From assembly GCA_031282835.1 (NCBI GenBank), contig JAITCU010000022.1:1587-65586 (forward strand): DNA of 64,000 nt, given 5' to 3'. This DNA comes from Puniceicoccales bacterium (GTDB lineage Bacteria; Verrucomicrobiota; Verrucomicrobiia; Opitutales; JAIRLM01). Below are positions 1-64,000 of the stretch, piece by piece. The position numbers and the translations under genes are program-made. Numbering within the stretch: position 1 is the stretch's first letter; every line of letters begins with the position of its first letter. The notes under the pieces are model-generated. The model was not told where the DNA came from, made no database searches, and saw only the letters and a list, made by a program, of their open reading frames with translations.

Positions 1-1468
1 ATATGGCCCCGGCGATGAGGTTGCCAAAGATCAGCGGAACGGTTATTCTACAGTAGGTGTTGAACGGTTTACTTCCCAGGCCTGCGGCGGCCTCCTCATA
101 AGTTACGCTAGTTTGTTGCAGCCCAGCCACAGCAGCGCGAACCATGAAAGGCAATTTGCGAATGCCATAAGCGACGGTCAGGAGTAGCGTTGGATTTTCG
201 ATGGGATTCAACCGGGCTAAAGGTTGGCCCCGCTGGCTAATGACCAAATAGCCAAAGGCAATAATGATCCCCGGGACGGCCAGAGGAAGCATAGAAAGGG
301 TATCCAATAAACTTCTCCCAGGAAACTTACTGCGGGCAATAACCAGGGCCAGGAGCATGCCGAAAATGACGGCACCTATGGTAGCCATACCCGCGTAGGT
401 AAGACTATTTTTAATGGCAGAAACCGCCAGAGGGTGGCCAAGGGCCGCGGAAAAATTTTTCAGGGTTAGGGCTGTTGGGAAAAGGGATCCAAACCAATCT
501 TTTGTGAAGGAGAGGATAATGACGACCACATGTGGTAGCACGGAGAGTGTGACCACAATAGCAAAAAAGGTGGAACAGAAAATCTTCCGCCCTACGCCCA
601 GCGTTCGAAAAGTGCTTCCATGCGTAGCCTTTGCGAGCATGGGCGTACCTTCCTGGCCCCAAACCTTCTTCCCCAATAAATAGGATGCCGCTGATAGGAG
701 AAGTACCACCGAAGCTAGGGCATAGGGAAATGGATTACTGCCCAATTCCTTCAACATACCGAAAATCTGTGCTGGCAGGACGCGATCATAGTTGAAGACC
801 AGCGGCGTGCCCAACTCCGTGAAGGACCAGATGAAAACGATAGTCAGCCCAGCGAAGACACCAGACTGGGTCAACGGCAGGGTAATTTTGAAAAACCGCC
901 TTACGCCCGTACAGCCCAGGCTTGCGGCCGCTTCCTCCATGGACGGGTCCACATTGGCCAACGCCGCAGAAATATTAAGAAAAAGTATGGGATAAAGGTT
1001 TAGCGCCTCGAAGAAAACGATACTGCCGAATTTGTATTTTCCCAACCAATCAATGGCGGAACCGTTTTCAAGCAGGCCGAACTTAATTAGAAGGGCGTTG
1101 AGTATTCCGTGCAGCCCAAAAATTTTCGTAATTCCGATGGCGCCGACAAACGGTGGCAGGATCATTGGGACGAGAACCAGCGCAGTAAGAGTTTTTTTCA
1201 GGGGGAATTCATAGCGGCAGGAAAAAAAGGATAACGGCAACGCCAGCGCCAACGCGCTAATGGTTGTGAGGAAGGCGATGGCCAAGGAGTTGAGCAAAGA
1301 TTGCAGGTAAATGGGATTGATAAACGCCTCCCGGAAATAGGTGCCCGTAAAACTGCCATCACCATTGGAAAACCCCCCTTTCACCGTAGCGAAAAGGGGA
1401 TAGATGAAAAAACACCCAAATACGGCCATGGATATGGCAAAGACCACGGCGGCCCAACGGTTCGTCAT
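1..1468 (-). CDS. ABC transporter permease with two fused permease domains (FbpB/ThiP-like); C-terminus lies off-window
   Basis: Missing from the ORF track because it runs off the left edge. Manual minus-strand translation from ATG at 1468 gives MTNRWAAVVFAISMAVFGCFFIYPLF... and stays open to position 1. Two EAA-loop motifs are in frame (PSMEEAAASLGCTGVRRFFKITLPL and TYEEAAAGLGSKPF). Confidence 0.75.
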   Translation of the reverse strand, partial: MTNRWAAVVFAISMAVFGCFFIYPLFATVKGGFSNGDGSFTGTYFREAFINPIYLQSLLNSLAIAFLTTISALALALPLSFFSCRYEFPLKKTLTALVLVPMILPPFVGAIGITKIFGLHGILNALLIKFGLLENGSAIDWLGKYKFGSIVFFEALNLYPILFLNISAALANVDPSMEEAAASLGCTGVRRFFKITLPLTQSGVFAGLTIVFIWSFTELGTPLVFNYDRVLPAQIFGMLKELGSNPFPYALASVVLLLSAASYLLGKKVWGQEGTPMLAKATHGSTFRTLGVGRKIFCSTFFAIVVTLSVLPHVVVIILSFTKDWFGSLFPTALTLKNFSAALGHPLAVSAIKNSLTYAGMATIGAVIFGMLLALVIARSKFPGRSLLDTLSMLPLAVPGIIIAFGYLVISQRGQPLARLNPIENPTLLLTVAYGIRKLPFMVRAAVAGLQQTSVTYEEAAAGLGSKPFNTYCRITVPLIFGNLIAGAI

Positions 1469-1587
1469 AGCGCTTGGAAACAGATGACAAGAATTTTTCC
1501 GTTTTTACAAGGCTTTTGGGGCAGGTAATTTTCATCTGGCACTATTCCCTTGACGAAACATGGCGTTTTTCAGGTGATTCCCACGCT

Positions 1588-1675
1588 GGAGAGGTGACAG
1601 AGTGGCCGATCGTGCGGCACTGGAAATGCCGTGTACCGCAAGGTACCATGGGTTCGAATCCCATCCTCTCCGCCA
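1588..1675 (+). tRNA. tRNA-Ser (anticodon GGA)
   Basis: GGAGAGGTGACAGAGTGG...GGGTTCGAATCCCATCCTCTCCGCCA. It has a 7-bp acceptor stem, anticodon stem CGGCA/TGCCG with loop CTGGAAA, a long variable arm, a canonical T-loop and an encoded CCA. Confidence 0.9.
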
Positions 1676-1680
1676 TGGGA

Positions 1681-2832
1681 TTATCGATAAAGATTAGTCA
1701 CGCCTTCGCCAAGGGTATCATCGACAGAAATTTGACCATTCAGGAGCAACTGACGTGCGGAACCGGCAAAGGTTGCCATACGCTGGTCATTGATGTGGTC
1801 CCGCAGCCGTTCCGCTTGCATATTACCCAGGGTCAGGGGTGCCCATTCGTACTGTGCTGTCCGACCATCATAACCCGTTTGGTGACACTTTTCGCATCCG
1901 ACGGACTGAAAAACGCGGGCAGTTTTATTCAATGCGAGCCGCTTGGCCATCGCCGGGGACAGACGACATTCGCGCCGACAGTGAGGGCATAGGCAGCGGA
2001 CAAGCCGTTGGGCCAGAATTCCGCGTAAGGTGATCCCGATGAGGTATTTTGAAATTTCAAGATTTTCCAGTCGATCGACCGCGCCAGCAACACCATCGGC
2101 ATGGAGCGTGCTAAAGACAAAATGTCCCGTCAGTGCCGCTTGGATGGCGATGGCCGCCGTTTCTGGATCCCGGATTTCACCGATAAACAGTACATTGGGT
2201 GCCTGGCGGAGAATGGCTCGCAGGGCACTGGCAAAGGAAAGGCCCTGATTAGCCGCGACGTTGACCTGGCAAATCCCCTTTGCCGCGTATTCCACCGGGT
2301 CTTCCACGGTGATGATCTTTCGCGAGCCATCATTCAACATTTGCAGCAAAGTATAAATGGTGGTTGATTTGCCGCATCCCGTCGGGCCGACAACTAGAAA
2401 TAATCCGCTGCGTTCCCCAATAGTTCGGTGAATAGACTGGCAAATGGCATCATCTGCGAATCCCAAGTTGCATAAATTTGGTTGTGTTCCAAGCAGCTTC
2501 AAAATGCGCAAAACCGCCCCTTCGCCATACAAAAACGGGATGATTGAGATGCGGATATCATAGGTGGTCTGGTCGTCAAACTGAAATAGCCATTTGCCTT
2601 CCATTGGTCGCCGATGCTCATCCAATGGGAGTAGGGAAACAATTTTCAACCGAGATAGCATAGGTGGAAGCAGTTCCTGGGCAAATGTGCGTATAACAAC
2701 CAACTTACCGTCCACGCGAAAACGTACGCGCCAAGTTTTTTCCTGGGGCTCCAGATGCACATCCGACGCCCCCCGCTCGATCGCGGCTCGCACCAAGTCG
2801 CTGAGTAGCTGGGCAATCGGAGAGTCGTCCAC
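1681..2832 (-). CDS. GspE/PilB-family type II/IV secretion ATPase, short form lacking the N1 domain
   Basis: ORF 1681..2931 has Walker A GPTGCGKSTT, the GASDVHLEP motif and a C-terminal tetracysteine (CPHC...CEKC). I set the start at GTG 2832 (VDDSPIAQLL), 14 nt after the plsY stop. The maximal ORF start at 2931 would overlap plsY by 86 nt. Confidence 0.75.
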   Translation of the reverse strand: MDDSPIAQLLSDLVRAAIERGASDVHLEPQEKTWRVRFRVDGKLVVIRTFAQELLPPMLSRLKIVSLLPLDEHRRPMEGKWLFQFDDQTTYDIRISIIPFLYGEGAVLRILKLLGTQPNLCNLGFADDAICQSIHRTIGERSGLFLVVGPTGCGKSTTIYTLLQMLNDGSRKIITVEDPVEYAAKGICQVNVAANQGLSFASALRAILRQAPNVLFIGEIRDPETAAIAIQAALTGHFVFSTLHADGVAGAVDRLENLEISKYLIGITLRGILAQRLVRCLCPHCRRECRLSPAMAKRLALNKTARVFQSVGCEKCHQTGYDGRTAQYEWAPLTLGNMQAERLRDHINDQRMATFAGSARQLLLNGQISVDDTLGEGVTNLYR

Positions 2833-2845
2833 AAATCTGTGCTGA

Positions 2846-3487
2846 TTATGGACGATTTTCCGGGCGAGTAAAGCGGTATTCGGTCCCTGCCAGCAAACGG
2901 CGGATATTCGGGATATGACGTACGATGGCAAAAGTGCTCAAAAGAAGGACGGCCATATTTGTATATTGGTCATAACCAAAGAGATAAGAGCAGAGTGGGA
3001 GTATGGCACAGAAGCAAACGGAGGCCAAAGAGACATAACGGGTAACCCAAAATACGACACTCCAAGTCAGCAACCCGACGGACAAAACATTGGCCATGGC
3101 TGCCCCCATTCCTCCTATGAGCACGGCAATTCCTTTACCACCGCGAAATTTAATAAAAGCGGAAAAATTATGCCCCAGAAATGCGCCTATAAGTCCAGCA
3201 ATCACAGCTAATTGGGGATTTTCTGGAGCTAAATAAATTGCCCCACGGACCGCTAGGAAACCCTTCAGCACATCGCAAAGGAAGACAATCCTCCCCGCCC
3301 TTCTTCCCACAACGCGCCGCACATTGGTTGCACCTGGATTACAACTCCCACTAGCCAATATGTCCGCGCCGTAGCATCTGGAAATTATGACCGCAGATGG
3401 GATGGCTCCAAGGAAGTAGCCAAGTAAAATGTCTAACGAAAAATTCCAGTAATCCATTTCCTCCATAATCTGCCGCGAATGCCGCAA
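2846..3487 (-). CDS. plsY: Glycerol-3-phosphate acyltransferase PlsY
   Basis: GSCNPGATNVRRVVGRRAG matches the PlsY GSGNxGATN signature, and the protein is polytopic. The true start may be ATG 3466 or 3457. Confidence 0.85.
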   Translation of the reverse strand: MRHSRQIMEEMDYWNFSLDILLGYFLGAIPSAVIISRCYGADILASGSCNPGATNVRRVVGRRAGRIVFLCDVLKGFLAVRGAIYLAPENPQLAVIAGLIGAFLGHNFSAFIKFRGGKGIAVLIGGMGAAMANVLSVGLLTWSVVFWVTRYVSLASVCFCAILPLCSYLFGYDQYTNMAVLLLSTFAIVRHIPNIRRLLAGTEYRFTRPENRP

Positions 3488-3511
3488 CGATCAACCACAA
3501 ATGGACGGGCC

Positions 3512-4378
3512 CTAAGCCAACGGCTGTTGTTTTGGTTGTTGCGGAAGGCTTACGGTATGCTCAATTCGTGACGCAACAAAGAGGAGTATGGCCCCGATGA
3601 GAATCAATCCGATTGTGATGCAAAGGAGCGTGATGAGAAGCGGCGGACAGGCGAAGGTGAGGACTCCGGCAGCCACAGACGCACTAATAATCTGTGCAAC
3701 CAGTGCACTGCCAATGGCGCCAGAAGCAGTGAAAAAAAAGGCAGAAAATTTTTCTAGAAATCTCTGAAGAATAGGTTTAAAGGTCTCATTTCCTAATTTA
3801 ATTTTTCCCATGGGGGTGTAGATTTCAAAATCCTTTGCCGTATATCCTTCTTTGCGCATAAATTTTAAGAGTGGTTTAGCATGTTCTCCGCTGGCAATTG
3901 CCCCGTAAAAGATTCCACTTACGGGAAATGTTATGGCATCAATTTGAATGGAATTTTCATTACCGTTCAATGCTGTTTGCAATTCATCCATGGTAAGATC
4001 GCGCATCATTCCATCTCTACAGGTAAGAAAGCGCGTTCGCGCAAAATCAGAGAGCGACATTTTTTTTGCGATTTCATCTGGGATGTTGAATACGTTAGTG
4101 AATATGTGCTGTAAATCAGCGCAAGCTACTGCATTCTTGTCGGCCACGGAAGATGGATCAATCTTAAACACCCGTGCATCATTTCCTTTTAGCCGTTCAG
4201 CAGCATCAATTCTTGCATTATAAATGTTAATTTCTGTGTCGCTTTTTATGAAATAAAGAAGTGTCGTTTCGCTTATGTACACCCCTGCCGATGCCTCTTT
4301 CCGATTTTCGTTAATTTTGGCTAAAGTAACTTGAGGAATTATAACCTGCGTGTGGTGCGACACCGGCTGAAAACTCAT
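3512..4378 (-). CDS. Hypothetical membrane protein with a soluble N-terminal domain and a C-terminal bilobed hydrophobic domain
   Basis: 288-aa ORF. Two adjacent hydrophobic segments (FFFTASGAIGSALVAQIISASVAAGVLTFA / CPPLLITLLCITIGLILIGAILLFVA) are followed by a Q/P-rich tail. I recognise no family. The gene is AT-richer than its neighbours. Confidence 0.6.
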   Translation of the reverse strand: MSFQPVSHHTQVIIPQVTLAKINENRKEASAGVYISETTLLYFIKSDTEINIYNARIDAAERLKGNDARVFKIDPSSVADKNAVACADLQHIFTNVFNIPDEIAKKMSLSDFARTRFLTCRDGMMRDLTMDELQTALNGNENSIQIDAITFPVSGIFYGAIASGEHAKPLLKFMRKEGYTAKDFEIYTPMGKIKLGNETFKPILQRFLEKFSAFFFTASGAIGSALVAQIISASVAAGVLTFACPPLLITLLCITIGLILIGAILLFVASRIEHTVSLPQQPKQQPLA

Positions 4379-4568
4379 ACTGGCGTTATTTTACGTTTTC
4401 ATGGCGCATGTTGCAAGATTTTTAAGCGTGTCTTGCGAAATTATGTTAGAGAGTGTCGTCAAATAAGTCCTTAACGCCCCAACCTTTGCAGCGTTAGCAG
4501 TGGAGTATGGCAGACAAAGGCTTACATCGGCATGATATTTTAGATGCGGCTTAGGAAAAATTAGAACC

Positions 4569-4669
4569 ATGCGAATTGCAAAACTCTGAATTATAAAACC
4601 AGTGGCCGTGGCTAGTTGTCCAGAATAGTATTCAGCAAACTAGCCATAAAGTCTCTGTACATAGCAATT
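4569..4669 (+). repeat. ~100-bp dispersed repeat module (R100), copy A
   Basis: ATGCGAATTGCAAAACTCTGAATTATAAAACCAGTGGCCGTGGCTAGTTGT...CTAGCCATAAAGTCTCTGTACATAGCAATT aligns at roughly 85% by eye with 8062-8162. More diverged copies are at 18944-19043 and 62050-61965. Confidence 0.8.
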
Positions 4670-4761
4670 TCCAGCTATTGCAAGGAAAATTCGCTTATTT
4701 TTTGGCAAAAAACTGGGCGGCCGCCGCAGTTACCACTTGCGGCTGTTCTGACCGTATTCAT

Positions 4762-4822
4762 CCAATTCACTTTGAGTCGCAGAAAGGATTTCAAGTCCTT
4801 TCTGCGACTCAAAGTGAATTGG
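4762..4822. repeat. Perfect 61-bp palindrome (27-nt arms, 7-nt spacer)
   Basis: CCAATTCACTTTGAGTCGCAGAAAGGA-tttcaag-TCCTTTCTGCGACTCAAAGTGAATTGG. The track ORFs on both strands translate it as mirror images. Confidence 0.95.
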
Positions 4823-4996
4823 ACGAAAGCGTGGCTAAGAAGATTTATTGACAGCGTTTTGCCGATAATCACATAAGTTGGCTGCGATTTCGGGCTTAAA
4901 ATTCATCTAGAATGACTATGCGGTATTAATTGTTCGCGCCAAGCATATTACGCTGCATTTCTCTTGACTTTTATCCTCGTTTAGTAGCATGGAGAT

Positions 4997-6250
4997 ATGG
5001 ATAATGCAGAATTAAATCAACCACATGAACCCCTACTTGCGCATTGGAGGAATCCTGCGAAAACCGATTCCGTCGCCCGCGAGGTTTGGAATGTATTTCA
5101 ATCAACTGTAACAATGCTGGAGTTAATAGCAACTCGCGTGGTCGGAAAAGGTTCAAGGGGGGACGGGGTGGTAACACATCCCGCAGCAATGCTCCTTGCC
5201 ACGCCCGCAGGCAGGGAAATGCTAATAGAATATATACGCCTGTGTTCTAACCAGTTGCAAATTATCTGCGCTGAATTCCGTTCGATTGCCCAACCGCTAA
5301 GAACTTTCAATTTCGTAGTGTCTGAAACCTTGCCCATCCCAGGCGACTTGGAGCAAAATGAGTTGCAGCTAAAGCTTCCCGAGCAGTGTGCCGTCGAAAA
5401 TCGCGCGGAAACGCAAAGAAAGCTGAACGAATTTGCGGCACTTCTGCGCCAACGGGGATTTGTTGCGTATAAAGACAGCCATATCCTTCTCAACCCCCGA
5501 ACTCATTTCGCCGTTGCAATGATCTATGACAAGGACACAGAAAAAATCTGTTTGCACATTCGTGACACAGCCAGTGACGGTTTCTGGGAGCGCGGGTCCT
5601 GGGTTAATTGGGTGGCGGATCTCCAACAGGGCGTTGGATTGGTGCCTGAGGTTTATGCCCTGGGCGACATGTTTGTCCGCGGCTGTGTTGAAATTTTTGG
5701 CCCGGAAAATTTACAACTCTCCGGTTACTCCATGGGCGGTGGTATCGGCATTTTTGCAGGAGCACGCAATTTTGTCCCAGCTGTGGTTTTCAATCCGGCA
5801 TTTCTTTCTCCGCATCACGTACGATTTTTACCGGATGGATGGCGCGATTTTGCCAAGGAACACATACAGGTACTCAGCGTATCCAACGACGTGCTTTCAC
5901 GGCAGTTGGATAACCCAGAAACGGGCGGTATTTTTCCAACGGAGCTCTTCGAAGGTGCGCAGGTCTATGTTACAGATCCTGCAGATGAAGCAAGGGGCCT
6001 AGCTAGTGAATTGCGCAATTCCATCCACGGGCACTATCTTTCGGTGTTGCTTTTTGGTTTACTGCGCACGGCGATGCAAGATCCGGAACTTTGTAAATAC
6101 GCATGGCAGACACTTATAGAACTACCGCAGGAGGTACAAGCGGCATTCGTTCGGCAAAATGCGCCGCTGTTTACCCAACTTTTACAAGCGTTGATGCTTC
6201 CGGTATTGGCCACTCAAAACCCATTGATGTCATTGGCCCAATTCGCGTAG
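4997..6250 (+). CDS. Hypothetical protein with an alpha/beta-hydrolase-type nucleophile elbow (putative lipase/esterase)
   Basis: 417-aa ORF with GGAG 3 nt upstream of the ATG. A GxSxG motif occurs in LSGYSMGGGIGIFAG. I recognise no other family signature. Confidence 0.6.
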   Translation: MDNAELNQPHEPLLAHWRNPAKTDSVAREVWNVFQSTVTMLELIATRVVGKGSRGDGVVTHPAAMLLATPAGREMLIEYIRLCSNQLQIICAEFRSIAQPLRTFNFVVSETLPIPGDLEQNELQLKLPEQCAVENRAETQRKLNEFAALLRQRGFVAYKDSHILLNPRTHFAVAMIYDKDTEKICLHIRDTASDGFWERGSWVNWVADLQQGVGLVPEVYALGDMFVRGCVEIFGPENLQLSGYSMGGGIGIFAGARNFVPAVVFNPAFLSPHHVRFLPDGWRDFAKEHIQVLSVSNDVLSRQLDNPETGGIFPTELFEGAQVYVTDPADEARGLASELRNSIHGHYLSVLLFGLLRTAMQDPELCKYAWQTLIELPQEVQAAFVRQNAPLFTQLLQALMLPVLATQNPLMSLAQFA

Positions 6251-6324
6251 GAAGAACCCATGAATCCTGTGATCGGGATTTTTCATTGACGAATTTTTCC
6301 TTCGCCGAAGCAATCTGGAACGAT

Positions 6325-7623
6325 ATGGCAATGGAAGATTTGGAATCACTCAAGGGGACCTCGAAGGTCCGCCGCGTGGCCTGGGGAGCGTGGATCTGTG
6401 CGGCGGTTTTTTATCTTTATGAGTACTTCGTCCGAGTAATCCCTAGCGCGATGGGAAATGACCTGCACGCAGCTTTTAACGCCAACGCGGCAACCATTGG
6501 TTTTGCTTGCGGGCTTTACTACATCGTCTACGGCCCCCTGCAGCTCATCGTTGGGTCATTCTATGACCGATTTGGCGCGCGTAGGCTTCTGATTGGCTCC
6601 ATCACCCTCGTCCTTTCTGGGTGCTTCTTGGCCGCATGTCCATTCCCTAATATTCGCCTTTTCGCCATGGGTCGCCTTCTGATGGGCGTCGGCTCGGCGT
6701 TTGCTTTCATTGGGACAATTTACGTTGCCACCGTTTGGTTTCCGTCCACGAAGCTGGCATTTCTTTCTGGATTGACCACGGCCCTTGGCATGTTGGGTGC
6801 CTTGCTGGCCCAGGCGCCCATTGCCCGCATGGTACAGCTTATCAATTGGCGTAACACCTGGCTCCTAGCTGGGCTTTTGGGTTTTGGATGCCTTTTCCTT
6901 ATTCTTCGGCGGCTGCCAACGACGCCGGAGTGGGAGATGCGCCGCCACGACACTTACTTTGATTCCAACAGGCACGCGCTTTCACAATTCATTGCTGGGT
7001 TTTTACTAGTTGCTAAAAACCCGCAGACTTGGATTATCGGCAGCATTGCCTGTGTGCTCTTCATGCCACTCGTCGTTTTTGCCGACTTTTGGGGAATTCA
7101 GTACATCGAACTGGTTGTCGGAGCAACCAAATCTCAGGCAGCGCTCGCCAACGGCATGCTTTACATGGGCTGGCTTCTGGGAAGCCCAGTCCTTGGGGCC
7201 CTATCCGACTACTTGAGCCATCGGCGGAATTTCCTTTCCTACAGTTGCCTATTTTCCACGCTGCTTTTGTTGATGTTGTTACTTCCCTCCCATCTGTCGC
7301 TTGTGGGTGCCGGTGTAATTCTTTTCTTGCTTGGCATCGCCTCGAGCCCTGAGGTCATTTGTTTCATTGCAAACGTGGAATTGAATCCGCCTTTCCTGAA
7401 GGCCACGTCTGTGGCCATGGTCAATACCATCGTCATGCTCTTCGGTGGGTTGATGCAGCCTCTTTGCGGGTTACTCATCGATTTTCGCTGTCGGACAATT
7501 CCTGTGGTATCTGGTGAGTACACGGCTGGGCACTATCGTTTCGCCCTGTTGATGCTACCCATTGCTACTTCCATAGGACTCATGCTTTCTTTTTTCATGA
7601 AAGAATCTACCGAGGACTTTTAA
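6325..7623 (+). CDS. MFS transporter
   Basis: About 12 predicted TM segments and the MFS loop motif GSFYDRFGARRLL. I moved the start to ATG 6325 (MAMEDLESLK) because the track start at 6103 overlaps the preceding gene. Confidence 0.8.
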   Translation: MAMEDLESLKGTSKVRRVAWGAWICAAVFYLYEYFVRVIPSAMGNDLHAAFNANAATIGFACGLYYIVYGPLQLIVGSFYDRFGARRLLIGSITLVLSGCFLAACPFPNIRLFAMGRLLMGVGSAFAFIGTIYVATVWFPSTKLAFLSGLTTALGMLGALLAQAPIARMVQLINWRNTWLLAGLLGFGCLFLILRRLPTTPEWEMRRHDTYFDSNRHALSQFIAGFLLVAKNPQTWIIGSIACVLFMPLVVFADFWGIQYIELVVGATKSQAALANGMLYMGWLLGSPVLGALSDYLSHRRNFLSYSCLFSTLLLLMLLLPSHLSLVGAGVILFLLGIASSPEVICFIANVELNPPFLKATSVAMVNTIVMLFGGLMQPLCGLLIDFRCRTIPVVSGEYTAGHYRFALLMLPIATSIGLMLSFFMKESTEDF

Positions 7624-7629
7624 GCGTCA

Positions 7630-8061
7630 GCCCCGTCTATCCTTCGAAGATGTGATGATGCACCCAGCAAAATCCTTGAAGAGGCGACTTCGTGGTTGCC
7701 GAATGTTTTTATAAACTGCGATGTTCGTAGAATCGATGATAAATTCGCCATGTTTCTCGATTGAATTTAGGAAGTTTTTATCAACGACCTTCCCTGGCAT
7801 GTGATAAAGCTTTGAAAACTAAGAGTAAGAGGGCGTTTGGGGAAATATGGCCGTAACCAAATTCCCATGGCGCCATTGTAAAAGCTTTTAAAGCGTTTTA
7901 AACCAGACAATTGAAAAAATGAATAGATTGTCCACACTTCAGATAAATGAAGTCCGCATGCTGGACCTGCATCATGGGAAAAATCCCAGCAATTCTTCTT
8001 GCGGGCACCATCCACCGCGATAAATAGACAATAGGTAAATGCGTGGAACACAAAGATGCCT
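7630..8061 (-). pseudogene. IS982-family transposase, N-terminal ~150 codons, truncated and frameshifted
   Basis: LSEVWTIYSFFQLSGLKRFKSFY and FPKRPLTLSF lie in ORF 7767..8051. After a stop/frameshift, GEFIIDSTNIAVYKNIRQPRSRLFKDFAG follows at 7640-7760. These match the IS982 motifs LSxSEIxTIxxxFHxSGxRxFKxFY and IDSTxLxVCxNxRI. Confidence 0.7.
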
Positions 8062-8162
8062 ATGCGAGTTGCAAAACTCTAAATTATAGAATCAATGGCC
8101 GTGGCTAGTTGTATAGAATGGCATTCCGCAAACTAACCATAAAGTCTCTATACATAGCAATT
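8062..8162 (+). repeat. R100 repeat module, copy B
   Basis: Aligns with 4569-4669. It is wedged between the two IS982 fragments. Confidence 0.8.
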
Positions 8163-8606
8163 GCCACCTTTTTCCCGAATTTGCCAAATGGGCCTATTCC
8201 TCCACCCGCTGCGTCTTCGGCTTCAAGCTTCACTTGGCGATCGATGAACGCGGAAAAATCGTCGTATTTCGCCTGCCGGACAGGCAGTAGGCACGACGTC
8301 AAGGAAGCGGAAAATTTGCTCCGAGGTTGCATCGGGACTGCGATTGGGGACAAAGGTTACTGCTCAAGCCAAGTTAGGGAACGCCTCGAACGAGCTGGGT
8401 TACGATTTGTTACACCCGCGCGCACGAACATGAAAAACAGGAACACGGAAGAGGAAAAAGGCCTTCTTCGGAAGAGAAATTTAGTGGAACGTGTCATCGG
8501 AAAATTAAAGCGATTTGTCGGAGACAATTTTTCACGCTTTCGCACCTGGGCCGCTGCCAAAGCGGTAATCGGGGTAGCTATGGTGGCCATAAACCTGGGT
8601 TTTTAG
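8162..8606 (+). pseudogene. IS982-family transposase, C-terminal ~150 codons, frameshifted
   Basis: One frame reads CHLFPEFAKWAYSSTRCVFGFKLHLAIDERGKIVVFRL up to a stop at 8288. The frame of track ORF 8109..8606 then reads GSRHDVKEAENLL..IGDKGYCS..LLRKRNLVERVIGKLKRF..FSRFRT. These correspond to the IS982 motifs GFKLHL, GNVDDR, DKGYIS and LRKRxxIE. Confidence 0.75.
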
Positions 8607-8624
8607 ACTTTTTCCATCGGGGTA

Positions 8625-8653
8625 TTGACATTGTTTGCGTATTGCTTCATAAT
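8625..8653 (+). promoter_or_regulatory. Sigma70-like promoter TTGACA-N17-CATAAT immediately outside the IS right end
   Basis: TTGACA at 8625-8630, a 17-nt spacer, CATAAT at 8648-8653. Prediction from sequence only. Confidence 0.4.
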
Positions 8654-9608
8654 GCGCCTCGTGGATAGTTCCAAGTCTGTCAATGTGGCCAAGGCTGAGG
8701 CGTTGGTACGTGCTGCTACGGGTGAAAGTGGTTCCCTGGGTCCCCGGGAAACACCTACGGGTATGCTCTGGCGGGTGTCGGCTGGAGACATCGCCAAAAA
8801 TGTCAGCCGGCTTACCCACGCACGGATTTGCTATCTTTCGGGAATGTGTTCAGCTTGGCAAGCTTTCCTTACACTGTTTGGATTTGGGCCAGAACCAATA
8901 GGCGATACATATGAGAAAATTTTATTCCTTCTTGGCGTAAGTGAAAATAACGTTCGTCTTTTGAGCGCCGAAAGTTTAACCTTTACAAAAATAGATAAGC
9001 CGACTGGTCAATTTGTCTTTTTAGATCAAAGAGGCCGCGAGGTGGTTGTGAGTAATTTAGACGAGCTTAACGGGTGTGTCAATCTCACGGTCTTAACAAT
9101 AAACACGGCCCCAATTAGAGAAATAGATTTATCAGGATTAATAATGTTGACGTGCTTAAACCTTGCATGTTGCGAGGGCCTCGAAAAAGTGGTGCTTCCG
9201 GGGGAACGCGGAATTCCCAACTACACGTTAGAACGGATAAATGTAAGCAGTACTGCGATAACAGAAGTAGATATTTCTAATCTTCCTGGGGTGCGACATT
9301 TTTTTGCAAATACTTGCCCAAATTTACACAAAATTAATGCCGGCCCTAAAAATGGTGCCGTGCAGAGTATTCAAGCCTGTGATAATCCAGCTCTTAGGGA
9401 GGTTAACATTCAATATTGCCAAAAGTGTACCGCCATTAATCTGCGTGATTGCGAACGACTTGAATGTGTGATACACCCAACGGAGTTTGATGGTGTTTCA
9501 ACTATTCATCTTCAGGGTTGTCCAGCGCTTTCCCCTGAGACGCGGGCCAGCCTGAGCAAAATTAGCACCGGAAAATACGTGCATATGGACGAGGGACTGC
9601 GAGAATAA
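8652..9608 (+). CDS. Leucine-rich repeat protein, cysteine-containing (RNI/F-box-like) LRR type
   Basis: About 7 repeats of 20-28 aa in the C-terminal half (CVNLTVLTINTAPIREIDLSG, LTCLNLACCEGLEKVVL, CPNLHKINAG, CDNPALREVNIQYC, CTAINLRDCERLECV, LQGCPALS). The start is uncertain: TTG 8625, ATG 8652 (overlaps the predicted -10) or ATG 8763. Confidence 0.7.
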   Translation: MRLVDSSKSVNVAKAEALVRAATGESGSLGPRETPTGMLWRVSAGDIAKNVSRLTHARICYLSGMCSAWQAFLTLFGFGPEPIGDTYEKILFLLGVSENNVRLLSAESLTFTKIDKPTGQFVFLDQRGREVVVSNLDELNGCVNLTVLTINTAPIREIDLSGLIMLTCLNLACCEGLEKVVLPGERGIPNYTLERINVSSTAITEVDISNLPGVRHFFANTCPNLHKINAGPKNGAVQSIQACDNPALREVNIQYCQKCTAINLRDCERLECVIHPTEFDGVSTIHLQGCPALSPETRASLSKISTGKYVHMDEGLRE

Positions 9609-9825
9609 GATCATCACGTATCCGGACGCGTCCACTGCCGCCAGCGGCAACTTGTCCGGTGGCGTTGCTTGCCCCCGATGCGTCGTGGCGTTGGAATTGC
9701 CACCTCGCCCGCTGGGCTGGAGCCTGAGCAGTTTGGAATTGACATTTCCAAATTGGATTATAGTAAGGAATCCAGAAACAACACCTAACCGGGGTTGTGG
9801 TGACAATTTGGGGATACGACGTACT

Positions 9826-10494
9826 ATGAAGCAATTAACGTTAACAGCCAGGAAGCGGGCGGAACTGGGACGGGGTAATGCGCGGCGCATACGAAAGGGC
9901 GGCGAGATCCCGGGGGTTATCTACGGCGAATCGGGGAGTCTGCCGTTGTCCTTTGGCACGAAGGAGTTGCGGTCGGCACTGCATCAAATGGCGGGGAGCG
10001 CGGCGTTGATTTCCCTGACCATTAACGGGGAAGATGGCGTCCGATCGGCCATATTGGTGGAGTCGCAAAAAAATCCGCTGACGGATGAAATTTTGCACGT
10101 GGATTTTCACGAAATTTCCATGAAGCGGAAAATGACGGCGCACATTCCCGTGCGCTTGGAGGGGATAGACGAATGCATCGGCGTTCGGGAGGAAAGTGGG
10201 GTTTTCGAATTTCATACCCACGAGATCACCGTCCGCTGCCTTCCGCAAAATTTACCCTCGGAATATGCGCTGGACGTGACCAACTTGCATGTGAAGCACG
10301 CAATCCACATCAAAGATTTGCAGCCCATCGAGGGCGTCGAATTTGTGGATGCGCTGGACCTGGTCATCGCCGCTTGCAGTGAGATGAAGGCCGCAAAAAA
10401 TTCCGCGGGGACGGGTGAGGCTGCTGAATCGGCTACGGCTGAACCCGCACCAGCTCCTGCCGGAGGCGGGAAAAAAGAATCCGATAAAAAATAG
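9826..10494 (+). CDS. rplY: 50S ribosomal protein L25/Ctc
   Basis: MKQLTLTARKRAELGRGNARRIRKGGEIPGVIYG..., followed by a C-terminal Ala/Pro/Glu-rich tail. It lies upstream of pth. Start refined to ATG 9826. Confidence 0.85.
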   Translation: MKQLTLTARKRAELGRGNARRIRKGGEIPGVIYGESGSLPLSFGTKELRSALHQMAGSAALISLTINGEDGVRSAILVESQKNPLTDEILHVDFHEISMKRKMTAHIPVRLEGIDECIGVREESGVFEFHTHEITVRCLPQNLPSEYALDVTNLHVKHAIHIKDLQPIEGVEFVDALDLVIAACSEMKAAKNSAGTGEAAESATAEPAPAPAGGGKKESDKK

Positions 10495-10580
10495 TCGGTC
10501 TTTCCATTGCCATGGTGCAGAAGTCTGCCTAAGGTGCCGCTAGCCGATTTGAGGCTTACTATGGACAGGTGGAGGGAAAT

Positions 10581-11144
10581 ATGGCTGATGGCGCGCGGGG
10601 TACGGTTCTCCTGGTAGGTCTTGGTAACCCGGGTGCTTCTTACATCCACACGCGGCATAACTTGGGACAGTTCGTACTCGATAATTTCGCGCGGCACATG
10701 AACATTAAATGGGTTAATAATAAAAAACTTAATGCCGATTTGGCCCGGGGGAGCTGGGACGGTTGCCCATTTATTTTGGCCCGGCCGCTTAATTGCATGA
10801 ATCAGTCGGGGTACCCCGTGGCGCGTATTTCCAAATATTTCCATGTGGCAAACGGCCACGTGGCCATCATTTACGACGAAATCAATCTGCCGTTGGGTGA
10901 AATAAAAATTACCACCCGCCCGGGCGACGGCGGACACAATGGCATGGCGGACGTGTGCGAAAAGCTGGGGGAGTGCATTCGTTTCCGCGTGGGCATCGGG
11001 CACAAACCGGACAAGGAAATGAACCTGAAGGACTACGTCCTCGCCCGGTTTTCCGACGAGGAACAGGCGGCGCTTTTCTATGCCATGCCGGCAATTTTTG
11101 ATAATCTCAAAAATATTATCGCTAAACCGCCAACTTTCCCTTGA
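10581..11144 (+). CDS. pth: Peptidyl-tRNA hydrolase
   Basis: LLVGLGNPGASYIHTRHNLG and GHNGM motifs. GGAGGG lies 4 nt upstream of ATG 10581. Confidence 0.9.
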   Translation: MADGARGTVLLVGLGNPGASYIHTRHNLGQFVLDNFARHMNIKWVNNKKLNADLARGSWDGCPFILARPLNCMNQSGYPVARISKYFHVANGHVAIIYDEINLPLGEIKITTRPGDGGHNGMADVCEKLGECIRFRVGIGHKPDKEMNLKDYVLARFSDEEQAALFYAMPAIFDNLKNIIAKPPTFP

Positions 11145-11196
11145 CAGCGAGGGCAGCTCATATTGCATCGGGGCGTGTGGCTTTACGGGGTGATTG

Positions 11197-11484
11197 ATGC
11201 GAAAGAAGTATAAGGTTACGTTCGTTCTCGACAATCGGGAACAGGGTGAGTCCGTGGAAGATATCATGGGACGCATCTCTGGCTATGTGGAATTTTTGGG
11301 TGGTGCCGTCGAGAAATCGACAAATTTGGGAGTGCTTGATTTCCAACGTTACACGAACCGCCAATTCCGCGCGGGCACGTATGTGCAGTATCTCGTCGAG
11401 GCGGAGGGAAATTTTAATGCGGAGTTCAGAAATCGGTTGCGCCTTGACAAGGCCATTGACCGCGCACTCGTGGAAAAGATTTAG
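11197..11484 (+). CDS. rpsF: 30S ribosomal protein S6
   Basis: 95-aa protein MRKKYKVTFVLD...GTYVQYLVEAEG with an S6-like pattern. It sits directly upstream of ssb and rplI. Confidence 0.75.
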   Translation: MRKKYKVTFVLDNREQGESVEDIMGRISGYVEFLGGAVEKSTNLGVLDFQRYTNRQFRAGTYVQYLVEAEGNFNAEFRNRLRLDKAIDRALVEKI

Positions 11485-11521
11485 TTTGGTAAATTATAGT
11501 CAGTTTTGGAGATAAAATTTC

Positions 11522-11995
11522 ATGGCATCATACAATAGGGTCATACTGGTGGGTAATCTTACCCGCGACCCGGAATTGCGCACTACGCCTAACGGTACCT
11601 CCGTTTGCCGATTTTCCTTGGCCGTGAGCCGGCAGTTTCGCAATGCGGACGGCTCCTCCCGGGAAGAGGTGGTTTTCATCGAGGTGGATGCCTTCGCGAA
11701 GCAGGCGGAGACCATCGCGCGGCATATGACGAAGGGTAGCCCCATTCTCGTGGAGGGGCGGCTGAAGTTGGACCAGTGGGAGAGCCAAACGGGCGAAAAG
11801 CGGAGCAAAATCCTAGTTATCGCCGAAAGCTTTCAGTTTTTGTCCACCCAGCGCCGGCAGGACGGAGGTGGCGACTATGGCTCCGATGGCGGCAATCGTC
11901 GGGACTCGCGTCCGCGTGGCCCCGGTGGCGGGAAGCGTTACCCAGGGGAAGAGGTGGACGACGGTGCGGTCGGGGATGAAGAAATTCCGTTCTGA
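11522..11995 (+). CDS. ssb: Single-stranded DNA-binding protein
   Basis: MASYNRVILVGNLTRDPELRTTPNGTSVCRFSLAV (OB fold), a Gly/Arg-rich linker and the acidic tip DEEIPF. Confidence 0.92.
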   Translation: MASYNRVILVGNLTRDPELRTTPNGTSVCRFSLAVSRQFRNADGSSREEVVFIEVDAFAKQAETIARHMTKGSPILVEGRLKLDQWESQTGEKRSKILVIAESFQFLSTQRRQDGGGDYGSDGGNRRDSRPRGPGGGKRYPGEEVDDGAVGDEEIPF

Positions 11996-12017
11996 CGTTT
12001 AAATTGGGAGTGTAGCC

Positions 12018-12482
12018 ATGGCCACGAGGGAAGTCATATTGCTGAAACGAGTCCCCAAACTTGGCAAGGAGGGTGACTGCGTGAGCGTGAAGGCGGGGTA
12101 TGCGCGGAACTACCTCACCGTTCGGAAAATTGCAGTAATCAAGGAACGCGCCAATCGGAAGCAAGTGGAGGCGTTAATTCGCAATCGTGCCATCCGCGAG
12201 GCCAATGAGAAAGCCGAGGCGGAGGCGTTGGCGAAAAAGATCGCGGCCGCGCGCATCATTATGACCGTGCGCACGGGCGAGCAGGGGAAGCTCTTCGGCT
12301 CCGTTTCCGCAAAGGAGATCGTGACCGCCCTGGAGGCGCAGGGAATTTCCATCGACCGCGACGCACTCCATTTGCCTCAGCCCATTCGGGAGCTTGGCCA
12401 GCATCGCATCGACGCGAAATTGCATCCCGAGGTTACGACCCAGGTCATAATTGAAGTCGTTTCTGAGAACCCCATCGTCTGA
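12018..12482 (+). CDS. rplI: 50S ribosomal protein L9
   Basis: REVILLKRVPKLGKEGDCVSVKAGYARNYL matches the L9 N-terminal signature. Confidence 0.9.
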   Translation: MATREVILLKRVPKLGKEGDCVSVKAGYARNYLTVRKIAVIKERANRKQVEALIRNRAIREANEKAEAEALAKKIAAARIIMTVRTGEQGKLFGSVSAKEIVTALEAQGISIDRDALHLPQPIRELGQHRIDAKLHPEVTTQVIIEVVSENPIV

Positions 12483-12543
12483 TTTGATGGAGCACCGCGT
12501 GTGGCGGGATTTTTTGAAGATTTTTGCGTTTTGCAAAAAACGA

Positions 12544-12574
12544 TTGACAAACACCTACTTCTTAGCAGTATAGT
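12544..12574 (+). promoter_or_regulatory. Predicted promoter of cassette copy 1 (TTGACA-N19-TATAGT)
   Basis: TTGACA at 12544-12549, TATAGT at 12569-12574, with an A/T tract upstream. The same layout occurs in all four cassette copies. Confidence 0.5.
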
Positions 12575-12616
12575 CTGCGAATTCTCGAGGATTTAATTTA
12601 AAGAAGAAGGCTTAAT

Positions 12617-12847
12617 ATGAAAAATACCACCGCATCCACGACAGATGTTTTTGATGATGATTTGGAACTGCAAACGTCCCTAGTCCCAGAACTGGCACCT
12701 AGCTTTAAACTGGAACCCCCATTTTTATGGAAATTTCCTGCGTTTTTAGGACGGGCCAGCCCGCTGCGAAAGACATTTAAAAATGTTGCTAATAAACAAA
12801 AAACTGCGCTAGCTCATCCGATCGGAGAATCTATGAAAACCAATTAA
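12617..12847 (+). CDS. Small conserved ORF of cassette copy 1 (76 aa); translation unproven
   Basis: MKNTTASTTDVFDDDLELQTSLVPELAPSFKLEPPFLWKFPAFLGRASPL... An SD-like GAAGAAGG lies upstream. Paralogous ORFs occur in the other copies. Confidence 0.4.
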   Translation: MKNTTASTTDVFDDDLELQTSLVPELAPSFKLEPPFLWKFPAFLGRASPLRKTFKNVANKQKTALAHPIGESMKTN

Positions 12848-12999
12848 CAAAGAATAGATGGTGAATTATTGCCTGGGCCAATGGGTCGAAGACAATAACA
12901 ACATTAAACCTTCTGACTTTGATTTACATCACAAAAATCTTTCAGCGAGCATTTTAATGTAATATCTATTTCAATATTAATGCCAGCCGGAGCAACCAT

Positions 13000-14586
13000 A
13001 TGCCAATGATAAATTTTACACTCCCAAAAAATTCGTATTTTAATAGTGGCCTACCGTCCAGGTGTCCTTCCACATGCCTTGGAAGGGCGTCGCTGCGGGG
13101 CAATGAATTTTTTTATTCCCCCAGGCGGGCAACCCAGTCTAGTTTTCTGAGTGTCGTGGCAAGGGAGGGAAAAAAATCCGAAAATTCCGCGGATTCTCTA
13201 AAGAAAAATGATCTGCGTTCCATGCCCTACTCCATGGAGGTGGAGCGGATGCTTTTGGGCTGCTGCGTCCTGGAGGGTGGTCAGGAGAGCCTGGCTTTGT
13301 GCATCGAAAACAGGATCACCGCGGACTCTTTTTACTATCCCTTTCATCGGGTTATATTTGAGGCTATCTCCGACATCCACCGGCGGGGGCAACCCCTGCT
13401 CGAGGGAACCCTTCTGGAGTGCCTGGAAGCAACAAATCGCATACAATTGGCCGGTGGCCGCTCCTATGTCCTCCAGGTCTGCGATTGCATTGATAACGCG
13501 CTCCACATACGCCATTTCATCGACCGCCTGCGGGATTACGAGCTACTCCGCCGGATCATCACCGTGGCCACAAAAATCGTGGAACAAGCCTATGGGGCGA
13601 TGATGAGCGTTGCCCAATTCGTTAGCGAGGCGGAGGAACAAATTTATTCCGTCAGCCAGGACACCATCCGCCAGTCCGCGACGCACATAAAGGAGTCCGT
13701 AAATCAAGCCATCCAAATGGCCCAAATGGCCTTCATGCACCGGGGCCAGATTAACGGCGTGTCCACCGGGTTTATCGACCTGGACCGGATGCTGTGCGGC
13801 CTCCATGGAGGCGAGGTGATTGTCCTCGCGGCTCGGCCATCCATGGGCAAAACAAGCATGGGGCTTAATTTTGCCGAGTCCGCCATCCTACCACCAGCGG
13901 ACAGGGACCGGGTACCCACGCTGTTCTTTAGCTTGGAAATGGGTTCCGATCAGCTGGCCATGCGGCTTATCTGCGGCCGCGCGGGAATCGACATGTCCGC
14001 TTTGCGTAACGGGTACACGCCCGCGGGACAGGAATCGCGGCTGCTAAGTGCGGCCAAGGAATTTTCCGATGCGCCCCTGTGGATCGATGAATCATCAAAT
14101 TTGACCATCCTCGAACTCCGTGCGCGTGCACGTCGTGCATGCAGTCAATACAAAATCGGGCTAATCATCATCGATTATTTGCAACTTGTCAGCGGCATGG
14201 ATAGTCGCACGCCCCGGGAACAGCAGGTTGCGGAAATTTCCCGAGGTGTTAAGGCCATGGCCAAGGAACTGAAAGTTCCCGTGGTCCTCCTGAGCCAACT
14301 GAATCGCGAATCGGAGAGGGATGGGCGACAGCCGCGGATTTCGGATCTGCGCGAATCCGGTTCCATCGAACAGGATGCGGATGTGGTCCTGCTCCTGGCT
14401 CGCCCCCGGGGGACTAGTGAGGAGGACGAGCGTTCCGCTGCCGAGGAGGACACGCCCGCGGCGGGTTTTTCCCTAGTAGAACGAGAACTTATAATCGCCA
14501 AACAGCGCAATGGGCCCGTCGGAGTAGTACACTTACTATTTGACAGACGTTTGACAAAATTTAGAAACCAAGCCACACGGGAATAG
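13000..14586 (+). CDS. dnaB: Replicative DNA helicase DnaB
   Basis: PYSMEVERMLLGCCVLEG (N-terminal motif), Walker A AARPSMGKTS, IIIDYLQL and QLNRESE. The maximal ORF is given. The conserved region starts at codon 76, so the real start is probably between GTG 13156 and ATG 13222. Confidence 0.9.
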   Translation: MPMINFTLPKNSYFNSGLPSRCPSTCLGRASLRGNEFFYSPRRATQSSFLSVVAREGKKSENSADSLKKNDLRSMPYSMEVERMLLGCCVLEGGQESLALCIENRITADSFYYPFHRVIFEAISDIHRRGQPLLEGTLLECLEATNRIQLAGGRSYVLQVCDCIDNALHIRHFIDRLRDYELLRRIITVATKIVEQAYGAMMSVAQFVSEAEEQIYSVSQDTIRQSATHIKESVNQAIQMAQMAFMHRGQINGVSTGFIDLDRMLCGLHGGEVIVLAARPSMGKTSMGLNFAESAILPPADRDRVPTLFFSLEMGSDQLAMRLICGRAGIDMSALRNGYTPAGQESRLLSAAKEFSDAPLWIDESSNLTILELRARARRACSQYKIGLIIIDYLQLVSGMDSRTPREQQVAEISRGVKAMAKELKVPVVLLSQLNRESERDGRQPRISDLRESGSIEQDADVVLLLARPRGTSEEDERSAAEEDTPAAGFSLVERELIIAKQRNGPVGVVHLLFDRRLTKFRNQATRE

Positions 14587-14587
14587 A

Positions 14588-16918
14588 ATGAGCGGACATG
14601 GGAGATTTTTAGGATTTGTTGTTGGGCTCTTAGTTGCATCGCAATGCCCAGCGGTTATAGGAGATGTGATCGTCGGAAGTTTGGACGTTGAAGTTCATGG
14701 CAATGCCCCAATTAACCACGCGGCAATTCTTTCGCATATTAAAATTAAAGAAGGCGATGTCTTTAAGCAAGAGTTTAACGACGCTTCCATTCGCTCGCTC
14801 TATGCAACCGGGTTGTTCGATCACATCGAAGTTCTAACGGACGCTGGCGTCGTGGACAATGCCATTGACGTGCGATACGTGCTTTATCCGCGTTGCCGCA
14901 TCGGACACGTGCTATTCCAGGGCAACCAGAAAATTTCCCAGCGCAAACTCCGTGCGGCCATAAAAACCAGGGATGGAAACATGTTGAATCCGAGCCAAAT
15001 CATGGCAGATCGGCTGGCCCTGGAAGACTTCTACCGCAAGCGGGGTTACGCCGATGTGCACGTTTCCCAGGATACTTCCGGCGAAGCGGATTCCCCCAAC
15101 GCGGATCTTGTTTTTGTCATCTCCGAGGGCCCGCGCCTTCCCATCGGGCAAATTACATTTGAAGGGAATAAGCACGTTCACTCCAGAGAGTTAAAAAAAC
15201 TCATGCACATGCGCCGGAGGACCCCCATTTCCATCCTCGATGGGAGTGGCTACTATTTGCCCGAATTGCTCAAAACGGATCTGGAAAAACTGCGGCATTT
15301 TTATCGCAACCGCGGCTTCCTCGACTGCACCATTGACATGGGATGCGTGCGCCGGGACGTCGACGCCAAGGGCCAGATGCGTCTCATCATAGCCATCGAC
15401 GAGGGTGATCGGCTTTCCGTTGGAAATATCAGTATTAGTGGAAACACGGTCTACGACAGCACCCGCTTGCTAAAATGTGTGGCGCTTCATTCAGGCGACT
15501 GGTTTTCTCCGGATAAAATTTCCCAGGCGGAGGATGCTATCCGCAATCTCTATGGCCGGGCTGGCTACATGGAGAGTTATGTGACCGCCAAGCGCCGGCC
15601 AAATCTGGAGGGCAGCACCATCGATCTGGATTTTGTCGTCCATGAATCCGAAAAAACCAAAGTGGGTTTCATCCATATCCGCGGGAATACGAAGACCAAA
15701 CATCAGGTAATCCTCCGCGAGCTTTCCCTGACGCCTGGGGAAACGTTTAACCTAATCAAACTGCGCAACAGCGAGAACCGCCTCCGGGAAACCCGCTATT
15801 TCGGGCAAGTGGTCCTTTCCCCAGAAGCGAGTTCCCTGCCAAATTCGCGGGATATTTGCATTGCCGTGGAGGAAGGAAGTACCGGCCGGTTTCATATTGG
15901 AGGGGCGATGAGTTCCCTGGAAAATATTGTGGGGACCTTGGAAGTAGGCCAATCCAATTTCGACTTGGCAGGGCATCGGGTGAAATGGCAGGGTGCTGGG
16001 CAGAAATTCAGAACACGGCTCGATGTGGGTACCCGAACCCAGCAAGCAACGGTATCCTTCGAGGAGCCATGGCTTTTCCAGCGGGAGTTGGCGTTTGGGT
16101 TAAACACCTTCTATCTCAAAAATGAGCACAGAAAATCGGACCACAACTACGGAGGCGAATCCTATGACGAGCGGCATAAGGGTTTCGACCTCTACCTCCG
16201 CAAGCGCATTGTTGAACTATTGGAGGGCAACAGTTATTATAAACTGGATCGGGTGGAGCTCTATAACGTGGCGCCGAACGCCCCCATGGGCTTGCGCATT
16301 GAAAGCTCCTTAGGGGCTCAATGGGTTTCCAAGGCGGGAATCAGCCTCCAGCGAGACTGTCGGGATACCCTACTCTACCCAACGCTTGGAAATAAGGTGG
16401 TTGGAACGGTGGACTTTGCCGGATTAGGCGGCGATGTGCACTATTTAAATCTGGACTTCCAATTTGGACAATGGCTTAAACTCTCCGATTATCACACGCA
16501 GACACTTGCGTTTTTGGGAAAAATGGGAACAATGAAGCCATACCGGCGGAAGTACATTCCCTATTTCGACCGCAAATTTCTGGGCGGATCCGAATGGATG
16601 CGCGGGTTTGAATTCCAAGGCGTTGGACCAAGGGATGGCTACGGCGGGGCCGTTGGGGCGAATGGCTATGTTTACGGTGCTTTGGAATACAGTTTCAAAG
16701 TCACGGACCAATTTCGCCTGGCGCTTTTCACCGAGGGGGCTTACACGGGGCGTAAATTTATGTGCCTGGATCAACCGTTCTATAACGATATTGGCGTGGA
16801 ACTGCGCCTGTTCGTCATGAACGCGCCCCTGCGGCTAATCTTCGGGTATCCAACCCATGGCGATAAATACTACCCGCATAAGCTGCAGTTTAATTTCGCA
16901 TTTAGCGGAGCATTCTAG
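14588..16918 (+). CDS. bamA: Outer membrane protein assembly factor BamA
   Basis: 776 aa with a signal peptide, POTRA-like repeats (IKEGDVF...SIRSLYATGLFDHIEV) and a C-terminal Omp85 barrel ending in F. Confidence 0.88.
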   Translation: MSGHGRFLGFVVGLLVASQCPAVIGDVIVGSLDVEVHGNAPINHAAILSHIKIKEGDVFKQEFNDASIRSLYATGLFDHIEVLTDAGVVDNAIDVRYVLYPRCRIGHVLFQGNQKISQRKLRAAIKTRDGNMLNPSQIMADRLALEDFYRKRGYADVHVSQDTSGEADSPNADLVFVISEGPRLPIGQITFEGNKHVHSRELKKLMHMRRRTPISILDGSGYYLPELLKTDLEKLRHFYRNRGFLDCTIDMGCVRRDVDAKGQMRLIIAIDEGDRLSVGNISISGNTVYDSTRLLKCVALHSGDWFSPDKISQAEDAIRNLYGRAGYMESYVTAKRRPNLEGSTIDLDFVVHESEKTKVGFIHIRGNTKTKHQVILRELSLTPGETFNLIKLRNSENRLRETRYFGQVVLSPEASSLPNSRDICIAVEEGSTGRFHIGGAMSSLENIVGTLEVGQSNFDLAGHRVKWQGAGQKFRTRLDVGTRTQQATVSFEEPWLFQRELAFGLNTFYLKNEHRKSDHNYGGESYDERHKGFDLYLRKRIVELLEGNSYYKLDRVELYNVAPNAPMGLRIESSLGAQWVSKAGISLQRDCRDTLLYPTLGNKVVGTVDFAGLGGDVHYLNLDFQFGQWLKLSDYHTQTLAFLGKMGTMKPYRRKYIPYFDRKFLGGSEWMRGFEFQGVGPRDGYGGAVGANGYVYGALEYSFKVTDQFRLALFTEGAYTGRKFMCLDQPFYNDIGVELRLFVMNAPLRLIFGYPTHGDKYYPHKLQFNFAFSGAF

Positions 16919-17892
16919 TGAATCTAATGAATTGTGAACAGAATTGCGAAGCCTGCGTCGGATGCGACATTTCGGGTGTATGTGGCGAATTGGCCCCCGA
17001 CGACGGCGAAGTTCTCACGCGGATAGCCGCCTTCGGGCGCGAGTTTTCCCGCAAATTGCTTATTTCCAGTTCATATCCCGAGCACGCGAATCATTGCCTG
17101 CTAGCTGTTCTTTTTGGAAAATTTCTGCGCATCACTCCCCATATCCCGCGCTGGATTGATCGGGACCGGCTCGTTGTCGGAGACAATAATATTCTCCCGT
17201 GGTTATATTTGGCCGGATTTCCCATACAATTGGATGATATAATTTTTCCTGGAAGAACGGGGGGTATTTCTGAAGATTTAGATTTTCAATCCTTTGGCAT
17301 CGGATGGGCGGCCGAACCCCAAATTGTGAAGGCGGTGGATATGGCGATTTCCCACAAAAAAATGACAACATCCCTCCAGCAAAGGGGCATTCCCTGCCTG
17401 AGTAAGGTTCTTGCCCTGACGGGGAATATCTCCCATCGCGACCCGACGGTGGCAGAATCGCTGCGACTTGCCGCCGATGCCAAACTCGATAATCTGATCA
17501 TCATTTCCGAAGAAAACATCATCGATAATTCCGTGTGCATCTCCATTTCCGAATTGCGCACAAGTGGATTTCATGTCGAAGAAATCGGAGAAAATGACGT
17601 GCAAACCATTTACGAAAATCTAATCCGTGCACGGCTAAATAGTCAGCGGCAACCGCAAATAATTATCACCCATGGCCACACCCTTGAGAGTAGTGAAACT
17701 TCACAAAGTGCTTTCACCGGCGAAACTATTACTCATGAAGATTTCTTGATACCCGACACAATCCATAATTACTTCGCGCTTTTAAATATGCGCAAAAATA
17801 ATGACTATGAAAATTGGCAGTACCGCTTTGAGTGCGCTGTGGATTTTCACCCGGAAATTTTACAATTCGTGGAGGGTCTCCATGCGCATTAG
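16918..17892 (+). CDS. Transketolase N-terminal (TPP-binding) domain-like protein, apparently degenerate, with a Cys-rich N-terminus
   Basis: PRWIDRDRLVVGDNNILPWLYLAGFPIQLDD resembles transketolase PxWxDRDRFVLSxGHGSMLxYxLLHLxGY. KLDNLIIISEENIIDNS resembles LGKLIxxYDDNxISIDG. The catalytic His/Asp motifs appear substituted. The N-terminus is CEQNCEACVGCDISGVC. Confidence 0.5.
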   Translation: MNLMNCEQNCEACVGCDISGVCGELAPDDGEVLTRIAAFGREFSRKLLISSSYPEHANHCLLAVLFGKFLRITPHIPRWIDRDRLVVGDNNILPWLYLAGFPIQLDDIIFPGRTGGISEDLDFQSFGIGWAAEPQIVKAVDMAISHKKMTTSLQQRGIPCLSKVLALTGNISHRDPTVAESLRLAADAKLDNLIIISEENIIDNSVCISISELRTSGFHVEEIGENDVQTIYENLIRARLNSQRQPQIIITHGHTLESSETSQSAFTGETITHEDFLIPDTIHNYFALLNMRKNNDYENWQYRFECAVDFHPEILQFVEGLHAH

Positions 17893-18457
17893 CGGCGGAA
17901 AGGCCCGGGGCATACAACTGTCATGCCCGCAAGTGAAAGCTCTTCGTCCGACCACCGATGCTCTCCGGGAAGCCGTTTTTTCGGCCATTAGCCATGACGT
18001 GGCTGGCTGTAATTTTCTCGATCTGTGCGCCGGGACTGGCAGTTATGGCCTAGAAGCCATGAGCCGTGGGGCGAATGGCGGGGTATTTGTTGAAGAAAAT
18101 GACCGGCTTTTCCCGCACCTCCTGGAAAATCTTCAAAGGGTTTCCAAAAGCGCAGGGTTCAACCCGCAATCTTGCCAACTGCTCCGTGGGGATATCTTCA
18201 AGTTGGACCCCGGCCGATTTTCGTTCGCCCAGCTCATTTTTCTGGATCCCCCCTATGAGCAATTTCGTGCCCGTGCGGATGCCTTCATAAGCCTTTTGTC
18301 CCGCTTTTTGAGTGTTGCCGAGCTGGGCGTGCTCGAGCTTCCAGCCGACACCTCCCCCACTCTACCTGGCGAATTCATCTGCACGCACACCCTTGGAAAG
18401 ACCAGCGGAAAAAATTCACCTAAGGCCCTTATTTTCCGCCGATATGGGGCCACCTAG
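17882..18457 (+). CDS. rsmD: 16S rRNA (guanine966-N2)-methyltransferase RsmD
   Basis: MRISGGKARGIQL..RPTTDALREAVFS..LDLCAGTGSYGLEAMSRGA..IFLDPPY. Start refined to ATG 17882. Confidence 0.85.
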   Translation: MRISGGKARGIQLSCPQVKALRPTTDALREAVFSAISHDVAGCNFLDLCAGTGSYGLEAMSRGANGGVFVEENDRLFPHLLENLQRVSKSAGFNPQSCQLLRGDIFKLDPGRFSFAQLIFLDPPYEQFRARADAFISLLSRFLSVAELGVLELPADTSPTLPGEFICTHTLGKTSGKNSPKALIFRRYGAT

Positions 18458-18645
18458 GCACACCATCCGGCAAAACACCCACGATTCATTGGCCTCCAAT
18501 TCAGCTGCAGCAAGTTCCCTCGACCCGTGCGCGGATAAACTCTTCGCGTTCTGGGCAAAATCGCAAAAGCTTCCTTCGATTCCAGGCTCAGAGTGATCGC
18601 GTCCATCCGTCTGCACCTCTAACGCAGTTGCGCGATCACTAATTA

Positions 18646-18707
18646 CTACCCCGATGGAAAAGGTCCCTCATAGTCAAGCCTATGAGGGACCTTTTCCATC
18701 GGGGTAG
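18646..18707. repeat. Perfect 62-bp palindrome made of two IS right-end terminal sequences (28-nt arms, 6-nt spacer)
   Basis: CTACCCCGATGGAAAAGGTCCCTCATAG-tcaagc-CTATGAGGGACCTTTTCCATCGGGGTAG. The outer 19 nt of each arm match the IS terminus at 8606-8624 at 18 of 19 positions. Confidence 0.9.
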
Positions 18708-18711
18708 ACTT

Positions 18712-18935
18712 TGCGTTTAGGCCGCGGTAATTACGGCCTTGCCCTGGCCACGAACTTTAATTTTTAAACTTTTTCAATGGATTGTGAGATTTTTCTGCAA
18801 AACCAGCTTGACTTGCTGGGCAAAAATCTTAAAAAGTTCCGTGAGATGTGTCTTACAAGTCCCGCATTCGGGAAAATTTTTGCTGTTTTTTGCCACCTGA
18901 TTGAGGGGTAAGGAGTGGCATTTGATCTTTGACAG
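18712..18935 (+). repeat. Promoter-less relic of the cassette 3' region (fifth copy)
   Basis: GTTTAGGCCGCGG, CTGCAAAACCAG, ATTCGGGAAAA..TTTTGCCACCT and TGGCATTTGATCTTTGACA parallel, in the same order, the region downstream of cassette copy 4 (62265-62068, minus strand). Confidence 0.5.
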
Positions 18936-18943
18936 AAATATTA

Positions 18944-19043
18944 ATGTGAATTGCATGCCATGGCGTGCAAAAGGCTTAGTAGTGACTAATTACGTGCAAT
19001 GGTATCGCACGAATTAGCCATAGAGGCTTTGCGTATAGCCATT
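18944..19043 (+). repeat. R100 repeat module, copy D (diverged)
   Basis: ATGTGAATTGCA...GGCTTAGTAGTGAC...AATGGTATCGCACGAATTAGCCATAGAGGCTTTGCGTATAGCCATT is colinear with copies A and B. Confidence 0.6.
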
Positions 19044-19228
19044 TCAAAGAAAGATTCCGAAAGGCTGCCTTAGGAATACGGCCGTATTTGAGATGGCGAT
19101 CACTAGCGCAAAGAAAGGCGAAAAAAGAGCTAGAGGATGTGGACAGTTCGTACTTATTGCTTGGATTACGCAGCAGATGTTGCCTCTGGCTTGGTGACAA
19201 GCCGTTCCGGTTGGAGTATTGCAGTCTG

Positions 19229-20014
19229 TTAGAGCATTTTTCGAAGTTTTTCCAGAGCGGTCTGGGTGATTTGCCGTACTCGTTCGCGATTGAGGTCGAA
19301 GCGGGTGCCGATTTCTTCAAAGGTATGGGCAGTTCCATCTCCCAAGCCGAAGCGCATGCGCAAAATTTCCGATTCCCGCTTGGATAGCATTTTAAGCCAG
19401 TTTTCCACGTCGTCTGACAGAGTTGCCCGCAATAAATATTCCAATGGAGTTGGCTGCTGCGGATCTTTTAGAGAATCCGCTAGGGTTCCTCCGGAATCAC
19501 CGTCATGGTCAGGCTCATTGGGTTGTTGGAGGGGAAGGACCGCCCCGATTACGTTTTTCAGCGTTTGAACGTGGGTTGCTGAGCAACCCATTTCGGCGGC
19601 GATTTCCGAATTGGACGGCTCGCGATTGAACCGGTCCTGCAGCATCGTTGATGTTAATTTTAGTCGCCGAATTGATTCAAGTATGGGTACGGGAAGGTGA
19701 AATGGATGAGTTTGGCGGGCGATGGCCTGACGGATATAATGGCGAATCCACCAGGTGGCATATGTGCTCAGCCTCGCTTCGCCAGTTGATACGAAGCAAT
19801 CCACGGCGTGTATGAGTCCCCGGTGTCCTTCCTGGATTAAATCTTCCATGGGAACGCCAAAGTACCGGTAGTGACGCGCCCACTTGCGTACAAGGCCGAT
19901 GTTGGAAAGAATAACGCGTTTCCGCGCACCCATGTCTCCCGTTTTGATCCGCTCCAAGAGCTCTTTTTCCTCTTCCGCCGAAGGGAAACTCGGCTCGTTT
20001 CCGCTCTCACCCAT
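19229..20014 (-). CDS. RNA polymerase sigma factor, sigma-70 family (short form with regions 2-4 only)
   Basis: Region 2 is DLIQEGHRGLIHAVDCF..YATWWIRHYIRQAI. Region 4 is ILRMRFGLGDGTAHTFEEIGTRFDLNRERVRQI. Start set at ATG 20014. The rest of track ORF 19229..20974 is antisense to sucC. Confidence 0.85.
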   Translation of the reverse strand: MGESGNEPSFPSAEEEKELLERIKTGDMGARKRVILSNIGLVRKWARHYRYFGVPMEDLIQEGHRGLIHAVDCFVSTGEARLSTYATWWIRHYIRQAIARQTHPFHLPVPILESIRRLKLTSTMLQDRFNREPSNSEIAAEMGCSATHVQTLKNVIGAVLPLQQPNEPDHDGDSGGTLADSLKDPQQPTPLEYLLRATLSDDVENWLKMLSKRESEILRMRFGLGDGTAHTFEEIGTRFDLNRERVRQITQTALEKLRKML

Positions 20015-20122
20015 AGCCACAGCCTCGAAAAGCGGATTAGCGACGTTTTCGCCAAAGCACAAGCATCGATAAAATTCTTGCCCATATTCGCTGGCTTTTA
20101 AGAATGCGCGGCCTGTTAACCC

Positions 20123-21307
20123 GTGAAAATTCACGAATTTCAAACCAAGGAGCTGTTGGCACGCCATGGGATTTCCGTGGATGCTGGCGTTGTCATTGGC
20201 TGCGGAGATGCCGCGGAAGCGCTTGTTTCGTCTTTGGGTTCCGTGGAAAATTATGTCATTAAAGCACAAATTCATAGCGGTGGCCGAGGGAAAGGCTACT
20301 TTGCCGACGGTTCGGGAAGTGGCGTGCAGTTGGCGCATTCGCGGGCGGAAGCGGTTGCGTTGGCCCGAAAGATGTTGGGTAACCGTCTGATAACCAAACA
20401 AACGGGACCCGCCGGTTGTTGTGTGCGCCTGGTTTCCGTGGGGCCCGGGACGGATTTTCATCGGGAAATTTATTTGGCCATTTTCATGGATCGTTCTGCG
20501 GGAATGCCAGTTATCATGGCCTCTTCCGCCGGTGGCGTTGAAATCGAGGAACGGCCGGGAAACGTCCTGCGTGAGTATGTTTGTCCGCTGGCGGGGCTGC
20601 AACCCTTCCAGTCTCGCAAACTTGTCTTTTCGCTGGGTTTTGAATCTGCGGCCACACGCGAGTCTTTCATGGCCATTCTCCACAATTTGTATCGCCTGTT
20701 CGACGAAAAAGACGCCTCGCTCATTGAGATTAACCCGCTGGTGGAAACGGCGGATGGACGCCTCCTGGCCATCGATGGGAAGGCCGCTTTTGACGACAAT
20801 GCGCTGTTCCGACATCCGGATATCCGCATATTGTGCGATCTGCAGGGAGAAGATCCCTTGGAAATTCAAGCATCGGTTCATGGCGTTAATTATGTGGCAT
20901 TGGATGGAAATATTGGTTGTCTGACTAATGGCGCGGGACTTGCCATGGCCACCATGGACCTGCTCCACGCCCATGGGTTGGAAGCGGCAAATTTTCTCGA
21001 CCTTGGGGATAATTCCGGGCCTGGGGCCGTGTCCGCGGCGGTGGAAATTTTACTCGGGGCCGATGACCTGCGCTGCCTACTTATCAATACCTTTGGTGGG
21101 GCTATGTGTGGGGATGTGGTGGCCCGGTGTGTTACAGATGTTTTTGCCGAGAAACACGTGAAGCTCCCCCTAGTGGTGCGGATGGAGGGTGCAAGGGCCG
21201 CGGAAGGGCTGGCACTGTTGCGCGCGGAAGATGACCTTGAACTTTTCGTGGCGGAAAATTTGCGGGATATTCCGCAGAAAATTAGGGAGGCACTGGGGGC
21301 ACAATGA
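20123..21307 (+). CDS. sucC: Succinyl-CoA synthetase beta subunit
   Basis: MKIHEFQTKELLARHGI...KAQIHSGGRGKG. GTG start. Confidence 0.92.
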   Translation: MKIHEFQTKELLARHGISVDAGVVIGCGDAAEALVSSLGSVENYVIKAQIHSGGRGKGYFADGSGSGVQLAHSRAEAVALARKMLGNRLITKQTGPAGCCVRLVSVGPGTDFHREIYLAIFMDRSAGMPVIMASSAGGVEIEERPGNVLREYVCPLAGLQPFQSRKLVFSLGFESAATRESFMAILHNLYRLFDEKDASLIEINPLVETADGRLLAIDGKAAFDDNALFRHPDIRILCDLQGEDPLEIQASVHGVNYVALDGNIGCLTNGAGLAMATMDLLHAHGLEAANFLDLGDNSGPGAVSAAVEILLGADDLRCLLINTFGGAMCGDVVARCVTDVFAEKHVKLPLVVRMEGARAAEGLALLRAEDDLELFVAENLRDIPQKIREALGAQ

Positions 21308-22197
21308 GCATTCTCATCGATGGACGCGCGCGTGTGCTTGTCCAAGGTATAACCGGTCGTGCGGCGGCGTTCCACCTGCCCCACTGTGAAGCCTATGGGA
21401 CAAAAATTGTTGCCGGCATACGCCCGGGCAAGGGGGGGCAGCTTTACGACGGCCGCATCCCCATTTACGACACCGTGGTTGAGGCAATTCGGAATCATTC
21501 CATCACTGCTTCGCTGATTTTGGTCCCCGCTCCCGCCGCCGCCGATTGCATATGGGAGGCCATTGACGGAGAAGTCCCGCTCATCGTGTGCGTTACTGAG
21601 GGAATTCCCGTGCGGGACATGGCGCGGATTAGGGCGCGGCTGCGCGACTCCAGCTCCGTTCTTGTTGGTGCCAACTGTCCAGGCATCATCACCCCGGGAG
21701 AAGTAAAATTGGGGATCATGCCCAGCTACATTCACCGCCCCGGGTCCGTCGGCGTTGTTTCCCGTTCCGGAACACTTACCTTTGAAACCGTTTGGCAACT
21801 CACCCAGCGCGGTATCGGCCAGTCTACCTGTGTCGGCATTGGGGGAGATCCCATCCATGGGCTTTCCCTGGTGGACGTGGTTCGCATGTTTAATGACGAC
21901 ACCAAAACTACCGAAATTGTGCTTGTTGGCGAAATCGGTGGTGAAGAGGAGGAAGAGGCGGCGGAATTCATCAAAAGACACGTTAAAAAGCCCGTTGCTG
22001 CATATGTCGCTGGTGTGACCGCGCCGGCCGATCGGCGCATGGGGCATGCGGGGGCGATTATTTCGGGGGCGCGGAGCGGAGCCGGTTACAAAATCAAAGC
22101 CCTGGAGGCGGCGGGAGTTGCCGTGGCCCGGGACATTTCGCAGCTTGGTGACGTTTTTTGTGAAGTTTCGCATATGATTAGATCCAGCAAGCATTAG
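21304..22197 (+). CDS. sucD: Succinyl-CoA synthetase alpha subunit
   Basis: RVLVQGITGRAAAFH..GIRPGKGG..SRSGTLTFE..GIGGDP. It overlaps sucC by 4 nt. Confidence 0.92.
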   Translation: MSILIDGRARVLVQGITGRAAAFHLPHCEAYGTKIVAGIRPGKGGQLYDGRIPIYDTVVEAIRNHSITASLILVPAPAAADCIWEAIDGEVPLIVCVTEGIPVRDMARIRARLRDSSSVLVGANCPGIITPGEVKLGIMPSYIHRPGSVGVVSRSGTLTFETVWQLTQRGIGQSTCVGIGGDPIHGLSLVDVVRMFNDDTKTTEIVLVGEIGGEEEEEAAEFIKRHVKKPVAAYVAGVTAPADRRMGHAGAIISGARSGAGYKIKALEAAGVAVARDISQLGDVFCEVSHMIRSSKH

Positions 22198-22561
22198 TAT
22201 CAAAGTGGTGATGTCCAAAATTACCCATAAAAAGGTCTTTCGAGAACGATATTTTAGTTGGAAGATTCAGCGTCGTTGTTGCTTCTGGCCCATTTATAAA
22301 GGCAATAATTTGCTGTTGGTTTTTCGTTTGGCTCCCACGGTTTTTCCGATCGGATGTGCTAGTTTGTTTTTTTATTTGAGGAGATATTTCCCAGATGGTT
22401 TTCGCAGTTGGCAGCGGGCTAGCTCGTCCTAAAGACGCAAAAAATTTCCATAAAAATGGAAGCTTCAGTTTTAAGCCAGGTGTCAGTCCTGGGACTTGGA
22501 ACGTTTGCAATTCCAAATCACCATCAAAAATATCTGTCATGGGTGTGGTGGCATTTTTCAT
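22178..22561 (-). CDS. Small ORF of cassette copy 2 (only the first ~55 codons are conserved; the stop is displaced, giving 127 aa)
   Basis: MKNATTPMTDIFDGDLELQTFQVPGLTPGLKLKLPFLWKFFASLGRASPLP... AAAGGAGAA lies 8 nt upstream of the ATG. The tail runs 20 nt into the sucD 3' end on the opposite strand. Confidence 0.35.
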   Translation of the reverse strand: MKNATTPMTDIFDGDLELQTFQVPGLTPGLKLKLPFLWKFFASLGRASPLPTAKTIWEISPQIKKQTSTSDRKNRGSQTKNQQQIIAFINGPEATTTLNLPTKISFSKDLFMGNFGHHHFDTNACWI

Positions 22562-22625
22562 ATTGAATTTTCTCCTTTGAACTCGAGTTCACGGACCATA
22601 TTGCTAGAAAATAGGTGTTTGTCAA
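22255..22625 (-). repeat. Dispersed promoter/small-ORF cassette, copy 2 (subtype C1/C2)
   Basis: Colinear with 12544-12910, including the 3' module (..CTAGC.CATCCGATCGGA.., ATTATTGCC..GGGCCA). Confidence 0.85.
22595..22625 (-). promoter_or_regulatory. Predicted promoter of cassette copy 2 (TTGACA-N19-TATGGT)
   Basis: TTGACA at 22625-22620 and TATGGT at 22600-22595 on the minus strand, with an A7 tract upstream. Confidence 0.5.
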
Positions 22626-23037
22626 TTTTTTTGCAGTTTCTGGTAAATTTTCGGTAAATTTCGGAGGGGGAAGTCGCGGCGAAGACTCGCAAGTCGTTCG
22701 AGGAAGCGATAGATGTCTCGCAGAAGTAGATGCTGCCAAATTGGGGGAAAAATTGAGCAGGCTCCGCCGCGAAGCGTTTTTCTGCGGGAAGGCCGTATGA
22801 AATCCGTTTTTTATGTTTACAAATCCAGCAATAGCGACCACCTCATTTGCCCAAACGATTTCCAATTTGGCCAAAAGCATTCGAAATTTGGCAACTTCTA
22901 GCCCACATTAATCCCGAAAAATTTCTTGCCCGTTCTAATTTGATCATGTTGGGTATGGGCGATTTGTTGTCGCCCACTGATTTTTCGCAACGCTTTTATA
23001 CTGGATTGTCAGCGGGCGGATTTCTGCAAGACCTCTA

Positions 23038-23949
23038 TTAAGCTGGAACCAGCCGTGGACGTGTGAGTGCGATGAAAGCGGTTTCACCGAGGACTTCGCA
23101 AAGATATTCAACGAGAGGCTCAACGTCGTAATCCTCTCTAAGTAGGACAAAGCAAGCGCTGCCGGTTCCGGTGAGGTGGGCGAATAGTTTGAAATATTCG
23201 GGCATGTCCTTGAAAATAAGGCCAATTTCCGTGTATTTGCCGGCTACAATGGATTCAAACGTGTTCAGGTAACTTTGCGAGTCATAAGTTCCTGATTCAT
23301 AGGCACTTAGTAAATTTTGAATGAAATTAGTCGCCACGGTTTGATTCGCATAATTCCAACTTCCAGGGATATCCAAAATATCATAAGCTTGTTGACTATC
23401 CATCGAGAATATGGGTTTGAATACGAGGATTTTTACTTTGCGCAAGCCATCCAGACGCTCTGGATTGACGGACGCGACGCAATCTCCGCGGCCTTTGACA
23501 ATGCATGGGGAAGAAGACAAAAAGAGTGGCACGTCGGAACCGACCTTTGCCGCCATCAGCTGCAGATCCGCATCTGAGATGGGAAATGCGAGCATTTCGT
23601 TGAGCGTTTTAAGAAAAAACGCCGCGTCACTGCCACTCCCGCCCAATCCGGAGCCGATTGGAATATTTTTTTCCAACGACACAGAAACCCGATAGGGGAA
23701 ATCGTACATTTTTCGAAAAAGGCCCAGGGCCTTCATCACGGAATTTGTATGATCCGTTGGAATCTCGGGGACGTCGCAAACCATGGTATCGTCACCTGGT
23801 ATTTCTGAAAGACGAATTTGCAGGTGATCGAAAAGATTCAGCTGAACGGCAAGGGACGCGATATCGTGGTAATTGTCATCGCGTCTCCCCGTTACACCGA
23901 GGTATAAATTCAATTTAGCCGGACAAGGAACCTTGCGAAAAAACCCCAC
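23038..23949 (-). CDS. ispE: 4-diphosphocytidyl-2-C-methyl-D-erythritol kinase
   Basis: PAKLNLYLGVTGRRDDNYHDI and the GHMP motif PIGSGLGGSGSDAA. Confidence 0.88.
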   Translation of the reverse strand: MGFFRKVPCPAKLNLYLGVTGRRDDNYHDIASLAVQLNLFDHLQIRLSEIPGDDTMVCDVPEIPTDHTNSVMKALGLFRKMYDFPYRVSVSLEKNIPIGSGLGGSGSDAAFFLKTLNEMLAFPISDADLQLMAAKVGSDVPLFLSSSPCIVKGRGDCVASVNPERLDGLRKVKILVFKPIFSMDSQQAYDILDIPGSWNYANQTVATNFIQNLLSAYESGTYDSQSYLNTFESIVAGKYTEIGLIFKDMPEYFKLFAHLTGTGSACFVLLREDYDVEPLVEYLCEVLGETAFIALTRPRLVPA

Positions 23950-24026
23950 GGCACCAGGCTAACACCCAACGCCCCTTACGCAAGCCAACTTGTTCATCAC
24001 GCGGCTTTTTCGAGATACTCGAAAAA

Positions 24027-24305
24027 TTAAACGGACCGGCTCAACTCGGTTCCTGGCTTGAATTTGACAACAGATTTCTTGGGAATTGAAATCTTCTTCT
24101 TAGTTTGCGGATTGATCCCAGTTCTCGCTGCACGTTCAACAACATTAAACGTTCCAAACCCAACGAGTTGGACGGTCTCATGTTTGGCCACGGAACCCTT
24201 GATGGCCGCCAATATGGCATTCAAAACCCGTTCCACCGCTGCCTTTGACAAGGAACCATCGTCAAGGATGCTGTGAGCCTCGTCAACTAACTCAGACTTG
24301 TTCAT
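24027..24305 (-). CDS. hup: HU/IHF-family DNA-binding protein
   Basis: MNKSELVDE...VQLVGFGTFNVVERAARTGINPQTKKKISIP. GGAGAG lies upstream of ATG 24305. Confidence 0.88.
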   Translation of the reverse strand: MNKSELVDEAHSILDDGSLSKAAVERVLNAILAAIKGSVAKHETVQLVGFGTFNVVERAARTGINPQTKKKISIPKKSVVKFKPGTELSRSV

Positions 24306-24410
24306 ATACTCTCCTTTTGGCAAGACAATAGCCCCACAGGCCGCCTGCTTTCAGGCATCCTGCATTGGCACAATAGGCCGTCAACGGCAAAAGGGAAAAA
24401 ATGCCACAAA

Positions 24411-24905
24411 TTAAGCATTTACGACATTTTCACTCGCGGATGTCAACCTTGGTTTTACTGCCAACCTCTCAGTTGACTTTATCGTAGGTCGGTGTCGACG
24501 GCCACCTTTCCGGAATCCCTTGTCATCGGCCTTGACAATCTCAATGAGTGCCATTTTTGCTGCATCTCCCTGGCGCGGAACAAGTTTGTAAATTCGCGTA
24601 TACCCTCCGGCGCGGGCCAAGAATTCCTCCGCCTGCTCATCGAAGAGCTTCTTCACTGCCGCATGATCACGCATGCGGGCTACAGCCAAGCGCCGATAGT
24701 GCAGCTTCCGAGCCGCGTCTTCGGAACGCATTGCTTTGCATGACAAGGTTACCAATTTTTCTGCAAAGGGGCGCAATGCCTTAGCCTTCGTCAAAGTGGT
24801 TTGAATCCGCTCGTGACGGAACAGAGCTGCGGCCAGACCTGCCAACATGGATTCCCGATGCTCTTTTTTTACTCCCAATTGAAACTTATGCTTTTTGTGA
24901 CGCAT
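24411..24905 (-). CDS. rplQ: 50S ribosomal protein L17
   Basis: MRHKKHKFQLGVKKEHRESMLAGLAAALFRHERIQTT. It follows rpoA. Confidence 0.92.
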   Translation of the reverse strand: MRHKKHKFQLGVKKEHRESMLAGLAAALFRHERIQTTLTKAKALRPFAEKLVTLSCKAMRSEDAARKLHYRRLAVARMRDHAAVKKLFDEQAEEFLARAGGYTRIYKLVPRQGDAAKMALIEIVKADDKGFRKGGRRHRPTIKSTERLAVKPRLTSASENVVNA

Positions 24906-24950
24906 GGCTGTGATTTCCCCTTTTTCTAATCTTTGTAGACTGACCGCCGC

Positions 24951-25931
24951 TCACATGTACTCGTCCACCTTCATCCCGAGTGAAAGGCCCAACTCTTCCA
25001 GGCGGTTGCGGATCTCTGTGAGTGACTTTTTCCCAAAATTACGGTAGTGCAGCATCTCCGATTCCGTTTTAACGGCCAGTTCTCCGACGGTCAGAATATT
25101 GGCATTGTTTAGACAGTTTGCTGCACGCACGGAAAGCTCGATCTCATTCACACTCATGCGCAACAACTTCTGTAGCCGATTGTGTTCGGAACCGTCCTTC
25201 CGCTCAACCTGTTGAAATTCAGCGGCTTCTGCCGAAAGATTATCGAAGACCTTGAGATGAAGCCGCAGGATGGCAACCGCCTCGGCAAGGGCGTCCTCCG
25301 GCGAAATCCGTCCATCCGTGGTAATCTCAAGGACAAGTTTCTCAAACTCTGTTGCTTGTCCAACGCGCGTGCTTTCTACGGAATATTTGACGAGGCGGAC
25401 GGGACTAAACGCGGAATCTAGCGGAATGCCACCGTCAATGTTATCCAGAACTTTATTCTCGTCGGAAAGGCGGTACCCGCGTCCTCGATTCAGACGCATT
25501 TCCGCCCAAAAGCTTTTTGCGTCATCCAAATGGCAGATGACATGGTCCGGGTTGAGGATTTCAACCCCCGTGGGGACCGAAATGTCCCGTGCCTGGACAA
25601 CGGATTTTCCCGATACGTTAACCGATAGGATCTGGCTCTCCCGGATGTCCGATTTGAACAGGACCCGTTTTAGATTAATGATGATCTCGACCACGTCCTC
25701 GACAATGCCAGGGATGGTCTGAAACTCGTGCTGGGCGTCGCAAATTTTAACGTTCGTTAGCGCGGTTCCTTCAATGGCGCCCAGGAGAATCCGCCGCAGC
25801 GCGTTGCCGATGCTGTGGCAAAAACCTGCCTCAAACGGTTCGGCAACGAACATCGCATACGTATCCGTTGCCGTATGCTCCACCTTTGTTAGCCGGTTCG
25901 GTAACTCAAAACTTCCTAATTTCCGTGCCAT
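24951..25931 (-). CDS. rpoA: DNA-directed RNA polymerase subunit alpha
   Basis: FVAEPFEAGFCHSIGNALRRILL and the C-terminal domain ELSVRAANCLNNANILTVGEL. GGAG lies upstream of ATG 25931. Confidence 0.93.
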   Translation of the reverse strand: MARKLGSFELPNRLTKVEHTATDTYAMFVAEPFEAGFCHSIGNALRRILLGAIEGTALTNVKICDAQHEFQTIPGIVEDVVEIIINLKRVLFKSDIRESQILSVNVSGKSVVQARDISVPTGVEILNPDHVICHLDDAKSFWAEMRLNRGRGYRLSDENKVLDNIDGGIPLDSAFSPVRLVKYSVESTRVGQATEFEKLVLEITTDGRISPEDALAEAVAILRLHLKVFDNLSAEAAEFQQVERKDGSEHNRLQKLLRMSVNEIELSVRAANCLNNANILTVGELAVKTESEMLHYRNFGKKSLTEIRNRLEELGLSLGMKVDEYM

Positions 25932-25943
25932 CTTTTTCTCCAA

Positions 25944-26552
25944 CTAGCGACTATAAAATTCGACGACAATTTGTTCGTTGAACCCGTGTGTAATTTCGTC
26001 CCGCCCTGGCACGCGGTTGATTTTGCATTGCAACTCATTCGCATCCACCTGCATCCAGGCGGGAACGGTCCGATAGCGGGTATCTTCCAAGTTGCGCATT
26101 ACCAAGTGGCGGGATGCATCTGCTTGGTAAACATCAACTTGATCGCTTGCCCGGCAGGCATAGCTGGCAATATCAACCTTGTGGCCGTTCACACGGACGT
26201 GACCGTGGTTGACCATTTGCCGTGCGGCCCGCCGGGTTTTCGCGAATCCCGACAGGTACACGACGCTGTCCAAGCGCATTTCAAGGAGCTGGAGGAATAT
26301 TTCACCAGTTACTCCTTTTTGCCGTTTTGCCCTGGCAAAAAGCAATTGGAACTGCTTTTCCGTGAGACCGTAAAGAAGTCGTAACTTCTGTTTTTCGTTG
26401 AGTCCCAGGGAATAATCCGTTACCTTGCGGCGGAGTTTGGGACCGTGGATACCGGGGGGGTAGGCGCGCCGTTCAAAGGCTTTATTGGCAGGAAAGATGG
26501 CCGTGCCAAAGCGGCGGTTGATGCGCGTCTTAGGACCTGTGTAGCGTGACAT
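25944..26552 (-). CDS. rpsD: 30S ribosomal protein S4
   Basis: MSRYTGPKTRINRRFG...LEMRLDSVVY. GGAGG lies upstream of ATG 26552. Confidence 0.93.
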   Translation of the reverse strand: MSRYTGPKTRINRRFGTAIFPANKAFERRAYPPGIHGPKLRRKVTDYSLGLNEKQKLRLLYGLTEKQFQLLFARAKRQKGVTGEIFLQLLEMRLDSVVYLSGFAKTRRAARQMVNHGHVRVNGHKVDIASYACRASDQVDVYQADASRHLVMRNLEDTRYRTVPAWMQVDANELQCKINRVPGRDEITHGFNEQIVVEFYSR

Positions 26553-26580
26553 TTTTTTACCTCCAATTTCAGTCCGATTC

Positions 26581-27108
26581 TCATGCCCGACGCGGCTTTT
26601 TGGGCCGGCAGCCATTGTGAGGCAACGGAGTAACGTCCATGATACTATTTACCTGCAAACCAACGGATTGCAAAGCCCGCACCGCCGCATCCCGGCCGAG
26701 TCCGGGACCCTTGATGCGAACATCGATTTCTTTTAATCCGTGGGACATGGCTGTCCGCGCCGCGTCCTGTACGGCAACTTGCGCCGCATAGGCGGTCGAT
26801 TTGCGCGAGCCACGGAAATTGTTCTTCCCGGCACTGGACCAGGAAATTACCGCGCCGGCCTTGTCGGAAAAAGAAACCTTCGTGTTATTGAAAGTTGCCA
26901 AAATGTGACAAATGCCATAGGCCACGTTCTTACTTTTCTTGGCTCGGCGGATTTTCACGTCGCCATCTAACTCGCTGCGTAATAGATCCGCAGCCGTCAA
27001 CTGCCCCGGCCGGGACTCCCTTGTGGTCGCTTCGCCCGTATCGTTCGAGACCTGCTCGACAGCCACGTCATTTTCACCCGCGGCCGAAGTCTTATCACCC
27101 CTGGTCAT
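26581..27108 (-). CDS. rpsK: 30S ribosomal protein S11 (with a ~45-aa N-terminal extension)
   Basis: [56 protein letters not shown]. Confidence 0.9.
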
Positions 27109-27130
27109 ATGAATCGTTTCCTACAAAATC

Positions 27131-27508
27131 CTATTCCTTGCTGCGCACCACACCAACGGTCTTCCGCGCACCCTTCCGTGTTCGCGCATTGGTGGAGGTC
27201 CGCTGCCCCCGCACGGGAAGTCCCCGATAATGGCGGAGCCCGCGGTAGCAACGGATGCTCTGCAGACGCTTGATGTTGGCAACCACGTCCCGGCGCAGGT
27301 CACCCTCCACCTTGTAGCCCTTGTCCACGCAGATGGCCATGATCCTATTAATATCTTGCTCCGTCAACGCATCCGAGCGCATGGCCGGATCGAACCCGGC
27401 TTCCGCAACGATGGCGTCCGCGCGCGTCGGCCCAATGCCATAGACATAGCGCAGGGCAAAGGCCACTTTCTTTTTATTCGGAATGTCCACACCAAATATT
27501 CGCACCAT
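27131..27508 (-). CDS. rpsM: 30S ribosomal protein S13
   Basis: [30 protein letters not shown]. Confidence 0.93.
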
Positions 27509-27555
27509 AATTCAATCCCACCAAATTACTCTCTCACCGCTCCCGTTGTCCGTAC

Positions 27556-28329
27556 TCAAGAAACAACCCCATACCTTGTCAAGATTTCAGGCGCATCTTT
27601 TGTCACCAAAACCGTATGCTCAAAATGAGCCGCGTATTTCCCATCCGCGGTTCGCACCGTCCACCCATCCGTGTCGACGGAAATCTTTTCGCTTCCCAGC
27701 ATAAACATCGGCTCAATGGCCAGGGTCATACCTGCCTTGAGCAGGGGTCCAGTTCCTTTTTGGCCGTAATTGGGAATGCTGGGCTCTTCGTGCATATCTC
27801 TACCGACGCCATGGCCGACTAATTCCCGCACGATGCCCAACCCGGCCTCGTCGGCGCAGCATTGCACCGCAAAGGAGATATCCCCGACATGATTCCCTTC
27901 GATGGCCTGCTCAATTCCCGCATACAGAGCCCGTTCGGTCACATCCAAAAGTTTTTTCACGTCATCGGAAATCTCTCCAACGGGCACTGTACGCGTGGAA
28001 TCGCCCATAAATCCCCCGTACTGGGCAACGAAGTCCAAACTGACGATATCGCCGGATTGGATCTTCCGCTTTTTGCTGGGGATGCCGTGCACAATTTCGT
28101 CATTGAGAGACACACATATGTGCGCCGGAAACGGCCTCGAGCGGCCAGGGTAGTCATAGCACGCGCCGACGGCATTGCGGGCCTTCAGAGCTTCAATGGC
28201 CAATTGGTCCAGGTCCCAAGTTGTCACACCAGCCTTAACGGCAGCACAAATTTCCCCGAGGATGTCGGCGGTGATACGACCCACCTTCCGCATGGCTTCA
28301 ATTTCCCCGCTGTTCTTTATTCTAATCAT
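27556..28329 (-). CDS. map: Methionine aminopeptidase, type I
   Basis: MIRIKNSGEIEAMRKVGRI...GHGVGRDMHEEP...AIEPM..AHFEHTVLVT. Start refined to ATG 28329. Confidence 0.92.
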   Translation of the reverse strand: MIRIKNSGEIEAMRKVGRITADILGEICAAVKAGVTTWDLDQLAIEALKARNAVGACYDYPGRSRPFPAHICVSLNDEIVHGIPSKKRKIQSGDIVSLDFVAQYGGFMGDSTRTVPVGEISDDVKKLLDVTERALYAGIEQAIEGNHVGDISFAVQCCADEAGLGIVRELVGHGVGRDMHEEPSIPNYGQKGTGPLLKAGMTLAIEPMFMLGSEKISVDTDGWTVRTADGKYAAHFEHTVLVTKDAPEILTRYGVVS

Positions 28330-28340
28330 GATTACGCGTC

Positions 28341-29846
28341 CTAGCAGTGGTGCCGAAAGATCCAAGATAAAATACCGATCGCCATGAGGACCGTCGGGGT
28401 CAACCAGAGCAGGCGCAACGCCCGCGCATCCCCATCACTCGCAGTGGATTGCGGTCCCTGCCGCCGGGACCCGGGGGAATATTTGAGAAATCCATCGTAG
28501 TTTTTTTGTACTAGGTAGGTTTCAACCTGTTTCATCATTTCGAGGAGAACGCCGACGGTTATGAGCGTGCCCGTGCCGCCGAACAACAACGCCGCGCCGT
28601 AGGGAATGTGCAGCGAAAAATAAAGAAAGTCTGGGAACACTGCCACCAATGTCAAAAATACCGCGCCAGCGAAGGTCAGCCGCGTCATGGTGAAACCCAG
28701 AAATTGTGCCGTTGCCGCTCCGGGGCGTATACCCGGAATATATCCCCCACTTTTTTTAAGGTCGTCGGCCACCTGCACCGGGCGGAACATCATGGCCACC
28801 CACAGGTAACTGAATGCGAAGATGAGTACGGCATAGAGCGTGTAATATACCATTGATCCCTGGGATAGGTGAAACGATACGCCCTGGAAGAATTGGATTC
28901 CAGTGGCACCGCCCAGATAGGCGAAAATTTGTTGCGGAAAGAGCAATAGCGCACTGGCAAAAATAATGGGCATGACCCCAGAGTAATTAATTTTAAGTGG
29001 CAAAAACGAACTGGTTCCGCGGTACATGCGGTTGCTGATCACCCGATTGGCACGCTGCACGGGAATCTTTCGTTGCCCCTGGGTCATGGCGATCATGGCC
29101 AGGATAACCGCGAGTAGGAGCGCCACCATGCCCGCGAGGGTTACCGCTGCGATGGTGAGATTATGTCGCGATTGGTACGCGGTCGCGAAAAACTGTACCA
29201 ACTGCGCCAAGCTGCGCGGAAAGGACGACAAAATGCCGACGACGATCAGGAGCGATATGCCGCTGCCGATGCCTCTCTGCGAAATTTGATCGCCGATCCA
29301 CACTAAAATCATCGTTCCCGCGGTTAGGAATACCATTGAGGACAAGAGGAAAGCCCGCTTGCCCGCGATTACGACGCTGCCATAGCGCGCGGGATCAAAA
29401 TTGGGGAACAGGCGGCCGGGGTAATTGGCCAACGCCGCCGCCAGCAGAACGCCCTGGACAACGCAAATGAGCAGGGTTAAATAGCGAGTATACATCGCGA
29501 TGCGGTGCCGGCCTACCTCGCCCTCCTGCTGCAACTTCGCCAATGATGGCATCACGATGCCCAAGATCTGCATGACGATCGAGGCGCTGATATAGGGCAT
29601 GATTCCCAAGCCAAAGATGGCTCCTTTTAGCAGGGCTCCGCCAGTGAACATGTTGTACAAGCCGATGAGCCCACTCCCTTTCGCCGCCGCCGCCTGGTCG
29701 GCGAAAAAAATTTGCAGCGGACGTGGGTCGACGCCCGGCAGGGGAATGTTGGCCCCGATCCGAGCAATAAAAACCAACACCAGCGTGAAGAAAATGCGCT
29801 GGCGCAGCTCCGGAATGCGCAAAAATCTCCTGATTGCTTCGAGCAT
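28341..29846 (-). CDS. secY: Preprotein translocase subunit SecY
   Basis: LRQRIFFTLVLVFIARIGANIPLPGV...GIMPYISASIVMQIL. Start refined to ATG 29846. Confidence 0.93.
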   Translation of the reverse strand: MLEAIRRFLRIPELRQRIFFTLVLVFIARIGANIPLPGVDPRPLQIFFADQAAAAKGSGLIGLYNMFTGGALLKGAIFGLGIMPYISASIVMQILGIVMPSLAKLQQEGEVGRHRIAMYTRYLTLLICVVQGVLLAAALANYPGRLFPNFDPARYGSVVIAGKRAFLLSSMVFLTAGTMILVWIGDQISQRGIGSGISLLIVVGILSSFPRSLAQLVQFFATAYQSRHNLTIAAVTLAGMVALLLAVILAMIAMTQGQRKIPVQRANRVISNRMYRGTSSFLPLKINYSGVMPIIFASALLLFPQQIFAYLGGATGIQFFQGVSFHLSQGSMVYYTLYAVLIFAFSYLWVAMMFRPVQVADDLKKSGGYIPGIRPGAATAQFLGFTMTRLTFAGAVFLTLVAVFPDFLYFSLHIPYGAALLFGGTGTLITVGVLLEMMKQVETYLVQKNYDGFLKYSPGSRRQGPQSTASDGDARALRLLWLTPTVLMAIGILSWIFRHHC

Positions 29847-29850
29847 GACC

Positions 29851-30324
29851 CTACACCGCGCCAACCTCGGCTGCCTTCCTGACCTTTTCAATGATGATTG
29901 CTCGTCCACCCGCCCGAGCGATCGCTGCCGCGGCACCCTCGGAAAATTGCTCCGCACTGATGGTCATAGCTGCCGGGAGCTCCTCATTGCCAATGATTTT
30001 GATTTCTTTCGTACCGCTACGGACCACGCCCTTCTCGATGAGAACTTCCAAGTTAAACTCAAGAATTCCACGTTCGATGAGCGGTAACAGACGTCTTAGA
30101 GTCACGTGCGTTCGCTCACGCCGGAATCGGAAGTTGGAAAACCCGCGTATGGGCAATTTGCGATACCAGGGAATTCCCGAGGTAACTGGCGACACGCGAT
30201 AGCCAGAACGCGCCTTGGCTCCCTTGTTTCCCTTTCCGGCCGTCTTACCCAATCCAGAACTTTCCCCGCGTCCGACGCGCTTTTTTTTCCGGTTAAACGA
30301 TTTTGGCATTTCGTGCAGTTTCAT
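29851..30324 (-). CDS. rplO: 50S ribosomal protein L15
   Basis: KKKRVGRGESSGLGKTAGKGNKGAKARSG. Confidence 0.92.
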   Translation of the reverse strand: MKLHEMPKSFNRKKKRVGRGESSGLGKTAGKGNKGAKARSGYRVSPVTSGIPWYRKLPIRGFSNFRFRRERTHVTLRRLLPLIERGILEFNLEVLIEKGVVRSGTKEIKIIGNEELPAAMTISAEQFSEGAAAAIARAGGRAIIIEKVRKAAEVGAV

Positions 30325-30338
30325 GGCCCGGTTGTCCC

Positions 30339-30887
30339 CTAGGAATTTTTGTTATGACTCTTGCCGCGGAGGGCGAGAATGGTCTCGTAGGTGCGTAATT
30401 GCCCGAGGGCGTTCATGGTGGCGCGCACCGTTGCCAACGCGTTGTTGGAGCGCATGGACTTGGACAGAATGTTCTTCGCGCCAAACGCTTCCAAAACCGC
30501 GCGAATGCCACCACCGGCGATGAGCCCTGTTCCCGGAGATGCCGGCCGAAGCAGTACGCGGCCACCGTCCGCTAAACCAATAACCCCGTGGGGGATGGTG
30601 CCATCCTTTAGCGCAAACGGTTGCATGCCGTTGCGCGCGTGGTCCGTTGCCTTACGTACCGCTTCCGGAACTCCATTGGCTCGGCCATAGCCCACTCCGA
30701 CGCTGCCATTTCTGTTGCCAACGACAACGAGGGCGGAAAAACTAAATCGGCGGCCGCCGCTGACGACCTTCGAACACCGGCCAATGTGAACGACCTTCTC
30801 GAACAGCGAATCATCGAAGGGGCGCTCCCGCCTGTCCCGATTATCCCGGTCCCGGGCTCTAAATTCTCTCCTGGGTTTTGAGTTCAT
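30339..30887 (-). CDS. rpsE: 30S ribosomal protein S5
   Basis: VVHIGRCSKVVSGGRRFSFSALVVVGNRNGSVGVGYGRANGVPEAVRKA. Start refined to ATG 30887. Confidence 0.92.
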   Translation of the reverse strand: MNSKPRREFRARDRDNRDRRERPFDDSLFEKVVHIGRCSKVVSGGRRFSFSALVVVGNRNGSVGVGYGRANGVPEAVRKATDHARNGMQPFALKDGTIPHGVIGLADGGRVLLRPASPGTGLIAGGGIRAVLEAFGAKNILSKSMRSNNALATVRATMNALGQLRTYETILALRGKSHNKNS

Positions 30888-30889
30888 AG

Positions 30890-31252
30890 CTAAAATTCCA
30901 AACCTGCCTGCCGGGCCGCATCCGCGAATGCCTTTACGCAACCATGATACCGCTTTGGTCCCCGATCAAAGACAACGGAGGCGATTCCCTTGGATTGCGC
31001 CAGTTGCCCAAATGCCGCACCCAAAACCGTCGCGCCCGCCACATTTGCCCGCACGCCATTGGTTCCCATTCCCTCCGCAAGGGAGGACAGCGCAACCAGC
31101 GTGTGACCAACGGTGTCATCGATGCATTGGGCGTAAATATGCTTATTGGAAAAATGTACGCTCAACCTGGGACGTTGCGGGGCCCCGGCCACGCGAGCCC
31201 TCACCCGCCACCGCCTCCGTTGCGCCTGTTGTACTTTTTGAACGAGTTTCAT
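30890..31252 (-). CDS. rplR: 50S ribosomal protein L18
   Basis: RPRLSVHFSNKHIYAQCIDD...VVFDRGPKRYHGCVKAFADAARQAGLEF. Confidence 0.92.
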   Translation of the reverse strand: MKLVQKVQQAQRRRWRVRARVAGAPQRPRLSVHFSNKHIYAQCIDDTVGHTLVALSSLAEGMGTNGVRANVAGATVLGAAFGQLAQSKGIASVVFDRGPKRYHGCVKAFADAARQAGLEF

Positions 31253-31261
31253 AGCACCTCA

Positions 31262-31801
31262 CTAAGCCGTTTTCTTACCTTCCTTGCGCCGCACGAATTT
31301 GCCAACGATACGGACGCCTTTGCCTTTATAGGGCTCGACGGGATAAAATCGGCGAATGTCCGCCGCCACCTGTCCCACCAATTGCTTATCCATGCCCTCC
31401 ACGCGAATTTTTACACCATCTGCCACGGTCACCTTGATTCCCGCGGGAATTTGATATAGAATCGGGTGGCTTTTCCCAAGGGCCAGGTCCAAGACATTGC
31501 CCTTCAATATGGCCTTGAACCCGACTCCAGATATTTCCAGGTCCTTCATGAAGCCGCTCATGACACCATGAATCATGGCGTTTAGAATGGACTTGATCGT
31601 ACCCGTTGTTGCCTGTGCCCGGCGGCCATCATCAGCGGGCTTTACCCACACCTCGCCGGCTTCGCCCCTTTGGACAACCACACAGGGAGGAAAGTCCTTC
31701 TCCAGTTGTCCTTTGGGGCCTTTGACGATCATGCGCATATTCGCAATCTCCACACTGACGCCGGATGGCACATGAATTGGTGTCTTTTCAGCCCTGCTCA
31801 T
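31262..31801 (-). CDS. rplF: 50S ribosomal protein L6
   Basis: MSRAEKTPIHVPSGVSVEI...VGQVAADIRRFYPVEPYKGKGVR. Confidence 0.92.
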   Translation of the reverse strand: MSRAEKTPIHVPSGVSVEIANMRMIVKGPKGQLEKDFPPCVVVQRGEAGEVWVKPADDGRRAQATTGTIKSILNAMIHGVMSGFMKDLEISGVGFKAILKGNVLDLALGKSHPILYQIPAGIKVTVADGVKIRVEGMDKQLVGQVAADIRRFYPVEPYKGKGVRIVGKFVRRKEGKKTA

Positions 31802-31818
31802 TTTATATTCCTCCTAAT

Positions 31819-32211
31819 TTACCACACTTTGCAAATTAGCTCGCCACCAACGTTTTGCCGGCGCGCCTCCGCATCCCGCATGATCCCACGGGAGGTGGAC
31901 AAAATGCCGACGCCCATGCCGTTGAGCACGCGCGGGATCTCTGCCGACCGATAGTACAGCCGGCGACCCGGAGTGCTGCAGCGCTCGATTTGGACGATGG
32001 GCGACCGGCCCTCTCCGTCGTAGCGAAGCGTAATCTTCAAATGTCGGAGACATTTATTGCATGAAAAACTCTCGAAGTCAACAACATAACCAGTATTTTT
32101 GAGAATTTGCAAAATTCCCTCACGCATCTTGGAGTAGGCTACCACGCAAGAATCCCTTTGCGCCCGGACGGCGTTGCGGAGGATCGTCAAAAAATCACCA
32201 ATCGTATCCAT
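31819..32211 (-). CDS. rpsH: 30S ribosomal protein S8
   Basis: DTIGDFLTILRNAVRAQ...GVGILSTSRGIMRDAEARRQNVGGELICKVW. Confidence 0.92.
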   Translation of the reverse strand: MDTIGDFLTILRNAVRAQRDSCVVAYSKMREGILQILKNTGYVVDFESFSCNKCLRHLKITLRYDGEGRSPIVQIERCSTPGRRLYYRSAEIPRVLNGMGVGILSTSRGIMRDAEARRQNVGGELICKVW

Positions 32212-32223
32212 ATTCCAACTCCT

Positions 32224-32529
32224 TTACCACGAAGCCTTTGTCACACCGGGGATGTATCCACCGGCGACCATTTCCCGCAAAACCAATCGGGAAACGCCAA
32301 AGCGCCGGTGCACCCCCCGCGAGCGTCCGGTAATTGAACAACGATTGCGCACACGAACCTTACACGAATTCCGTGGAAGCTCGGCAAGCGCCCGCTGCGC
32401 CTGGAAAAACTCGCCATCGCCGGTTGCCGGATCGGCTAGGATTTTCTTCAACTCCTGCCGCCGGGCGGCGTATTTTTCAACCATCCGGATCCGCTTCGCA
32501 TTACGTTCCACTGACGACTTCTTTGCCAT
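32224..32529 (-). CDS. rpsN: 30S ribosomal protein S14 (long form)
   Basis: [24 protein letters not shown]...[27 protein letters not shown]. Confidence 0.92.
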
Positions 32530-32543
32530 AAAATCCCTACAAC

Positions 32544-33128
32544 CTAAGTTTCTTGCGTCTCCACCACCTGCCGGCGCTTTTGAAACGGCATGCCGAGCGC
32601 CTCCAGCAGTTCATGGCATTCCTTGTCGGAATCCGCGTTTGTTACGAACGTGATATCCATCCCGACGCTCTTGCGTTCCCGATCCACGCCAACTTCCGGG
32701 AAAATGCTATCATCTTGAATGCCAAGTGTATAATTCCCACGCCCGTCGAACTTTGCCCGCAGGCCGCGGAAGTCACGAATCCTCGGCAGGGCGACGGAAG
32801 TAAGCCGGTAGACGAACTCGTACATGATATCACCTCGGAGGGTTACTTTGACGCCGTTTGGAACGCCAGCCCGTAGTTTGAAATTAGAAATACTTCTTTT
32901 GGAAAGGATGGTAATTGGTTTTTGGCCAGCGATCAGGCCAACCTCCTTTATTACTTCCTCGATTCGCGCTTTATCGCTTTCGGCGTTGATCGCGGAATTG
33001 ATAATAACCTTCACCAGCTTTGGCACACGGTGCACATTTTTGCACGCCATGTGACTCAGGAGATTTTTCGCAATAACATCAATATAATACCGCTTAAGAG
33101 CCGGAATCTTTCGATCTATTGTGCCCAC
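32544..33128 (-). CDS. rplE: 50S ribosomal protein L5
   Basis: [13 protein letters not shown]...[26 protein letters not shown]. Confidence 0.92.
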
Positions 33129-33187
33129 GTCAATACCCTGTCCTTTCGCTGAAGCTCACAAACACGTGTGCGCCTGTCAACCCGAAA

Positions 33188-33430
33188 TCACTCACCTTTT
33201 GTAACCCCTTCGATCTTTCGCACATTGGAATAGTGGATGGGCATTTCCCGTTCCAAAATCGCGCCATCCGGATGCTCCGGACACTTGCGGACACATTTTT
33301 TCCGCACGTTCACGCCAAAGACGGTAACGCGCATGTCTCCGAGCGAGACCTTTAGCACCTCCCCGCGCTTTCCCTTGCTTTCCCCGGAAATTACCTCAAC
33401 CTGATCGCCCACTTTGATTCTCTGCTTCAT
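33188..33430 (-). CDS. rplX: 50S ribosomal protein L24
   Basis: [28 protein letters not shown] (KOW motif). ATG 33430 overlaps the rplN stop (TGATG). Confidence 0.9.
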   Translation of the reverse strand: MKQRIKVGDQVEVISGESKGKRGEVLKVSLGDMRVTVFGVNVRKKCVRKCPEHPDGAILEREMPIHYSNVRKIEGVTKGE

Positions 33431-33795
33431 CACAAAACCTCCGGTGCCAGGGAAATTATTTTTGTAAACTTTTTTTGGCGTAATTCGCGGGCGATGGGGC
33501 CAAAAACGCGCGTCCCTTTTGGATTGCCCTTCTCGTCAATGATGACGCAGGCATTGGTATCAAATCGCAGGTAACTCCCATCCATGCGGCGGATGGGAAA
33601 TTTGGTCCGGACGATGACCGCTTTTGCCACGGATCCCTTCTTAATCGCGGCATCCGGTGTGCTGTCCTGAATGGCCACGACGATGACATCTCCCACGCGC
33701 GCCGTCCGTTTATTTTGCCCCAAGCGGCGAATCATCTTCGCCGATTTTGCCCCGGTGTTGTCGGCAACTTCTAAAACGCTTTCCTGCTGCAACAT
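33430..33795 (-). CDS. rplN: 50S ribosomal protein L14
   Basis: [26 protein letters not shown]. Confidence 0.93.
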
Positions 33796-33799
33796 GGCA

Positions 33800-34087
33800 T
33801 TACCCTCCGACTAAACCGGTCGCAGCCTTCCGCACAATGGACACCACGCGCCACCGCTTCATCTTGCTCAACGGGCGGACCTCGGCGATCTCAACGCCAT
33901 CACCCACCTGGCATTCGTTCTTTTCATCGTGCGCGTGGACGACGGTCTTGCGCTTGACCTCTTTTAAATACTTAGGATGTGGGACCTTGTAAGAATACGC
34001 CACTTTAACGCTTTTGTCTCCGGAACGGCTGACCACTTCGCCCGTCAGCGACTTGCGCATTTTCCTCTGTTGCACGTTCGTGTTCAT
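33800..34087 (-). CDS. rpsQ: 30S ribosomal protein S17
   Basis: [45 protein letters not shown]. Confidence 0.92.
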
Positions 34088-34314
34088 TTTTGAACTCCAC
34101 TTTCCATGTCGCGGATCCGCTGATTCGCCACGGTTTTCATTCGCGCGATCGCCCGGCGCAATTGCCTAAACTGGTGCGTTTTATCCACCTGCCCGGTTTT
34201 TCTCCTAATACACAGGCGCAGGAGCTGCTGCTGTGCGGACAAAAGTTCCTTGCCCAACGCATCGCCCGCCAACGCCCTAACTTCCGCAATTTTCACCGTA
34301 AAACTCCCCCACAA
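34084..34314 (-). CDS. rpmC: 50S ribosomal protein L29
   Basis: KIAEVRALAGDALGKELLSAQQQLLRLCIRRKTGQVDKTHQFRQLRRAIARMKTV. The start may be GTG 34296 rather than TTG 34314. Confidence 0.88.
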   Translation of the reverse strand: MWGSFTVKIAEVRALAGDALGKELLSAQQQLLRLCIRRKTGQVDKTHQFRQLRRAIARMKTVANQRIRDMESGVQK

Positions 34315-34320
34315 ACGCCC

Positions 34321-34743
34321 CTAGGCGTATTCGTCCCGCATCACCAATCGGCAGCCGAATGGGACCTTCGCATCCGCCAGTCGCATGGCCTCGCGGGCGA
34401 TGGTTAGCGAAACCCCGGACACCTCAAAAAGAATGTTGCCCGGACGGACGACCACGGCCCAAAACTCCACAGCGCCCTTGCCCTTTCCCATGCGCGTTTC
34501 CGCCGGTTTTTTCGTTACCGGCTTTTGCGGGAAAACCCGCGTCCACATCTTGCCTTTCCGTTTAAGATGCCGATTGATTGCCACACGCGCCGCTTCCAAT
34601 TGCGAGGCGGTCATCAATCCCCTTTCCAAGGCCTGGATGCCGAAATCACCGAAGGTCAACTCCGTGCCGCCCTTGGCATTGTGCCGGTTACGCCCCTTAT
34701 GTACCTTGCGGTATTTCGTTTTTGCTGGTAATAAATTTGCCAT
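34321..34743 (-). CDS. rplP: 50S ribosomal protein L16
   Basis: [36 protein letters not shown]. Confidence 0.93.
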
Positions 34744-34777
34744 ACTTGCTCCCCGGCAGCCCCCTCATGCCTGATTG

Positions 34778-35419
34778 TCAACGGCTTTGGACTTCCTTTT
34801 CCTTCGGCCTGCAGATCCAACACTTCACGCCGATTTTCCCATAAACCGTATCCGCCTCCACCAGCGCGTAGTCAATGTCCTCCCGCAGCGTATGAAGCGG
34901 AACGCGGCCCACCCGTTGTACCTCCGTGCGCGCAATATCAGCACCGCCCAAACGTCCAGAGCACTGCACCTTAACCCCCTGGGCTCCGGCGCCCATCGTC
35001 ACCTGAACCGCCTTTTTGGTGGCGCGGCGGAAGGAGATGCGCCGCTCCAGTTGCTGGGCGACATTCTCCGCCACCAGCTTGGCCACGAGCTCCGGACGTT
35101 TAACCTCCTGAATGTCAATAATTACCGGATGCCCGGTCATTTTCTGTAATTTCCCGCTTAGCGTATCCAGATCATGGCCGCGGCGGCCGACGACCAGTCC
35201 AGGCCGGGGCGTATAAATTTTGATGCGAATTCGTCCACCCGCCCGCTCGATGAAAATCTTCGAAACAGAGGCGTACTTGAGCGTCTTCTTCAAAAACTGC
35301 CGGATGTCAAAATCCTCCTTAAGCCACAGGGGGTAGTTCCGCTTGCTGCCGTACCAGCGCGAAACCCAATCCCGGCGGATGGGCAGTCGGAAGCCGATTG
35401 GATTAACTTTTTGTCCCAT
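34778..35419 (-). CDS. rpsC: 30S ribosomal protein S3
   Basis: MGQKVNPIGFRLPIRRDWVSRWY. Start refined to ATG 35419, which overlaps the rplV end by 17 nt. Confidence 0.92.
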   Translation of the reverse strand: MGQKVNPIGFRLPIRRDWVSRWYGSKRNYPLWLKEDFDIRQFLKKTLKYASVSKIFIERAGGRIRIKIYTPRPGLVVGRRGHDLDTLSGKLQKMTGHPVIIDIQEVKRPELVAKLVAENVAQQLERRISFRRATKKAVQVTMGAGAQGVKVQCSGRLGGADIARTEVQRVGRVPLHTLREDIDYALVEADTVYGKIGVKCWICRPKEKEVQSR

Positions 35420-35768
35420 ATAACTGATCCTTCGAAAATAAGTTAACCCGTATGTTGCTTGTGCGCTTGCGGATGGGATGCGCGGATCCACGTGCCGCGG
35501 GAATGTGCCGGTGGAACGCGGGGCCTTCCTCAATAATCACGTTATCGATGACGAGCCGGTCCACGGAAACCCCAAAATTGTTTTCCGCATTTGCGATCGC
35601 GCTGTCCAAGACCTTCCCGATGAGCCGTGCGGACTTACGCGGGACAAACCGCAATTTTTCCCGACCGGTCGTGGCCATCTGGTCTTTTAGCACACGTGCC
35701 ACCTGCCGCAACTTAAGCGGCGACATTCGCGCGTGGCGGTGCACCGCCGTGTACATTTTTAATAGCAT
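35403..35768 (-). CDS. rplV: 50S ribosomal protein L22
   Basis: HRHARMSPLKLRQVARVLKD...EGPAFHRHIPAARGSAHPIRKRTSNI. Confidence 0.92.
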   Translation of the reverse strand: MLLKMYTAVHRHARMSPLKLRQVARVLKDQMATTGREKLRFVPRKSARLIGKVLDSAIANAENNFGVSVDRLVIDNVIIEEGPAFHRHIPAARGSAHPIRKRTSNIRVNLFSKDQLYGTKS

Positions 35769-35799
35769 AACACCGTGTCCTCAGTATATTTTGTTCCGT

Positions 35800-36069
35800 C
35801 TATTTCTGTGTGTGGGGGTTATGCGCCTTAAAGGTACGTGTCGGCGAGAATTCTCCCAGGTGGTGCCCCACCATATTCTCCGTGACGTGTACCGGCACAA
35901 ATATCTTCCCATTATGAACCTCAAAATTTAATCCCACGAAATCCGGCGTGATTACCGAACGGCGGGACCAGGTGCGGATGGGCTTCCGCGAAGATGTGCG
36001 CGTTGCCTCACCCACCTTGTCCGCCAAACTCGGATCTACGAAAAAACCTTTCTTTGTTGACCGTCCCAT
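35800..36069 (-). CDS. rpsS: 30S ribosomal protein S19
   Basis: [15 protein letters not shown]...[29 protein letters not shown]. Confidence 0.93.
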
Positions 36070-36075
36070 CGCTGA

Positions 36076-36927
36076 TTAACCCCTTTTTACCTTTCTTCCA
36101 TTGCGACGAATCAGAATCGAACTGTTCGATGGCTTGGAGCGCTTCCTCGTTAGAAATCCCTTGGCCAGCTGGCCCCAGGGGGATACGGGATGGCCGCCAC
36201 CAGAAGTGCGCCCCTCGCCCCCCCCCATGGGATGGTCCACCGGGTTCATCGCTACGCCACGCACCCTTGGCCGCCGTCCCATCCAACGTCGCCGTCCAGC
36301 TTTTCCAAGGGATTGCTGGTTGTGCTCCGCGTTACCAACGGAGCCCAGCGTCGCCCGGCAGCGCGCATCCACGTACCGGACTTCACCGCTCATCAGCCGC
36401 AGGGTCGCTTTACCGCTTTCAACGGCAAGCAACTGCACCGATGATCCCGCCGTCCGCGCCAGCTGCGCCCCGCGGCCAGGGAGTAATTCCACGCAATGGA
36501 TGGGAATGGACAGTGGGACGAGCGACAATGGCAGGGACATTCCCGTGGCAAAGTCGCGGGGCATGGTATTCAGGCTTTGCACCGAGTCGCCAACCTTCAA
36601 CCCCTCCGGCGCAAGGATATAGCGTTTTTCCCCGTCCGCATAGGCCACCAGCGCAATCTGAGCGGAGCGGTTGGGATCGTACTCGATGTGCTGTACCTTT
36701 GCCAGGATATCAAATTTGTCCCGCTTGAAATCAACAAAGCGTAGCAGGCGCTTGTGGCCGCCGCCACGTCGACGGCTGGTAATGCGGCCGTAGCAATTGC
36801 GGCCATCGCTTCTGGTCGTGCCGCCGCGGGTCAGCGAACGCTCCGGCCGTTTTTTGGCGACGTTTTGCCGATTCAACGCCGTATAACGCTGGCTCGGTGT
36901 CAGGGGTCTGGATCGAATAATTGTCAT
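36076..36927 (-). CDS. rplB: 50S ribosomal protein L2
   Basis: GRNCYGRITSRRRGGGHKRLLR...NPVDHPMGGGEGRTSGGGHPVSPWG. Confidence 0.94.
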   Translation of the reverse strand: MTIIRSRPLTPSQRYTALNRQNVAKKRPERSLTRGGTTRSDGRNCYGRITSRRRGGGHKRLLRFVDFKRDKFDILAKVQHIEYDPNRSAQIALVAYADGEKRYILAPEGLKVGDSVQSLNTMPRDFATGMSLPLSLVPLSIPIHCVELLPGRGAQLARTAGSSVQLLAVESGKATLRLMSGEVRYVDARCRATLGSVGNAEHNQQSLGKAGRRRWMGRRPRVRGVAMNPVDHPMGGGEGRTSGGGHPVSPWGQLAKGFLTRKRSKPSNSSILIRRNGRKVKRG

Positions 36928-36982
36928 AAAAATCTACCTTTTCTACTAAATATCACATTTTTATAAAACTTCAATGTTATTT

Positions 36983-37303
36983 TTACAAAATCTCAATCTT
37001 ATCCCCTTCCCGCAGAAGAACAATGGCCCGTTTCACGGCTGGTTTGCGCGTGATGCCCGTCTTCCGCCGGCCAGCGCGGACGTGCTTTAGCTTCCCCTTC
37101 TGGTTTAATAAATTCACACGCAACGGTTTATAACCAAATTCGCGGGTGATCGCCCGGGCCACATCCGCAGCGCTGGCGTCGTTATCCACCGCAAATGTGT
37201 ACTGGTTAAGATCCGCGGCCAGGCGACTGGCTTTTTCGCTGATTTTAAAATACTTCAAAACTCCGTGTCGTGCGCTCATTTCCAGCTCTCCCGTCCATTT
37301 CAT
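36983..37303 (-). CDS. rplW: 50S ribosomal protein L23
   Basis: YTFAVDNDASAADVARAITREFGYKPLRVNLLNQKGK. It lies between rplD and rplB. The start could be ATG 37279. Confidence 0.88.
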   Translation of the reverse strand: MKWTGELEMSARHGVLKYFKISEKASRLAADLNQYTFAVDNDASAADVARAITREFGYKPLRVNLLNQKGKLKHVRAGRRKTGITRKPAVKRAIVLLREGDKIEIL

Positions 37304-37941
37304 TGGTTCTTAGCATTCACCCGTTCTGCGAGCGTCTCAGCCGCCCGTAGGGTCATGAACACCTTATTGCAATTGAGCGCCTGCCACGCATTCAGCGATC
37401 GCGCATCCACGGCGGCCACGTTAGGAAGGTTGCGGAAGGACAAAGCGACGTTTTTGTCAAAGGACGCGTCCAGCAGCAGCACCGACCCAGAATCTCCGCC
37501 AGGGATTTTGCGCAAAAAACCAGAGAATTCCTTCGTGCTCGGCTTGGTGCCCGCGGGAAAATCCTCAAAAAGAAGAACATCGCCAGCCCGTACGCGGTCA
37601 AAAAGCCCACGGGCGAGCGCAATCCTCCGCGCCTTCTTGTTAATTTTCACCGTATAGTCGCGCTTGCGCGGGCCAAAGGTCACGCCGCCACCGCTGCAAA
37701 TGGGACTCCGTCGTTCGCCGCGTCGGGCATTTCCCGTGCCCTTTTGTCGATAGGGCTTCTTACCCGTTCCCGCGACTTCAGCGCGGTTTTTGGTATGCGC
37801 ATCCCCCTGACGGCAGTTATTTTGATAAGCCAAGACCACGTCGCGCAAAACCACGCATCCCCGGTCGCCATCAAACGTGGGCAGGGAAATTTCCCTTTCT
37901 CCAAGCGGCTCTCCGGCCGAACTATAGCACATTGCCCTCAT
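37300..37941 (-). CDS. rplD: 50S ribosomal protein L4
   Basis: RQGDAHTKNRAEVAGTGKKPYRQKGTGNARRGERRSPICSGGGVTFGPRKRDY. Confidence 0.92.
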   Translation of the reverse strand: MRAMCYSSAGEPLGEREISLPTFDGDRGCVVLRDVVLAYQNNCRQGDAHTKNRAEVAGTGKKPYRQKGTGNARRGERRSPICSGGGVTFGPRKRDYTVKINKKARRIALARGLFDRVRAGDVLLFEDFPAGTKPSTKEFSGFLRKIPGGDSGSVLLLDASFDKNVALSFRNLPNVAAVDARSLNAWQALNCNKVFMTLRAAETLAERVNAKNQ

Positions 37942-38615
37942 CGCTTACCCTTCTTGGCCGTGCGAATGATGACAAGGCCGCCGTTCGGACCCATCACGCT
38001 GCCTTTGACCAAGCAAACATTTTCTTCCAGACATACCCGAATGACGCGCAAATTTTGAACCGTACGCGCCACCGTTCCCATATGGCCCGGCATCTTTCGG
38101 CCCTTGTAAATTTTACCCGGTTCCTCCCGATTTCCATAGGAACCTCCACGACGGTGGAACATGGAACCGTGGGCGCCAGGACCGCCGTCGAAGCCATGCC
38201 GCTTGACTACGCCCTGGAATCCGCGCCCCTTCGTAACCCCGCGAACGTCAACCATATCTCCCGCGTGCAAGTGGGATAAATCCAAAGATTCTCCCGGCGT
38301 ATAGACGGAAGAATCTTCCACGCGAAATTCTCGCAAATGCTTATGTGCTGGGAGGTTGGCCTTAGTATAAAAGTCGCGCATGGGCTTGGTACACCGACGC
38401 GGGCTGCTCAATTTCTCGGCGGCGATCTGGATGGCCGCATAGCCGTCATCGTCCGGTGTACGCACTGCCACCACCGGGCATGGGCACACCTCAACGGCGG
38501 TAACGGCAACGCAGGCACCAGCGGCGTCATACACCTGGGTCATGCCCAGCTTGCGGCCCATTAAAAACACATCTCTCTTTTCGTCCATGGCTAAGCGGCA
38601 GGAATCACCCTGCAT
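37938..38615 (-). CDS. rplC: 50S ribosomal protein L3
   Basis: LMGRKLGMTQVYD...GVTKGRGFQGVVKRHGF. The exact start among the upstream Met codons is uncertain. Confidence 0.92.
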   Translation of the reverse strand: MQGDSCRLAMDEKRDVFLMGRKLGMTQVYDAAGACVAVTAVEVCPCPVVAVRTPDDDGYAAIQIAAEKLSSPRRCTKPMRDFYTKANLPAHKHLREFRVEDSSVYTPGESLDLSHLHAGDMVDVRGVTKGRGFQGVVKRHGFDGGPGAHGSMFHRRGGSYGNREEPGKIYKGRKMPGHMGTVARTVQNLRVIRVCLEENVCLVKGSVMGPNGGLVIIRTAKKGKR

Positions 38616-38630
38616 TAGAACTTCCTGCTT

Positions 38631-38963
38631 TTACTGCTGTGATGCAATAACGATTTCAACCCCCGATGGCAAGTTAATTTTTTTCAACGCCTCCATTGTG
38701 TCGGCGCTCGGGTCAATGATGTCAATCATCCTTTTGTGGGTTTTTAACTCAAATTGCTCCGCGGATTTTTTGTCCTTATGGGGCGAACGATTTACGGAAA
38801 ACCGCTCTATCACCGTGGGCAACGGGACTGGCCCCCGCGCGTGCGTTCCAGAGCGCTTCACCGCATCAACGATCTCCGCCGACGCCTGATCGGCCAGGCG
38901 ATTGTCAAAGCTGCGCAACCGAACGCGCAGTACTTGCCCCTTGCTCTTCTTTGTATCTTCCAT
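38631..38963 (-). CDS. rpsJ: 30S ribosomal protein S10
   Basis: LRVRLRSFDNRLADQASAEIVDAVKRSGTHARGPVPLPT. Confidence 0.93.
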   Translation of the reverse strand: MEDTKKSKGQVLRVRLRSFDNRLADQASAEIVDAVKRSGTHARGPVPLPTVIERFSVNRSPHKDKKSAEQFELKTHKRMIDIIDPSADTMEALKKINLPSGVEIVIASQQ

Positions 38964-38982
38964 TTCGCCGTCTCCGATCTCC

Positions 38983-41130
38983 CTAGTTTCTCGTCCGTTT
39001 GTTGTAGTTTTCCGTTATCTGCGCCAGCACATTCGACGGGACCTGCTCAAAATGGGAGGGTTCCATGGAATAGGATGCCCGCCCCTTTGAAAGCGAGCGC
39101 ACGTCCGTCGCGTAGCCAAACATAGTCTCGAGCGGGACATGGGCCTTGACCTCGTAGAATCCGTGTTTTTCACCCATGCTCTGAATTTGCCCACGCCGGC
39201 GGCTAAGATCGCCCATGATATCCCCCTGATATTCATCCGGGGTCTCCACTTCGACCTGCATGATTGGTTCCAGCAAAATAGGGCTTGCCTTCCGCATGGC
39301 CTCCTTGAAACCAAAGATGCCTGCCATTTTAAAAGCCATTTCCGAGGAATCGACCTCGTGAAAACTGCCATCCACGATACGCGCGACGAAATCAATGACT
39401 GGATAGCCGGCGATGACGCCGCTCAGGGCACCCTCGCGGATACCATCTTCCGTTGGCTTGATGTATTCCTTGGGAATGACGCCACCAACGATTTCGTTGA
39501 TGACGGTGATTCCGCTGCCCCGCTCCGCCGGCTCAACCACGACAACCGCATGGCCATACTGTCCCCGGCCGCCGGATTGGCGGATAAATTTTCCTTCCCC
39601 CTGCGCCTTCTGGGTGATGGTTTCCTTGTAGGCGATGCGCGGTTTACCAGCCGTTGCACCGACTTTAAATTCGCGAAACAGGCGATCGCGGATGATTTCC
39701 AAATGCAGCTCACCCATGCCGGCAATCAGGGTCTGTTGCGTTTCCGGATCGGATGTGATGCGGAAGGTCGGATCCTCTTCGGCCAAGCGCTGCAGAGCAA
39801 GGGATAGTTTTTCCTGGTCCGCCTTGGAATTGGGTTCAATGGACATGTGAATCACCGGTTCGGGAAAAGTTGGAGGTTCGAGTTGTGCGTCCAGGGATCG
39901 TTCACAGAGCGTATCCCCCGTGACGACGCCCTTTACGCCCACAATGGCGCAGATATCCCCGGAGTAGGCGACGTCGATATCCTCCCGGGAATCTGCTTTC
40001 ATGATCATGAGGCGACTGACCCGCTCGGTCTTTCGCGTACGCGGGTTATAAACGGTGTCGCCCTTTTCTAGCTTGCCCGCGTAAACCCGGCAAAAAACGA
40101 GCTTCCCCACGTAGGGATCATACATGAGCTTAAACGCCAACATGGCCAATTTGCTCCGGTCATCGGCGGCGATGCCAATCTCCTCCCCCTCGTCCTTAAA
40201 CGCCGTTGTTGGAGGCAAATCGATCGGACTCGGCAGATAGTCCACCACTGCGTCCACCACCATCTGCACGCCTTTGTTTTTGAAGGCGCTTCCGGGGATT
40301 ACGCCCACAAAATCGAGCGAAATGGTCGCCACGCGAACGGCATGGCGCAACTCGCTTTCCCCAACGGGCTGCCCGTCGAGATACTTTGCCGCCACCACAT
40401 CGTCAAAATCGGCGACGGCTTCTATGAGCTGCCGGCGATACTCCTGGGCGGGCTCTTGGTATTGCATAGGGATTTCAACGTCATCGAAGCGCAGACCATT
40501 TTCATCGGTTTCATCGTACACGTAGGCCCGCATGCGGACGAGGTCAATCAGCCCCCTGAGTTGGTCCTCGGCACCCATGTTCAAGTATAGCGGATGGGCA
40601 TTCCCACCGAGCTTCGTGCGGATATCCTCGACGGCACCGAAGAAATCGGCCCCAACTCGATCCATCTTGTTAATAAACGCAACTCGCGGCACCCGATACT
40701 TATTCATCTGCCGCCAAACGGTTTCCGATTGAGGTTGAACTCCAGCGACGGCACAGAAAACGGCTACGGCGCCATCCAGCACCCGCAGGGAGCGTTCCAC
40801 TTCAGCGGTAAAATCCACGTGCCCGGGGGTATCGATAATATTAATTCGGTGGGGAATGCCGCTAAAAGACCCGTGTTTTGTCGTCCATCCGCAAGAAATT
40901 GCCGCGGACGTGATGGTAATCCCCCGCTCCCGTTCCTGCTCCATCCAATCGGTAACTGCCGTGCCCTCATGAACTTCGCCCATCTTGTGCACCACGCCCG
41001 TATAAAAAAGAATGCGCTCGGTGGTGGTGGTCTTTCCAGCGTCGATATGGGCTGCAATGCCAATGTTCCGCGTGTGCTCCAATATTGTCTGCCGTTTGGG
41101 GTCATTCCTCCCCGAATCGTTCTGGTTCAT
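38983..41130 (-). CDS. fusA: Elongation factor G
   Basis: [25 protein letters not shown]...[11 protein letters not shown]. Start refined to ATG 41130. Confidence 0.94.
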
Positions 41131-41158
41131 TGTCGTCGCTCCCTCAAAAATACGCCAA

Positions 41159-41632
41159 TTACCAGTGCAAATGGGCAAAAGCTCGATTAGCTTGGGCCAT
41201 TTTGTGCATGTCCTCCCGCTTTTTGACGGCGGATCCTGTATTATTATAGGCGTCAATCATCTCCATGGCCAGCGCATCGCACATGGCCAAACCCTTGCGA
41301 CCGTTGGCACAGTTGATCAACCAGCGGAAGGCCAGCGTTTGCTGGCGGTCGTAGGGCACTTCGACGGGAACTTGATAGGTTGCCCCGCCAACACGACGGC
41401 TTTTTACTTCCAACTTCGGCTGCACATTTTCCAGCGCGGTCAGGAGCAATTCCACCGGGTCTCCCTTGCCAAGTTTCTCACTAACTCGCTCGATGGCGCC
41501 GTATACGATGGTCCTGGCCACGGACTTCTTACCACAGCGGGTCACCATATTCACCAGGCGGCCAATCAGGACGCTCTGGAACTTCGGGTCAGGTACAATG
41601 GTACGCTTTTCTGCTCTTCGACGGCGCGACAT
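41159..41632 (-). CDS. rpsG: 30S ribosomal protein S7
   Basis: [20 protein letters not shown]...[18 protein letters not shown]. Confidence 0.93.
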
Positions 41633-41643
41633 AGTTTTCTACC

Positions 41644-42024
41644 TCACTTTTTCTTCTTTGCCTGTTTAACACCATACTTGGAACGACTTCTCCGGCGCTT
41701 TTCAACACCATTGCAGTCCAGAGTGCCCCGGACGATATGATACCGGACGCCTGGGAGGTCTTTCACTCGCCCGCCGCGGATGAGGACGATGCTATGCTCT
41801 TGGAGACTGTGCCCTTCATCGGGAATGTAGGCAATGATCTCATTCCCATTGGTGAGACGCACCTTAGCTACCTTGCGGATGGCGGAATTGGGCTTCTTGG
41901 GCGTACGCGTGGTCACTTGTACGCAAACACCCCGGCGGAACGGATTCCCTGCCAATGCCGGAGCTTTTGATTTCTTCACGAGCATCCGACGCGGACTTCT
42001 GATCAACTGGTTAATTGTTGGCAT
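41644..42024 (-). CDS. rpsL: 30S ribosomal protein S12
   Basis: MPTINQLIR...[20 protein letters not shown]...[13 protein letters not shown]. Confidence 0.94.
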
Positions 42025-42124
42025 AAACTCTTTCTCGCTTCCCCGTTAATGAGCGGAAACCCGCCCGCAAATTTTTCGTGTGTCACTTTCCAAATGGCAA
42101 ACTTCCCTCTTTTCAATACTTTTT

Positions 42125-45100
42125 CTAGATTTTGTCAATCTCTTCTTCTTGGAGCTGAATTTTCAATGGAATTTTCTCGGTTCCCGCAAATGCACCAATG
42201 GTTTCCAACTCTTCGCCGACCATGAGCGTGACCGGCCGCAGGCGATTGTACTTCGGCAGCCCCGTGCCCGCGGGGATAACGTGGCCAATGATAACATTTT
42301 CCTTAAAACCGTTTAAAGGATCCTTGCGTCCTAGGGTGGCGGCGTCGGTGAGCACGCGCGTGGTTTCCTGGAAGGAAGCGGCAGAGATAAAGCTGTTGGT
42401 TTCCAGGGATGCCTTCGTAATTCCGAGGAGAATGGGGTCCGCATCCGCGGGCTGTCCACCGGCTTCAAGGATCCTTTCGTTGATGTCCTGCAGCACAAAC
42501 CGATCCAGCTGATCTCCCCAAAGAAAATCTGTGTCCCCTGGTGCGGTAATACACACCCTGCGCAACATGCGTGCCAGAATAACCTCGATGTGCTTGTCGT
42601 TGATGGTAATGCCTTGGGTGCGATACACCTTCTGAATTTCCCGCAGCAGATACTCAAAAACGGCGGACATACCCATTACTTCTAAAATTTCGTGGGGGTC
42701 CGCCATTCCACTAGACAAAAACTGCCCCTTTGTAACGAAATCTCCCTCTTGCACAATGATTTGCTTGGTGAGCGGGACCAGGTGCTCCTCCTTCTGCTCC
42801 GTTTCTGGATCTGTAACGATGACCCGCCGTTTATTGCGAACAGTGCCGCCGAAGGACACATAGCCGCTGAGACGGACGAGTTCGGCAACATCTTTGGGGC
42901 GACGGGCTTCGAAAAGTTCTGCCACGCGCGGGAGGCCGCCGGTAATATCCTGCGTGCGCGACGCAGAGCGGGTTATCTTGGCTAAAAGTGTCCCAGCATC
43001 GATGACATCCCCGTCTTCCACGGAAAGTTGCGCATTCGTTGGAATGTGATAGACGGCAACAACCTGTCCTTCGGTGGCAGCGTAACGATTACCTTCTAGG
43101 GCGCACACCTCGATGGACGGGTTGAAATCGTCCTTGTGCTCAATGACCATAGTCACGCCGCCGCCGCCGCTTACCTCGTCCCGCTTAACCGTAACTCCAG
43201 GGATCATGTCCTTGAAGCGCACGCGCCCGGCTTTTTTGGATAAAATTGGCATATGGTGGGCGTCCCAGGCGGCGAGAATTTGGTCTTTTTTTGCGGGTTC
43301 GCCGTCACGGGCAAATAGCACCGAGCCGATGACGATGTTGAAGGATTCCAATTCGCGCCCGCCGCTATCGACGATGCTCAGCACCCCGGTTTTGTTAAGG
43401 ACAATGATTGTTCCATTGGCTGTCTCCACATGGCCAATGTCTTTCCAGCGGACGGTGCCTTCGGATTTTGCGCGGTATTGGGGATTTTTAAGCATTTGGC
43501 TGGCCACGCCACCCATCTGGAAGTTTTTCATGGTTAGCTGGGTTCCTGGCTCGCCGATGGACTGGGCCGCGATGATGCCGATTGCGGTGCCTTCTTCGAC
43601 CATCTTATTGGTAGACAGATCGATGCCGTAGGCCTTTGCTGGGATTCCGTTACGAGTCATGTGCGTTAGCGGGGACATTACCTTAACACGCTCTATGCCA
43701 AGCTCCTGTATGCGTTTTGCAACATCGGTGGTAATGAGATTACCAGCGCCAACCAAAATTTCTTCGGGACGGTTGGGATTGACCACATCCTCGCTGCTAC
43801 ATCGGCCGGAAATGCGTTCTTCCAGAGACATAATTTCCTGATCCCCCTCCATCAGCGCCTGTTTCCAAACGCCGCTGCGGTTGCCGTCGTCGTGTTCAGT
43901 GATGACACAATCCATAGCTACGTCGCAGAGTTTACGGGTCATGTACCCGGCATCGGCAGTTTTAAGTGCTACGTCGGCAAGACCTTTACGGGCTCCATGG
44001 GTGGATATGAAGTAATCAAGGGAGGAAAGGCCCTCACGGAAGGAGGCTAGTACGGGTCGCTCGATGATTTCTCCAGACGGCTTGGCCATGAGCCCCCGCA
44101 TACCACAGAGCTGCCTCACCTGCTGCCGATTGCCACGGGCGCCAGAGTCTATCATAAGAAAAATGGGATTAATTTCGTCACCGTTTTTGTTTCCGCTGAG
44201 GTCGGCATAGACGGTGTTTGCGATTTCGTCCGTTGCGCTGGTCCAGATATCAATGATCTTGTTATAACGCTCGCCGCTGGTGATAACGCCGCTGGTATAC
44301 TGCTTATCGACTTCATCCACCTTCTTCTTGGCGGCCTCTATAAGCTTCGCTTTATTTTCCGGGACAATCATGTCTTCCACGCCCGCAGACGCGCCGGATT
44401 CCATGGCCATGCGAAACCCCAAATCCTTGAGCTTGTCCAACAATTCGACGAGCGCGTACCGACCGACGGTCTTATGGGCAGCCATAATCACCTCACCCAG
44501 TTTCGCCTTGGCTACGGGACAGTTAACGAATCCCATGCGTTCAGGGAAAATGGAGTTAAAAATAACCCGGCCAACGGTTGTGGTGAGGATACGGCTTTTG
44601 GGGTCCCCGTAGCGCGTTTCACGGGCATAATCCGGATTGATCATGCGAATCCAGTCGTGCTTTCGAACGCGTCCCTCCACCAACGCTAGGAGCGCTTCGT
44701 CCTTGCTTACCATAAGCGGGATGTGGACGCCGTTGTGGCCCGGAGCATGCTGCGGCTCGACGGTCAAGTAGTATGCACCCAGCACGATGTCCTGGGAGGG
44801 TGTCATAATGGGTTTGCCGCTTGAAGGAGATAGGATGTTAAGTGTGCTCATCATAAGCAATTTACATTCCATGGTGGCCTCAATGGACAAGGGCACGTGT
44901 ACGGCCATTTGATCACCATCGAAATCCGCATTGAACGCCGTACACACCAAGGGGTGCAGGCGAATGGCCTCGCCCTCAATGAGGACGGGATCAAAGGCTT
45001 GGATGGATAGGCGGTGCAAAGTCGGTGCGCGGTTAAGCAGGACTGGATGGCCGCGCATGACCTCCTCGAGGATATCCCACACTTCCAGGGATTGGCGCTC

Positions 45101-46321
45101 AATGAGTTTGCGTGCACTGCGTACGGTGTGCACGAAACCTAGTTCCTTCAATCTGCGGATAATGAAGGGCTCAAAGAGGGTCAGGGCCATTTTTTTTGGC
45201 AGGCCGCATTGATTAAGTTTCAATGTGGGTCCAATGACGATGACTGAGCGGCCGCTGTAGTCCACACGCTTCCCTAAAAGGTTCTGCCGAAACCGCCCCT
45301 GTTTGCCCTTGAGCATGTCGCTGATAGATTTTAGTGGCCGGTTGCCGTTTCCCTGCACTGGTCGTGATTGGCGGCTGTTATCGAAGAGCGCGTCCACTGC
45401 CTCCTGCAACATGCGCATTTCGTTATGGATGATCACATCCGGCGTTTTAAGCTGCATCAGGCTCTTCAGACGATTATTGCGATTAATTACCCGCCGGTAA
45501 AGGTCATTCAGGTCGCTTGTGGCAAATCGTCCGCCATCCAGCGGAACCAATGGGCGTAGATCCGGCGGAATTACGGCAAGTGTTTCCAAAATCATCCACC
45601 CCGGGGACGTACCTGTTTGCAAAAATGAGGTCACCAATTTCAATCGCCGGGCCAGTTTTTTCTTAACTTGCTTGGACCGGGTAGCTTTAATCAGACTTTC
45701 AAGCTCGCCGGCCAGTTGGAGCATGTCGACAGAATTCAAAATTTCTTTAAGGGCCCCGGCACCCATCTTGGCAACGAAGGCATCCTCGCCATACAGATCT
45801 TGCGCCTTAATGTACTCCACCTCCGAAAGCAACTGCCGCGAATTTAGTGGCGTTGTCCCCGGAGTAATGACGATGTAGCACTCGTAGTAAATAACGCGCT
45901 CCAAGTCTTTCAGCGTCATGTCTAAAAATAGGGCGAGGCGGCTTGGCAGGTTTTTAAAAAACCAAATATGGGCCACGGGAACTGCTAGCTCGATGTGTCC
46001 CATGCGTTCCCGTCGGACCTTCGACTGGGTCACCTCTACGCCGCATCGTTCACAAATTACGTCCTTGTATTTCATGCGCTTGTACTTCCCGCATGCGCAT
46101 TCGTAGTCGTGGACGGGACCGAAGATGCGTTGGCAAAAAAGTCCACCGGGTTCGGGCCGGAAGGTGCGGTAATTAATAGTCTCCGGGCTTTTAATCTCAC
46201 CGCTTGACCAAGACCGGATTACGTCCGGAGATGCAATCGATAAACTTACGCTGTCGAGAATATGCTCCCGATCGAAACCCAATGCTTCCATCGCCTCTTG
46301 ATTATTGTGATTTTGTCGCAT
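42125..46321 (-). CDS. rpoC: DNA-directed RNA polymerase subunit beta'
   Basis: 1398 aa with [23 protein letters not shown] (zinc finger) and the active site NADFDGDQM. Confidence 0.95.
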
Positions 46322-46367
46322 CGCACGCCCCCATTGATATTACATCTATTTATCCCTAGACACCGGG

Positions 46368-49300
46368 TCATTGTCGGGCATTCGGATTGCAGTCATCAAC
46401 GATTTCTTCATGCAACTTCACATCCAATCCCAACCCCTGTATTTCCTTAACCAACACGTTGAATGATTGCGGTATGCCCGCGCGCAGGGTCCTATCCCCC
46501 TTCACGATCGCCTCATAGGTTGCCGTTCGACCTTGCACGTCATCGGATTTCACCGTTAGCAGCTCCTGCAGGCAATAGGCGGCTCCATAGGCTTCTAATG
46601 CCCAAACTTCCATTTCCCCGAAGCGCTGCCCGCCATATTGTGCTTTCCCTCCGAGTGGTTGCTGGGTGATAAGGCTGTAGGGTCCTACAGCACGCGCGTG
46701 CATCTTGTCGGCCACCAAATGGTTGAGCTTCATCATGTACATGTAACCCACGGAGACCCGCTGGTCGAAGCGCTCTCCCGTACACCCGTCGTAGAGATAG
46801 ACTTTTCCAGATGTGGGCAATCCCGCCTGGGAGGTAATTTCAGCAATTTGCTCCTTCGTAGCTCCGTCAAAAACGGGTGTTGCTACTTTAATGCCAAGCT
46901 TTTGACAGGCCCAGCCTAGTTGCGTTTCCAGCACCTGGCCGACATTCATGCGCGCTGGTACACCGAGAGGGTTTAATACCACGTCCACCGGGGTTCCGTC
47001 CTCAAGAAATGGCATGTCCTCCGCGGCAACGATACGGGAAACGATGCCCTTATTTCCGTGTCTCCCAGCCATTTTATCGCCGACTTGAATTTTCCGTTTA
47101 GCGGCAATGTAGACTTTGGCGTTGTTGATCGTGTCGCCCTCGTTGAACTCGCCGCTCTCCACCGCCTTTAGCTGCGTATTGCACTCTCGGATTATCTGAT
47201 CGAATTTACGCTGATAGGTTTGGACAATTTCGTCGATGCGGACCTTTGCCGGGGATTCGTCGATGGAAATTTTATTGGAAACCGTGGCAATTTTACGCAG
47301 TAATGTCTTGGTAATTTTGCGATTGGCGCCGATGAGGATTTCTCCGGTTTCGCCATTGCGAATGTCTAGCGGAATTTTTTCACCTAAAAGCACATTGGAC
47401 AGCGCCTCAGTTAAACTCTCCCGCACCTCATCCATTTGCTTGCGAAAATCTTCATTCACCTTTTTTGTTTGTCGGCGAATTTCTGCAGGGCTAAGTGACT
47501 CGCGATCTCGTGCACTACGCCCAGATACCTTGACATCCATTACGATGCCGTAGCACCCAGATGGCGCAACTAAGGAGGTATCCTTAACATCCGCCGCCTT
47601 CTCGCCAAAAATGGCCCGCAGCAACTTTTCTTCCGGTGCCAAATCTGTTTCGCTTTTCGGCGTAACCTTTCCCACGAGAATGTCCCCCGGCCGGACCTCG
47701 GACCCAATTCGGATGATGCCATCGCGATTAAGATTTCGCAGCGCCTCATCCCCAACGTTGGGGATATCTCGCGTGATTTCTTCCTGCCCCAGCTTCGTGT
47801 CCTGCGCGGTGACTTCAAAGACTTCAATGTGGATAGATGTAAAAACATCATCCTTCAACATCCGCTCATTGAGAAGGATGGCGTCCTCGTAGTTATATCC
47901 ATTCCAAGGCATGAAAGCCACCAGCACGTTGCGGCCGAGAGCCAATTCGCCGTTTTCCGTGGATGCGCCATCAGCGAGTAAATCTCCTTCTTTTACTTTC
48001 TGTCCAGCAACCACCCGGGGACGCTGGTTAAAGCAAGTTGCTGCATTGGAGCGCAGGAATTTACGTAGGCGATAGTAATCTACACCCGGGAAGGCGGCTA
48101 CATTGCGTTCTTCGAAATCCTTAGGAAGTTTTCCGTCCTTGGTAACAATGATCCGTTGGGCGTCGACGGAGGCCACGGTTCCTGCCCGTTTGGCCAAAAT
48201 TACCACTTTGGAATCATGGGCTAACCTTTCTTCGATGCCCGTACCTACCACCGGCGCATCGGGAACGAGTAGGGGAACCGCTTGTCTTTGCATGTTAGAC
48301 CCCATGAGCGCACGGCTGGTATCATCGTGCTCAAGAAACGGAATCAGGCTAGCGGCGGCGGAGACCAGCTGCTTGGATGACACGTCCATATGCGTCACCT
48401 CTGCGGCATCTACCTCCAAAATTTGATCGCGGAAGCGTACGGTTACCCGCCCCTTGAGCTTTCCTTTGTCGTCCACCACCGCGTTGGCCTGGGCAATTTT
48501 GAAATTTTCCTCCTGGTCCGCATTGAGATAGACGACCTCGCTGGTTACCACGCCTTTCTTTACAATACGATAGGGGGATTCGATAAACCCGAATTCATTT
48601 ACGCGCGCATACGTACTCATGGAATTAATGAGGCCAATATTGGGGCCTTCCGGGGACTCAATGGGGCAAATGCGCCCATAGTGGGAGGTGTGCACATCGC
48701 GCACATCAAGTCCGGCGCGCTCCCGACTCAGTCCACCAGGGCCGAGGGCGGAAATGCGCCGTTTATGGGCCACTTCGGAAAGCGGGTTAATTTGGTCCAT
48801 TAACTGTGATAGCTGGCTACGGGCAAAAAAATCCCGAATGGACGACATCAGTAATTTGGGATTGAGCAACTTCTGAGGGGTAATGGAGTCCACGCTTTGA
48901 TCGTAGAGGCTCATACATTCCTTTGTATGTCGCTCCATGTGCGACAGTCCCGAATGGCACTGATTCGCAACCAATTCCCCTACGCTGCGGATACGCCGAT
49001 TGCCAAGATGATCAATATCGTCGACCCGGTACTCGCCGAGGCGAATTTTGAAAAGATACTTCAAGGCCGCGATGACATCCTCTGCGGAAACCAACCGGTC
49101 ATCCGTGTGTCGGTTTAGCCCCAGTTTCTGATTGAGTTTATAGCGGCCGACCCGATCCAAGTCATAGCGGCGCGGATCCCTAAACAGCCGTTTGAGAAGG
49201 CCCTGGGCATTGGCCAGCGTGGGCGGCTCCCCGGGTCGTAGGCGCATGTAAAACTCTGTAAGCGCTTCCTCGGTATTTTTCGTAGTATCTTTTTTGAGCG

Positions 49301-50153
49301 TGCGGATAAAGAGACCGTTATCCGGGGAAACGTTGACCACGGTGACCGCCGAAATCCCCGCCTGGGCGAAACTACGCAGCCCCGTGACGGTCAACGACTC
49401 GTATATGCGCGCCAGGACAATTCCCTGGTTTGCATCCACCACGTCATCGCCTAAAATGAGATTAGAAAGATCCTCCTGGGCCAATAGGTCGGCGACGGAT
49501 CGGGATTGCACGGCATAAAAAAGGTTAAGAATATCCGCATCCGAGCTATGCCCGAGTGCGCGCAAGAATGTGGACGCCAGAAACTTACGTCTTCTTCTGC
49601 GCCGATCCAGGTAAACGTAGACGAGATCGTAGGGATCGAACTGCATTTCGATCCAGGTGCCACGATTTGGGATGATGCGCGCGGCGAAAAGTTGTTTTCC
49701 GCTCACGTGTTCCTCCTCTTCAAAACTGACTCCTGCCGTTCGATGGAGTTGGCTCACCACCACCCGCTCGGCACCATTGATAACAAATGAACCACGATCT
49801 GTCATTAGCGGCAAATCGCCAAATAGCACCTCTTCCGTGCGATCAATACCTTCCTCGATAAGCCGAAGCGTAACATAAAGCCCACCAGCGTATGTAGTTC
49901 CTTCACGAAGGCAGAAAGTTTCAGAAAATTTCGGCGGAGCTATGCGATAGGAAATATATTCCAGGCGACACCGGGTGTCGTAGCTTTCGATGGGAAAAGA
50001 TTCACGAAAAACAGCTTCCAATCCCTGAACGGCCCGATTTTCCGGGGAAACGTCCGTTTGCAAAAAACTACTGTAGGAATCAATCTGAATCTTAATATAG
50101 TTTGGTATTTCAATTACCTCTTTTAACTTTCCAAGATTTTTGCGCTCGGACAT
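46368..50153 (-). CDS. rpoB: DNA-directed RNA polymerase subunit beta
   Basis: Contains [29 protein letters not shown] and [13 protein letters not shown]. Start refined to ATG 50153. Confidence 0.95.
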   Translation of the reverse strand: [1261 protein letters not shown]

Positions 50154-50181
50154 ACAACTCTTCCCCCTTTTGCCTCGGAAT

Positions 50182-50233
50182 AAAAAAAAACGACCGCCCC
50201 CTCGAATGGACAAACAAACCCCGTGAGGCGGCG
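50182..50233 (-). terminator. rplL-rpoB intergenic hairpin followed by a U9 run (attenuator/terminator)
   Basis: The minus-strand RNA reads GCCGCCUC...GAGGGGGCGGUCG followed by UUUUUUUUU (A-run 50182-50190 on the plus strand). Its position matches the classic partial terminator between rplL and rpoB. Confidence 0.5.
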
Positions 50234-50271
50234 CAATTAACCGCCCTGCACGGCCAAGCCCTTCAATGGGC

Positions 50272-50655
50272 TTACTTGAGCTCGACCTTCGCGCCGACTC
50301 CTTCCAATCGCTTCTTTATTTCCTCCGCTTCAGCCTTGGAAATTCCCTCCTTGACGGGTTTAGGGGCGCCTTCCGCAAGATTCTTGCCCTCGACCAAGCC
50401 TATACCAGTAATTGCGCGAAGTTCCTTAATTACGTTAAGTTTGTTGGCGCCCGCGTCCAAGAGAATAACGGTAAATTCCGTTTGTTCCTCGACGGGGGCT
50501 GCCGCCGCTGCCGCCGGAGCCGCTGCCACCGCGACTGGAGCCGCCGCACTCACGCCCCACTTCTCCTCCAACTCGTGCACTAGTGCAGCAATCTCAATCA
50601 CGGACTGTTCGCTCAGCCATTCGATAACCTGATCTTTTGTAAGTTGACTTGTCAT
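50272..50655 (-). CDS. rplL: 50S ribosomal protein L7/L12
   Basis: An Ala/Pro hinge, then [56 protein letters not shown]. Confidence 0.94.
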
Positions 50656-50770
50656 TGCATCCTCCCGAGCCTAGCTAGCGACTTGTTCGTCATTTAAGAA
50701 AAACTCCTATCCAAGCTCATCATTGATTTTCGTTTTCGTTCGAATTCCCACCAACGCTGGTGAAAGTGTA

Positions 50771-51301
50771 TTAGCCGGCCTGGCATTTTTCCCCATAGGC
50801 GTTCAACAGCCGTACAAAACTTTGCGCCGCCGCGTTGCAAACCGCCAGAAACTGTTGAAGCGTTGCCTGTAGCAAGGAAAGCATTTGTGCACGGAGCACA
50901 TCCAGGGAAGGCAGCTTGGACAAGGCTAGAATGTCCCTGGCATGAAGGACGCGCGCGCCCAGTCGCCCCCATTTGACGGACAATTTCCCATCTTTCTCTG
51001 GGGCAGACATGAAGGCGTCTAACACCTTCGCCACTCCCGAAGGATTCTGCCCGCCGCTAACGATGGCCGTCGTGCCCTTGAGGGCCCCCAGATTGATTTC
51101 GGGGAGGTTGGCCTCCTTTGCCGCCAACCGCAGAATGGAGTTCTTTACCACGTGGTACTCCGCCGCCTCGCCGCGCAATGCTTTACGCAGCTCGGCCACG
51201 TCCCCGACGGTGAGCCGATCGAAGCCGGCTACGTAGAGATAATCCGATTTCTCAATGTATTCGCGGACCTTCGCCGTTAAAAACTTTTTTTCTTCGCGCA
51301 T
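50771..51301 (-). CDS. rplJ: 50S ribosomal protein L10
   Basis: YLYVAGFDRLTVGDVAELRKALRGEAAEYHVVKNSILRLA. Confidence 0.92.
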   Translation of the reverse strand: MREEKKFLTAKVREYIEKSDYLYVAGFDRLTVGDVAELRKALRGEAAEYHVVKNSILRLAAKEANLPEINLGALKGTTAIVSGGQNPSGVAKVLDAFMSAPEKDGKLSVKWGRLGARVLHARDILALSKLPSLDVLRAQMLSLLQATLQQFLAVCNAAAQSFVRLLNAYGEKCQAG

Positions 51302-51320
51302 GATTCCTACCCTTCCCTTT

Positions 51321-52013
51321 TTACGCAGCGAATAAAGTGCGCACCTCCACGGCGATGGAGGGGCTCATGGTCGCCGAAAGTGCCGCGGATTTGACAAACA
51401 CACCCTTTGCCGCCGCCGGACGTGCCCGCGCCAACGCGGCGAGCGCCTCGTTGATGTTGGCTTCTAGAGCTTCCTTAGTGAAGGAGCGCTTGCCAACGGC
51501 GATGGCGACATTGGCCGTCTTGTCCATTTTGAATTCGCAACGGCCCGCCAGCACCTCCCGAATGATGCTCACGATGTCATCGCCCACAGTCCCCGACTTC
51601 GGGCTTGGCATTAGCCCCTTGGGCCCAAGAATTTTTGCCACCGAGCGTACCTCCTTCATGGCCGCCGTGGTCGCTACCGCCACGTCGAAATCGAACCATC
51701 CGCCCTCAATTTGTGCAATCAGGTCATTCAGCCCCGCATGGGTCGCTCCCGCCTCCAGGGCCACCTCGGGACTGCTGGTAAACGCCAGCACACGCAACAT
51801 CTTACCGTTTCCGTGAGGAAGCCGCACAATGCCACGCACCATCTGGTCGCCCTGTTTCGGGTCCACATCCAGATGAAAGGACAATTCCACGGTTTCATCG
51901 AATTTGGCCTTCGGCATGCACAGCAGGCATTCCACCGCCGCACCCACGGCGCGGGCAGTCTGCAATTCCTTTTGGCTGCCACTTGCTCGGTAACGCTTGC
52001 TTCGTTTTTTCAT
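51321..52013 (-). CDS. rplA: 50S ribosomal protein L1
   Basis: MKKRSKRYRA...FDETVELSFHLDVDPKQGDQMVRGIVRLPHGNGK. Start refined to ATG 52013. Confidence 0.93.
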   Translation of the reverse strand: MKKRSKRYRASGSQKELQTARAVGAAVECLLCMPKAKFDETVELSFHLDVDPKQGDQMVRGIVRLPHGNGKMLRVLAFTSSPEVALEAGATHAGLNDLIAQIEGGWFDFDVAVATTAAMKEVRSVAKILGPKGLMPSPKSGTVGDDIVSIIREVLAGRCEFKMDKTANVAIAVGKRSFTKEALEANINEALAALARARPAAAKGVFVKSAALSATMSPSIAVEVRTLFAA

Positions 52014-52032
52014 TTTGCCCCTCCCAGAAATC

Positions 52033-52461
52033 TCAATCAATTACTGCAATTCCCATGTTGCGCGCTGTGCCAGCGATCATCCGCATGGCCGCTTCCTCGT
52101 TGTCCGTGTTCAAATCCGCTCGTTTGATACGAGCGATTTCGCGTACCTGCCCAGTTGTTACAGATCCCACCTTATTTTTATTGGGCGCCCCGGAGCCCTT
52201 GCTCACCTTAGCCAATTTTTTAAGAAGGACGGACGCCGGTGGTGATTTGAGCTCAAATGTAAAAGACTTATCCGCGTAAACCGATATGACCACGGGAAGA
52301 ATGATGCCCCCCTGATCGCTTGTTTTTGCGTTAAACTCCTTGCAAAAGCCCATAATGTTTACGCCTGCCGCTCCAAGTGCGGGCCCGACGGGCGGAGCTG
52401 GATTGGCGGCACCAGCCGGCAACTGCAATTTGACCACCTTAACTACCTTTTTCTTAGCCAT
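52033..52461 (-). CDS. rplK: 50S ribosomal protein L11
   Basis: [36 protein letters not shown]. Confidence 0.94.
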
Positions 52462-52467
52462 TTTTGA

Positions 52468-53079
52468 TCACACTTCCTTCTTTGCAATTTGCCAAAATTC
52501 TAAATCCACTGGCGTCAAACGCCCAAAAAGCCCCACCAACACGCGCACATTTCCCGCTTGCTCGTCCATGGTACTGATTTCACCCTCGGATCCCGCAAAT
52601 GGACCATCAATAACCTTCACCAGCATGCCAACGGAATAATTATTTTTAAATTTTTCCGATTTCTCTCCGACTTCCGTTTGGTGGATGATCAAATCGATGT
52701 CCTTCTGCTTCATGGCCAACGGCTTTTCGCCGCCCAGGAACCCGAGCGCGCCTGAGGTAGACCGGATGAACTGCCAGAGCCCGTGGCGCAACTCACCATT
52801 TCCATCGTAAAGATCCAACTCAATGAACAGGTAGCCGGGATATAACTTTTTAACGCGCGTGCACTTGCGCCCGTTCCGGATTTCGCTGATTTTTTCAATG
52901 GGAAACAGAATTTGCCCGACGAAGGCCGCAACACCGGCGCGCACGGCACCTTTGCCGATGGCTGCTTGGACACGCGCCTCAACCCCAGAGGTGACCTGAA
53001 GTGTGTACCACCGCATGGAGTCATTGGCGGGTGCACTTACCGCGGCAATTTCGCCTTCATACTGACCCATTTCATCCAT
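52468..53079 (-). CDS. nusG: Transcription termination/antitermination factor NusG
   Basis: RWYTLQVTSGVEARV...YPGYLFIEL, plus the KOW segment GMLVKVIDGPFAGSEGEI. The start is uncertain (ATG 53079, ATG 53070 or TTG 53118). Confidence 0.9.
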   Translation of the reverse strand: MDEMGQYEGEIAAVSAPANDSMRWYTLQVTSGVEARVQAAIGKGAVRAGVAAFVGQILFPIEKISEIRNGRKCTRVKKLYPGYLFIELDLYDGNGELRHGLWQFIRSTSGALGFLGGEKPLAMKQKDIDLIIHQTEVGEKSEKFKNNYSVGMLVKVIDGPFAGSEGEISTMDEQAGNVRVLVGLFGRLTPVDLEFWQIAKKEV

Positions 53080-53143
53080 TTTGCAACACTTTTGTTCGAC
53101 ATGTTTTCCCGGGAACAAGCCGAGATCCCTTCAGATTGCCGAC

Positions 53144-53335
53144 CTAACGCACCATATCCAGCAGCAAACCCACTACCTGAAACAGGGAAAAATCCACCAC
53201 CGCCACGTATGCGCCTATGAACACCGTTCCCGCGAGTACCACCAAGGACGATCGAACCAGATCTCCCTTGGTGGGCCAACTCGTTTTTTTTAACTCCCTT
53301 GCGGTTTCCGCAAAAAAACTAATTACCTTTCCCAT
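53144..53335 (-). CDS. secE: Preprotein translocase subunit SecE
   Basis: MGKVISFFAETARELKKTSWPTKGDLVRSSLVVLAGTVFIGAYVAVVDFSLF has a single TM segment. It lies between tRNA-Trp and nusG. I moved the start to ATG 53335 because the track start overlaps the tRNA. Confidence 0.88.
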   Translation of the reverse strand: MGKVISFFAETARELKKTSWPTKGDLVRSSLVVLAGTVFIGAYVAVVDFSLFQVVGLLLDMVR

Positions 53336-53371
53336 CGCCTGCAACACCCTCCCGCGGAAAAGCCAACAACC

Positions 53372-53447
53372 TGGCAGGGGAAGAGGGCTTCGAACCCCCA
53401 ACCTGCGGTTTTGGAGACCGCTGCTCTACCAATTGAGCTATTCCCCT
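53372..53447 (-). tRNA. tRNA-Trp (anticodon CCA)
   Basis: AGGGGAATAGCTCAATTGGTAGAGCAGCGGTCTCCAAAACCGCAGGTTGGGGGTTCGAAGCCCTCTTCCCCTGCCA. The anticodon loop is CTCCAAA, and the position between tuf and secE is canonical. Confidence 0.92.
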
Positions 53448-53546
53448 AGCGGCTTATCGACACCTCTTCAAGTTAGAATTTGCGATGTGGGCAAGAAGAT
53501 TTTACAGAAAGTTTCAAAAATTTACCCATTGCACAAGAACCTCGTC

Positions 53547-54737
53547 TTACACAACCACCTCGGTTACCCGTCCGGCACCGACCGTTCGCCCGCCCTCGCG
53601 GATGGCGAAACGCTGCCCCCTTTCCATGGCAATCGGCTTCTGCAACTCAACGGTGACACTCAAATTATCCCCGGGCATTACCATTTCTGCGCCCTCGGGG
53701 AGAGCGATGACGCCGGTTACGTCTGTTGTGCGGAAATAAAATTGCGGGCGATAGCCATTGAAAAACGGCGTGTGCCGACCGCCCTCATCCTTGGTGAGCA
53801 CATAAATCTCGGCCTTAAACTTTGTGTGGGGTAGGATGCTTCCTGGCTTGGCCAGCACCTGGCCGCGCTCGATCTGATTCTTTTCAACGCCGCGTAGCAA
53901 CAAACCCACATTGTCCCCAGCTTGTCCCTGATCCAACAGCTTGCGAAACATCTCCACACCCGTTACTACCGTATCGCGGGTATCCTCTAGGCCAACGATC
54001 TGCACCGTGTCGCCCACTTTGACAATGCCGCGCTCGATGCGCCCGGTGGCCACTGTCCCGCGCCCAGTAATGGAAAAAACGTCCTCAACGGACATGAGAA
54101 ATGGTTTATCGATCTCCCGCTGGGGTTCCGGAATATCTCTGTCGATGGCGTCCAAAAGCGCGCCAATGGCGGCGATTCCCTCCGGTTTTCCTTCTAAAGC
54201 AGCAAGGGCCGACCCACGAATGATGCTGATATTATCCCCGTCAAATTCGTATTTGCTCAAAAGATCTCGCACTTCCATCTCTACCAAATCCAGAAGCTCT
54301 GGATCGTCCAACAAATCCACCTTGTTCAGAAAAACAACGATCTTAGGCACGCCCACCTGCCGGGCGAGAAGGATATGCTCCCGCGTCTGAGGCATTGGGC
54401 CATCTGCGGCGCTAACAACCAAAATGGCCCCATCCATTTGGGCGGCGCCAGTAATCATGTTCTTAACAAAATCCGCATGTCCCGGGCAGTCCACGTGCGC
54501 GTAGTGCCGCTTGTCGCTCTCGTATTCCACGTGCGAAACGGCAATGGTAACCGTCTTCGTTTCGTCGCGGACGGTCCCCCCCTTCGTGATGTCCGCGTAG
54601 GACTTAAACTGGGCCAAGCCTTTATCAGACTGGACTTTAAGCAGCGCGGTGGTGAGGGTTGACTTACCATGGTCCACGTGCCCGATGGTCCCGACATTCA
54701 CGTGGGGTTTCGTCCTTTGAAAGTTTTCCTTAGCCAT
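53547..54737 (-). CDS. tuf: Elongation factor Tu
   Basis: [29 protein letters not shown]...[10 protein letters not shown]...NKVDL. Confidence 0.95.
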
Positions 54738-54755
54738 GATGCTTTTCCTTGAGTT

Positions 54756-55997
<1,242 letters not shown>

Positions 55998-56125
55998 GAT
56001 GTAATTGAGTTTGTGAAAGATTTATCATTAGGCGGGTAAAACGTATTTGCCGAAATAATGATTCTCCTTTTGTTAATTTGTTTCCATGGATTTTTCAATC
56101 GGGTGAACTTGCCTGTTTTTTTTGT

Positions 56126-56320
56126 TCAAGTGGATATTTCCCCAATGGCTTTTGCATCTGGCAGCGGGCTGGCCCGTTCTAAAAACGCAGGAAATTTTCC
56201 CAGAAACGAGGTTTCCTGTTTGAGGCCAGGTGGCAGTCCTAGGACCGGGAACGCTTGCAGTTCCCAGTCACCATCAAAAATATTTAGCGCGAATGCGGCG
56301 GTATCGGTTGTACTTTTCAT
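56126..56320 (-). CDS. Small ORF of cassette copy 3 (64 aa); translation unproven
   Basis: MKSTTDTAAFALNIFDGDWELQAFPVLGLPPGLKQETSFLGKFPAFLERASPLPDAKAIGEIST. AAAGGAGAA lies 8 nt upstream of the ATG. Confidence 0.4.
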   Translation of the reverse strand: MKSTTDTAAFALNIFDGDWELQAFPVLGLPPGLKQETSFLGKFPAFLERASPLPDAKAIGEIST

Positions 56321-56353
56321 ATTGAATCTTCTCCTTTGAACTCGAATTCAAAG

Positions 56354-56384
56354 GCTATACTGCTTGAAGGCAGGCGTTTGTCAA
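56354..56384 (-). promoter_or_regulatory. Predicted promoter of cassette copy 3 (TTGACA-N19-TATAGC)
   Basis: TTGACA at 56384-56379 and TATAGC at 56359-56354 on the minus strand, with a T7 tract upstream. Confidence 0.5.
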
Positions 56385-56588
56385 TCACTTTGTAAAAAAA
56401 CATTCCAAATGCAACCGTATGTCGTTCCGATACCCGCCAAATGCTGCAGCGCGCGCGTACTGGCACAAAAGCCAGCCCGTACGGATTATACGGAGCAACG
56501 GACCTGTGAAGTCGAAAATCAACCAAACCGCCTGAACTGTAGATCTTCATACGAACAAAACACTGAAAGTCAAACTCAAATTGCCCGT

Positions 56589-57422
56589 TTACAGGGGGCA
56601 GTTTTCTTCGATCCACGACCAAGGAATGTTGAATTTGTCCGAAACCTTTTGGGCGAGGGCGCGCACGCCAAAAACCTCCGTGGCGTAATGGCCGCAAACG
56701 TAGGCATTTAGCCTCCGCTCGTATGCGAAATCGAAAAAATGCCGGGGGGCTTCGCCCGTGATCACGGAATCGAAGGAAACATCCTCCATGGCCGCAATGG
56801 TGCCGCCTCCACCGCCGGAACAGACGAGCACGCGGTTGATATTTGCTCCGCCAAATTCGAGTCCAATCGTCCGCGGGAACAGGCTTCCCAACGCATTTTT
56901 GAGTGCTTCTCGGGGACCGTTGAATTTTCCAACGGGCATGGTAAAATCATGATCGCAGGGAATATGATGGATCGGCGATATTCCCAATTTGCGCATGATC
57001 AGGGCGTTATTGCCAAATTCTGGGTGGCAGTCCAGCGGCAGGTGGGCACTGTAAACGGCAATGTCATTGTCTAGTAGCAGTTTGTAGTTTTCCCGGCGGT
57101 GGCCGGTGATTGGCAGGCTCCGCCCCCAGAAAAGTCCGTGATGTACCAGGAGCATGTCAACGCCCATGGCGATGGCTCCCTCGATGCTCATCCGATTGGC
57201 ATCTACCGCCGCACCTAGATGGGTGATTTTCCCTGAATTTGCCACCTGAAGCCCATTGTGAGCATTGGGGTAGTCGGAGAACTGAGCAACTCGGAGCAAT
57301 TGGTCACAAAAATTCACGATCACATGCAGGGCATCGTTCGTCGGAGACATATCATTGGCCACGGCCGGTTCCAACGCTTTCCTCGCCAAAGGCGCAAGCA
57401 AAACTTTGTTGTAGGGTTTCAA
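56589..57422 (-). CDS. Nif3-like dinuclear metal center protein (YbgI/DUF34 family)
   Basis: NGLQVANSGKITHLGAAVDANRMSIEGAIAMGVDMLLVHHGLFW and a C-terminal GHYATE. The start may be ATG 57350. Confidence 0.8.
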   Translation of the reverse strand: MKPYNKVLLAPLARKALEPAVANDMSPTNDALHVIVNFCDQLLRVAQFSDYPNAHNGLQVANSGKITHLGAAVDANRMSIEGAIAMGVDMLLVHHGLFWGRSLPITGHRRENYKLLLDNDIAVYSAHLPLDCHPEFGNNALIMRKLGISPIHHIPCDHDFTMPVGKFNGPREALKNALGSLFPRTIGLEFGGANINRVLVCSGGGGGTIAAMEDVSFDSVITGEAPRHFFDFAYERRLNAYVCGHYATEVFGVRALAQKVSDKFNIPWSWIEENCPL

Positions 57423-57531
57423 ACTTTGGCGCGATTATCTCATCATAAAAAGTTGACTTGCGCGCACAAATTTGCAGGGAATTAATTCAGCATTTCGTTA
57501 CTGGTTGCGATTTATTGGAGGTTTGCGATAT

Positions 57532-57834
57532 ATGAATGACTATGGTTTCAACAGATCTTGCAAAATAAAAAGTATTGTTGATATGGGCACGGGGAAAGTG
57601 TTGTACGGAGAATCTAAAGGTGCTGCCACATCGGGGCAGCACCAGAAAGGTTGGGCTGTGCCCGGCGACCCAATAGTGCCACATACGCCACGTGTCCAAG
57701 ATGGAATCCCAAATAAAGGCTCAGGAGGACTGACTACCTCGGTCGTACAAGGAATCTGGACGTGGGTAAAGACAGCGGCGCTGGGAATCTGGCGCGGCAT
57801 TAGGGCCTTATTGGGACTTTTTGGCTGGCGGTAA
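57532..57834 (+). CDS. Hypothetical small protein with a Trp-rich amphipathic/hydrophobic C-terminal helix
   Basis: GGAGG lies 9 nt upstream of ATG 57532. The protein is MNDYGFNRSCKIKSIVDMGTGKV...GIWTWVKTAALGIWRGIRALLGLFGWR. I recognise no family. Confidence 0.45.
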   Translation: MNDYGFNRSCKIKSIVDMGTGKVLYGESKGAATSGQHQKGWAVPGDPIVPHTPRVQDGIPNKGSGGLTTSVVQGIWTWVKTAALGIWRGIRALLGLFGWR

Positions 57835-57894
57835 ATCGGTAAGGCCATTATGTTTGTCGTGCTGCAACCTTTGCTGAAATATGGGGCTACTTAT

Positions 57895-58581
57895 TTAACG
57901 GATGGTGAAAATTTCCACGATCGGCGTAAAGATGGGGCGTAGCTCTTCTAATTCGGTTCGTGCAAACGGTTTTCGCGCACGAAAGGTTCCATCGGCGGCG
58001 TGGGTCGGGACAAAATTTTGCAGTGTAAAGCGGCGCGCGCCTTGGACAATTGGAGCCAGCGCGGGCAGGTCCTCGAGCCGATGCAAGCCGGGGACAACGG
58101 TGGTCCGAAACTCGTGGTCGATGGAGGACTTTTTAATCAATTCCACCGAGCGCAGAATATTTTTTATCAGTACATTGGTACCACATGCTTCAGCATAGTG
58201 GGCCGGCAGATGTTTTAAATCCATGGCAACGAAATCAAACAGATTGGCTTTAAACAGCCCTTCCAAAACATCTGGACGGTGGCCATTGGTATCCAATTTT
58301 GTGGCGAATCCCAATTCGTGGATTTTTGCTAAAACTTCCGGCAAATCTCCGTGTAATGTGGGTTCGCCGCCGGAAATGACAACACCGTCCAGTTTTCCAC
58401 GCCGGGTTTTTAAAAATTCAAAGATGGTTTCCCATTCCACCGGAGATTCCGTCTTCCGTGGCCAAAGGCCCCGGTTGTGGCAATAGGGACAGCGAAAATC
58501 ACACCCCTGGGTAAATAGAATGGTTGCTATTTTTCCCGGAAAATCGATGAGCGTGCATTTTTGCCATCCGCCGAAGATCAT
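57895..58581 (-). CDS. Radical SAM activating enzyme, NrdG-like (anaerobic RNR activase family, TIGR02495-like)
   Basis: MIFGGWQKCTLIDFPGKIATILFTQGCDFRCPYCHN (CxxxCxxC), VISGGEPTL, KLDTNG and HEFRTTVVP. The start ATG 58581 overlaps the upstream stop (ATGA). Confidence 0.7.
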   Translation of the reverse strand: MIFGGWQKCTLIDFPGKIATILFTQGCDFRCPYCHNRGLWPRKTESPVEWETIFEFLKTRRGKLDGVVISGGEPTLHGDLPEVLAKIHELGFATKLDTNGHRPDVLEGLFKANLFDFVAMDLKHLPAHYAEACGTNVLIKNILRSVELIKKSSIDHEFRTTVVPGLHRLEDLPALAPIVQGARRFTLQNFVPTHAADGTFRARKPFARTELEELRPIFTPIVEIFTIR

Positions 58582-59285
58582 GAATTTTCGTCCCTTGGAG
58601 TTAGCCATAGAAGTAGGCACTCACTGCCGATGATAACCGCGAATGGGATTGCCTGGTGTGCGTGTACGAGCCCGGCGAGCATGCCATTTAGAAGCACGAT
58701 GGCGTGGCGAAATTTGGTCCCAAGCTCGCGTGTGGTAACTACGCGGAGCACTAAAATGATCATGTGCACCAGGAGGAGGGCACGTAGCGTTGGAGAGGTA
58801 TCGATAAGGATTTGATTGGATATGACCAAAAGCCACGGTGCGGCGTTGACCAAAAGAAGATGGACGAGCATAAATCGCCGGGGAATATGGGCCAACGCAC
58901 CGGTAAGCCACCGGGTAAAGGGAAATGTTCCGTAAAATGCCAACAACCCAATGCTCCACAGGCATCGGGCCAGCGAATTGCCGAATGGAGCTATAATGCG
59001 CGAAAGCAGTAGCAACAACGCCGCAAGGGCGAGCGTCACAAAAAATCTGGTAATTTTGGCCTTTTCCGGGACGTCAATCCTTCGCACGATCGCCAGGGGG
59101 AACAGTTCAATTGCCACCGTGGCCAACATGAAACAAATTGTTAACGTGCTCATAAGACTCCCAAAATTAGTGCCGACGTTAACCCGAGGAAAATTACGTG
59201 CGGTACCGCACGGGTAAACCGTATTCTTCGCTCCATCCAGGCTAAGGCGCTGGCGGAATCGGACCAAAAACGTAAGCCCAGGCAA
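58578..59285 (-). CDS. Hypothetical polytopic membrane protein, translationally coupled to the radical SAM gene
   Basis: About 6 hydrophobic segments (LTICFMLATVAIELFPLAIV, FFVTLALAALLLLLSRII, LWSIGLLAFYGTF, LVHLLLVNAAPWLLVI, ALLLVHMIILVL, LLNGMLAGLV). I recognise no family. The start may be ATG 59153. Confidence 0.55.
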   Translation of the reverse strand: MPGLTFLVRFRQRLSLDGAKNTVYPCGTARNFPRVNVGTNFGSLMSTLTICFMLATVAIELFPLAIVRRIDVPEKAKITRFFVTLALAALLLLLSRIIAPFGNSLARCLWSIGLLAFYGTFPFTRWLTGALAHIPRRFMLVHLLLVNAAPWLLVISNQILIDTSPTLRALLLVHMIILVLRVVTTRELGTKFRHAIVLLNGMLAGLVHAHQAIPFAVIIGSECLLLWLTPRDENS

Positions 59286-59432
59286 TTTTCCAGGATGCAG
59301 GCAAGAATTCGAATTCGCTGAATATTAAAAATCCCCATCGGCATTTTCCGGAAGTATCATCATGGGCCGCGACGGCTGCTGTCAACGATACAAGTTGCAC
59401 ACGAAAAAATGGTTCCCCCTCGAAATTTTGCC

Positions 59433-60212
59433 TCACAGCAGAAAACTGGCCACCAGTGAGGCCACGCTTACCCCCATACTTGTGCAAACACTGGGAATGA
59501 AGCTATTGGATCGCCTATCCAGGTAATACAACACGAAAAACATAATAAAGGTTGGTATGTTTACAAGAAGAAAAATGCCTGATTTGACAATCCCGAAGCA
59601 GCATATGGTGATGATGCTCTTAATGAGTAGGCAAGCAACGCACACGAAGGCCCACTTGCGCCCGTCTAATCTGATAAATTGAAGGAAACTCGGAAAATGG
59701 GATGCAACCAGCGGGAGGACTGTTGCGCCGAAGCCGGCAACCTTGTTTACCAAACCGAGCGGAAAGGGAAATCTGCCAATGGGCAGGAGTCCGATTGTAG
59801 ACACTGTGTTTACCAAAAATAGCGATGGCAATTCCCCCAATGGTTTTTTAAATTGCGTTTGTTTTGTCCAGCGGAGGTAAGCCCGAATCGGGCCTAAAAT
59901 GACAGCGGAAATGAGTGCCCCGATACTCCGTGTGCCCATGATACCAACGGCGGCCGACGCCCCGGCGACTCCCAGATAGGACAACAGGTAACCGAGCCCA
60001 AAGGAGGCGGCGCATGCGACCGCGCCGATTCCAAGGCCGATTACGAGCCATTTGAGAATGTCTCGGCGGTGGTTTACAAACCACGCGCGCGCGGGCGCGA
60101 CAAAGTTTGATAACAACGAAGTTACAACACTTTTAAAAACTCCCGGGCCTTCGAAACCCTCTGGGGTAGCGCAGGATGGCGAACAAACTCGGGTCTCCAG
60201 ATCCGTAAACAT
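59433..60212 (-). CDS. Hypothetical polytopic membrane protein
   Basis: 259-aa ORF with several hydrophobic segments (WLVIGLGIGAVACAASFGLGYLLSYLGVAGASAAVGI..., FVCVACLLIKSIITICCFGIV, FLLVNIPTFIMFFVLYYL). I recognise no family. Confidence 0.5.
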   Translation of the reverse strand: MFTDLETRVCSPSCATPEGFEGPGVFKSVVTSLLSNFVAPARAWFVNHRRDILKWLVIGLGIGAVACAASFGLGYLLSYLGVAGASAAVGIMGTRSIGALISAVILGPIRAYLRWTKQTQFKKPLGELPSLFLVNTVSTIGLLPIGRFPFPLGLVNKVAGFGATVLPLVASHFPSFLQFIRLDGRKWAFVCVACLLIKSIITICCFGIVKSGIFLLVNIPTFIMFFVLYYLDRRSNSFIPSVCTSMGVSVASLVASFLL

Positions 60213-60303
60213 GTTGCTACTAAGCGATATTTCGGCCCTTTGTCAAGGGAATTTCAAAAATTTAGTTGGCGAATTTGGCGTATGACTAATCGCAATAGCG
60301 CGG

Positions 60304-61782
60304 TTATGCGCAGTTGGCATTTTTGCCGCTGGTCCCAGATTTCCCATGGAACGTAAAAGCCTCCCGAAAGTCGACGGCAACACGTCCCGCTTTTTGCCCG
60401 GTCAGGTACTCATTTAATAGGCTGCGGTAATTGGGGTGGGCGCACTGGTCGATGAGTGTCCGCGCCCGTTGCATGGGACCTTTTCCGCGCAAATCCGCCA
60501 CGCCGTATTCGGTGACAATGAATTGGGTGTCGTGTTCCGTGTGATCGACGTGGGAGCAGTGGGGGACGATGGCGCTGATGCTGCCTCCCTTCGCCGTGGA
60601 GGGTGTGGCAAAAATGGAGATGAAACTATTGCGGGCAAAGTCGCCGGAACCACCGATGCCGTTCATAAGGTGGGTGCCCCCAACGTGCGTGCTGTTCACA
60701 TTTCCCCAAATGTCCACTTCCAAAGCCGTATTAATGCCGATTACGCCCAGCCGGCGGATCACCTCCGGATGGTTGCTGATTTCCTGTGGACGTAGGGTGA
60801 GTTTCTTCAAATAGTGCGGCAAATCCGAGTAGATGCGTCCGAGTACTGGCGGGGAAACGGACAAAGCGGCGGAACTGGCAAATCGGATACGATCCGTGTC
60901 AATGCCGTCAATGACCGTATCCTGTACGATTTCGGAATACATGCAAAAGGGAGGTATGGACGGGGACGAGTAAAGTGCCGCCAAAAGGGCGTTGGAAACG
61001 TTCCCAACGCCGGACTGGATGGGCAGGAAGGATTCTCCAATCCGCCCGGCGCGCATCTCGTCGATGAGCAGTTGGGCAATATTTTCTCCGATTTTTCGGG
61101 AAACCTCATCGATGGGAGCCATCGCCGCGCCGTGATCCGGGACGTTTGTGTGCACAATTCCCACAATTTTCGTCGGATTTACCCGCATTAGCGTGGCTCC
61201 GATGCGATCCGATGGACGATAGATGGGAATTTCCCGGGTTCGTGGGGGGAGATCCAATTCGTAGATGTCGTGCAACCCTTCTAGGTCATTGGGGTGGTAA
61301 CCATTGAGTTCAATGAGAATGCGCTTTGCCAGGCGGGCAAAGGTGGGTACGGCGCCAACGGAACTGGTCAGCAGGATGGAACCGTCCCGGTAAACGGCGG
61401 CGGCTTCAAAAATGGCATAATCGATCGGACCCAGGGCGCCACACTTGAGCAGGGGCATCATTGAAGAAAGATGCATATCCACAAACTCCACTTTTCGAGC
61501 GTTAATGCTCTGCCGCAACGGGACGCTTGTTTGGTACGGGGTCCGGTAGGAAATGGCTTCTGCGTTTGCAAGGGCATCGTCCACCGCCGTGTCCGTGGAC
61601 GTACCAAGTATACGCACGGCGAAGGGGGTTCCGTTTGCGTGCATCGCATGGGCCCGCTCAGCCAGGGATTTTGTGATAACCTTCACCGATCCTGCCGTCG
61701 TAAATCCTCCCACGGCGACGGTGTCACCATCCTGAATCATTTCCGCCGCCTCATCGGCAGATAGAACCGCGTATTCTCTCAT
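60304..61782 (-). CDS. Acetyl-CoA hydrolase/transferase family protein (succinyl-CoA:acetate CoA-transferase, AarC/Cat1-like)
   Basis: DEAAEMIQDGDTVAVGGFT...LPIQSGVGNVSNALL...LRPQEISNHPEVIRRLGVIGINTALEVDIWGNVNSTHV..GIGGSGDFARN..VDHTEHD. Start set at ATG 61782. The 97 upstream in-frame codons overlap repeat sequence. Confidence 0.88.
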   Translation of the reverse strand: MREYAVLSADEAAEMIQDGDTVAVGGFTTAGSVKVITKSLAERAHAMHANGTPFAVRILGTSTDTAVDDALANAEAISYRTPYQTSVPLRQSINARKVEFVDMHLSSMMPLLKCGALGPIDYAIFEAAAVYRDGSILLTSSVGAVPTFARLAKRILIELNGYHPNDLEGLHDIYELDLPPRTREIPIYRPSDRIGATLMRVNPTKIVGIVHTNVPDHGAAMAPIDEVSRKIGENIAQLLIDEMRAGRIGESFLPIQSGVGNVSNALLAALYSSPSIPPFCMYSEIVQDTVIDGIDTDRIRFASSAALSVSPPVLGRIYSDLPHYLKKLTLRPQEISNHPEVIRRLGVIGINTALEVDIWGNVNSTHVGGTHLMNGIGGSGDFARNSFISIFATPSTAKGGSISAIVPHCSHVDHTEHDTQFIVTEYGVADLRGKGPMQRARTLIDQCAHPNYRSLLNEYLTGQKAGRVAVDFREAFTFHGKSGTSGKNANCA

Positions 61783-61964
61783 ACAGGTAAGCAGAGAAGC
61801 CGGGGGAAGCCCCTTTGGCAAAACTTTTGAGACATTGTGCCGCGATTTTTGCGCCAGGGCGCGGTTGCACGCGCAGCAGCTCACAAATTTTGATGGCGGA
61901 TTTGTGGAGAAACCGCCCAAATTGCCTCCAATCGTGATTTCAGGGCTGCCTTGCGGCAACCTTT

Positions 61965-62050
61965 TCTCGCAATAGCGACCAACTGTGTATGCATTACACA
62001 TAACCCGCCGCTGTTTGGCCTTTTCCAGGTCACAGTTTTGCAACTCACAT
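61965..62050 (-). repeat. R100 repeat module, copy E (shortened, diverged)
   Basis: ATGTGAGTTGCAAAACTGTGACC...GCTATTGCGAGAAAAGG parallels copy A (ATGCGAATTGCAAAACTCTGAATT...GCTATTGCAAGGAAAATT) with a deletion of about 30 nt. Confidence 0.55.
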
Positions 62051-62258
62051 GTTAAATTTTTCATTTTTGTCAAAGATCAAATGCCATTTTTTGCCGATTG
62101 ATTTGGATGGTGGAAAGTGGCAAAACCATCCCGAAATCGTAATTTATAAGATGTATCTCGTTGGATTTTTAGGGCGAACTAGCTAGTTCATTCTTTTTAT
62201 TTATTGATTAATGATATTCTTTAAATGGTTTTTGCAGCTGGCAGCGGGCTGGCCCGTC

Positions 62259-62399
62259 CTAAACATGTGGGAAATTCTCGTGGAAACGAGAGTTCCCGTT
62301 TAAGGCAGGTGTCAGTCCTAGGATTGGGAACGTTTGCGGGTCCCGATCGTTATCAAAAATATCTATCGCGAATGCGGCGGTAATAGTGGTGCTTTTCAT
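62259..62399 (-). pseudogene. Frameshifted small ORF of cassette copy 4 (46 codons)
   Basis: MKSTTITAAFAIDIFDNDRDPQTFPILGLTPALNGNSRFHENFPHV*. A 1-nt deletion relative to copy 3 (CTCAAAC versus TTAAAC) shifts the frame, and the stop falls just before the conserved block. Confidence 0.4.
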
Positions 62400-62432
62400 A
62401 TTGAATCTTCTCCTCTGAACTCGAATTCGCAG

Positions 62433-62463
62433 ACTATACTGCTGCGGGGAGGGAATTTGTCAA
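62433..62463 (-). promoter_or_regulatory. Predicted promoter of cassette copy 4 (TTGACA-N19-TATAGT)
   Basis: TTGACA at 62463-62458 and TATAGT at 62438-62433 on the minus strand, with a T7 tract upstream. Confidence 0.5.
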
Positions 62464-62546
62464 CACCATTTGTGAAAAAAATGCCAAAATTTGGCGAATA
62501 CCTTCGGAGAACCTTGTTCTAAGCGGCGATCCGGCATACCAGCTCT

Positions 62547-63764
62547 TTGGGTTCTTTCTTGGGCGGGTCCCATTTTCCTCAAACGGTTGTGGAGCCTGTT
62601 GTTCCGAGGCAACGTTTTCGCAAAATTCATTGCATATGCTTATCCTATGAGTGGAAAGTTGGCCCCGTGGTTAGGTTTTGGCTCGCAACCCTTGGCGTAC
62701 TAGCTGGCACGCTATTTCCGCCGATGTGCATTGTCGGGATGGACGGGACGCCGGAGGTTTCCGTGGTCATCCCCGTTTACAATGGGGAGGCCTACCTGGC
62801 GCGGGCCTTGGATAGTGTTCTCAACCAAAACTTCAGGGACTTGGAAATTATCTGTGTGGACGACGGGTCCACGGACGGGGCATTGGAGATTTTAAAAAAA
62901 TATGCAGCCCGGGATCCGCGCATCGTCGTTTTGGAAAATGTGATCAATCGGGGCACACTCTACACGCGGCTGCGGGGAATTTTACACTCCAAAGGCGCAT
63001 ACATCATGACTTTGGATCCGGATGATGAATTTTTGCCTGAAATTATCGAAAAAGCCCATAAAGTTGCAACAGCCCACGATGCAGATATCGTCCATTTTAA
63101 TGCGAAATATGTAACCGAGTGTGGCGCGGGAAAACGTATGTGCCGGAAAAAAGGGCCCATATTTCGCACCTTGGATGGCCCAAGTGCGAGTGATGTTTTT
63201 GTAGATGGACATAACGTCCATGTATGGGACAAAATGTTTGCACGGGAACCGCTTGTTGCCGCTGCGCGGTATCTGTTTCCTTGGGCGCGGCGAAACCATA
63301 TCATATATGGCGAAGATACCATAACCCTCGCCTTTACGGCGAAGAATATAAGAAGATATGTCGGGATCGAAATTTTTGGGTGTACCCATTACATCTCAAC
63401 CGGCGTGATGTGGAAAGCCCGCCAAAATGCATCGAAATTCATGCGTCAACTTTCCGATCAGCGCCTGGCCTATCTCAAGATGGTCGTGGGCATGATCGAG
63501 CTCGGCGACTCAGCCCATGCGGCACGGCTTTTGCACCGCTTCCACGCACCATTTTATGAGTATATTGCCATCCTTCCCCTGCAAGATGGAATAGATCTCT
63601 TTTCGAAATATATCGAGCCCATGTCGCTTAAAACACGCCTAAAAGCGGCACGAAAAATGCGATGTGCGTCGCCGCAGTGGTGCCGGGAAATTTCGCAACT
63701 GGCACGGATTGCACGAAACGGCATTCAAGCTGGCGCGGATATGGATAGAGCGCAGGCGCAGTAA
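62547..63764 (+). CDS. Glycosyltransferase family 2
   Basis: VSVVIPVYNGEAYLARALDSVLNQNFRDLEIICVDDGSTDG...MTLDPDDEF. The maximal ORF is given; the true start is probably later (for example just before the TM-like RFWLATLGVLAGTLF). Confidence 0.85.
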   Translation: MGSFLGGSHFPQTVVEPVVPRQRFRKIHCICLSYEWKVGPVVRFWLATLGVLAGTLFPPMCIVGMDGTPEVSVVIPVYNGEAYLARALDSVLNQNFRDLEIICVDDGSTDGALEILKKYAARDPRIVVLENVINRGTLYTRLRGILHSKGAYIMTLDPDDEFLPEIIEKAHKVATAHDADIVHFNAKYVTECGAGKRMCRKKGPIFRTLDGPSASDVFVDGHNVHVWDKMFAREPLVAAARYLFPWARRNHIIYGEDTITLAFTAKNIRRYVGIEIFGCTHYISTGVMWKARQNASKFMRQLSDQRLAYLKMVVGMIELGDSAHAARLLHRFHAPFYEYIAILPLQDGIDLFSKYIEPMSLKTRLKAARKMRCASPQWCREISQLARIARNGIQAGADMDRAQAQ

Positions 63765-63856
63765 TTCATCAAATTTGCCACTCCTCGATTTTCGTCCTAA
63801 ACACGTTGGACTGCTTGCAAAAAGCAATTTTTGAGTCGATGCCTGTCTTGGACATC

Positions 63857-64000
63857 ATGGTTTTTAATTTTTTCAAGCGAGCGACCCGTAAAATTACATC
63901 CGCAGCCAAGAATATATTCGGCTTTGCCGGGAATATTTTTCACGGAGTCCCCCATGATTTTGAATCCATTGAAGCCGCACTTTATCGGGCAGATTTCGGT
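63857..64000 (+). CDS. ftsY: Signal recognition particle receptor FtsY, N-terminal fragment (continues off-window)
   Basis: Not in the ORF track because it is open at the right edge. Manual translation gives MVFNFFKRATRKITSAAKNIFGFAGNIFHGVPHDFESIEAALYRADFG, which resembles short-form FtsY N-termini (MFxFFKKL...IDEExLEELEExLIxADVG). Confidence 0.5.
   Translation, partial: MVFNFFKRATRKITSAAKNIFGFAGNIFHGVPHDFESIEAALYRADFG

Follow-up and report, generated by a model that had tools for sequence, protein, structure and literature searches.

A lineage-restricted family of ~540-bp dispersed repeats in a Puniceicoccales genome, with a core that fits a multi-helix RNA fold

The type I toxin-antitoxin repeats of Escherichia coli (LDR ldr/rdl, hok/sok and ibs/sib) are units of ~500 bp present in 2-6 copies. 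Multicopy small RNA families (Qrr, LhrC, csRNAs) and dual-function small RNAs (SgrS, RNAIII) have their own promoters and conserved stems, and some of these RNAs contain a short translated ORF. [quoted passage not shown]

In the 64,000-nt stretch of Puniceicoccales DNA analysed here (hereafter the window), the original prediction described four intergenic loci of one architecture, each with TTGACA, a 19-nt spacer, TATAGT, TATGGT or TATAGC, a palindrome, an SD and an ATG opening a small ORF. All four loci (C1-C4, Table 1) exist as described, as do their ORFs with the quoted sequences (76, 127, 64 and 46 aa), the 9-nt in-frame indel and the 1-nt deletion of the fourth copy. The extents assigned to them, however, were too short, the units actually occupying 12488-13024, 22685-22118, 56441-55977 and 62529-62143. 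A nucleotide-profile scan (nhmmer) found exactly these four copies in the window and none further (E-values of 1e-92 to 1e-106). The unit is ~540 bp long, with ~540-570 nt in the full-length copies C1 and C2.

Table 1. Positions of the four copies and of their parts in the window; core, P1, H1 and H2 refer to the predicted RNA fold.
Copy	Feature	Position	Strand	Remarks
C1	Full-length unit, 537 nt	12488-13024	+	full-length nhmmer profile E=2.9e-142; fills the rplI-dnaB spacer, first base 6 nt past the rplI stop codon
C1	Promoter-like site	12544-12574	+	TTGACA 12544-12549, 19-nt spacer, TATAGT 12569-12574
C1	5' palindrome/stem-loop region	12579-12590	+	GAATTC + CTCGAG, 9-nt insertion relative to the other copies
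C1	Purine-rich SD (AAAGAAGAAG) and invariant AUG context (AATATGAAA)	12600-12619	+	ATG at 12617
C1	Open frame, 76 aa, LBB26_02485	12617-12847	+	
C1	Conserved RNA core	12644-12787	+	P1 arms 12644-12656 and 12774-12787
C1	Core elements	H1 12661-12683; block 3 12696-12710; H2 12712-12738; block 4 12751-12777	+	
C2	Full-length unit, 568 nt	22118-22685	-	between the GHMP-kinase gene and the sucD 3' end (convergent)
C2	Promoter-like site	22595-22625	-	TTGACA 22620-22625, TATGGT 22595-22600
C2	Palindrome	22579-22590	-	
C2	SD	22570-22578	-	
C2	Open frame, 127 aa, LBB26_02525	22178-22561	-	reads through the tail
C2	RNA core	22394-22517	-	H1 22495-22517, block 3 22468-22482, H2 22440-22466, block 4 22394-22427
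C3	Unit, 465 nt, 3'-truncated by ~100 nt	55977-56441	-	fills the NIF3-mutY spacer; features below span 56126-56384
C3	Promoter-like site	TTGACA 56379-56384; TATAGC 56354-56359	-	
C3	Palindrome	56338-56349	-	
C3	SD	56328-56337	-	
C3	Open frame, 64 aa, LBB26_02755	56126-56320	-	
C3	Core	H1 56245-56267; H2 56190-56216; block 4 56144-56177	-	
C4	Unit, 387 nt, 3'-truncated by ~190 nt	62143-62529	-	in the divergent spacer between the GT2 glycosyltransferase gene and the acetyl-CoA hydrolase/transferase gene; features below span 62224-62463
C4	Promoter-like site	TTGACA 62458-62463; TATAGT 62433-62438	-	
C4	Palindrome	62417-62428	-	
C4	SD	62407-62416	-	
C4	Frameshifted open frame, 46 aa, LBB26_02785	62259-62399	-	1-nt deletion in block 3
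C4	Core	H1 62324-62346; H2 62270-62296; block 4 62224-62257	-	

The unit belongs to a dispersed repeat family restricted to one lineage. In the source MAG, a Puniceicoccales assembly with LBB26_ locus tags, the annotated ORFs that match the family bring the number of copies to at least 38, or about one per 20 kb. The search with the peptide against 1.84 billion representative proteins led to the identification of these 38 ORFs and of five further ones in a relative, and of no other credible family member; the long proteins also matched by the peptide HMM (P0021, P0024, P0027, P0032-36) consist of cadherin-like or other tandem repeats and were set aside as composition noise. In the DNA of relatives, taken from Logan and JGI contigs plus one other NCBI MAG, one sister lineage also has copies, while at the loci examined in three other close relatives the copy is absent, so that the distribution is patchy. 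A 24-base gapped pattern common to all four copies gave chance matches only, none with the SD-ATG or block 4 motif, both in metagenome contigs and in public genome contigs, the latter being species representatives among which the source MAG is evidently not included. Viral contigs yielded no match to this pattern or to a 25-mer of block 4, and plasmids and phages showed no similarity to the unit. As genome-wide motifs, blocks 3 and 4 are present inside copies only. Rfam 15 returned just three tRNAs at the gathering threshold in the whole window and no family for the unit, the best E-value in permissive mode on C1 and L020/L021 being 0.61. Since nothing like the unit was found in any other database searched either, the original statement that no known family can be named is upheld.

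The order of parts is the same throughout: an A/T-rich tract, TTGACA-19-TATRGY, a 5' stem-loop, SD and AUG, a C/A-rich stretch, the core and a tail. The pattern TTGACA-N13-21-TATRGY occurs six times in the window versus 0.25 expected, and four of the six matches are unit copies; TTGACA itself is invariant in all ten copies whose 5' part was recovered. The copies have the palindrome GAAYTCGAGTTC in common, the version of C1 being split by its insertion. A purine-rich SD-like tract, which varies in sequence (GGAG, GAGG or AAGGA), is followed 7-8 nt later by the ATG, and both are retained in 11 of 11 copies. Even copies that have decayed retain TTGACA, the AUG context and a 35-nt block almost unchanged. 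Inspection of the sequence revealed no intrinsic terminator within the unit. Individual copies have their own irregularities: a deletion of 7-8 nt near the 3' part of the open frame shifts the tail frame of C1, the last ~27 nt of C2 provide the final eight codons and the stop of sucD, and C3 overlaps the annotated start of mutY (55997).

The best-conserved blocks sit in the middle of the unit and not at its ends. Divergence from the consensus amounts to 9-16% in the core, which also has far fewer indels, versus 19-38% in the tail. Among non-orthologous copies, cross-genome pairs included, identity is 0.72-0.84 in the core and 0.50-0.62 in the tails, compared with 0.64-0.68 for a neutral fourfold yardstick; the cross-genome core value of about 0.70-0.74 is modestly above neutral. 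Meanwhile C1 and its orthologue at the same site in L024 (L024c) share 0.68-0.71 identity against the neutral 0.64-0.68, and only 0.55 in the promoter; this divergence at about the neutral rate indicates that single copies can decay.

The explanation that we tentatively favour, and regard as close to an even call, is that each copy of this dispersed ~540-bp repeat is its own transcription unit, the conserved part of which acts as RNA and not as protein. A sigma-70-like promoter (TTGACA-19-TATRGY) would start a transcript opening with a short 5' stem-loop, to be followed by an exposed purine-rich SD, the invariant AUG and ~30 nt of variable C/A-rich sequence. Next would come a ~155-nt multi-helix domain, in which GAUAUUUUUGAUGG and CCAUUURRRAAAUAUC are predicted to form a long-range helix P1 around hairpin H1, a helix of block 3 with block 4, hairpin H2 and a further small hairpin, and finally a ~270-nt tail that appears to drift at about the neutral rate. 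Constraint on the RNA sequence would be the main reason why the frame of 59-64 codons stays open; translation of this frame may occur, the peptide sequence as such probably not being under selection. Because the unit brings its promoter along and copies lie flush against or inside gene ends, the family is likely to have multiplied at the DNA level, presumably in the ancestor of two sister lineages, and most copies would now be long-standing residents. The unit would then represent a lineage-specific multicopy structured RNA that spread as DNA and possibly engages ribosomes. A role in trans, e.g. binding of ribosomes or of a protein, may be suggested given the conserved SD and AUG.

The core fits an RNA fold of several helices, whose pairing is preserved through compensatory and wobble changes beyond the level seen in controls. 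In a pairing model of 41 pairs in 9 helices, scored on 10 related DNA copies in the same alignment from which the structure was derived, so that relatedness can inflate the shuffle statistics, 90.9% of the cells are paired versus 87.6±0.7 in shuffles (0/500 reach this value), the covariation score is 0.303 versus 0.233 (0/500), and both-side changes occur in 13 pairs versus 7.5 expected (6/500). In slid controls, where the partners were moved by 1-3 columns, pairing did not exceed 50.6%. Helix 1, which corresponds to the 5' stem-loop, is 90% paired, with both-side changes in three of its four pairs. On the sense strand there are 53 G·U versus 17 A·C cells (about 3:1), an excess pointing to RNA on the sense strand rather than to double-stranded or either-strand single-stranded DNA signals. 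Thermodynamics lends the RNA reading little support: single-sequence folding z-scores of +0.7 to -2.8 are weak, and the RNAalifold energy is lower for the antisense (-28.9) than for the sense strand (-17.2), although the covariation term is larger on the sense strand. As a separate matter, the variable ~30 nt past the AUG were considered as a possible guide to the neighbouring gene and rejected, duplex energies being the same with a copy's own neighbours and with those of other copies.

Several features of the apparent peptide can be read as consequences of such pairing. The pair 170-181 is C-G in five copies and U-A in five, and its switch is visible in the 41 peptides as (S,R) in 17, (P,W) in 14 and mixed in 5, the top non-adjacent coupled pair; compensatory RNA changes can in this way mimic correlated amino-acid changes (Pro...Trp versus Ser...Arg). 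The 59-aa and 64-aa forms (TAA versus TGG/GGG) differ by an A/G switch facing a U run in P1, so a stop/read-through dimorphism can come from A/G wobble in an RNA helix. Of the three readings put forward in the original prediction, the RNA one thus gains from helices that keep pairing, whereas the small protein loses for want of codon periodicity and the promoter for the neighbour because the neighbours have upstream regions of their own.

The rival explanation that survives best, and that we consider somewhat unlikely, is that the unit is a selfish transposable element, non-autonomous and without host function, either MITE-like or derived from an IS by internal deletion. The promoter, SD and ORF start would be relics of the parent element's first gene, and the conserved hairpins and blocks would serve in cis as signals for a transposase that is, or once was, provided in trans. 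The ~40 intergenic copies are dispersed in both orientations and some are 5'- or 3'-truncated; assemblies break at them (L001 and L021 start within a unit), L019b lies at a synteny breakpoint, and gene ends are abutted or entered (rplI by C1 at 6 nt past the stop, sucD by C2). Presence is patchy even among relatives whose DnaB proteins are 75-91% identical. Hence the mobility of the unit finds support, albeit only indirectly, in insertion footprints at gene ends, patchy presence and truncated copies. No clean empty site was found among L025, L026 and L027: in L025, which lacks the unit, 2.2 kb of unrelated ORFan DNA replaces the spacer, in L026 the upstream gene is another one, and L027 is rearranged. 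The called neighbour genes (~120 kb of two genomes) include no transposase, integrase or reverse transcriptase near copies, and the proposed check for target-site duplications came out negative, with no direct repeat at the junctions of L022, L023, C1 or C2.

The ends of the unit give a divided answer on such an element. The two longest copies have terminal-inverted-repeat-like ends, namely ATGGGCAAA-TCCGTGGA versus ATGGTCAAACTCAGTGGA in L022 (17-18 nt, p=0.004) and 16 nt at 81% in L023, and TATGGKYAAATCCGKKG with its inverted partner CACCGGATTTAACCATA are the candidate element ends; in L019a (p=0.19) and C2 (p=0.88), however, such repeats are absent or insignificant, and the ~100-nt 5' extension bearing the left arm is missing from most copies. 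Terminal inverted repeats are therefore assigned to the unit tentatively. The near-neutral drift of the orthologous pair C1/L024c agrees with an element devoid of function. Yet the paralogue tails (0.50-0.62) are more diverged than the orthologue tails (0.66-0.71), which indicates that most copies predate the species split, and despite this age the core, -35 and AUG are still conserved. In addition, conservation is strongest mid-unit rather than terminally, and the bias of G·U over A·C favours RNA over DNA signals.

A family of translated, intrinsically disordered and fast-evolving small proteins of ~60 aa, each copy with a strong promoter and RBS of its own, seems quite improbable to us; such peptides could be symbiont effector-like or RiPP-like precursors. 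Codon statistics speak against it. Variable columns are distributed over the codon positions as 30/29/26, without third-position excess, and pairwise identity at would-be fourfold third positions (0.73) is like that at positions 1 (0.70) and 2 (0.73). The Nei-Gojobori dN/dS of 0.62 in frame, compared with 0.57 and 0.56 off-frame, gives no sign of protein-level selection, in agreement with the weak selection originally proposed. Moreover, the GGACGGGCCAGCCCGCTGCC block is read in three different frames, depending on the copy, and in the relative's subfamily and several MAG copies the C-terminal half is FYENFPRFYNGPARCQ or TGQPAAS, not FLWEFPAFLGRASPLP (other frames). On the other side stand the SD-like purine tract and AUG of all 11 copies, the few ORF-region indels, mostly multiples of three, and the stop shared by C1 and L024c although their indels differ. 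The frame is open over at least 52 codons in 31 of the 38 annotated copies versus ~0.5 expected from substitutions alone, a count biased by the ascertainment of annotated ORFs; considered alongside the conserved SD and AUG, it means that translation may still be under selection.

The peptide itself offers little to the small-protein reading. The consensus MKNTTDTAASTADIFDGDWELQMFPVPGLTPGFKLEPSFLWEFPAFLGRASPLPAAKAI is acidic and Pro-rich, without a hydrophobic span; neither a signal peptide nor a transmembrane segment was detected, and the conserved part has no Cys. Pfam, NCBIfam, PHROGs and PADLOC contain no match, and AlphaFold with a 30-sequence alignment gave a disordered model without secondary structure (pLDDT 54, pTM 0.13). 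The N-terminal DIFDGDLELQ bears what we take to be a superficial likeness to lanthipeptide FNLD-type leaders. This 'leader', however, has no coding signature, a Cys-rich core is absent, and genes of modification enzymes adjoin none of the 11 copies. The 38 'hypothetical proteins' of the public MAG annotation are thus probably not proteins. Two other candidate frames were also rejected: antisense ORFs are open in all copies but show a reverse-frame dN/dS of 0.42-0.82 and no consistent frame, and in the tail the strings ...LAHPIGESMETN and ...DYYFGKWVEDNND recur with periodicity absent (41/40/36) and frames inconsistent.

The copies may finally be considered in relation to their neighbours, as would befit a mobile promoter/leader cassette that transcribes the gene downstream of each copy, a case of promoter capture by a reduced genome. 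Putative mobile promoters are an established concept (PMC3575422), the unit contains no intrinsic terminator that inspection could find, and three of the four copies do point, as originally noted, into dnaB, mutY and the CoA-transferase gene. Of ten independent copies, seven have the orientation of the gene that follows (dnaB, mutY, CoA-transferase, rseP, tig-clpP, L25, rsmG-topA), which chance alone could yield (binomial p about 0.17), and three face convergent genes (sucD, symporter, glycosyltransferase). L025 and L027, both without the unit, share the conserved sequence that immediately precedes dnaB; the TTGACA..TATAGT of L25 itself is conserved between the window, which has no unit there, and L019, which has one; and for the CoA-transferase gene there is a shared promoter-like motif, separate from the unit, downstream of C4. 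Since these genes keep conserved upstream regions of their own, the unit is unlikely to be simply their promoter, and the cassette, which would also leave ~155 nt of conserved sequence with compensatory pairing past the AUG unexplained, appears very improbable.

A bolder form of the RNA explanation, which we rate as unlikely as it stands, is that the copies constitute ~40-50 genes, each transcribed on its own, for a structured RNA of ~230-250 nt not described before; this RNA would act in trans in a verrucomicrobium that has a reduced genome and probably lives with a host. An exposed SD/AUG, a variable C/A-rich segment of ~30 nt and a conserved multi-helix scaffold could make up a ribosome-engaging, a protein-sequestering or a scaffold-plus-variable-segment (guide-like) family. 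The family would in that case stand as the bacterial counterpart of a structured-RNA repeat that is high in copy number and carries a promoter, and not as a conventional MITE or small gene.

Should the conserved part indeed act at the RNA level, about 2% of a symbiont-like genome of the ~1-Mb class would be given to ~40 promoter-equipped RNA units, kept through a substantial divergence (dS of about 0.7-0.9 between the two host lineages). Reductive genomes normally purge repeats, and the retention of the unit is thus unusual. If it is a decaying MITE-like element instead, it would mainly be a new repeat family and a rearrangement marker for the lineage. For annotation, one must bear in mind that the units are a source of false gene starts (dnaB, mutY), lengthen a genuine gene (sucD) and interrupt assemblies.

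As regards known systems, the unit is like Correia elements, ERIC and PMPs (Matus-Garcia/Nijveen/van Passel 2012; PMC3575422) in having many near-identical non-coding intergenic copies upstream of unrelated genes, with promoter-like hexamers, frequent transcription and folding in those families, and a mechanism of movement that is unknown or supplied in trans. C1/C2 (80% identity over 239 nt) and C3/C4 (81% over 268 nt) reach the identity described for PMPs and lie upstream of unrelated genes; most copies, however, fall outside the -150/-50 window. No sequence similarity to any of the three families was found, and the unit differs from them in its length (about 540 versus about 100-150 nt), in the lack of clear terminal inverted repeats or a TA duplication, and in possessing a predicted multi-helix core of ~155 nt and an SD/AUG of its own; adjacent genes retain putative promoters of their own. 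With MITEs and non-autonomous IS it has in common the high copy number, intergenic position, truncated members, assembly breaks, lineage restriction and absence of an encoded transposase. In contrast to MITEs, its inverted repeats are tentative (two copies), no target-site duplication was seen, its conserved signals are internal, and most copies seem to predate the divergence of the two host lineages. The resemblance to LDR, hok and ibs repeats lies in an own promoter and a highly structured mRNA with a short ORF within conserved RNA structure; unlike theirs, the peptide of the unit is neither hydrophobic and membrane-spanning nor conserved as protein, no conserved antisense promoter was found in the unit, and the copies number about 40. 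From the multicopy small RNAs the unit departs in a copy number an order of magnitude higher and in having no Rfam match; no terminator was found in it, and a duplex test against neighbouring genes showed no seed-target relation. With these and with the dual-function small RNAs it nevertheless shares conserved stems and, as predicted for the unit, independently promoted paralogous small transcripts.

The four loci do share one architecture, as the original prediction held. Direct reading of C1–C4, the four copies in the window, showed TTGACA preceded by an A/T-rich tract and separated by 19 nt from TATAGT, TATGGT or TATAGC. Next come the palindrome GAAYTCGAGTTC, which 9 inserted nt split in C1, a purine-rich SD with an ATG 7–8 nt 3' of it, a conserved core of ~155 nt running to ...GCGAAAGCCATT and a tail of ~270 nt ending near TAATGTTCACCGGATTTAACCATAAG. 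The quoted ORF sequences match those read, and both the 9-nt in-frame indel between copies and the 1-nt deletion that shifts the frame of copy 4 are genuine. The loci were placed correctly but their reported lengths were not, since alignment of the copies with their flanks gives a unit of ~540–570 nt, including ~50 nt upstream of the -35 with a hairpin and T-rich and A/T-rich sequence. A further ~100-nt 5' extension is present in three or four copies outside the window (L022 of the same organism; L023, L019b and perhaps L019a of a sister lineage, the JGI relative). The pattern TTGACA-N13-21-TATRGY occurs 6 times in the window versus 0.25 expected. Outside the repeat, TTGACA-N14-TATRGT is found twice (window 9739-9764 and 59584-59609), once upstream of the L25 gene; neither this 14-nt spacing nor the 19 nt of the repeat is usual in sigma-70 promoters.

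Copies of the dispersed unit in the window
Copy	Position	Strand	Extent	Open frame (aa)
C1	12488-13024	+	full length	76
C2	22685-22118	-	full length	127
C3	56441-55977	-	3'-truncated	64
C4	62529-62143	-	3'-truncated	46

A nucleotide profile of the four copies, a scan proposed along with the prediction, retrieved exactly C1–C4 from the window (E 1e-92 to 1e-106). The accompanying peptide HMM search, in which 1.84 billion representative proteins were scored, returned ~30 small proteins, all matching at the N-terminus; matches to long proteins were dismissed as repeat noise. The C3 ORF is LBB26_02755 of the NCBI "MAG: Puniceicoccales bacterium", and a word-indexed search found LBB26_ locus tags on 38 family proteins, from 00040 to 04445, a range pointing to a small genome of about 900 genes. 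The contigs bearing these copies add up to at least 747 kb, so that the density is about one copy per 20 kb. Five more family proteins come from JGI metagenome 3300042612 only. Additional DNA copies came from Logan contigs of the same organism (SRR14710905: L020, L021, L022) and from the JGI relative (three on L019/L024, and L023). Two Logan contigs of the former end inside unit copies (L001 1-115, L021 1-270), hence the repeat fragments assemblies of this lineage. Meanwhile, no matching family was found in Rfam, Pfam, NCBIfam, PHROGs or PADLOC, BLAST against plasmids and phages gave no match, and pattern scans of genome, metagenome and viral collections yielded chance matches or none.

C1 occupies the whole rplI-dnaB spacer, starting 6 nt past the rplI stop codon, and the JGI relative (DnaB 89% identical) carries an orthologous copy there. 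In GCA_031268795.1 (DnaB 89%) the spacer is taken up by 2.2 kb of ORFan DNA unrelated to the unit, which is absent from 21 kb of this assembly and, in two more relatives (DnaB 91% and 75%), from the region upstream of dnaB. The three ORFs of that spacer (JAIRWT010000008.1, 7810-10000; 164, 249 and 169 aa) have no Pfam match. L019b lies at a synteny breakpoint upstream of L25, and the orthologous window site is without a copy.

The core is 9–16% diverged from the consensus with few indels, and the tail 19–38% with 3–6 indels per copy. Fourfold sites of rplI, dnaB and bamA, compared between the window organism and the JGI relative, served as a neutral yardstick (identity 0.64–0.68; dS 0.7–0.9). 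Tails of paralogous copies are 0.50–0.62 identical and those of the orthologous pair 0.66, so most copies predate the split of the two lineages; despite this age, cores remain 0.72–0.84 identical, comparisons across genomes included. The best-kept blocks are TTGACA, AATATGAAA, CACCTGGCTTCAAAC and the 35-nt AACGGGCCAGCCCGCTGCCAGCTGCGAAAGCCATT, the last being perfect even in L024c, a copy of the relative decayed elsewhere. Individual copies can decay, however, since divergence of the orthologous pair at the dnaB locus (identity 0.68 overall and 0.55 in the promoter) is close to neutral. Judged from these alignments, constraint appears to act at the nucleotide and RNA level.

On the sense strand, RNAalifold predicted a 5' hairpin, a long-range helix P1, a helix between blocks 3 and 4 of the core, hairpin H2 and one small hairpin; inclusion of hairpin H1 brings the model to 41 pairs in 9 helices. 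The statistics, which rest on ten mutually related sequences, favour it over 500 shuffles: 90.9% of cells are paired versus 87.6±0.7 (0/500 reached), covariation scores 0.303 versus 0.233 (0/500), and both sides change at 13 pairs versus 7.5 expected (6/500). Controls with partners slid by 1–3 columns paired at most 50.6%. The 5' palindrome varies in sequence and keeps its palindromy (GAAYTCGAGTTC, GAGTTCGAATTC, GATTCGAATC, GAGTACTC among others). At H2 pair 170-181, five copies have C-G and the other five U-A; among 41 peptides the same switch reads (Ser,Arg) in 17, (Pro,Trp) in 14 and mixed in 5, and ranks third among coupled pairs of the peptide alignment, behind two pairs of neighbouring C-terminal columns. 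What separates the 59-aa form from the 64-aa form is TAA versus TGG/GGG, an A/G switch facing a U run in P1, whereby U-A becomes U·G. The excess of G·U over A·C cells (53 versus 17) favours the sense strand; the antisense consensus has a lower energy but a smaller covariation term. Folding z-scores are weak (+0.7 to -2.8). The variable ~30 nt after the AUG were also compared with neighbouring genes for guide-like matches, and no relation was found.

We tentatively read the family as a lineage-specific, multicopy, self-promoted structured RNA unit. Its spread, as DNA, would date to the common ancestor that the two sister lineages share; the copies would now be mostly resident, and the SD and AUG may let the unit engage ribosomes. 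A possible but rather unlikely alternative is a MITE-like element with no function, in which the conserved hairpins would serve as signals for transposition: ends resembling terminal inverted repeats occur in L022 (p=0.004) and L023 only, no neighbour gene of any copy encodes a transposase domain, and target-site duplications were not seen. It seems improbable that the family encodes small, disordered proteins that evolve fast. An SD-like tract and AUG in 11/11 copies leave room for translation, as do the frames of 31 of the 38 annotated copies, open for at least 52 codons where a substitution-only simulation predicts ~0.5 copies; the tally of 31 is biased by ascertainment through annotated ORFs, and RNA constraint, by making substitutions and indels rarer, would equally keep frames open. 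In agreement with the weak protein-level selection anticipated from the four copies, the codon-level tests gave no coding signature: codon positions 1, 2 and 3 have 30, 29 and 26 variable columns and Nei-Gojobori dN/dS is 0.62 in frame versus 0.57 and 0.56 in shifted frames (six intact MAG copies), while in ten copies would-be fourfold third positions are 0.73 identical versus 0.70 and 0.73 at positions 1 and 2. Although its nucleotides are conserved, the C-terminal half is in different frames in the relative's subfamily and in several copies of the MAG, where it reads FYENFPRFYNGPARCQ or TGQPAAS instead of FLWEFPAFLGRASPLP. The tail lacks codon periodicity, and AlphaFold (30-sequence alignment) gave the peptide no secondary structure (pLDDT 54, pTM 0.13). 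The family thus does not appear to be conserved as a protein. That the unit is a promoter cassette for adjacent genes is very doubtful, as dnaB, L25 and the CoA-transferase gene retain upstream sequence of their own: the dnaB leader is conserved in relatives without the unit, L25 has its own TTGACA..TATAGT, conserved between window and relative (L019/L024), a shared motif, GGCATTTGATCTTTGACA(A/G)AAAT, between C4 and the acetyl-CoA hydrolase/transferase gene suggests a separate promoter, and co-orientation with the next gene (7/10 copies) is not significant. This promoter-like motif is itself repeated (window 18914-18953 and 62063-62103, both minus strand; L020 2641-2695).

Other repeats were encountered as well. 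A 111-nt family (window 4569-4679 and 8062-8172, 86% identity), possibly a further short transcription unit, has a promoter-like start, TTGCAAAACTCT..AATTATA, and a hairpin formed by GGCTAGTT and AACTAGCC. At 18646-18707, on the boundary between the plus-strand and minus-strand gene blocks, a perfect inverted repeat of 28 bp (CTACCCCGATGGAAAAGGTCCCTCATAG, loop, complement) resembles a bidirectional terminator; its arm TTTTCCATCGGGGTA recurs at window 8610-8625, L020 1-38 and L023 8343-8425. Further repeats on L023 (1-733, 7575-8199, 8655-9033, 10169-10547), namely a tandem ~175-nt repeat within a 1167-aa ORF, a 290-nt pair (72%) and a 380-nt pair (78% identity), suggest that the relative's genome is generally repeat-rich.

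The consequences for annotation are concrete. The last 8 codons and stop of SucD (21304-22197, +) derive from the reverse complement of the C2 3' end (22171-22197), which lengthens the C-terminus by ~8 residues (SHMIRSSKH); solved SucD structures are homologous up to residue 285 of 297 only. At dnaB (13000-13225) the longest ORF has its start at 13000, within C1, and the 476-aa NCBI DnaB begins near 13156; C3, at its end (55977-55997), runs into the annotated start of mutY.

We regard the unit as a dispersed, presumably transcribed repeat. The observation itself is solid; function and copying mechanism are inferred. Type I toxin-antitoxin long direct repeats are ~500 bp and have features partly in common with it, as do multicopy or dual-function sRNAs, but the unit does not fit the defining tests of either. 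It likewise has some features of MITEs without fitting their defining tests as a whole, and the same holds for promoter-bearing intergenic repeats, or "putative mobile promoters" (PMC3575422), which complete the set of its nearest kinds.
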